Assembly (NCBI RefSeq): GCF_900107125.1 | Contig: NZ_FNOU01000016.1 | Location: 52,163-76,162 of the forward strand | Length of the DNA: 24,000 bases | Origin: Eubacterium barkeri | Lineage (GTDB): Bacteria > Bacillota > Clostridia > Eubacteriales > Eubacteriaceae | Direction of reading: 5' to 3' | Part shown: piece by piece, positions 1-24,000 of the stretch | Layout of the letters: each line of letters opens with the position of its first letter | Numbering within the stretch: the stretch's first letter is position 1 | Position numbers and translations under genes: made by a program | Notes under the pieces: model-generated | Database searches by the model: none | Seen by the model: only the letters and a program-made list of their open reading frames with translations | Told to the model about the DNA's origin: nothing

Positions 1-807
1 TCCAATCCCAAGGCCCTTGGTGACTTTGTGGTACTTCGCCATCGCCAGGGGCAGGCCCCGGTATCCCTGCCAGAGACAGGGGCCGTCATTACAGAAAAAA
101 TGGCTGGGGACCTTGGAATAAAGACCGGGGACGAAATCCGGATTTATGCCGATGATACGGAATATACGACGACTGTGTCGGATATTGTGGAAAATTATAT
201 TGAAAACTATGTGTATCTTTCACCAGAGGCCTATGAAAAAGCCACTGGGAAGGCACCGGACTATAATGCGGTGTACTTTAATTTAAAATCCACTGAGACG
301 GCAGATGAGGAAGCCTTTGCATCCCGCTGGCTGTCAGGGGAGGATGTGGCGACGATTTCCAATACGACGAATATTGTGAAAAATTCCAACGATACCATGA
401 GCAGTCTGAATGTGGTGGTTATTGTTATGCTGGTATCCGCAGGGGCCCTGGCTTTTGTGGTGCTGTATAATCTGACCAATATTAACGTATCTGAACGGGT
501 ACGGGAAATTGCGACGATTCGTGTTTTGGGTTTTTATGATCGGGAGGTGGATAATTATATCTTTCGGGAGAATATTGTGCTTTCCCTCATTGGAATGGTC
601 TTTGGGCTGGGCCTGGGGGTGGTGCTCAATGGCTATATTCTCAATACGGTGGAAACCGATGTGGTGATGTTCCCCCGGGGCATCGACCCCACCTCCTATC
701 TCTATGCCTGTCTCTTTACCATGGGCTTTACCCTCATTGTTAACTTTGTCATGCGACCGGTAATTCGCCGGGTGGATATGGTTGAATCCTTGAAGAGTAT
801 TGAGTAG
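1..807 (+). CDS. ABC transporter permease, FtsX/MacB family (C-terminal part; 5' end is upstream of the window)
   Basis: Frame 1 is open from base 1, so the listed GTG at 28 is not the real start. Stop TAG at 805-807. The translation shows the FtsX-type C-terminal module: TM helix VVVIVMLVSAGALAFVVLYN, conserved loop ERVREIATIRVLGF, then two more hydrophobic helices. Confidence 0.85.
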   Translation, partial: SNPKALGDFVVLRHRQGQAPVSLPETGAVITEKMAGDLGIKTGDEIRIYADDTEYTTTVSDIVENYIENYVYLSPEAYEKATGKAPDYNAVYFNLKSTETADEEAFASRWLSGEDVATISNTTNIVKNSNDTMSSLNVVVIVMLVSAGALAFVVLYNLTNINVSERVREIATIRVLGFYDREVDNYIFRENIVLSLIGMVFGLGLGVVLNGYILNTVETDVVMFPRGIDPTSYLYACLFTMGFTLIVNFVMRPVIRRVDMVESLKSIE

Positions 808-808
808 A

Positions 809-842
809 TGGAAAAGGAAAAGGACCGGCATGTGCCGGCCCT
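809..842. terminator. GC-rich hairpin between convergent permease and degV genes; best suited as the degV terminator
   Basis: Stem CCGGC (825-829) pairs with GCCGG (834-838), with a 4-nt loop ATGT. Two more G-C pairs follow after one mismatch (822-823 with 840-841). On the minus strand the stem is followed by TTTTCCTTTTCC (complement of 809-821). On the plus strand only a weak T-rich tail follows. Confidence 0.5.
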
Positions 843-850
843 CTGATTTC

Positions 851-1744
851 TTAAGGCAGAACATTGACGTAATTGTCGGGGAGCTCGGTAAAGAACATGA
901 TGCCCAGGCAGTCCTTACCGATGTGGACGGTCAGGGCGGATCCCGCTCCGGCCTCGGGGATCATAAAGTTTTTAACCCCCATTTCCTTGGAGAGGATTTT
1001 CTGGGCCTTTTCCTGGAGCTCTGGTGCGGTGCTGTTAATCAGTCCGATGATCTGATCCCCATCTGCACGTTGATCGTAGACTAATTCAAAGAGCCGCTTG
1101 AAGGCTTTTTTCTTTCCCCGGACTTTTTCATAGGCCAGAATTCGCCCATCTTCAAAATAGAGGATCGGGACGATTTTGAGCATATCGCCAATGAGGGCGA
1201 CGCTCTTACTAATCCGGCCACCTTTGGCCAGCCATTTAATGTCCCCAACCATAAAGAAAATCTGGATATGATCGGCCAAAAAGGTCATCGAGGAGACAAT
1301 CTCATCAAAGGGCTTGCCCAAACGGTTTAGCTTCAGGCCCTGGTGGAGGATGAGCATGGCGCCGGTGGTGGCACATTTGGAGTCCACCACGGCAATGCGG
1401 CGGTCGGGATAATTGGACAAAAGATGGGAAGCTATTAGGTTTGCCGTTTGGAAGGTACCTGATAAGCCAGAGGATAAGGCTAAATAGATGATATCATCAC
1501 CATTTTTCAGATGGGCTTCAAAGCATTGCTGATAGGTAATGGCTTGGACCTGGGCAGTTTTGGGAAAGGTTTCACCATTATTGCCATCCACGTACTTTAT
1601 GACCATTTCCGGCGTAATATCAACGCCGTCTAAATAAGTTTTATCTCCCATGGTAATGGGAATCGGTAAAATTTCAAAGGGATAACGGGTAAGGATTTCC
1701 GCGCTGACATCGCACATAGAGTCCACAACGAATCGGATGGCCAT
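851..1744 (-). CDS. DegV family fatty-acid-binding protein
   Basis: 297 aa. N-terminus IRFVVDSMCDV and the conserved SSGLSGTFQ motif are typical of DegV/DUF194 proteins. GGAGGAG lies 6 nt upstream of the ATG at 1744. Confidence 0.9.
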   Translation of the reverse strand: MAIRFVVDSMCDVSAEILTRYPFEILPIPITMGDKTYLDGVDITPEMVIKYVDGNNGETFPKTAQVQAITYQQCFEAHLKNGDDIIYLALSSGLSGTFQTANLIASHLLSNYPDRRIAVVDSKCATTGAMLILHQGLKLNRLGKPFDEIVSSMTFLADHIQIFFMVGDIKWLAKGGRISKSVALIGDMLKIVPILYFEDGRILAYEKVRGKKKAFKRLFELVYDQRADGDQIIGLINSTAPELQEKAQKILSKEMGVKNFMIPEAGAGSALTVHIGKDCLGIMFFTELPDNYVNVLP

Positions 1745-1781
1745 AGCGTCTCCTCCTTTTTCTAAATTTAGGTATTAAAAT

Positions 1782-1810
1782 ATTCTATCATGCCCGTTCT
1801 CTTTTGACAA
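1782..1810 (-). promoter_or_regulatory. Candidate sigma-A promoter for degV
   Basis: Minus strand reads TTGTCA (complement of 1805-1810), a 17-nt spacer, then TAGAAT (complement of 1782-1787). TG lies one base upstream of the -10, giving the extended -10 TGATAGAAT. Confidence 0.5.
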
Positions 1811-1858
1811 GAATCTTGCTGAATTAGAATTTACAGATTTCGAGAGGAATGATAGAAT
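1804..1858 (+). promoter_or_regulatory. Candidate promoters for tex
   Basis: TTGACA (1804-1809) sits only 15 nt from TAGAAT (1825-1830), a suboptimal spacer. A second extended -10, TGATAGAAT (1850-1858), would start transcription downstream of the ATG at 1857 and so favours the ATG at 1890 as the tex start. Confidence 0.35.
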
Positions 1859-1889
1859 GAAAGAGGAAATTTTACTAAAAGGAGCAAAA

Positions 1890-4040
1890 ATGGAAGCATT
1901 GATCACACGACTCGCAGAAGAATTTAATATAAAGCCGAAACAAGTAGAGGATACCATCGGCCTCATTGATGGGGGAAATACCATTCCTTTTATTGCCAGA
2001 TATCGGAAGGAAGTAACTGGCAATCTGGACGATGTGCTGCTCCGGGATCTGAACAACCGATTAGAATATCTAAGGAAGCTGGATAAGCGTAAGGAAGAGG
2101 TCTCAGCCAGCATTGTAGAGCAGGAAAAAATGACCCCAGAGCTTTCATCTGCCATTGCTAAGGCGGTCACGCTCCAAGAGGTGGAGGATATCTATCTGCC
2201 CTATAAAAAGAAAAAAAAGACCCGGGCATCCCTGGCGAGGGAGCGGGGACTGACACCCCTGGCCGATATTATTTTAGAGCAGAAGCATACAGAGTCCCAA
2301 ATTAAGGGGATAGCCCAGGATTATGCTGGTCCAGGGGGAGAAGTGCCCGATGTTGACACAGCATTGCAGGGGGCCATGGACATCATCGCGGAGACTCTTT
2401 CCGATACGGCCCAATATCGTCAGGCCATTCGACGTCAGATTCATGAAGGCGGGAAGCTGACCTCGACGGTAACCAGGGATTTTGCCAAAGAAAAAACAGA
2501 GTTTCAGGATTATTATGATCATAGCGAGGCGATTAAAAGTATTGCCGATCATCGGGTGTTGGCCATAAACCGGGGGGAAAAGAAAAAGGTTCTTTCCGTT
2601 CATATTGATGATGGGGGGGACGGGGTACTTGCCAGCTTTAAAAAGGCCGTTCTTCGGCCATCTGCCAGCTCTTATCTCGTTGAGGCGGTGGAGGACAGCT
2701 ATAAGCGTCTGATTTTTCCATCGGTGGAACGGGAGATTCGCAGTGAACTAAAGGATAAGGCCGAGGAAGCGGCTATTCATAATTTTGGCCTTAACCTTAA
2801 GAAACTGCTCCTCCAACCTCCCTTTAAGGATAAAGTGACTATGGGGTACGACCCTGGGTACCGGACGGGCTGTAAGATTGCCGTGCTGGACGCCCTGGGA
2901 ACGGTGAAGGCCACGGCCACCATCTATCCCACGAAACCCCATAATAAAACCATTCAGTCGGAAAAGGTCATTCTGGATCTGATTGATCGCTTTGGGGTGG
3001 ATATCATCGCCATTGGCAACGGAACGGCTTCCCGGGAATCGGAACAATTTATTGCAGCGTGTTTAAAAAAATGTAATCGGCGGGTTCAGTATATTGTGGT
3101 TAACGAGGCTGGGGCCTCGGTGTATTCCGCCTCAGAGCTGGGGGCTGAGGAATACCCGGATTTGGATGTTTCCATTCGCGGGGCCATCTCCATTGGCGGG
3201 CGGCTCCAGGATCCCTTGGCTGAGCTCGTGAAAATCGACCCCAAGCACATCGGTGTGGGGCAGTATCAGCACGATGTCAACCAAAAGGCCCTGGAAAAGG
3301 TGGTGGATGAAACCATTGAGGATGCGGTGAATAATGTGGGGGTGGATATTAACCGGGCCTCCATCGCCTTATTAAAACACGTCTCCGGGGTTAATAAAAC
3401 CATCGCTCGAAACATCATTGATTATCGGGAGGCCAACGGGCGTTTTGAAAGCCGGAAGGAAATTAAGAAGGTGAAGGGGCTGGGGGCCAAGGCTTTTGAG
3501 CAATGTGCTGGGTTTTTGCGTATTGTGGATGGGGCCAATCTTTTGGATAATACCGGGGTTCATCCCGAGTCCTATAAAGCCGCAGAGCAGCTTCTTAAGT
3601 CCCTCTCGGTGACCCCTGCGGATTTGGCTCCCCAAAACCTGCCGGAAACGGTGAAGGTGCTGAGTCGGGTGGATGTTTCGGCCATGGCAGATGAACTGGA
3701 AATCGGTGTGCCGACGTTAAAGGATATTATTAAAGAATTAAAGAAGCCTGGGCGGGATCCCCGGGACTCAGCACCGAAGCCCCATTTAAAGTCCGATGTC
3801 CTCACCATGGATGATTTAGAGGAGGACATGGAACTGGTGGGCACGGTGCGCAACGTCATCGATTTTGGGGCCTTTGTGGATATTGGAGTCCATCAGGATG
3901 GATTGGTGCATATCTCCCAGATCAGCGATCGCTATATTAAGCATCCTTCGGAGGTGCTGTCCATTGGGGATGTGGTCACGGTTCGGGTGATTGCCATTGA
4001 TAAGGCCCGAAAACGTATTGGCCTAACCATGATTATTTAA
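1890..4040 (+). CDS. tex: Tex-family transcription accessory protein (S1 RNA-binding domain protein)
   Basis: N-terminal Tex signature GNTIPFIARYRKEVTG, a YqgF/RuvX-like and HhH middle region, and a C-terminal S1 domain (GTVRNVIDFGAFVDIGVHQDGLVHISQ...VVTVRVIAIDKARKRIGLTM). I prefer the ATG at 1890 because AAGGAG (1879-1884) lies 5 nt upstream. The in-frame ATG at 1857 (ORF track) is the alternative. Confidence 0.92.
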   Translation: MEALITRLAEEFNIKPKQVEDTIGLIDGGNTIPFIARYRKEVTGNLDDVLLRDLNNRLEYLRKLDKRKEEVSASIVEQEKMTPELSSAIAKAVTLQEVEDIYLPYKKKKKTRASLARERGLTPLADIILEQKHTESQIKGIAQDYAGPGGEVPDVDTALQGAMDIIAETLSDTAQYRQAIRRQIHEGGKLTSTVTRDFAKEKTEFQDYYDHSEAIKSIADHRVLAINRGEKKKVLSVHIDDGGDGVLASFKKAVLRPSASSYLVEAVEDSYKRLIFPSVEREIRSELKDKAEEAAIHNFGLNLKKLLLQPPFKDKVTMGYDPGYRTGCKIAVLDALGTVKATATIYPTKPHNKTIQSEKVILDLIDRFGVDIIAIGNGTASRESEQFIAACLKKCNRRVQYIVVNEAGASVYSASELGAEEYPDLDVSIRGAISIGGRLQDPLAELVKIDPKHIGVGQYQHDVNQKALEKVVDETIEDAVNNVGVDINRASIALLKHVSGVNKTIARNIIDYREANGRFESRKEIKKVKGLGAKAFEQCAGFLRIVDGANLLDNTGVHPESYKAAEQLLKSLSVTPADLAPQNLPETVKVLSRVDVSAMADELEIGVPTLKDIIKELKKPGRDPRDSAPKPHLKSDVLTMDDLEEDMELVGTVRNVIDFGAFVDIGVHQDGLVHISQISDRYIKHPSEVLSIGDVVTVRVIAIDKARKRIGLTMII

Positions 4041-4079
4041 AATAATTTCAATAAATTAGACAAAAAAGGGCTTTAGCCA

Positions 4080-4136
4080 TTGACAAAAAAAGATTATTTT
4101 TATATAATTTAAAATTCATCTTTTTTATGCTATAAT
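4080..4136 (+). promoter_or_regulatory. Tandem sigma-A promoters upstream of the carD-family gene
   Basis: Perfect consensus: TTGACA (4080-4085), 17-nt spacer, TATAAT (4103-4108). A second extended -10, TGCTATAAT, lies at 4128-4136. Confidence 0.6.
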
Positions 4137-4164
4137 ATAAGAGTGTAAAGGGGTGAGGTTATAA

Positions 4165-4644
4165 ATGTATGATATTGGGGATAAAATCGTGTATCCCATG
4201 CACGGAGCTGGCGTCGTAAAGGCTATTGAAGAAAAAGAGCTTTTTGATGAGTGCCAATGGTATTATTTAATGGAAATCGTATCGGAGGGGATGGAAATCC
4301 TGATTCCGGTGGATAAAGCGGACGAAATCGGGGTGCGGCCCATCGTTTCCCTGGAGAGAATTAACATCATGCTGTCTGCCTTAGAAGGCCCCATGGATGA
4401 GATGCTCTCCAATTGGACCAAGCGTTATCAGAACAACTTGGAACTACTCAAAAAAGGTGATTTGATCGATGTTGCCCATGTGGTCAGGAACCTGACCTTG
4501 ATGGATCGGAAAAAGGGCCTGTCCAGCGGTGAAAAGAAGATGCTGGTGACGGCTAAGAACTTCCTGGTCAGTGAAATGGTTGTTGTTTGTGGAAAAACAA
4601 AAAAAGAAGCCGACAGCGTCATCGAAGATCGGATAAATGCGTAA
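4165..4644 (+). CDS. carD: CarD/CdnL-family RNA-polymerase-binding transcriptional regulator
   Basis: 159 aa. The N-terminal Tudor-like motif GDKIVYPMHGAGVV is characteristic of the CarD_CdnL_TRCF domain. RBS GGGGTGAGG lies upstream of the ATG at 4165. Confidence 0.88.
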   Translation: MYDIGDKIVYPMHGAGVVKAIEEKELFDECQWYYLMEIVSEGMEILIPVDKADEIGVRPIVSLERINIMLSALEGPMDEMLSNWTKRYQNNLELLKKGDLIDVAHVVRNLTLMDRKKGLSSGEKKMLVTAKNFLVSEMVVVCGKTKKEADSVIEDRINA

Positions 4645-4649
4645 AAGGA

Positions 4650-4676
4650 CTGTCACCTGCGGGTGGCAGTTTTTTG
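4650..4676 (+). terminator. Rho-independent terminator after carD
   Basis: 8-bp stem CTGTCACC (4650-4657) pairing with GGTGGCAG (4662-4669), including one G-U pair. Loop TGCG, followed by TTTTTT (4670-4675). Confidence 0.75.
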
Positions 4677-4718
4677 AATCTGAAATTAATAAAAAATTAG
4701 GTATAGCATGGCTATAAA

Positions 4719-4727
4719 TGATATAAT
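4719..4727 (+). promoter_or_regulatory. Extended -10 promoter element for yacL
   Basis: TGATATAAT at 4719-4727. Its position makes the ATG at 4731 an unlikely translation start. Confidence 0.45.
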
Positions 4728-4757
4728 ATTATGAATTATATTTTGAAAGGAGGTGAG

Positions 4758-5867
4758 ATGATGTTAAAGAAGGTAATTCGTTGGTTTGTAACACTGCTGG
4801 GTTTCATCGCAGGATTAGCCACAGCCAATATATTGGTCAATAGCTCTTTGCTGACGAATCTATTGGGAATTGGCATGACCCAGAAAATCGAGCTGGGGTT
4901 GTATATCTTCCTGATTCTTTTATTTGGTATTATTTTTTATTTTTTATTTCCCTTGATTTTAAGCGGTGTCCAACGGTTGTCCACATTGGTTGAAAAAAGC
5001 ATGGAGGATGTCCGTCTGGCCGACGTGGCTTTAGGATGTCTGGGGCTTATTATCGGACTGGTCATCGCCATGCTCATTAGCTTTGCTTTTTCCCAGATCC
5101 CCATTCCCTGGGTGAGCAGCCTGCTCTCTGCCATTATTTACATTGCTTTAGGCTATATTGGATTTACCATTCCCATTAAAAAGCGGGATGAGATTTTAAA
5201 TGCCATCCAGGCTGGAAAACGCGATCGGGAGATGGTGGCTTCTAATAAAAAGATGTCAAAGAAAAAAGTGCAGACCGGTTTAAAAATATTGGATACCAGT
5301 GTCATCATCGATGGTCGGATTTACGATATCTGCAAAACCGGATTTTTAGAGGGAACCCTTATCGTTCCGGTGTTCGTCCTCAATGAGCTTCAGCTGATTG
5401 CGGATTCCGGGGACGATTTAAAACGGACTCGGGGCCGTCGGGGCTTGGATATCATCAAAAAAATGCAAACGGATTTGGATGGGATTATCGCTATTTCCGA
5501 AGAAGATTATGAGGATTTGGCGGAGGTCGATGCCAAGCTGGTGCGTATGGCCAAGGAGAAAAAGCAGAAAATCGTCACCAATGACTATAACCTTAACAAG
5601 GTTGCCAGCGTCCAGGGCATTGAGGTGCTGAACATCAATGAATTAGCCGGCGCGGTTAAGCCCGTGGTGCTCCCTGGGGAAGAAATGAAGGTCCTTCCGG
5701 TGAAAAATGGAAAGGAAAACGGTCAGGCGGTGGCCTATTTGGATGATGGGACCATGATCGTCGTTGAAAATGGCCGTCGTTACATCGGGGAGAACATTAC
5801 CGTTATGGTGACGAGTATTTTACAGACGGCTGCGGGCCGAATGATCTTTGCCAAGCCACGGCGATAG
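4758..5867 (+). CDS. yacL: PIN/TRAM domain membrane protein (YacL family)
   Basis: About four N-terminal TM helices, a PIN domain (ILDTSVIIDGRI ... VTNDYNLNKVA) and a C-terminal TRAM-like segment (ENITVMVTSILQTAAGRMIFAKP). AGGAGG (4748-4753) precedes the ATGs at 4758 and 4761. The ORF-track start at 4731 lies next to the -10 box. Confidence 0.87.
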   Translation: MMLKKVIRWFVTLLGFIAGLATANILVNSSLLTNLLGIGMTQKIELGLYIFLILLFGIIFYFLFPLILSGVQRLSTLVEKSMEDVRLADVALGCLGLIIGLVIAMLISFAFSQIPIPWVSSLLSAIIYIALGYIGFTIPIKKRDEILNAIQAGKRDREMVASNKKMSKKKVQTGLKILDTSVIIDGRIYDICKTGFLEGTLIVPVFVLNELQLIADSGDDLKRTRGRRGLDIIKKMQTDLDGIIAISEEDYEDLAEVDAKLVRMAKEKKQKIVTNDYNLNKVASVQGIEVLNINELAGAVKPVVLPGEEMKVLPVKNGKENGQAVAYLDDGTMIVVENGRRYIGENITVMVTSILQTAAGRMIFAKPRR

Positions 5868-5877
5868 AAGGAGAGAC

Positions 5878-7278
5878 ATGGAAGAGACACAGCTGCCAGA
5901 GGGCTTTTTAACCCGGATGTCCGGGCTGATGACATCAGAGGAATACGAGGCATTGCTTCAGTCCTATACGAAGCCGAAGTATAAAGGAATCCGGACCAAT
6001 ACCCTTAAGTGTACCCCGGCGGAAATGGCCGTCCGGGTGCCCTTTGACCTGGAGCCGGTTCCCTGGTGCCCCACCGGGCATTATATTGAAGAAGGGATAC
6101 GACCAGGGAAGAATCCGGCTTATTACGCGGGCCTGTACTATGTTCAGGAGCCCACCGCCATGACACCGGCAGAGGCCCTAAGCCCGGAGCCCGGGGATTG
6201 GGTACTGGATTTGTGTGCGGCACCTGGGGGCAAGACCACCCAGCTGGCCTGTAAGCTTTCCGGGGAGGGGCTGCTGGTGGCCAATGAAATTGTCGTGGGG
6301 CGGGCGGGGATTCTCGCCAGTAATGCCGAGCGCATGGGAATCACCAATTTAATGATCCTCAATGAATTTCCCGAGCGTCTGGTCGAAAATTTTTATGAAG
6401 CCTTTGATAAAATTTTAGTGGACGCCCCCTGCTCTGGAGAAGGCATGTTTCGAAAGGAGCCTGAAGCCCTTTCGGGATGGAGTTCTGAGCGGGTTGAGCA
6501 TTGTGCCAGACGTCAGGAAAAAATATTGGAATCCGTGGACAAGCTGCTAAAGCCTGGGGGTGTGTTGGTCTATTCAACCTGTACCTTTGCACCCGAGGAA
6601 AATGAGTGCATCGTGGAGAAGCTGCTGGCCACGGGGAACTACCGAACGGAACCTCTGGCTATGGAAGGTTTGAGCGACCGGGGGCGCCCGGCTTGGACCG
6701 AAAAGCAAACGGCCGCAGTGGCCGATACCCTGCGCATTATGCCCTATCATGTTAAGGGAGAGGGGCATTATGTCGCCCGTCTGCGCAAAGTGGGACAGAC
6801 ATCGGAGGCTTCGGGCTCTGGCCGGCGAAGGGCCAAAGGGAAGCTAAAAAAAATGGGGAAGCGGGACTTAGTGGATTATGAGGCCTTTGCCAGGGAATAT
6901 TTAGTCGGGCGAACCTTTGATCGCTTGTATGGTTTTGGTGAAAAGCTGTACAGCCTGCCCCAGGGGATGACAGATGAGCAGATCGCGGGTCTGCGGGTTT
7001 TACGGCCCGGCCTCCACTTAGGGGATTTTAAAAAGAACCGCTTTGAGCCCTCCCACACCCTGGCCATGGCTCTGAAGCCAGAGCAGTATGCCCAGGTCCA
7101 TGAGGTGGCTAGTGATGATGAAGCTTACGCCTACTTAAAGGGCGAACCCCTGATGAGTAAGGGCACTAAGGGATGGACCCTGGTGTGCTGGCGGGGGTAT
7201 CCCCTGGGATTTGGAAAGGCTAGTCAGGGAATCATAAAAAACCACTACCCCAAAGGGCTGCGGATTAAAAAGAAATAA
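5878..7278 (+). CDS. rsmF: 16S rRNA (cytosine-C5)-methyltransferase, NOL1/NOP2/Sun family, RsmF-like
   Basis: SAM motif VLDLCAAPGGKT, catalytic motifs ILVDAPCSGEGMFRK and VYSTCTF, and a C-terminal PUA-like extension. GAAGGAGAG precedes the ATG at 5878. The ORF-track start at 5848 would overlap yacL. Confidence 0.87.
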   Translation: MEETQLPEGFLTRMSGLMTSEEYEALLQSYTKPKYKGIRTNTLKCTPAEMAVRVPFDLEPVPWCPTGHYIEEGIRPGKNPAYYAGLYYVQEPTAMTPAEALSPEPGDWVLDLCAAPGGKTTQLACKLSGEGLLVANEIVVGRAGILASNAERMGITNLMILNEFPERLVENFYEAFDKILVDAPCSGEGMFRKEPEALSGWSSERVEHCARRQEKILESVDKLLKPGGVLVYSTCTFAPEENECIVEKLLATGNYRTEPLAMEGLSDRGRPAWTEKQTAAVADTLRIMPYHVKGEGHYVARLRKVGQTSEASGSGRRRAKGKLKKMGKRDLVDYEAFAREYLVGRTFDRLYGFGEKLYSLPQGMTDEQIAGLRVLRPGLHLGDFKKNRFEPSHTLAMALKPEQYAQVHEVASDDEAYAYLKGEPLMSKGTKGWTLVCWRGYPLGFGKASQGIIKNHYPKGLRIKKK

Positions 7279-7286
7279 AATACATG

Positions 7287-7317
7287 ACGAGTCGCCCCAT
7301 GGGTCGGCTCGTTTTTG
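7287..7317 (+). terminator. Rho-independent terminator after rsmF
   Basis: Hairpin ACGAGTCG..CC / GG..CGGCTCGT spanning 7287-7312: 10 pairs with one G-U and one mismatch, loop CATG. TTTTT follows at 7312-7316. Confidence 0.7.
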
Positions 7318-7338
7318 TGATGTGTGTCGGCGTAAAAT

Positions 7339-7347
7339 GTGCTATAA
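7339..7347 (+). promoter_or_regulatory. Extended -10 promoter element for the kinase-regulator-kinase operon
   Basis: TGCTATAAT at 7339-7347, about 50 nt upstream of the first kinase gene. No good -35 is present. Confidence 0.45.
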
Positions 7348-7397
7348 TATTTTAAATTAGGAGAGTATTACAAGGATACAAAAGGGAGTGATTGGGA

Positions 7398-8258
7398 ATG
7401 TGGGGTATCGTTCTGCTAGGAAATATCTTTGCTTATGGGATGTGTGCGGGGTATATGAATGCAGGAATGACACCGCGTCTGGGCAAGAAGGCAACGGGTA
7501 TTATGTGGCTGTTTTGGGCAATAGGGACCTTTTTGATTGGCCAGAGTGAGGAATTGACAGTATACCGAGGCGCGGCGAATCTTTTGTCCATTCTTTTAAT
7601 GGGTCTGATCTTTTATAAGGGCCGATCATTTTTAGGACGGATTATCTTTGTCGTCAAAATATTCTTAGTGCTTCTTTCTTTTGATGCCATCGTTTTTGGG
7701 GCCTTTTGGCTAACGGGCTGGGAAGCACCGGCAGGTGCTGCGCGTAATATTCGATACTATTTTTATAGTGTATCACTTATTTTGCTAGTCCTTTGTACCT
7801 ACCGGTTCTTTAAACCCTTTGTTGTGGGAACCAATCGGGAGAAGGGTCCTTTGTTCGATTTGATTTTAATATTGGCCTGTGTCGTTGAAGGGATGCCCAT
7901 TCTTTGGATGGATGACTACGTTCATTCGATTAATCCCAATGGGGACGGTTATATTATAGTCTATTTAATACTTATTTTAATCTTTGATGGGGCACTGATC
8001 TATGTGTTTCGGCGGATCAAACGGCAATATCGGCAAGAACAAGATTTAATGCTCCTTAAGCAGCATCAAGACTATCAACAGAATTATTACAAAGCCGTAG
8101 AGGCCCAATACCAACGTTCCAGGGAATTCGTACACGATATGCAAAATCATGTGATGATTCTATCCAGGCTTTATGCCCAGGACGAGGTTGAGCGAGCCCG
8201 GCGTTATGGGGAGTCAGTGCTTCAAAAAATTCCAGAAGCACCCAATGAGCGTCATTAA
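7398..8258 (+). CDS. AgrC/HPK10-type sensor histidine kinase lacking the ATPase domain (membrane sensor plus His-box only)
   Basis: About 6 hydrophobic helices, then a coiled-coil with the H-box REFVHDMQNHVMIL (His codon CAC at 8133-8135). The ORF stops 40 aa later and no N/G boxes follow. GGGAG (7384-7388) lies 9 nt before the ATG at 7398. The ORF-track TTG at 7392 is too close to the RBS. Confidence 0.7.
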   Translation: MWGIVLLGNIFAYGMCAGYMNAGMTPRLGKKATGIMWLFWAIGTFLIGQSEELTVYRGAANLLSILLMGLIFYKGRSFLGRIIFVVKIFLVLLSFDAIVFGAFWLTGWEAPAGAARNIRYYFYSVSLILLVLCTYRFFKPFVVGTNREKGPLFDLILILACVVEGMPILWMDDYVHSINPNGDGYIIVYLILILIFDGALIYVFRRIKRQYRQEQDLMLLKQHQDYQQNYYKAVEAQYQRSREFVHDMQNHVMILSRLYAQDEVERARRYGESVLQKIPEAPNERH

Positions 8259-8287
8259 TTGAGAATAAATACAATACTTTGGAAAAG

Positions 8288-8311
8288 AAAGCATAAGGAA
8301 AAGCATAAGGA
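8288..8311 (+). repeat. Perfect 12-nt tandem duplication AAAGCATAAGGA x2 covering the Shine-Dalgarno region of the LytTR regulator
   Basis: Positions 8288-8299 and 8300-8311 are identical when read base by base. The second copy supplies AAGGAG 8 nt before the ATG at 8320. Confidence 0.9.
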
Positions 8312-8319
8312 GAAATGAT

Positions 8320-9030
8320 ATGTTGACCATTGGTATTTGTGATGACCAGGTGGAAATCATCGATGATCTTGTGGAGCGATTAGAAAATTGGGCAGCGATC
8401 CAGGGCATCCCCCTACAAGTGAGGACCTACACCCGGGGATTGGATTTGTTAGAGGATTATCAAGGGATTGATCTGCTGTTCCTTGATATGAAAATGCCCG
8501 GAGGGGATGGAGGACCCATTGCCCGGGAAATTAAAAGGGAGGACCCCCTTCTGCCCATTGTGTTTATTACGGCTTTTACCCAATACATGCGAATGGCCTT
8601 AGATATCCATGCCTTTGGTTTTCTGGATAAGCCCATTGCCCAAAAGGCCATTGATGACATGATGTCGGACTTTTTACACTATCAGGGGGCTCAAGGGGGG
8701 GAAGCATTGCCTTTTAAAACCAAGGATGGCCTGAGGATGATTTATCCAAAAGACATCCTTTATTTTGAACGTCAGCACCGGGCCATCTATCTGGTTATGT
8801 CAGCAGAACGGTTTTGGATTAATATCCCCACATTATCGGCTGTCATGGATCAGATGGCGGACCATGGCTTCTATCAGATCCACCGAAGCTATATTATATC
8901 CTTAAAGCATATTGTCCGCATTCAGCGGGAGACCGTTCTTCTGGAGAACGGGACGTCTCTCCCTCTGGCAAAGGGCCGGGCCGCTGAATTCAGACAGGTC
9001 TATATGGGACAGATGGAGAAGGGATGGTAA
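8320..9030 (+). CDS. LytTR-family (AgrA/ComE-like) response regulator
   Basis: Receiver domain with acidic pair DD (res 8-9), phospho-acceptor Asp in LLFLDMKMPG and Lys in GFLDKP. C-terminal LytTR domain (ILYFERQHRAIYLV ... FYQIHRSYIISLKHI). Confidence 0.9.
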   Translation: MLTIGICDDQVEIIDDLVERLENWAAIQGIPLQVRTYTRGLDLLEDYQGIDLLFLDMKMPGGDGGPIAREIKREDPLLPIVFITAFTQYMRMALDIHAFGFLDKPIAQKAIDDMMSDFLHYQGAQGGEALPFKTKDGLRMIYPKDILYFERQHRAIYLVMSAERFWINIPTLSAVMDQMADHGFYQIHRSYIISLKHIVRIQRETVLLENGTSLPLAKGRAAEFRQVYMGQMEKGW

Positions 9031-9100
9031 GCATTAGAAGGCTTCCAGAAATATGCGCAATCCGTGGTAGCATCCATGGAGATCATTGTAGGAGGGAGAA

Positions 9101-9955
9101 GTGAATAAAAGAAAGATCAACTGGCTCATTCAGGGAATCTTTATGACCGTGTTGATTATCCTCGAAGTGGTCCCCATGACCTATTTAAATTACTACTATG
9201 TCAAGAATATCCCGGATCGGCAGATTTATATCATGGTATACAGTATGCTGCTTGTTATCTTTGATTTTACCTTGATTTACACCTTCCGGCGTATTAATTT
9301 AAGCTATCAGAAAGAAAATGAGCTTGAGCTCAAGCGACGGGCCGCTGAACTCGAGGCGCATTATTATGAGGATATTGAAAAGCAGCAGGAGGATTACGGC
9401 CACCTTTTTGATGCGATGCGCCGTCAGATCTCCCTGATGGAAGCCCTTAGTGCCAGAGGAGATACCCAGGCGTTACAGCAATGTATGACAACGACCCAGG
9501 ATCTTTTGAAGGCAACGAAGCCACCCTTTACGTGCAGTAACCATACCCTCATGATTGTACTAAGCGATAAATATAAGCGGTGTGTTGCCCTGGGAATTGA
9601 TTTTCAGGTTGACGATGGAACAAGGGGAACCGGTCACTTGTCCGATTTTGATATAACGACGATTTTTGCCAACTTACTGGATAATGCCATTGAGGCATCT
9701 GCAATGGTCGCAGAAGCAAAAATTAGGATAGTATTACGAGAAAAAGGGCAGATGCTGGCTATTACCATTGAGAATCCTTATGATAAAGCACCAGAAGGAA
9801 ACAAGGATGGTTTATTTAAAAGCAGCAAAGAAGATGCCGGCCATGGTTTGGGGTTAAAGAATGTCCAAATGGCGGTAAAGCGGTACGGGGGGAGCATTGA
9901 TTTTGATGCCCGGGATGGATGGTTTATGGTGCGGGTGTTGTTGCCAGTGCTGTAG
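9101..9955 (+). CDS. AgrC-type kinase-like protein with an intact GHKL ATPase domain, only two TM helices and a degenerate His box
   Basis: GTG start 5 nt after GGAGGGAG. N box FANLLDNAIEAS and G box GHGLGLKNV...YGGSI are present. The juxtamembrane segment is paralogous to the upstream truncated kinase, but the H-box position reads YGHLFDAMRRQI, with Asp (GAT 9410-9412) where His is expected. Confidence 0.8.
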   Translation: MNKRKINWLIQGIFMTVLIILEVVPMTYLNYYYVKNIPDRQIYIMVYSMLLVIFDFTLIYTFRRINLSYQKENELELKRRAAELEAHYYEDIEKQQEDYGHLFDAMRRQISLMEALSARGDTQALQQCMTTTQDLLKATKPPFTCSNHTLMIVLSDKYKRCVALGIDFQVDDGTRGTGHLSDFDITTIFANLLDNAIEASAMVAEAKIRIVLREKGQMLAITIENPYDKAPEGNKDGLFKSSKEDAGHGLGLKNVQMAVKRYGGSIDFDARDGWFMVRVLLPVL

Positions 9956-9965
9956 TTTACAGTTT

Positions 9966-11249
9966 TCATTCCGGCATCCCCACCACAATCAAAAACCACC
10001 CATCCTCAATCTGACAGTTTACTGTCCCTCCATAACCTTTGGCGATCTGGCGGATGGTGGACAGGCCAAAACCGTGGTTCCTTTGGTCGGCCTTGGTGGT
10101 TTTGGTTAGACTTTCATTAATTGTCGGGTTTTGACAAGTAATGTACAGTGTTTTGAGTTTAGCATCAAAGGATATTTTGAAAGTGATGGCTGGATCCGTG
10201 ATGGCGCAATGCTCGGTGGCTTCGATGGCATTATCTAAAATATTGGCGCAAATAAAGGACAAATCCAGCTCATCAATCTGATTATTTTCTTGTTCGGGAA
10301 GCGTAATGAGTGTGTTGATCAGGATACCTTTGTTTTTAGCGTTTCGGATTTTAGTGGACAGGACGGCATCCAGCCCTGGATAGCCGGTAAGGGCTAAATA
10401 ATCCTGTTCTGTAACAGTATGGGTGAGAGTGCTGATTAAATCGTTACATTCAGCTAATTTTCCAGCTTTTATCAGTCCGGACAAATGGGAGAGACTGGCG
10501 TTTAAATCATGGCGAATGCGTCGGATTTCATTTTGAGATTGGAGCATATCCGCCTGGTGAAGGCGCTGTGTTTCAATGGTTTTTTCTAAAAATTGGTTAC
10601 GTTGTTTGTCCAGCTCAGAGTCAATGGTATGATTGATGATGTTGATCAGAAGAAGGTTTGATATAAAGACCAGGATAATAATAATAAAACAGAGAGCATA
10701 GGAAACGGTCTCTGAGCCATTTCGGAATATTGCCCACATTAAAAGTGTTAAGATACACAAAGAACAAATCGGATAAAAGACAAGGAGAATATTCTTAGAG
10801 AGGAGTCCCTTCCGTTCTTTGGTCACACGAATAAAGGAAATGAGCATAAAAAAGATGACACTGGTCAGCAGAACCTGAATGACCGTATAAGTGTTTTCCA
10901 CGTTGGTGAAAAAATAAGTCATAGAGATATTGAGTACATTGAGGACAAGGGCTGAAAGAAATTCTGCAACTGAAGTAATAATAATGATTGCCAATGAAAA
11001 GAGGAGCCTTTGCGTTAATGAACATCGATAAAACAGAGTGATTAATAGTATATCACCAATACTGACGATGAGGGATAATACAGCGTGAGCCTGTAAATAA
11101 AACAAAGATTGGGCTAACCCAATGGAGACCAGGAGCATGAAGAGATAGGGAAAAATACTATTACGAATACTCTTCGGCTGACAGAGTACATCAAATCCCA
11201 AAAAGGTGACATAGGTTTTTAGACAAAGGGCAATGGTCAAAAATAGCAT
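9966..11249 (-). CDS. agrC: Full-length AgrC-like sensor histidine kinase (HPK10, GHKL ATPase)
   Basis: Six or seven TM helices, H-box EIRRIRHDLNASLSHL, N box ICANILDNAIEA and G box NHGFGLSTIRQIAKGYGGTV. I prefer the ATG at 11249 (GGAG 6 nt upstream) over the ORF-track TTG at 11261. Confidence 0.85.
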   Translation of the reverse strand: MLFLTIALCLKTYVTFLGFDVLCQPKSIRNSIFPYLFMLLVSIGLAQSLFYLQAHAVLSLIVSIGDILLITLFYRCSLTQRLLFSLAIIIITSVAEFLSALVLNVLNISMTYFFTNVENTYTVIQVLLTSVIFFMLISFIRVTKERKGLLSKNILLVFYPICSLCILTLLMWAIFRNGSETVSYALCFIIIILVFISNLLLINIINHTIDSELDKQRNQFLEKTIETQRLHQADMLQSQNEIRRIRHDLNASLSHLSGLIKAGKLAECNDLISTLTHTVTEQDYLALTGYPGLDAVLSTKIRNAKNKGILINTLITLPEQENNQIDELDLSFICANILDNAIEATEHCAITDPAITFKISFDAKLKTLYITCQNPTINESLTKTTKADQRNHGFGLSTIRQIAKGYGGTVNCQIEDGWFLIVVGMPE

Positions 11250-11278
11250 TAGAAACTCCAAACTTTTCTTTTTCTTAA

Positions 11279-11307
11279 ATTATAACCAGGAAATCTAAAA
11301 AATTCAA
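11279..11307 (-). promoter_or_regulatory. Candidate sigma-A promoter for the agrC-like gene
   Basis: Minus strand reads TTGAAT (complement of 11302-11307), a 17-nt spacer, then TATAAT (complement of 11279-11284), about 30 nt upstream of the ATG at 11249. Confidence 0.55.
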
Positions 11308-11345
11308 TTCATTATGACGAAAAACTTTACGATTAGGCAAGGGGG

Positions 11346-11373
11346 TTGGCTTTTTAGAAAAAGGTGATAAAAT
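11346..11373 (+). promoter_or_regulatory. Candidate promoter for agrD-agrB
   Basis: TTGGCT (11346-11351), 16-nt spacer, then extended -10 TGATAAAAT (11365-11373). It lies about 30 nt upstream of the agrD ATG. Confidence 0.35.
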
Positions 11374-11405
11374 AGATTTAAAATATTGACCATCGGGAGG
11401 TTATT

Positions 11406-11564
11406 ATGAAATTGAAAAGTTTAAAAGCAGCCGTTTTGAAACATGCCTGTTGGCTCTCTGCTTTAGTCGTTCTGTTGGCCCAGAATTCAGATACGTGTTT
11501 TTTTATTTCCCACCAACCTAAGTTACCGGAAGGTGCAAAAGATTTTTTCATTGATGAATTATGA
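11406..11564 (+). CDS. agrD: AgrD-type cyclic-lactone autoinducing peptide precursor (52 aa; not in the supplied ORF track)
   Basis: ATG at 11406 with GGGAGG (11395-11400) 5 nt upstream. My translation: MKLKSLKAAVLKHACWLSALVVLLAQNSDTCFFISHQPKLPEGAKDFFIDEL. It has a basic/hydrophobic leader, Cys31 (TGT 11496-11498) heading the 5-residue segment CFFIS, then an HQPxxPE acidic tail. The TGA stop (11562-11564) overlaps the agrB ATG (11561-11563). Confidence 0.75.
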   Translation: MKLKSLKAAVLKHACWLSALVVLLAQNSDTCFFISHQPKLPEGAKDFFIDEL

Positions 11565-12151
11565 TTAAACAATGGGGCCAGCAGATGGCGGCGGTGTGTT
11601 GCCGGGAAGGGGTACTTAAGGAAAAAAACCGTGAAGCCATTGCCTTTGGCTTTGAGGAGTTAATCTTCGTACTCATCAATCTTGTGGTCATTGCCACGAT
11701 TGCAGCGTTCACCCAGGCGTTACTAAATGCCCTCATTTTCTGCGTTATCTACTTGTCCCTTGTTCGGCTTGTTGGGATTTATCATGCAAAAACCCGGAAG
11801 GGATGCTTCATCAAGACCATGATTGTCTTTGTAGCCTATCTTCTGATTATGAGAGGGGTACCCTCGGATTATTATGTCATTGGCAGCCTGGGAAGCTTTT
11901 TATTCTATCTGATAACAGCCTGGTCCCTGACTCCTGTCATGCATATCGATAAGCCCCTGACGGAGGAGCAAAAGGCCCTTAATCGAAAAAAGGCTCTGAT
12001 CTATTCCATGGTTTTTGTCGCAATTGGAGGGGTGTTTTTCATGGTGGGGTGGTGGCAGCCGTTATTTGCCATGGCGGTCACTCTGGATATGGTGGCATTG
12101 ATGGCGATTTTGGGCTATCTGTTCAATGAACGGGCACCCATTGAAGTCTAG
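11561..12151 (+). CDS. agrB: AgrB-family membrane peptidase (autoinducer precursor processing)
   Basis: 196 aa polytopic membrane protein. It carries the AgrB catalytic pair in GIYHAKTRKGC (His75, Cys82), 7 residues apart as recalled for S. aureus AgrB His77/Cys84. It is translationally coupled to the agrD-like ORF. Confidence 0.85.
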   Translation: MIKQWGQQMAAVCCREGVLKEKNREAIAFGFEELIFVLINLVVIATIAAFTQALLNALIFCVIYLSLVRLVGIYHAKTRKGCFIKTMIVFVAYLLIMRGVPSDYYVIGSLGSFLFYLITAWSLTPVMHIDKPLTEEQKALNRKKALIYSMVFVAIGGVFFMVGWWQPLFAMAVTLDMVALMAILGYLFNERAPIEV

Positions 12152-12180
12152 TGGATGCCGCTAAATTTGTCGTTTACTTA

Positions 12181-12228
12181 AAAATAAGGGATTGTCCCGG
12201 GGGTAAGTACTCCCAGGGCAGTCCCTTT
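12181..12228. terminator. Long bidirectional hairpin terminator between agrB (+) and hisIE (-)
   Basis: 18-position stem pairing 12186-12203 with 12210-12227 (14 Watson-Crick pairs, 3 G-U, 1 mismatch), with 6-nt loop TAAGTA. The minus strand continues with TTATTTTTAAG (good U-tract for the his operon). The plus strand continues with only TTTAT. Confidence 0.7.
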
Positions 12229-12238
12229 ATGCGTTGGC

Positions 12239-12919
12239 TTAGTATTCCCGTTTACGCCTATTGGTATGGCGTTTTGTCAAGACTTCAAAGAGCTCATCGT
12301 AGGTGACGCCTTGGTTGTTGAGCAAAACCGCTAAATGGTAGAGGAGGTCCGAGGCTTCGTAACGCAGCTCCTCGGGATCGTTATTCTTGGCGGCGATGAT
12401 GGTTTCCGCGGACTCTTCACCAATTTTTTTACAAATTTTATCTACTCCTTCCCGGAAAAGGTAGTTGGTATAGGAGCCCTCCACGGGATTCTCCCGACGC
12501 TCTTTAATTTGTGCGGCCAGGTCGTGGAGAATAGTGATATTTCCCTTGTTTGCAGCATCGTCGATCATCAGGTTGCGGTAAAAGCAGCTGGTATGGCCGG
12601 TATGGCAGGCGGGACCAGCGGGGAGGACCTGGAGGAGCAGGGTATCGCCATCGCAGTCATAATCGATGGAGACGACCTGCTGGATATTGCCGGAGGTTTC
12701 ACCCTTTATCCACAATTCCCCTCGGCTGCGGCTCCAGAAGGTGGCTTTCTTTGTTGCCAGGGTGCGTTTTAAGGCGTCTTCATTCATCCAGGCCATCATG
12801 AGCACCTCCCGGGTGCGATAATCCTGGACAATGGCGGGAATCAGCCCCGCATCGTTGTATTTCAGTTCAATGTCTTCAAGTTTCAATTTCATTCTTCTTT
12901 CTTTTGTAAAATCGTACAT
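12239..12919 (-). CDS. hisI: Bifunctional phosphoribosyl-AMP cyclohydrolase / phosphoribosyl-ATP pyrophosphatase
   Basis: HisI part (GLIPAIVQD, metal-binding [10 protein letters not shown]) fused to a HisE part ([22 protein letters not shown]). The ATG at 12919 overlaps the hisF stop by 1 nt (TAATG). The in-frame Met 9 codons downstream (MKLKLEDI) is an alternative start. Confidence 0.92.
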
Positions 12920-13683
12920 TACCGTTGGACCGGACGCATGGCCAGGCCCTGGGTTCCTAAATAATCCTTTAAATCAGGGATGGGGATTTCCTTATAATGG
13001 AATACCGAGGCAGCCAGGGCAGCATCGGCACCGACCTTGAGGACATCTGCAAAATCCTTGGGCTTTCCGGCACCGCCGGAGGCGATGACGGGAATGGTGA
13101 GGGTTTCAGACAAAAGGCGGTTGAGCTCCAGGTCATAGCCCTGTTTCACCCCGTCGGTATCGATGGAGTTAATACAGATTTCCCCAGCGCCTAAAGCCTG
13201 GCCCTGCACAGCCCAGGCAATGGCGTCAATACCGGTGTTTTCCCGGCCCCCCTTAACATAGACATCCCAGGAGCCGGCGGCATTTCGTTTGGCATCGATG
13301 GAAAGGACGACGCATTGGTTGCCGAATTTCAGGGCTGCATCCCGAATGAGCTGGGGATTCCGGACGGCTGAGGAATTGACGGAAACCTTGTCGGCACCAG
13401 CCATGAGGACCTTACGAAAGTCCTCGACCTTGCTGATGCCGCCGCCAATGGTAAAGGGAATCCGAATGGCCTCGGCCACCCCTTCGACGATATTGAGGAA
13501 GATGTCCCGCTCTTCGTAGGAGGCGGTGATATCATAGAAAACCAGTTCATCGGCCCCCTGTTCAGAATAGTACCGTCCCAGCTCAATGGGATCGGCAACA
13601 TCCTGGATGTCTTTGAATTTTTTTCCCTTGACCACCCGGCCGTGGTCCACGTCCAGGCAAGGGATCAGGCGTTTGGTCAGCAT
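12919..13683 (-). CDS. hisF: Imidazole glycerol phosphate synthase, cyclase subunit
   Basis: 254 aa TIM-barrel with [16 protein letters not shown] and ASGGAG motifs. The start overlaps the hisA stop (ATGCTGA). Confidence 0.95.
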
Positions 13684-14396
13684 GAAGGGGCCCCCTTAAG
13701 GTAGGCGGCTAAATCGATGGTGCCTTCATAAATGGCCTTTCCGGTGATAGCACCATAGAGATCCATGGCGGCCAGGCGGTCGAGATGGGCGGTGGAGGCA
13801 ATGCCCCCAGAGGCGATGATATCCATCTGGAGATGGGCGTTCAACACCCTTAGCATCTCAAAATTAGGGCCGGTCATCATACCGTCCTTGGAAATATCGG
13901 TGTATACCAAGGTGGAGAGGCCGATTTTTTCGAGCTTGGTGGCCAGCTCCAGGGCTTCCATATCACTGCTTTCCACCCATCCCTCGGTGCAGACCATGCC
14001 GTCCTTGGCATCGATGGAGACGCAGATTGCGTCGTCATAGAGATTAATGAGCTTTTCGATGAAGGCGAAGTCCTTAATGGCCTGGGTACCAATGATAATT
14101 CGGGACACCCCGATATCCATGTACATTTCGGCGATTTCCAGATTGCGGATGCCGCCACCCAGCTCGATGGGAATATTCAAAGCCTCCACAATGCTTTGAA
14201 TGGTCTTTAGATTTTTAGGCTTCCCCTCAAAGGCACCATCTAAATCCACCAGGTGCAGGTATTCGGCTCCCTGGTCCTGGAAGCGCATTGCCACTTCGAC
14301 AGGGTCCTTAAAATAGACGGTTTCGGCATCTTTAACACCTTGCTGCAAACGGACGCATTGTCCGTTTTTAATATCGATAGCGGGTAATACGATCAT
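13677..14396 (-). CDS. hisA: ProFAR isomerase (1-(5-phosphoribosyl)-5-[(5-phosphoribosylamino)methylideneamino]imidazole-4-carboxamide isomerase)
   Basis: N-terminus [16 protein letters not shown], plus DLDGA and ASGGI motifs. I prefer the ATG at 14396, which forms an ATGA overlap with the hisH stop and has AAGGAG 8 nt upstream. The ORF-track start at 14405 is 3 codons longer. Confidence 0.93.
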
Positions 14397-15001
14397 TTGA
14401 TACACTCCTTAAAATTTTGCAATAGCTTCCTTCCCACTCCGGCACTTTTTTCAGGGTGGAACTGCATTCCGATGACATTATCCCGTCTGACGATACCGGG
14501 GACCTTAGCGGAATAGTCGGCATAGGCCACCACATCCTCAAAATTTTGGGGGATGGCGTAGTAGGAATGGACGAAATAGACATAATCCTCTGGGGTGAGG
14601 CCCCAGGCGATGGGGTCTTCCCGATTAATGGTCAGGTTATTCCAACCCATATGGGGGATTTTAAGCCCCGGGGCATCAAAGCGGACCACCTCACCGGGAA
14701 TATACCCTAAGCCCCCATTTTCACCATCCTCATAGCTTTTATCGAAGAGGACCTGCATCCCCAGGCAAATCCCCATGAGGATTTTGCCCGAGGCCACATT
14801 TCGGTTCAGTGGGGAGAGCAGGTTGTAGGCATCCAGGTTTTTCATGGCATCGGCAAAGGCCCCAACACCGGGGAGGATGATGGCATCGGCATCGTCCATC
14901 ACCTGGGGGTTCCGGGTGATGACGCTGCTAAGTCCCACATCCTTTAGGGCGGTATGAACATTTTTCAAGTTTCCAACATCGTAGTCAATAATGGCAATCA
15001 T
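14393..15001 (-). CDS. hisH: Imidazole glycerol phosphate synthase, glutamine amidotransferase subunit
   Basis: 202 aa. IAIIDYDVGNL, nucleophile Cys in GICLGMQ, and the HSY and FHPEKS motifs of class-I glutaminases. Confidence 0.95.
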   Translation of the reverse strand: MIAIIDYDVGNLKNVHTALKDVGLSSVITRNPQVMDDADAIILPGVGAFADAMKNLDAYNLLSPLNRNVASGKILMGICLGMQVLFDKSYEDGENGGLGYIPGEVVRFDAPGLKIPHMGWNNLTINREDPIAWGLTPEDYVYFVHSYYAIPQNFEDVVAYADYSAKVPGIVRRDNVIGMQFHPEKSAGVGRKLLQNFKECIK

Positions 15002-15019
15002 AATCTGCTCCTGTCTGCT

Positions 15020-15607
15020 TTATTCGATGATTCCCTTGGTGCTGGGAATTCCTGGGTTTTCAGGGTCCAGGGTGACGGCCTCCTTGAGGGTTCGGCCAAA
15101 GCCTTTAAAGATACCCTCAACGATATGATGGTTGTTCCGGCCATAGAGGGAGGTGACATGGATGGTCATCCTGGCATTGTGGGTGAAGGCGATGAAAAAT
15201 TCTTCCAGCATCTCCGTTTCAAAATCACCGATGTATTCCCGGGTAAGGGGGACATCCCAAACCAAGGTGGCACGACCGCTGATGTCGATACAGATGCGGC
15301 ACAGGGCCTCATCCATGGGGGTGAACTGAAAGGCATAGCGATTGATGCCAGCCTTATCGCCCAGTGCTTTGGCGAAGGCCTGACCCAGCAGGATACCGAT
15401 ATCCTCCAAAGCATGGTGGTTATCCACCCCATCACCGGTGGCAGAAAGGTTTAAGTCAAAATGACCGTGCTTGGTAAAAAGGACCATCATGTGGTCAAAA
15501 AAGGGAACGCCGGTTTCCACGGTACATTGGCCCGTTCCATCCAGATCCAGGGTCAGGGCAATTTGGGTTTCGGCGGTTTCCCGGCTTAGGCTGATTTTAC
15601 GCGTCAT
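15020..15607 (-). CDS. hisB: Imidazoleglycerol-phosphate dehydratase
   Basis: 195 aa. SRETAET start and His-rich metal motifs (FFDHMM, NHHALEDIG, NNHHIVEGIFKGFG). GGGAGG lies 9 nt upstream of the ATG. Confidence 0.95.
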   Translation of the reverse strand: MTRKISLSRETAETQIALTLDLDGTGQCTVETGVPFFDHMMVLFTKHGHFDLNLSATGDGVDNHHALEDIGILLGQAFAKALGDKAGINRYAFQFTPMDEALCRICIDISGRATLVWDVPLTREYIGDFETEMLEEFFIAFTHNARMTIHVTSLYGRNNHHIVEGIFKGFGRTLKEAVTLDPENPGIPSTKGIIE

Positions 15608-16667
15608 GACTATATACCTCCCTTAGAATATCTAAAACCCCTTTGTTTTCTTCCGGGGAGCCAATGGTTAAGCGGATGGCTTCTGGCTGGCCCTTCTTTG
15701 AACGAAAATGCTTAATGAGGATGTTGGCTTCCTTCATGGCTTTGTAGATTGCCGGAGCCTTGGCAGTTTCAAAATAGATGAAATTGGCAGCGGTGGGATA
15801 AACCTTCTCGATGGGGAGGGCCAGGAGGGCCTTATACATCTTCCGGCGTTCGACCCCCAGGGTTTTTAGGCGACCCAGCAGCTTGTCCCGGTGCCGAAGG
15901 GCACTAATGGCCGTTTGCTGGGTGAGGGTGTTGAGATTATAGGGGGATTTTACCTTGTACATGACATCGATGAGGGCTTTGCTCCCAGCACAGTAGCCGC
16001 AGCGGATCCCGGCCAGACCAAAGGCCTTGGAGAGGGTGCGCATGACCAATAGGTTGGGATAATAATCGACTAAATCAATATGGCTTTCGCCCTCCTTAAA
16101 TTCGATATAGGCTTCATCCAGGACCACCAGGGCTCCGGTTTCTTCCAGAATCTGGATGATATCGTGCCGTGGGAAGAGGTAGCCCGTGGGATTATTGGGA
16201 TTGCACAGATAGATGACCTTGGCATTTTTTTCGATCGCTGTGGCGATGATGGCAGAAACATCTGGGAAGTGGTCTTCTTTATCCGGCACCCATAAGAAGG
16301 GGGCGTCTCCAATGGTGCTCCAGATTTCGTACATGGAAAAGGAAGGGGCGTGGGAGACGATGGTGTCGCCGGTGTTCACAAAGGACTGGCAAATCATATT
16401 GATGATTTCATCAGAGCCACAGCCGGCAATGAGCTGGTCCGGGGCAATACCGGTGTAATCTGAGAGTAATTCCCTAAGCTCCGTAAAGCAGGCATCGGGA
16501 TAGCGGTTAAGATGCGTCGCCATAATGGTCTCACAAAGTTCTTTTTTCAAGTCGTCGGGAAAATCCCAGGGATTTTCATTGGCATTGAGGATAATGTCGT
16601 ATTGGGGAGGCTCCACTTGGTAGGCTTCCAGTTTTTGGACACAGGGGCGGGTATAATCCTTTTTCAT
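15597..16667 (-). CDS. hisC: Histidinol-phosphate aminotransferase
   Basis: LNANENPW motif and PLP-lysine context RTLSKAFGLAGIRCGY. I prefer the ATG at 16667, 1 nt after the hisD stop. The ORF-track start at 16676 is a TTG 3 codons upstream. Confidence 0.92.
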   Translation of the reverse strand: MKKDYTRPCVQKLEAYQVEPPQYDIILNANENPWDFPDDLKKELCETIMATHLNRYPDACFTELRELLSDYTGIAPDQLIAGCGSDEIINMICQSFVNTGDTIVSHAPSFSMYEIWSTIGDAPFLWVPDKEDHFPDVSAIIATAIEKNAKVIYLCNPNNPTGYLFPRHDIIQILEETGALVVLDEAYIEFKEGESHIDLVDYYPNLLVMRTLSKAFGLAGIRCGYCAGSKALIDVMYKVKSPYNLNTLTQQTAISALRHRDKLLGRLKTLGVERRKMYKALLALPIEKVYPTAANFIYFETAKAPAIYKAMKEANILIKHFRSKKGQPEAIRLTIGSPEENKGVLDILREVYSHDA

Positions 16668-16668
16668 T

Positions 16669-17949
16669 TTACTCAAACCGCCTTTCTACAGATTTGGCGT
16701 GGGCGTCCAGCCCTTCGGAGCGGGCAAAGGCTGCAATTTTTTGATAATCCTTTTTAAGGGCAGCTTCGGAATAGCTTAGAATACTGGAACGTTTGGTAAA
16801 ATCATAAACCCCCAGGGGAGAGGAGAACTTAGCGGTCCCAGAGGTGGGCAGGGTGTGGTTGGGGCCGGCAAAGTAATCGCCCAAGGGTTCAGGGGTGTAG
16901 GACCCCAGGAAGATTGCACCGGCATTGCGCACTCGATTAAGATAATCCATGGCATCCGGAAGGAGAATTTCCATATGCTCCGGAGCGATGGCGTTGGACA
17001 GCTCAAAGGCCTGGTCCAAATTCTCACAGACAAAGATAAAACCGTAGCCCGAAACGGACTTCCGGGCGATGGCCTTCCGGCTAAGGTCTGCATCAATCTG
17101 TCGTGTGATTTCGGCTTCTACGGCTTCACCAAAGGCCCGGGAGGTAGTCACCAGGATGGGCATGGCCATTTCATCATGCTCCGCCTGGGAGAGGAGGTCT
17201 GCCGCTGCAAAAACCGGATTGGCATTGCCATCGGCCAGGATAAGAACTTCGCTGGGACCGGCAATCATATCGATATCCACCACCCCAAAGACTTCCTTCT
17301 TGGCGGTGGCTACGAAGATATTGCCCGGGCCCACAATTTTATTAACGGGCTTCACCGATTCGGTGCCAAAGGCCAGGGCAGCGATGGCCTGGGCGCCACC
17401 GACCTTTAAAATTTCCGTCACACCCGCAATTTTAGCCGCAGCCAGAATATGGGGGTTGATTTTACCGTCGGCTCCCGGTGGGGTTACCATCACTAGGGAA
17501 TCCACCCCAGCGACAATGGCGGGAATGCTGTCCATAAGGACGGTGGAGGGGTAAGCCGCCTTTCCTCCGGGGACATAAAGGCCCACCCGTTCCAGGGCAG
17601 TGATGTGCTGACCCAGGGTGATGCCCGGGCCCGGGCTGTAGGTCCAGGTGGTTTCCAGCTGCTTTTCGTGGAAGGACCGGATATTTTGGGCGGCCTCCTC
17701 CATAATGGCAATCATTTCCGGGCCCACGGCGGTGAAGGCTTCTTCAATTTCCTCTGGGGTGACGGCCAGAGAATCCAGGCGGCACCCGTCAAATTTTTCG
17801 GTATAGTCCAATAATGCAACGTCCCCCCGGGCCTTAACTTCGTCGATGATGGCGAGGACAGTATCCCGGATTTCCGTGTTTTCCCCTTCATCCCGCTTCA
17901 GCAGGCGGTTGAGGGAGGGGGCGGCTTCGGTGTATGTGTATGTTTTCAT
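16669..17949 (-). CDS. hisD: Histidinol dehydrogenase
   Basis: 426 aa with IAGPSEVLILAD, QAEHDE and GDYFAGPNHTLPT motifs. AGGAGG lies 5 nt upstream of the ATG at 17949. Confidence 0.95.
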   Translation of the reverse strand: MKTYTYTEAAPSLNRLLKRDEGENTEIRDTVLAIIDEVKARGDVALLDYTEKFDGCRLDSLAVTPEEIEEAFTAVGPEMIAIMEEAAQNIRSFHEKQLETTWTYSPGPGITLGQHITALERVGLYVPGGKAAYPSTVLMDSIPAIVAGVDSLVMVTPPGADGKINPHILAAAKIAGVTEILKVGGAQAIAALAFGTESVKPVNKIVGPGNIFVATAKKEVFGVVDIDMIAGPSEVLILADGNANPVFAAADLLSQAEHDEMAMPILVTTSRAFGEAVEAEITRQIDADLSRKAIARKSVSGYGFIFVCENLDQAFELSNAIAPEHMEILLPDAMDYLNRVRNAGAIFLGSYTPEPLGDYFAGPNHTLPTSGTAKFSSPLGVYDFTKRSSILSYSEAALKKDYQKIAAFARSEGLDAHAKSVERRFE

Positions 17950-17958
17950 TCAAACCTC

Positions 17959-18582
17959 CTATTGGGCGATGGCTGAAAACCGATCGATAATGGGCTCGAT
18001 TTCCCGCCGCTTAATCTTTAAACTGACTTGGTTGACAATGAGCCTTGAGCTGATATCGCAAATCTCCTGAAGCACCACCAGGCCATTTTCCTTCAGGGTG
18101 CTGCCGCTTTCCACAATATCTACAATACAGTCGGAAAGTCCAAGAATGGGGGCCAGCTCCACCGAACCGTTGATCATGATCAGATCGATGGGCTGGTCTA
18201 TGGAATTAAAATATTGTTTGGCAATACCCGGATATTTTGTCCCCACCACCAGCTTTTTGTCGAATTGGATATGGGTATCGGCATAACCGGCCACGCACAT
18301 CTTGCATTGTCCGATATTCAGGTTTAACAGCTCGTAGACATTGGCGGGGTGTTCCATCAAGACATCCCGGCCAACGATGCCGATATCTGCGGCACCCTTT
18401 TCAACATAGGTGCCCACATCCGGAGATTTTACCAAAAAGAATTCAATGGCACCGGAGGTATCCTGAAAGATTAATTTCCGGCTTTCCGGGGTATAATCCT
18501 CAAAGCAATAGCCGATCTCGGTAAGGAGTGCAATGGCTTTTTTAGCGACTCGGCCCTTGGCCAGGGCAAAACGTATGGTCAT
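17959..18582 (-). CDS. hisG: ATP phosphoribosyltransferase, short (HisZ-dependent) form
   Basis: About 207 aa and lacks the C-terminal regulatory domain. Motifs LAKGR and DIVESGSTLKENGL. I prefer the ATG at 18582 (MTIRFALAKGR), which overlaps the hisZ stop by 1 nt (TGATG). The ORF-track start at 18609 is 9 codons longer. Confidence 0.92.
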   Translation of the reverse strand: MTIRFALAKGRVAKKAIALLTEIGYCFEDYTPESRKLIFQDTSGAIEFFLVKSPDVGTYVEKGAADIGIVGRDVLMEHPANVYELLNLNIGQCKMCVAGYADTHIQFDKKLVVGTKYPGIAKQYFNSIDQPIDLIMINGSVELAPILGLSDCIVDIVESGSTLKENGLVVLQEICDISSRLIVNQVSLKIKRREIEPIIDRFSAIAQ

Positions 18583-19835
18583 CAGTCCACCATCCCTTCT
18601 GTAATACATGCAATGGGCTTAAAGGCATCGTCCTTAAACTGAAAGGTTTTGCCGCCGCTGATATAATAAAAGCTGGCGCCTTCATACATTTGATTGTGCT
18701 GGAGCTGTGCCTTCGTTGTCAGGGAGGTGTCAGAGACCTGGAAAACCTCGGTGGAACAGCCCTGGGAACGGAGGGTATCGGCGGTGTCGAAGGCCTGGCA
18801 TTTATCTCCGGGATCGTATAAAATGACAGTACGGCTGGTGGTGTCCGCCGGCAGAAGATCATTTTGTTCCATATAATCCATGAGTTGGAGGATATCGATG
18901 GCAAAGCCACAGGCCGGCCGGTCAATACCAAACCGGGCAGAAAGATTATCATAGCGTCCACCGCCAATGACGGGCTCTCCCCAGCCGTTGACGTAGACCT
19001 TGAAAATCAGGTCAGTGTAATAATTCATCCGGCTGGTGAAGCCTAAATCGAAGGTGATGTATTGGGCGAGGCCAATGATTTCCAAATGCTTGTAAATGGC
19101 ACGGAGCTGGGAGACGACAGAGCGCATACCATCGGTCAGACAGAGGCCGTCCATTTCTGAGAAAACCTCCTGGGGGTCCCCGTAGAGCAGGGGCATTTTC
19201 AGGATGGTTTCCACGGTGGCGTCGTCATAGGGCTCGTCGGATAGAAAATCCCGGATATCACCGAGGTTTTTCGTTTCGATGAGATTTAAAAGCCGGGTGC
19301 GTTTGTCCCCGGTAAGTCCAATGGCATCAAAAAGCTGGCCAATAAAGCCGACGTGCCCCATATCGATGTGGATATCTTCAATGCCGTTTACCAGCAGGGA
19401 GGAGATGGCCAGAGCGATGATTTCACCATCACATTCCGGCATGGCATTGCCGAAATATTCCACCCCCATCTGGGTAATTTCCTTTTTCACAATATCCGGA
19501 GAAGCGAAATTCCGATAGATATTGGTGCGGTAGCAAAATTTAATGATTTCCTGGGAATCGTGATGGTTGATGGCGGCCATGCGGGCAATGGGCAGAGTGG
19601 CATCCGGCTTAAGGGCCAGAACCTTTCCCTGATGATTGACCAGCTTGAAGAGCTCGTCACTGGGAATGGCGTCCTCTGGGGCCAGTAGGTCATAGGCCTC
19701 AAAGGTGGGCGTGGAGACCTGGTGGTAGCCGTACAGACTGAACAAATGGCTCAGCTTATTTTCGATTTTTTGAAGGGCCAGAAAGCCTTGATATTGGATA
19801 TTCTCAAACCCTTCAATAGTATAATTTGTTAACAT
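18582..19835 (-). CDS. hisZ: ATP phosphoribosyltransferase regulatory subunit (HisRS paralogue)
   Basis: 417 aa class-II aaRS-like core (YYTDLIFKVY, GGGRYDNL). It sits immediately upstream of a short-form hisG. GAGGAGG lies 6 nt upstream of the ATG at 19835. Confidence 0.9.
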   Translation of the reverse strand: MLTNYTIEGFENIQYQGFLALQKIENKLSHLFSLYGYHQVSTPTFEAYDLLAPEDAIPSDELFKLVNHQGKVLALKPDATLPIARMAAINHHDSQEIIKFCYRTNIYRNFASPDIVKKEITQMGVEYFGNAMPECDGEIIALAISSLLVNGIEDIHIDMGHVGFIGQLFDAIGLTGDKRTRLLNLIETKNLGDIRDFLSDEPYDDATVETILKMPLLYGDPQEVFSEMDGLCLTDGMRSVVSQLRAIYKHLEIIGLAQYITFDLGFTSRMNYYTDLIFKVYVNGWGEPVIGGGRYDNLSARFGIDRPACGFAIDILQLMDYMEQNDLLPADTTSRTVILYDPGDKCQAFDTADTLRSQGCSTEVFQVSDTSLTTKAQLQHNQMYEGASFYYISGGKTFQFKDDAFKPIACITEGMVD

Positions 19836-19881
19836 AGTATCCTCCTCTTTGTTACGTTACCGTAATAAAGTGCGTGATGAT

Positions 19882-19910
19882 AGTCTAACATTCATTTTGG
19901 TCCAGGTCAA
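19882..19910 (-). promoter_or_regulatory. Candidate sigma-A promoter of the his operon
   Basis: Minus strand reads TTGACC (complement of 19905-19910), a 17-nt spacer, then TAGACT (complement of 19882-19887). This leaves a leader of only about 40 nt. Confidence 0.5.
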
Positions 19911-19986
19911 TGCTTTCAGAGAAAAAACCTAATTTTCATGCAACTTTAATCTAGAAATATGATAATATTATTCTACCATAAAAAGG

Positions 19987-20015
19987 TTGAAAAATGAATG
20001 TGTCCATTGGACAAT
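19987..20015 (+). promoter_or_regulatory. Weak candidate promoter for the HAD hydrolase gene
   Basis: TTGAAA (19987-19992), 17-nt spacer, GACAAT (20010-20015). The -10 is poor. Confidence 0.3.
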
Positions 20016-20055
20016 AGAAAAAGAGGAAAGTGAACTTTGAAATTTTGGAGAGAAT

Positions 20056-20721
20056 ATGGCTTATAAATGTATTATCTTTGACTTTGATGGGACCTTGGCA
20101 GATACAGAACAGCAGGTCTTTCAATTGTACAATGATATGGCGGAAAAATATAAATATCGGAAGGTTACCCATGAGGAGCTCCAGCACATCAAGGAGCTCA
20201 ATATTGCGGACATTATGGAAATTGTGGATATTCCCTTCTACCGTTTGCCCCGGGTCCTTCGGGAAGGGCAGCGGCGCCTCCGGGAGGAGAAGGATTCCAT
20301 TAAGGCCTTTAAGCCCCATCTCCGGGACTTCATGACAGCCCTGGAGTCAGAAACGGAAATCCGGGGAATTTTAACGTCGAATGTCAAGAAGACTGTCAAT
20401 GCTTTTTTGAAGAATTATGCCATCACCGATTGCTTTGATTTTGTGGTATGTTCCTCCCTTTTATCCAAGGAGAAAAAAATAAAAAAGGTTGCCAAGAAAT
20501 ACAAGCTGGAGCTATCCGAGATTCTGTATATCGGCGATGAAACCCGGGATATTGAAGCCTGTCACCGGGCTGGGGTGGATGTAGTCGCTGTGGACTGGGG
20601 GTATAATACCCTGGCGGCCTTAGAGCGCTGTAATCCCACCTACACGGCCTCCTCTCTGGAGGAAATCTTGGAAATCGTGAGGAGTAAAGATGATAAAGGA
20701 TGCTCTGAAACAGCTGTTTGA
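20056..20721 (+). CDS. HAD-superfamily hydrolase (phosphoglycolate-phosphatase-like)
   Basis: HAD motif I IIFDFDGTLADT, motif II ILTSN and motif IV YIGDETRDIEA. GGAGAG lies upstream of the ATG at 20056. Confidence 0.87.
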   Translation: MAYKCIIFDFDGTLADTEQQVFQLYNDMAEKYKYRKVTHEELQHIKELNIADIMEIVDIPFYRLPRVLREGQRRLREEKDSIKAFKPHLRDFMTALESETEIRGILTSNVKKTVNAFLKNYAITDCFDFVVCSSLLSKEKKIKKVAKKYKLELSEILYIGDETRDIEACHRAGVDVVAVDWGYNTLAALERCNPTYTASSLEEILEIVRSKDDKGCSETAV

Positions 20722-21964
20722 GGTTTTCTATGCCCGGGGCAGGCAGCTTTACATCGTCGGTGGAGCGGTGCGTGACTGCTTGTTGGGGATTCCCCCTGGA
20801 GATATCGATTTGACCACTGATGCTTTGCCCGAGGAAATGGAGGTGTGGTTTCCCCATACCATCAATAAAGGAAAGCGCTTCGGAACCATTGGGGTGGTGC
20901 TGGAGGGAGAAGTTTACGAAATTACCACCTTTAGGAGGGATACGGCCTATCAGGATGGACGCCACCCGGTGGCTGTGGCCTTTACTGATGATATCCGGGA
21001 GGATGTTATCCGCCGGGATTTTACCATCAATGCCCTGGTTGTGGATGGGCAGGGCGTCCTTTACGATTATGTTGGTGGCCTTGAGGATTTAGAAAAGGGC
21101 ATATTGCGGTGCATCGGAAATCCGGATGATCGCTTCCAGGAGGATCAGCTGCGCAAATGGCGTGCCATCCGCCTGGCTGCGGAGAAAGCCATGGAAATTG
21201 CAGCCCCTACCCGGGAGGCGATCCATGCGAATCCTGCCATTGATGGCGTTAGCATGGAACGCCTGCGGGAGGAATTTGATCGGATACTTCTGGCAGAGAA
21301 GGTCACTTGGGGGGGATACCTGCTGGTGCGAACGGATTTGATGACGACTCTGTTGCGCCGGACCATTCCGGCCTTTACCAAACGTCAACGGGATTACCAT
21401 TTAATTGAGAGTTTTGAGATTATGGCCTATGTCCCCAGGGATTTGGTCATGCGCCTGACCATTCTGGCGGTTCCCATGACTCCAGTGGAACGTCTGGAAT
21501 TTTTTTCCTGTATGCGTTATCCCAAGGCGATCATGGCCCGGGTAATTGCTTTGAGCCGCCATTTTTTTGTAAAGTCTGGGGATATGGTGGCTTTTAAAGG
21601 CGCTATTGCAGATATTGGGGTGGCAGATTTCGACCGGCTTCTTTGTCTCCAGCAGGGTCAGGCCCAGTGGGAGAACAACCCCAAATGGATGGGGGAGGCC
21701 GCTGAGAACCGTGCCGCCTTTGAGGTGATTAAAGCCCGGGGGGATGCCCTGGTGCGGGCAGACCTTGCGGTAAAGGGCGAGGATATCAAGGCCCTTGGCT
21801 ATGAGGGCAGCGCCATTGCCAGGGCCCTGGATACTGCCTTAAAATGGGTATATCGGCATCCAGAAAAAAATACGAAAGCGGACCTGATGGTCTATTTAGA
21901 GGAGGACAAAAGTGGAAAAGCTCACATCACCCAGGACCATCGAGGGTTTACTGAAGAAATATGA
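20690..21964 (+). CDS. cca: CCA-adding enzyme / tRNA nucleotidyltransferase (poly(A) polymerase family)
   Basis: Pol-beta nucleotidyltransferase head YIVGGAVRDCLLG...GDIDLTT and the RRDFTINAL motif. GAGGAG lies 5 nt upstream of the ATG at 20690. It overlaps the HAD gene by 32 nt. Confidence 0.87.
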   Translation: MIKDALKQLFEVFYARGRQLYIVGGAVRDCLLGIPPGDIDLTTDALPEEMEVWFPHTINKGKRFGTIGVVLEGEVYEITTFRRDTAYQDGRHPVAVAFTDDIREDVIRRDFTINALVVDGQGVLYDYVGGLEDLEKGILRCIGNPDDRFQEDQLRKWRAIRLAAEKAMEIAAPTREAIHANPAIDGVSMERLREEFDRILLAEKVTWGGYLLVRTDLMTTLLRRTIPAFTKRQRDYHLIESFEIMAYVPRDLVMRLTILAVPMTPVERLEFFSCMRYPKAIMARVIALSRHFFVKSGDMVAFKGAIADIGVADFDRLLCLQQGQAQWENNPKWMGEAAENRAAFEVIKARGDALVRADLAVKGEDIKALGYEGSAIARALDTALKWVYRHPEKNTKADLMVYLEEDKSGKAHITQDHRGFTEEI

Positions 21965-22772
21965 TTTGCATTTTAACAAACGGTTTGGGCAAAACTTTCT
22001 AATCGACGCCAACATGGTTGAAAAGATTGTGGCGGCGGGACAACTGACCAAGGAGGATATTGTGCTGGAGGTGGGGCCGGGTATCGGCACCATGACCCAG
22101 GTCCTTGCCCGGGAGGCGGGAAAGGTCTACGCTGTAGAAATTGATAAAAAACTGATTCCGGTATTGGAAGAAACCCTGGCAGATTGCCCCAATGTTTCAG
22201 TGATTTGTGGGGATATTTTAAAGACCGATGTGGCCGCCTTGGTGGCCCAGGAGTTGGCCCGGGGAATGTCTTTAAAAATCGTGGCGAATCTCCCCTACTA
22301 CGTGACGACACCCATTATCATGGGATTTTTAGAGTCGGACCTTCCGGTGGAGCGGATGTCTTTTTTAATTCAGAAGGAGGTTGGAGAGCGGATCTGCGCC
22401 CAGCCAGGAACTAAGGCCTACGGATCCCTAACCATCGCCTGCCAGTATTATGTCAAGCCCCAGGTGGCATTTTATGTGCCTGCTGGTGTTTTCATGCCTC
22501 GACCTAAGGTAGACTCTGTGGTCATCACCCTGGAAAAACGCCAGGCACCTTCGGTGACCCCCGAGGATAAGGAACTGTTTTTCCGCATTGTTAAAGCCGC
22601 TTTTTTAAATCGACGGAAGACACTGATCAATAGCCTGTGCGCCAATACCGGTTACGATAAGGAAAGACTCACGAAGGCTTTAGAGGCTGCGAATATTGAT
22701 CCTGGGGTTCGGGCCGAGCGCCTTACCGGAGAAGATTTCGCCCGGCTTTCGGATTGTCTGCAGAAAGAATAA
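21912..22772 (+). CDS. rsmA: 16S rRNA (adenine1518/1519-N6)-dimethyltransferase
   Basis: FGQNFL motif, SAM motif VLEVGPGIGTMT and VANLPYYV. GTG start with GGAGGA 5 nt upstream. The N-terminal PRTIEGLLKKY segment matches the usual KsgA N-terminus as I recall it, so the 53-nt overlap with cca appears real. Confidence 0.92.
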   Translation: MEKLTSPRTIEGLLKKYDLHFNKRFGQNFLIDANMVEKIVAAGQLTKEDIVLEVGPGIGTMTQVLAREAGKVYAVEIDKKLIPVLEETLADCPNVSVICGDILKTDVAALVAQELARGMSLKIVANLPYYVTTPIIMGFLESDLPVERMSFLIQKEVGERICAQPGTKAYGSLTIACQYYVKPQVAFYVPAGVFMPRPKVDSVVITLEKRQAPSVTPEDKELFFRIVKAAFLNRRKTLINSLCANTGYDKERLTKALEAANIDPGVRAERLTGEDFARLSDCLQKE

Positions 22773-22781
22773 TTTTGTTTC

Positions 22782-22810
22782 TTGATATTTCACGAAAATG
22801 CTGGTATGAT
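22782..22810 (+). promoter_or_regulatory. Candidate sigma-A promoter for the orphan eutL-like gene
   Basis: TTGATA (22782-22787), 17-nt spacer, TATGAT (22805-22810). TG at 22802-22803 is in the extended -10 position. Confidence 0.55.
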
Positions 22811-22865
22811 AATGTTAATTATTATGACTATAAACTAGAATTTGAATTATAAGGAGGACTCCCCA

Positions 22866-23510
22866 ATGATTGGTGATAAAGTTTCAGGAAAGGTATTGGT
22901 CAGCCGATTGCTCACCGCCGTTAATGATTTTATGATCGATGATTATGAATTACCTGAAGGCTATGTGGATATGGGCCTTTTCACCACTGCGTGTGATGGT
23001 GTGGGTTATGTGGCCGCTGACGATGCCACCAAGATGGCCAACATCGAAGTGGCGAAGATTTATTCCACCTATGGTGGCAGCGGTAAGATGAATGATGGCC
23101 AGACCTTCGGTATGATTACAGGCCCGACGGTATCGGATGTCCAGCGGGGGCTGCGCTATGTTCGGGAGTTTGTGGAAGAGCAGGCTTCTTTATATAGTAT
23201 CAGTGAGGATGACAGCGTGGTGCTTTATTCCGAGTGTGTGTCTAAAATCGGCCGTTATTTTGCCAAGGCCTACAATCTGCCCCAGGGTTCGTCCATTGTT
23301 TACCTTTTGGCTCCGGCGATTTATGGTGTTGCAGGGATTGATGAAATGACGGATTATGCCGACGTGGAATTGGTTCAGTATTTAGGCAGCCCAACCCATT
23401 CCAACCTGTGTGGCGGGATCTTTACCGGCTCCCAGTCCCAATGCCGTTCCGCAGCGGAAAGCTTTAAAAATGCGATTTTCGATTATGTGGATGACCCGGT
23501 TGAATATTAA
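22866..23510 (+). CDS. eutL: Tandem-BMC-domain (BMC-T) microcompartment shell protein, EutL/PduB family
   Basis: 214 aa from the ATG at 22866 (AAGGAGG at 22851-22857). The ORF-track TTG at 22842 is unlikely. The protein appears colinear with E. coli EutL as I recall it: VNDF..ELP, YVAADDATKMANIEV, VYLLAPAIYGVAGIDEMTDYADVELVQY, GGIFTGSQSQCRSAAESF. Confidence 0.85.
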   Translation: MIGDKVSGKVLVSRLLTAVNDFMIDDYELPEGYVDMGLFTTACDGVGYVAADDATKMANIEVAKIYSTYGGSGKMNDGQTFGMITGPTVSDVQRGLRYVREFVEEQASLYSISEDDSVVLYSECVSKIGRYFAKAYNLPQGSSIVYLLAPAIYGVAGIDEMTDYADVELVQYLGSPTHSNLCGGIFTGSQSQCRSAAESFKNAIFDYVDDPVEY

Positions 23511-23530
23511 GATTAAAAGTTGAATAACAA

Positions 23531-23576
23531 GAGATATGGCACTGCAGAATCAACTGCGGCTCCATATCTTTTTTTA
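23531..23576 (+). terminator. Rho-independent terminator after the eutL-like gene
   Basis: Outer stem AGATATGG (23532-23539) pairs with CCATATCT (23562-23569). Inner stem GCAG (23544-23547) pairs with CTGC (23554-23557). A run of seven T follows. Confidence 0.8.
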
Positions 23577-23583
23577 GTTGAGA

Positions 23584-23592
23584 TGGTATAAT
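23584..23592 (+). promoter_or_regulatory. Extended -10 element upstream of the ABC ATPase gene
   Basis: TGGTATAAT at 23584-23592, about 45 nt before the ATG at 23637. Confidence 0.4.
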
Positions 23593-23636
23593 AATGGGGA
23601 ATCAGATCACTTGGATTCGTATGGAAAGGAACTATT

Positions 23637-24000
23637 ATGCTGACAATTGAAAACTTATCAAAGACCTATGGTAATAAATCTCAAAAAGCCGTGGACGATT
23701 TGTGTTTTACTGTTCGGGATGGAGAAATTTTTGGATTTGTAGGGCCCAATGGGGCCGGAAAGACCACCACCATTAAGATGATTGCCTCCCTGCTTTCCCC
23801 GGATACCGGACGCATTATCATTGATGGTGTGGATAATCAGCAGGATCCCATGGGGGCAAAGGAAAAATTCAGCTATGTGCCGGATAATCCGGAGCTTTTT
23901 GAAAAAATCCGTGGGAACGAGTATCTGCGATTCATGGCCGATGTTTACAGGGTGCCGGATGGGGAGTTTAAGGAGCGGGCAGCCCGTTACCTGGATATTT
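23637..24000 (+). CDS. ABC transporter ATP-binding protein (N-terminal part; runs off the window)
   Basis: Read by hand because it is not in the ORF track. It begins MLTIENLSKTYGNK...GEIFGFVGPNGAGKTTTIKMIA (Walker A) and stays open to base 24000. GAAAGGA lies upstream of the ATG. Confidence 0.88.
   Translation, partial: MLTIENLSKTYGNKSQKAVDDLCFTVRDGEIFGFVGPNGAGKTTTIKMIASLLSPDTGRIIIDGVDNQQDPMGAKEKFSYVPDNPELFEKIRGNEYLRFMADVYRVPDGEFKERAARYLDI

Follow-up and report, generated by a model that had tools for sequence, protein, structure and literature searches.

A chromosomal agr-type quorum-sensing module with a divergent receptor kinase gene and no adjacent agrA in Eubacterium barkeri

Components of the agr module

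The 24,000-nucleotide stretch of Eubacterium barkeri DNA analysed here (the window) carries, at 9966-12151, three genes that open reading frames and family models identify as agrC1 (9966-11249, minus strand), agrD1 (11406-11564, plus strand) and agrB1 (11561-12151, plus strand), and these matches mark the segment as a genuine quorum-sensing module of the agr cyclic-peptide type. A first-pass annotation had placed an agrD, an agrB and an AgrC-like kinase gene here; all three positions held in an open reading frame check, and the assignments proved correct, with matches to the AgrB and AgrD family models and to HATPase_c_5. The autoinducing-peptide precursor AgrD1 (52 residues; TIGR04223, 24.5 bits against a cutoff of 19) has a predicted ring, C31-F-F-I-S35, followed by an HQPKLPE tail, and the ring of its orthologues is CFFIS or CFLIS; the features by which an AgrD is recognized are present, namely a small precursor, a Cys+4 ring, a proline-containing tail and a position beside agrB on the same strand. 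AgrB1, a membrane cysteine endopeptidase/cyclase of 196 residues (PF04647, 77.5 bits, cutoff 23), has 1765 relatives at E-values of 0.001 or less in the representative library, and its H75 and C82 are invariant in an alignment of 37 homologous sequences; in Staphylococcus aureus AgrB the catalytic pair is H77/C84, seven residues apart. The agrD1 stop codon (11562-11564) overlaps the agrB1 ATG (11561) in an ATGA, and the earlier reading of this overlap as translational coupling is correct. The two genes form a translationally coupled signal-production operon. If AgrB works as in S. aureus, with His75/Cys82 as catalytic residues, it would cleave AgrD after Ser35 and would then close the Cys31-Ser35 thiolactone, C-F-F-I-S.

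The product of agrC1 is an AgrC-type (HPK10) receptor histidine kinase of 427 residues (HATPase_c_5, 75 bits) with the composition that defines an AgrC: a polytopic N-terminal sensor (about seven hydrophobic segments within residues 1-205 by hydropathy), an HPK10 DHp region with an H-box histidine (IRRIRH247DLN), and then a GHKL ATPase domain. In our kinase alignment His247 falls in the invariant His column, and the best solved relative is the kinase module of S. aureus AgrC (6e52, E-value 5e-8). There was no match to NF046015, the NCBIfam equivalog model for staphylococcal AgrC, which is no argument against an AgrC-like function because that model is genus-specific. We place the start at ATG 11249 and not at TTG 11261, since GGAG lies 7 nt upstream of the ATG. 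All full-length members of the AgrC1 cluster have 427 residues, and the protein is full length wherever the contig permits. We consider it the probable cognate receptor of the module, divergently transcribed. A metagenome scan with AgrC1 returned only one 1.9-kb contig and no new gene context.

Neither agr unit carries an agrA, as the first-pass annotation had stated: the agrC1 stop codon ends at 9966, leaving a 10-bp gap to the convergent gene, which ends at 9955, and no regulator domain is encoded in either unit. An agrA co-transcribed with agrC is absent from the window and from eight related assemblies, in which the agrA-less cluster lies between rsmF and hisIE at 88-94% DNA identity. The copy in the window is chromosomal, flanked by rsmF and hisIE and conserved across strains, and its products are under purifying selection (dN/dS of 0.06 for AgrC in six strains, 0.04-0.17 for AgrD and 0.11-0.15 for AgrB). 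With agrC, agrD and agrB and no response regulator gene, it has the gene content of agrA-less, kinase-bearing loci. An inverted repeat (9927-9985, -23.2 kcal/mol; z -2.7 on the plus strand and -1.5 on the minus strand) spans both convergent stop codons and exists because paralogous C-terminal coding ends (DGWF..V..P) face each other; no T-run terminator was found between the two genes. A search for known RNAs, RNAIII-like ones included, gave no Rfam match anywhere in the window.

The agrC1-agrD1 intergenic region

The divergent control region between agrC1 and agrD1 (11250-11405) was studied by promoter scan and strain comparison. Its length, 156 nt, is as annotated before, and the back-to-back promoters described there, near-consensus toward agrC and weaker toward agrD, were recovered by the scan: TTGAAT-17-TATAAT at 11307-11279 on the minus strand (10 of 12 positions matching) and TTGGCT-16-TGaTAAAAT at 11346-11373 on the plus strand, with ribosome-binding sites GGAG for agrC and GGGAGG for agrD. 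Promoter-like matches are no rarer than chance in such AT-rich DNA (14 found, 10.8 expected). All six strains compared share the same agrC-promoter hexamers and agrD -35, and the agrD -10 is TAGAAT in one of them. Five other strains differ from the window at 3-6 positions per 156 nt, none of them within 11250-11318, as against a synonymous divergence (dS) of 0.22-0.46 in the flanking genes. The agrC1 promoter is thus conserved as well as near-consensus, and is probably constitutive.

The first-pass annotation had found no pair of 9-bp LytTR direct repeats with a 12-13 bp spacer here, and our search agrees: among 9-mers of the agr intergenic region spaced 19-23 bp apart, no LytTR 9-12-9 repeat stood above chance, the best candidate being a 7/9 match in an A-run that 664 of 1000 shuffles equalled. 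A cis element common to this region and that of the paralogous agr-2 locus described below (TTACGATTAGGCAA versus TTATGATTATGCAA, 12/14) was rejected as chance, as 139 of 300 shuffles reach 12/14. At the level of sequence, the region shows no detectable site for autoinduction. The missing motif, the seemingly constitutive promoters and the lack of agrA in both units would all fit a module with no output of its own, in which AgrC1 is a regulator-less remnant, at most a peptide sink or phosphatase, and the agrD1-agrB1 peptide serves only for interference with other strains. We regard this as very improbable: the low dN/dS of AgrC1 extends over its whole length, H-box and ATPase motifs included, and its full-length copies are free of lesions, a pattern that points to an active kinase signalling to some partner.

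The neighbouring kinase operon and its regulator

Further upstream of agrDB, and outside the agr units, lies a co-directional regulator/kinase operon (7398-9955, plus strand). Its first gene, HKN (7398-8258), encodes a membrane sensor of 286 residues with a His-bearing DHp but no ATPase domain, and no Pfam kinase domain was matched. The histidine of its DHp motif (FVH246DMQNH) is the only invariant column in an alignment of 43 kinases. In the AF2 model of HKN, six transmembrane helices are followed by a long helix (182-260) and a short one (264-277), after which the protein ends; comparison of this model with the PDB gave no significant structural match. We considered whether HKN is a recent pseudogene and rejected this, since orthologues retain a 286-288-residue architecture down to 62% identity, with dN/dS of 0.13-0.26. 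Of a second sensor gene without an ATPase domain, HKN', a remnant of the 3' end is left at 9041-9108 (plus strand), some 811 nt having been deleted in this genome; collinearity with strains L018, L023 and L001 breaks at 9033/9041, and HKN' (292 residues in sister strains) is present in L001, L017, L018, L023 and L032. The last gene, HKC (9101-9955, plus strand, convergent with agrC1), encodes a 284-residue protein (HATPase_c_5, 84 bits) with two transmembrane helices, a DHp-like hairpin and an intact GHKL ATPase domain that retains all the invariant residues (N191, N195, A196, N225, H248, G249 and G251), and the phospho-acceptor column is occupied by Asp (LFD46AM), as it is in all four orthologues. 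The best match to its AF2 model is S. aureus AgrC (6e95/6e52, E-value 7e-10), and the dN/dS of HKC is 0.12-0.14. The operon pairs complementary defects, His-bearing sensors that lack an ATPase domain and an ATPase subunit that lacks the His. In Rhodobacter sphaeroides, CheA3/CheA4 form a split kinase: the phosphorylatable His is on one protein, the kinase domain is on its partner, and the two work together. This neighbouring operon, and not the agr units, resembles that pair in having two proteins with complementary defects, and HKN and HKC may function alike; CheA3 and CheA4, however, are cytoplasmic kinases of the CheA class, whereas HKN and HKC are membrane HPK10 sensors. Upstream of HKN, a TGGGTCGGC/TGTGTCGGC repeat at 7300/7323 (spacing 23; reached by 44 of 1000 shuffles) was considered as an operator and rejected, since its first copy coincides with the 3' arm of the hairpin that terminates rsmF, and L021 does not keep the pair.

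Between HKN and the HKN' remnant is the gene for a LytTR-family response regulator of 236 residues (8320-9030, plus strand; Response_reg 57.5 bits, LytTR 55.7 bits), intact here. The first-pass annotation had called it the only LytTR regulator in the window; the domain search showed no other response regulator of any kind there, and it is also the only one in every syntenic cluster. The linker between its REC and LytTR domains contains a G homopolymer (8695-8701) whose length varies between strains: G7 here, in frame, with frameshifts from G8 in L022 and G9 in L021 and L023. Together with a G5-to-G4 change in L018 and L032 and a nonsense mutation in L020, this leaves the regulator frameshifted or truncated in six of the eight strains where the gene is visible, and most database copies, the type-strain proteins included, are fragments. 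L020 has lost agrD as well, through an IS insertion, and in L017, where the regulator is intact, HKC is deleted and AgrC1 is the sole complete kinase of the cluster. The lesions are recent and partly reversible by homopolymer slippage. Like those of agr-defective S. aureus variants, they are no proof that the regulator is independent of AgrC1.

Gene order in relatives and in published agr systems

The first-pass annotation had presented agrD ahead of agrB as a non-canonical layout, and this novelty did not survive a comparison of gene neighbourhoods: agrD lies directly upstream in 12 of 14 related agrB loci, a set retrieved with a 5-sequence AgrB alignment and hence biased to AgrBs carrying GxYHAKTR. 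As the annotation itself had allowed, the claim falls because D before B is common in the AgrB clade. The TIGR04223 model was passed by nine of the ten ORFs tested near related agrB genes, the tenth being a downstream ORF. From these loci, D before B with C divergent is the ordinary order for this branch.

The closest paralogue of the module is a locus with the same divergent layout (agr-2; L003 and L028-L031), arranged agrA2<-agrC2 | agrD2->agrB2, with agrA2 overlapping agrC2, a 4-nt overlap of D and B, and a GC content of 34%. It adjoins holin and endolysin genes, and it is on these neighbours alone that we classify it as prophage-borne; scans of IMG/VR with AgrC2 and AgrC1 found nothing. 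An agrA paired with an AgrC paralogue is thus found within the species (L002/L003), and E. aggregans SR12 has an agrD2-agrB2 that is 100% identical to that of L003, which also bears agrC2-agrA2. AgrC1 and AgrC2 (L003) are 44% identical over their whole length, too little to imply a shared specificity, and the AgrD2 motif is CLFFS-YQPEIPE. By these comparisons the chromosomal copy is an agr-2-type module minus agrA, resembling C. difficile agr3 and Clostridium autoethanogenum Agr system 1.

In C. difficile agr3 and phage phiCDHM1, agrC, agrB and agrD occur without agrA, and the use of an AgrA encoded elsewhere was proposed by the authors for phiCDHM1 (PMC3901668). Kinase and signal-production genes without a response regulator are common to that locus and ours, but B and D are ordered and oriented differently, and its association with phage or mobile DNA is matched by agr-2 and not by the chromosomal copy of the window. 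C. autoethanogenum Agr system 1 (agrD1-agrC1-agrB1, no agrA, partner regulator presumed elsewhere; PMC8748961) is alike in that the precursor gene leads and the operon includes a kinase gene but no agrA; its agrC, however, is co-directional with D and B and separates them, whereas the window has a coupled D-B pair and a divergent C. C. perfringens agrBD acts with the unlinked VirS/VirR (PMC7492741) and C. difficile Agr1 with the unlinked RgaS/RgaR (PMC10602386), so in both cases signal genes and responding regulator are in separate operons; neither of these loci includes its own kinase gene, whereas that of the window retains agrC. The S. aureus agrBDCA locus, with P2/P3, shares with ours its four protein families, the conserved His/Cys pair of AgrB and the Cys+4 ring geometry, and its AgrC is the best solved relative of both AgrC1 and the HKC model; it differs in gene order, in its agrA, in its AgrA 9-12-9 boxes and in RNAIII. 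In C. difficile R20291 the order of agr2 is agrA-agrC-agrD-agrB, thought to be one transcript (PMC3754575), and the Lachnospiraceae loci that we retrieved have the same order. Here too agrD is directly upstream of agrB, the kinase and regulator are of the HPK10 and LytTR families and no RNAIII-like effector is known, but the agrA and agrC of C. difficile lie upstream on the same strand, whereas the window has a divergent agrC with no agrA joined to it. Overall, the agr module of the window is of ordinary type, and its sole oddity is that no regulator gene stands beside the receptor gene, for which there are published precedents.

A regulator for AgrC1

In neighbour-joining trees, built on very divergent sequences (distances 0.8-0.9) and without support values, a single kinase clade unites AgrC1, AgrC2, P0157 and P0158, and AgrA2, the regulators of L024 and L025 and the downstream regulator of L002 form one regulator clade, each member of which lies beside kinases of the AgrC1 clade. 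The 8320-9030 regulator and HKC fall not with AgrA2 but with the pairs of the Lachnospiraceae agrA-agrC-agrD-agrB loci, and the H-box signatures differ (RHDLxxSLxHLxGL versus HDxxxHxxxxxxLY). Weighing these patterns, we think AgrC1 most likely signals to a putative unlinked AgrA2-type LytTR regulator and not to its neighbour, a view held with middling confidence: AgrC1 would pass phosphate to a regulator encoded elsewhere in the genome, and the 8320-9030 regulator would belong with its own split-kinase operon (HKN, HKN' and HKC).

The first-pass annotation had instead AgrC1 probably signalling to the 8320-9030 regulator, with autoinducer sensing wired into a second kinase set. On that model AgrC1 has been rewired, and the autoinducer and the HKN/HKN'/HKC inputs would converge on one regulator as a multi-input hub. 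This regulator is of the LytTR type used by HPK10 kinases and has no competitor in the window or in any syntenic cluster; every other close relative of AgrC1 has an adjacent regulator gene; the agrC1-regulator adjacency is kept in all strains seen, which are close relatives; and the intact regulator of L017 despite its HKC deletion, and the double loss of agrD and regulator in L020, point the same way. Such synteny among genomes 88-94% identical is, however, weak evidence, and the lineages of kinase and regulator are mismatched in the trees, in the H-box and in the REC alpha-1 signatures. Moreover, the regulator is broken in most strains where it is visible and in the type strain, while agrC1, agrD1 and agrB1 stay intact and constrained, and the agr promoters lack regulator-type repeats. 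The indirect evidence leans against this wiring, and we rate the rewired hub as possible but doubtful. The fuller scheme, in which 7398-9955 may encode a naturally split HPK10 kinase (HKN and HKN' as interchangeable sensors, phosphorylated in trans by HKC as their common His-less catalytic subunit) with a LytTR output turned on and off by the slippery poly-G tract, which AgrC1 could also feed, making a multi-input peptide-sensing hub, we offer only tentatively, as rather unlikely.

The grouping of the regulator and HKC with the AgrA and AgrC of the Lachnospiraceae and C. difficile agr2-type loci raises a different reading, a disguised A-C-D-B locus in which 8320-9030 is AgrA, the AgrD1 peptide is sensed by HKN'/HKC (with HKN) as the original split AgrC, and an inverted agrC1 was inserted later between agrC and agrD; leaving agrC1 out, the order is indeed regulator, kinase, agrD, agrB, as in those loci. 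We find this improbable. AgrB1 and AgrD1 are nearest to AgrB2 and AgrD2 of the agr-2 locus (47%, versus 24-29% for Lachnospiraceae AgrB) and therefore travel with the AgrC1/AgrC2 lineage, and from strain to strain the sensor domain of HKN is hypervariable (47-68% identity) whereas the AgrD ring is nearly constant, with no co-variation. A coupled agrDB, a divergent receptor agrC1 and an unlinked AgrA2-type output together remain the best overall explanation, at what we would call an even chance.

Significance

For agr biology these results are mainly corrective: Clostridia are not to be measured against the B-D-C-A order of staphylococci. Loci of this branch as a rule have D before B, and loci with a kinase but no agrA turn up repeatedly, so layout alone is no sign of new wiring. 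The more interesting feature is the neighbouring operon, with its kinases of complementary defect and the slippery G7 tract in its regulator. An agrA-less chromosomal module together with an agrA-complete prophage paralogue offers a tractable system for examining whether one quorum signal pathway is common to host and phage, and the conserved complementary kinase defects, combined with homopolymer-length variation in a regulator, would if confirmed be of interest for two-component systems.

The agr-1 module and its layout

Our searches support agr-1 as a correctly annotated, ordinary agr module, and every sequence-level statement of the first-pass annotation proved correct. The AgrC-like kinase gene agrC1 lies on the minus strand (11249 to 9966; HATPase_c_5, 75 bits); we preferred ATG 11249 over an alternative start, TTG 11261, because GGAG lies 7 nt upstream of the former. 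The best solved relative of its product is the kinase module of S. aureus AgrC (6e52, E 5e-8). On the plus strand agrD (11406–11564; TIGR04223, 24.5 bits vs. a cutoff of 19) shares the claimed ATGA overlap with agrB (11561–12151; Pfam PF04647, 77.5 bits vs. a cutoff of 23). AgrB residues His75 and Cys82 are invariant in 37 homologues, and the AgrD ring reads CFFIS or CFLIS in the window and related strains.

The same annotation had regarded the gene order as non-canonical, a claim of novelty that did not survive a comparison of gene neighborhoods. A scan with an AgrB alignment, taking one genome per species, yielded 14 loci, and 12 of the 14 agrB genes had an AgrD-like small ORF directly upstream, usually 1–4 nt apart or overlapping; nine of these upstream ORFs passed TIGR04223, while a tenth tested ORF, downstream of agrB in locus L008, failed. 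D-before-B is therefore common in the clade, which by the annotation's own reckoning removes the novelty. The Lachnospiraceae loci are ordered agrA-agrC-agrD-agrB, as has been published for agr2 of C. difficile R20291, which like the window has agrD before agrB (PMC3754575). The reverse B/D order also exists among AgrC1 relatives, e.g., locus L026 (5293–8137; agrA-agrC-agrB-agrD), which lies on a conjugative element with TrbL, PrgI, and TraG-like genes and whose AgrD resembles that of the window.

The closest paralogue of agr-1 is the agr-2 locus (L003 and L028–L031; 47% identity for AgrB and 44% for AgrC), laid out as agrA2 and agrC2 leftward and agrD2 and agrB2 rightward with the same 4-nt D/B overlap; thus a divergent agrC is the local norm. 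The two differ in that the divergent agrC2 carries agrA2, whereas agrC1 has no agrA. Loci without agrA that keep the kinase have been described in C. difficile agr3/phage phiCDHM1 (PMC3901668) and in system 1 of C. autoethanogenum (agrD1-agrC1-agrB1; PMC8748961). The layout is not unusual, as both its D–B order and its missing agrA have precedents.

Conservation of the cluster and its intergenic region

At the DNA level the window is 88–94% identical to assemblies, MAGs included, that bear the label Eubacterium aggregans or Eubacterium sp., and the cluster sits between rsmF and hisIE in eight other assemblies (L001, L017, L018, L020–L023, and L032), none of which has a regulator gene 3' of agrC. 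All cluster genes are under purifying selection, with dN/dS values of 0.06 for AgrC, 0.04–0.17 for AgrD, and 0.11–0.15 for AgrB. In L020 an IS256-family element with two Transposase_mut ORFs (10652–12151) is inserted after agrD codon 6, with its 8-bp target duplicated (TGAAAAGT); the regulator gene of L020 also contains a nonsense codon.

The 156-nt region between agrC1 and agrD (11250–11405) has the back-to-back promoters described earlier, TTGAAT-17-TATAAT for agrC1 and TTGGCT-16-TGaTAAAAT for agrD. Like the earlier reading, we found no LytTR-type direct repeats there, the best candidate being a 7/9 match in an A-run that was equaled in 664 of 1000 shuffles. Only 3–6 of the 156 positions differ between strains, with none on the agrC side (11250–11318), against synonymous divergence of 0.22–0.46 in the flanking genes in the same comparison; promoters and leaders are therefore under strong constraint. 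What little variation there is maps to the promoter and leader of agrD and to the central spacer, the expected location of a shared activator site.

A candidate split kinase in the convergent operon

The neighboring plus-strand operon cannot be read simply as a second set of kinases. In HKN (7398–8258) a membrane domain of six helices is joined to a DHp domain with its conserved His, and the protein ends at the DHp/ATPase boundary. HKC (9101–9955) has only two TM helices, and its DHp-like hairpin bears Asp at the His position, yet its ATPase domain retains every invariant residue; its structure model best matched S. aureus AgrC. Both architectures are conserved in all strains (dN/dS 0.12–0.26), and that such complementary defects are kept under purifying selection suggests that HKN and HKC are a candidate naturally split HPK10 kinase. 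Five sister strains (L001, L017, L018, L023, and L032) have a further gene between the regulator and HKC, HKN', encoding an ATPase-less sensor of 292 aa with 32% identity to HKN, its stop overlapping the HKC start. The window keeps only the 3' end of HKN' (9041–9108), whose stop still overlaps the HKC start codon; the deletion of ~811 nt is common to the window and L020–L022. In L017 HKC (8102–8521) has an internal deletion (window 9388–9813 missing) that removes most of the ATPase domain; HKN, HKN', and the regulator are all intact there.

The HKN membrane sensor is highly diverged between the window (7398–8000) and L017 (5662–6270), with 47–68% identity, vs. 93% identity in the H-box region and ~90% in flanking genes (dS saturated at 1.6). 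This allelic hypervariability recalls agr specificity groups, without tracking the AgrD ring sequence.

As previously noted, 10 bp separate the HKC and agrC1 stop codons. An inverted repeat spanning both (9927–9985; -23.2 kcal/mol, z -2.7) arises because HKC and AgrC1 end in paralogous C-terminal coding sequences that face each other. We found no T-run terminator between the two genes, so their transcripts may overlap.

Regulator lesions and the possible partner of AgrC1

The window indeed encodes a single response regulator, with REC and LytTR domains, at 8320–9030, and AgrC1 had been proposed to signal to it. This regulator is broken in six of the eight strains where it is visible, by a G5 to G4 frameshift near 8509 (L018 and L032), by expansion to G8/G9 of a G7 tract (8695–8701, in frame in the window) in the REC–LytTR linker (L021–L023), or by the nonsense codon of L020, and database copies are mostly fragments, type-strain proteins among them. 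In contrast, AgrC is always 427 aa long, apart from copies truncated at contig ends. The regulator lesions could represent either phase variation or repeated loss; if the homopolymer changes are reversible switching, as they could be, this would weaken their weight against the adjacent regulator. Just 5' of the regulator start is an exact 12-nt tandem duplication that includes the RBS (8288–8311; AAAGCATAAGGA); in L017 and L018 the 12-nt unit occurs only once.

The paralogous agr-2 (L003 575–8576; L028–L031; L002 152–867; ring CLFFS) has a GC content of 34% and adjoins holin, endolysin, and sigma-factor genes, from which it is probably prophage cargo; AgrA2 and AgrB2 match PHROG families, and scans of IMG/VR found no copies. 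It occurs within the species group. E. aggregans SR12 carries an agr-2 copy (L002) with 100% identity to L003, and the L003 locus includes agrA2.

In neighbor-joining trees, built from very divergent sequences and carrying no support values, AgrC1 grouped with AgrC2 and the related kinases P0157 and P0158, and the regulators adjoining those kinases formed their own clade with AgrA2, whereas the 8320–9030 regulator and HKC fell with Lachnospiraceae agr-locus pairs. The H-box and REC alpha-1 signatures split in the same way. Based on this mismatch, the regulator lesions, and the agr-2 copy of SR12, we prefer an unlinked AgrA2-type regulator as the putative partner of AgrC1, a reading to which the sequences give about an even chance. 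Signaling to the adjacent regulator is somewhat disfavored and rather unlikely, even though it is the only regulator in the cluster, its synteny with agrC1 is kept across strains (albeit close relatives), and L017 retains it intact beside a deleted HKC. For experimental work, the operon of the candidate split kinase and its poly-G regulator may be the rewarding part.

What the first reader, a model, noticed from the sequence alone, without database searches (positions are those of the whole stretch)
11406..11564. Unlisted 52-codon ORF upstream of agrB encodes an AgrD-type autoinducer precursor (predicted thiolactone core CFFIS)
Seen in sequence: the supplied ORF track omits this gene, and the only track entry covering the region is a 64-aa antisense ORF. 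An ATG at 11406 sits 5 nt after GGGAGG and opens a 52-codon frame: MKLKSLKAAVLKHACWLSALVVLLAQNSDTCFFISHQPKLPEGAKDFFIDEL. Its stop overlaps the ATG of the AgrB-family gene (ATGA at 11561-11564). Established knowledge: AgrD precursors are about 40-55 aa. They have an amphipathic/hydrophobic N-terminal leader, a Cys (or Ser) that forms a 5-residue thio(lactone) ring, and a charged C-terminal tail recognised and removed by AgrB. Clostridial examples have a Q/E-P-x-x-P motif right after the ring; from memory, C. perfringens AgrD reads ...CLWFT-HQPEEPKSL. Here CFFIS-HQPKLPEG matches that pattern almost residue for residue. Inference: the mature signal is a thiolactone between Cys31 and the Ser35 carboxylate, with an N-terminal tail of unknown length. 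The exact peptide sequence may well be undescribed.
Basis: partly seen in the sequence, partly recalled or inferred. Interest (0 to 1): 0.8.

Follow-up and report, generated by a model that had tools for sequence, protein, structure and literature searches.

The report
Already-annotated AgrD quorum-sensing peptide gene
The 52-codon frame is a real gene for the precursor of a small cyclic bacterial signalling peptide (AgrD type), but the identical protein is already annotated as exactly that in the public Eubacterium barkeri genome, so the finding is correct and ordinary.

Summary
ATG 11406 to TGA 11564 is a 52-codon frame. GGGAGG (11395-11400) lies 5 nt upstream, and the stop overlaps the agrB start (ATGA 11561-11564).

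- The peptide passes NCBIfam TIGR04223 (AgrD family), 24.5 bits against a cutoff of 19.
- It is translationally coupled to a Pfam AgrB gene (77.5 bits).
- An AgrC-like histidine kinase is transcribed divergently, and a LytTR response regulator lies nearby.
- A 51%-identical paralogue (CLFFS-YQPEIPEE) has the same kinase / agrD / agrB layout, including the ATGA overlap.

It is not new. The exact 52-aa sequence is RefSeq WP_090245957.1, [quoted passage not shown]. A public assembly is 100% identical to the window over 20,159 nt and calls the gene there. The gene was probably "unlisted" only because the ORF lister defaults to 60 aa or more.

One caveat concerns chemistry. In several other Clostridia, tail-free AIPs rearrange into head-to-tail cyclopeptides, so a CFFIS thiolactone is not assured.

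Side notes: close relatives carry ring alleles CFFIS, CFLIS and CFLIA. Two E. aggregans copies look damaged, one by an apparent IS-type insertion at the 5' end and one by a frameshift in a T run. No experimental work on this system was found in the searched library.

The parts
11406..11564 (+). agrD: 52-aa precursor of a cyclic autoinducing peptide (leader 1-~26, conserved Q-N-S-D-T 26-30, ring core C31-F-F-I-S35, follower H36-L52)
   Evidence: Translation. TIGR04223 scores 24.5 bits against a cutoff of 19. Identical to RefSeq WP_090245957.1. Paralogue alignment.
11496..11510 (+). Codons for the predicted ring residues Cys31-Phe-Phe-Ile-Ser35. They contain a T7 run at 11498-11504.
   Evidence: Sequence. 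Alleles CFFIS, CFLIS and CFLIA in close relatives. The L003 copy has T9 in this run and a frameshift.
11395..11400 (+). Shine-Dalgarno-like GGGAGG, 5 nt before the ATG
   Evidence: Sequence. Nearly the same in L002 and L003 (GGGAGG or AGGAGG).
11346..11373 (+). Promoter-like site for agrD-agrB (TTGGCT, 16 nt, TG-n-TAAAAT). Consensus match only.
   Evidence: 9 of 12 matches, with the TG extension.
11279..11307 (-). Promoter-like site for the divergent kinase gene (TTGAAT, 17 nt, TATAAT). Consensus match only.
   Evidence: 10 of 12 matches.
11561..12151 (+). agrB: 196-aa membrane peptidase/cyclase. His75 and Cys82 lie 7 residues apart, as do the catalytic H77 and C84 of S. aureus AgrB.
   Evidence: Pfam PF04647 scores 77.5 bits. 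His/Cys positions and hydrophobic segments. S. aureus residues from PMC10196373.
12186..12227 (.). Strong G+C-rich hairpin followed by UUUAU, between the convergent agrB and hisIE genes. Likely a terminator.
   Evidence: MFE -32.7 kcal/mol, z-score -3.16 against shuffles.
9966..11261 (-). AgrC-like sensor histidine kinase. It is 431 aa from TTG 11261; relatives start at the ATG at 11249, giving 427 aa. About 7 hydrophobic segments in the first ~205 aa, then a GHKL ATPase domain.
   Evidence: Pfam HATPase_c_5 scores 75 bits. Hydrophobic segments. 95% identical orthologue in the same position in L002.
8320..9030 (+). LytTR-family response regulator, the candidate AgrA-type partner
   Evidence: Pfam Response_reg and LytTR. 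Weak similarity to NCBIfam quorum_RR_AgrA, far below its cutoff.
9101..9955 (+). Second, short histidine kinase (284 aa, 2 hydrophobic segments) downstream of the LytTR regulator. Whether it belongs to the agr circuit is unknown.
   Evidence: Pfam HATPase_c_5 scores 84 bits. Hydrophobic segments.

Best explanation
Window 11406-11564 is the agrD gene of an agr-type quorum-sensing locus in Eubacterium barkeri.

Shown by tool results:
- The 52-aa product belongs to the AgrD family (TIGR04223).
- It is translationally coupled to agrB through an ATGA overlap.
- An AgrC-like polytopic histidine kinase is transcribed divergently from the shared 144-nt intergenic region. A LytTR response regulator lies 2.4 kb away.

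Inferred from the S. aureus and clostridial paradigms:
- The basic and hydrophobic leader takes the precursor to the membrane.
- AgrB (His75/Cys82) cuts after Ser35, removes the follower HQPKLPEGAKDFFIDEL, and joins the Ser35 carbonyl to the Cys31 thiol.
- A second, unidentified peptidase removes the leader.
- The released peptide, with ring CFFIS, is sensed by the AgrC-like kinase, which signals through a LytTR regulator.

If the leader is cut directly before Cys31, the thiolactone should rearrange spontaneously (S-to-N acyl shift) into cyclo(CFFIS), as shown for other Clostridia. If a tail remains, the thiolactone persists.
For: - Family: TIGR04223 scores 24.5 bits against a cutoff of 19, E 2.2e-5, covering residues 24-45.
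- Neighbours: AgrB PF04647 scores 77.5 bits. The adjacent kinases hit HATPase_c_5 and the regulator hits LytTR.
- Anatomy: SD-like site, 5-nt spacer and 4-nt ATGA overlap.
- Public annotation: the exact sequence is annotated in RefSeq as an AgrD family cyclic lactone autoinducer peptide of E. barkeri. An independent gene caller calls it on a contig 100% identical to the window over 20,159 nt.
- Conservation: paralogue P0003 (47 aa, 51% identity, also named 'cyclic lactone autoinducer peptide') sits in the same layout, regulator and kinase divergent from agrD then agrB, with the same ATGA overlap. LSALVV, Q-x-SD-x-C, Ser35 and QPxxPE are invariant while ring positions 2-4 vary.
- Coding signal: 9 synonymous versus 4 non-synonymous codon changes against L002. 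The antisense frames are broken in the paralogue.
- AgrB active site: H75 and C82 are spaced as S. aureus H77 and C84.
- C. perfringens has ring CLWFT followed by His.
Against: - No expression or peptide data exist for this organism. No paper linked E. barkeri to quorum sensing in substance.
- Pfam AgrD PF05931 gives no hit.
- The leader has only a low hydrophobic moment (0.33 or less). It looks like a signal peptide rather than an amphipathic helix.
- No LytTR-type direct repeats above chance were found in the intergenic region.
- The LytTR regulator is not co-transcribed with the AgrC-like kinase here, so the signalling partners are not established.
- Two related genomes carry damaged copies, so the locus is dispensable in some lineages.
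Confidence: 0.93

Rival explanations
1. This reading accepts the gene as AgrD but disputes the product. The mature signal is not a tailed thiolactone. It is the tail-free homodetic cyclopeptide cyclo(Cys-Phe-Phe-Ile-Ser), formed when the leader is cut directly before Cys31 and the cryptic thiolactone undergoes an S-to-N acyl shift.
For: Molloy et al. 2021 (PMC8251862) showed that the R. cellulolyticum AIP and the tail-free AIPs they detected in several other Clostridia are homodetic cyclopeptides. E. barkeri is in class Clostridia. The C. perfringens AIP is described as probably a tailless 5-membered ring. S-D-[TS] directly before the Cys is invariant between paralogues, which would fit a leader-cleavage recognition site.
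Against: The conserved SD[TS] could equally be a retained exocyclic tail. Staphylococcal AIPs keep tails, and tails are predicted for some clostridial ones. No leader peptidase is identified here, and there are no chemical data.
Confidence: 0.4
2. The 52-codon frame is not translated. The region is only the 5' leader of the agrB mRNA, and the frame is open by chance.
For: Short ORFs are common by chance, and Pfam AgrD gives no hit.
Against: It passes a curated family threshold. It has an SD-like site at proper spacing and an ATGA overlap. The frame and its motifs are conserved at 51% identity in a paralogous locus. Codon changes are mostly synonymous. Two independent pipelines annotate it.
Confidence: 0.03
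3. The real gene is the 64-aa antisense ORF (11378-11572, minus strand) that the ORF track listed.
For: It is longer than the sense frame and stays open in close relatives such as L010.
Against: It has no Pfam family. In L002 a stop removes its last 5 codons. All three antisense frames are interrupted in the paralogous locus L004. Its persistence in near-identical relatives follows simply from conservation of the sense gene.
Confidence: 0.01

Closest known systems
RefSeq WP_090245957.1 / SDY10605.1, 'AgrD family cyclic lactone autoinducer peptide [Eubacterium barkeri]'
   Same: Identical 52-aa sequence. It is the same gene.
   Different: Nothing at the sequence level. The public record is a computational annotation without experimental support.
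Second agr locus annotated in Eubacterium aggregans: WP_090310047.1 (P0003, 47 aa, ring CLFFS, follower YQPEIPEE)
   Same: 51% identity and the same layout: regulator and kinase divergent from agrD then agrB, with an ATGA overlap. LSALVV, QxSDxC, Ser at ring position 5 and QPxxPE are invariant.
   Different: Ring residues 2-4 and the follower tail differ. Its LytTR regulator is co-transcribed with the kinase, and further kinase/regulator genes follow agrB.
Clostridium perfringens AgrD / AIP (ring CLWFT)
   Same: A five-residue Cys-initiated hydrophobic/aromatic ring followed directly by His (CLWFTH).
   Different: The ring sequence differs. The locus is written agrBD, with B before D, whereas here D precedes B. 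The further follower similarity (QPEEP) rests on memory only and could not be checked.
Staphylococcus aureus agrBDCA
   Same: The same four component types: AgrD precursor, AgrB with a His and Cys 7 residues apart, a polytopic HPK10-type kinase, and a LytTR regulator. A 5-residue ring with polymorphic ring residues.
   Different: The gene order is D then B, with the kinase divergent and the regulator elsewhere. There is no Pfam PF05931 match. No RNAIII-like RNA was detected (Rfam found nothing). The leader is signal-peptide-like rather than clearly amphipathic.
Ruminiclostridium cellulolyticum Rc-AIP1 (cAIP; Molloy et al. 2021)
   Same: A clostridial agrBD-type pair that makes a 5-residue Cys-initiated ring.
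   Different: That product was chemically proven to be a homodetic cyclopeptide. The product here is unknown.

Membership tests
AgrD family cyclic lactone autoinducer peptide (NCBIfam TIGR04223) | Score at or above the curated cutoff of the family model | tested here: met
   24.5 bits against a cutoff of 19, E 2.2e-5, residues 24-45 on profile positions 14-37 of 38.
AgrD family cyclic lactone autoinducer peptide (NCBIfam TIGR04223) | Small precursor of roughly 40-50 aa | tested here: met
   52 aa; relatives are 47-54 aa. The range comes from PMC12312760.
AgrD family cyclic lactone autoinducer peptide (NCBIfam TIGR04223) | Encoded next to, and co-transcribed with, an AgrB (PF04647) gene | tested here: met
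   ATGA overlap with a 196-aa AgrB scoring 77.5 bits. The same holds in L002, L010, L011 and the paralogue L004.
AgrD family cyclic lactone autoinducer peptide (NCBIfam TIGR04223) | Cys or Ser followed by four residues (the ring), then a conserved, charged follower peptide | tested here: met
   C31-FFI-S35 followed by HQPKLPEGAKDFFIDEL. C31, S35, Q37, P38, P41 and E42 are invariant against the 51% paralogue.
AgrD family cyclic lactone autoinducer peptide (NCBIfam TIGR04223) | N-terminal amphipathic, membrane-targeting leader | tested here: inconclusive
   A basic N-terminus (K2, K4, K7, K12) and a hydrophobic core (ACWLSALVVLLA) are present, but the helical hydrophobic moment is only 0.33 or less.
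AgrD family cyclic lactone autoinducer peptide (NCBIfam TIGR04223) | AgrB-dependent production of a cyclic (thio)lactone or derived cyclopeptide | not testable with these tools
   Needs mass spectrometry of supernatants or heterologous co-expression.
Pfam AgrD (PF05931, staphylococcal-type AgrD) | Match to the Pfam model | tested here: not met
   No hit at E up to 1. The peptide belongs to the broader TIGR04223 family, not to this narrower model.
AgrB (PF04647), for the partner gene | Model match, plus the catalytic His and Cys 7 residues apart (S. aureus H77/C84) | tested here: met
   77.5 bits against a cutoff of 23. H75 and C82 lie in YHAKTRKGC, compared with H77/C84 in PMC10196373. The correspondence was judged by spacing and position, not by a formal alignment. 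R69 and G72 sit near, but not exactly at, the R70 and G75 equivalents.
Complete agr-type quorum-sensing circuit (AgrB, D, C, A) | Cognate polytopic HPK10-type kinase and LytTR regulator, and a LytTR-regulated promoter upstream of agrD | tested here: inconclusive
   A kinase with about 7 hydrophobic segments and HATPase_c_5 is divergent from agrD, and a LytTR regulator lies at 8320-9030. The regulator is not in the kinase's operon. No direct repeats above chance were found in the intergenic region: 5 observed against 2.9 ± 3.0 in shuffles.

The most novel reading that the evidence does not exclude
The E. barkeri / E. aggregans group carries ring alleles of this AgrD (CFFIS, CFLIS, CFLIA) that could be distinct signalling specificity groups. 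The locus may also be switched off repeatedly. In E. aggregans SR12 an apparent IS-type insertion replaces the start of agrD. In another E. aggregans assembly the T run inside the ring codons is T9 instead of T7, which shifts the frame. If that T run slips in vivo, it would be a built-in on/off switch for signal production, a route to 'signal-blind or signal-mute' variants like those known in S. aureus agr.
Probability: 0.2. Interest if true: 0.4.

Novelty: already known. Interest (0 to 1): 0.12.

Why it matters
It matters little beyond bookkeeping. The result shows that the first-stage ORF track misses genes under 60 aa, and that a reader can recover an AgrD gene from raw sequence. Biologically, E. 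barkeri (a nicotinate-fermenting anaerobe) and its relatives have a predicted but unstudied agr system. The predicted core CFFIS, with its natural variants CFLIS and CFLIA, gives concrete synthetic targets for anyone who wants to study quorum sensing in Eubacteriaceae.

Tried and rejected
- Pfam AgrD PF05931: no hit.
- PDB sequence searches with AgrB and AgrD: nothing meaningful. The AgrB catalytic residues therefore could not be aligned to a deposited sequence.
- Exhaustive phmmer of the 52-aa peptide against 1.84 billion representatives: only 3 hits at E 1e-3 or better, all in this Eubacterium group.
- Word-indexed searches with AgrB and with the AgrD alignment: only near-identical relatives. 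How widespread the D-before-B order is among distant AgrB loci could not be measured.
- The genome contigs and metagenome-contig scans each gave one close relative.
- Search for LytTR-type direct repeats (9-mers, 18-24 nt apart) in the intergenic regions of the window and of the paralogue: not above shuffles. The repeat finder found only short A/T-rich inverted repeats.
- Rfam scan of the whole window: no family.
- Literature: nothing relevant for 'agrDB', 'HQPEEP', or E. barkeri with quorum sensing. The supplement of the RefSeq-wide AgrD mining paper is not held, so I could not show this peptide in its catalogue.
- I tested whether the non-homologous DNA upstream of agrD in L003 is the same element as in SR12. 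It is not alignable. The shared ACACTCCC at both junctions remains unexplained.

Full report
**1. Observation.** The frame is exactly as described.
- ATG 11406 to TGA 11562-11564 is 52 codons and translates to MKLKSLKAAVLKHACWLSALVVLLAQNSDTCFFISHQPKLPEGAKDFFIDEL.
- GGGAGG occupies 11395-11400, with a 5-nt spacer before the ATG.
- The stop overlaps the ATG of a 196-aa ORF (11561-12151) in an ATGA.
- The antisense 64-aa ORF at 11378-11572 exists.
- The gene was probably "unlisted" because the ORF lister defaults to a 60-aa minimum. That cutoff drops the 52-aa sense frame and keeps the 64-aa antisense frame.

**2. Identity of the gene.**
- The peptide matches NCBIfam TIGR04223 (AgrD family cyclic lactone autoinducer peptide) at 24.5 bits, above the curated cutoff of 19, over residues 24-45.
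- Pfam's AgrD model PF05931 gives no hit.
- The downstream ORF is AgrB (PF04647, 77.5 bits). Its His75 and Cys82 lie 7 residues apart, as do the catalytic H77 and C84 of S. aureus AgrB (PMC10196373).
- A histidine kinase is transcribed divergently from agrD (9966-11261, minus strand). It has a GHKL HATPase_c_5 domain and about seven hydrophobic segments in its first ~205 residues, which is the AgrC type of architecture.
- A LytTR response regulator (8320-9030) and a second short kinase (9101-9955) lie just beyond it on the plus strand.
- The locus sits between housekeeping genes (tex, carD, a PIN/TRAM protein, rsmF) and the histidine biosynthesis operon.
- Consensus scans find promoter-like sites in both directions in the 144-nt intergenic region.
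- A strong hairpin followed by UUUAU lies after agrB (12186-12227; z -3.2).

**3. Already public.**
- An exact-sequence look-up shows the 52-aa peptide is RefSeq WP_090245957.1 / GenBank SDY10605.1, named [quoted passage not shown].
- A public assembly contig (L011) is 100% identical to window 1406-21564 over 20,159 nt, and its gene calls include the 52-aa gene.
- The window is therefore very probably E. barkeri (class Clostridia, family Eubacteriaceae).
- A 2025 study mined 223,243 RefSeq genomes with PF04647 and TIGR04223 and listed about 4,700 clostridial AgrD precursors (PMC12180512). A TIGR04223-positive RefSeq peptide falls in the scope of such catalogues, but I could not check its list.
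- No paper on quorum sensing in E. barkeri or E. aggregans was found in the searched library.

**4. Conservation.**
- Close relatives (91-94% nucleotide identity) keep the gene in the same place.
- Against L002, 14 nucleotide differences give 9 synonymous and 4 non-synonymous codon changes.
- The informative comparison is a paralogue, P0003 (47 aa, 51% identity). It is annotated in E. aggregans as a cyclic lactone autoinducer peptide.
- Its locus has the same anatomy: LytTR regulator and kinase divergent from agrD, then agrB with an ATGA overlap.
- The alignment keeps the leader core LSALVV, Q-x-S-D-x-C, Ser at ring position 5 and Q-P-x-x-P-E invariant, while ring positions 2-4 differ. This is the pattern expected of AgrD.
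- All three antisense frames are broken in the paralogue, which disposes of the antisense ORF. That ORF also has no Pfam family.

**5. Mechanism.**

Shown by tool results: family membership, coupling to AgrB, and the neighbouring receptor-type kinase and LytTR regulator.

Inferred from the S. aureus paradigm (PMC12312760):
- AgrB cleaves after Ser35, releases the follower HQPKLPEGAKDFFIDEL and forms a Cys31-Ser35 thiolactone.
- A second peptidase removes the leader.
- The peptide is sensed by the AgrC-like kinase.

Several steps remain open:
- In several Clostridia, the AIPs detected without an N-terminal tail are not thiolactones. They rearrange by S-to-N acyl shift into homodetic cyclopeptides (PMC8251862). 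The C. perfringens signal is described as probably tailless (PMC7300355).
- Whether E. barkeri makes cyclo(CFFIS) or a tailed thiolactone therefore cannot be decided from sequence. I put about 0.4 on the tail-free cyclopeptide.
- The invariant S-D-[TS] before the Cys could be either a cleavage signal or a retained tail.
- The regulatory half of the circuit is also not established. The LytTR regulator is not in the kinase's operon, and no LytTR-type direct repeats exceed chance in the intergenic region.

Papers confirm the ring CLWFT and the following His (CLWFTH). The rest of the recalled follower (QPEEPKSL) could not be verified.

**7. Comparison with known systems.** This is a member of the AgrD/AgrB family, and it is in fact the already-annotated E. 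barkeri AgrD. It differs from the staphylococcal archetype in four ways:
- Gene order: D precedes B, the kinase is divergent and the regulator lies elsewhere.
- It does not match PF05931.
- Its leader is signal-peptide-like, with a hydrophobic moment of 0.33 or less.
- No RNAIII-type RNA was found (Rfam found nothing).

I could not measure how common the D-before-B order is, because the searches returned only close relatives. It is shared by both loci of this Eubacterium group.

**8. Side observations.**
- The 90% cluster holds ring alleles CFFIS, CFLIS and CFLIA. AgrB (92%) and the kinase (95%) differ only modestly between a CFFIS genome and a CFLIS genome, with no obvious hypervariable block.
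- In E. aggregans SR12, homology to the window starts only at codon 4 of agrD. The DNA upstream ends with an ORF tail (…ALQKALYLATFEATKKW…YEGRLPE*) that I recognise from memory as IS256-like. Pfam did not confirm this on the 50-aa fragment. RefSeq still calls a 42-aa AgrD there from an internal TTG.
- In assembly GCA_051648865, the T run inside the ring codons is T9 instead of T7. This gives a 44-aa frameshifted product, and the kinase side is replaced by unrelated DNA. An assembly error cannot be excluded.

**9. Verdict.** The finding is already known as a public annotation and is ordinary in kind. The only open points are the exact chemical form of the signal and the meaning of the allelic and inactivated variants.

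Noticed in passing
L001 1-330 (E. aggregans SR12, NZ_FNRK01000018.1 contig end), corresponding to window ~11262-11414: In the SR12 copy, the first three codons, the SD site, the promoter and the divergent kinase are replaced by unrelated DNA. That DNA ends in an ORF tail that looks like an IS256-type transposase (…ALQKALYLATFEATKKWRLPLRNWGLVYGELSMMYEGRLPE*). RefSeq still annotates a 42-aa AgrD there from an internal TTG (WP_176966701.1). The transposase identity rests on memory; Pfam gave no hit on the 50-aa fragment.
   Followed up: partly
window 11498-11504 (T7 run inside ring codons); L003 302-460: The homopolymer T run inside the Cys-Phe-Phe codons is T7 here, T6 in the CFLIS alleles and T9 in GCA_051648865. 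T9 shifts the frame and gives a 44-aa 'hypothetical protein', while the downstream HQPKLPEG…IDEL reading frame is still recognisable. This could be an assembly error, a pseudogene or slipped-strand switching.
   Followed up: partly
window 11496-11510; P0001, P0008-P0015, L010 1131-1289: The AgrD ring has natural variants in close relatives: CFFIS, CFLIS and CFLIA. Leader (V10F, L23M, A25V) and follower (A44V, F48S) substitutions also occur. AgrB and the kinase show no obvious hypervariable block between a CFFIS genome and a CFLIS genome (92% and 95% identity).
   Followed up: partly
L003 1-185, against window upstream of 11290: In GCA_051648865 the AgrC-like kinase side of the locus is replaced by unrelated DNA that carries a divergent ORF start (MTKKQRITIFSNRLYDMQCKIDENMELAENG…). 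The junction motif ACACTCCC resembles the one at the SR12 junction, although the two inserts do not align.
   Followed up: partly
L004 3809-9880 (paralogous agr locus annotated in E. aggregans): The second agr locus of this group is richer in signalling genes. A LytTR regulator and kinase are divergent from agrD-agrB, and a further LytTR regulator, a kinase and a third LytTR regulator follow downstream. Whether E. barkeri also carries this second locus was not checked.
   Followed up: no
window 7392-8258 (+): A 288-aa ORF with no Pfam family lies directly upstream of the LytTR regulator and short kinase pair. It is also called as a 286-aa gene in the identical public contig. Its function is unknown.
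   Followed up: no
window 9966-11261 (-): The mechanical ORF for the AgrC-like kinase starts at TTG 11261 (431 aa). Public gene calls on the identical contig L011 and on the relative L002 start it at the ATG at 11249 (427 aa, MLFLTIAL…), which is the more likely start.
   Followed up: yes
window 12186-12227: A strong G+C-rich hairpin (-30 kcal/mol centroid, z -3.2) lies between the convergent agrB and hisIE genes. It is probably a bidirectional terminator, and the simple terminator scan did not pick it up.
   Followed up: partly
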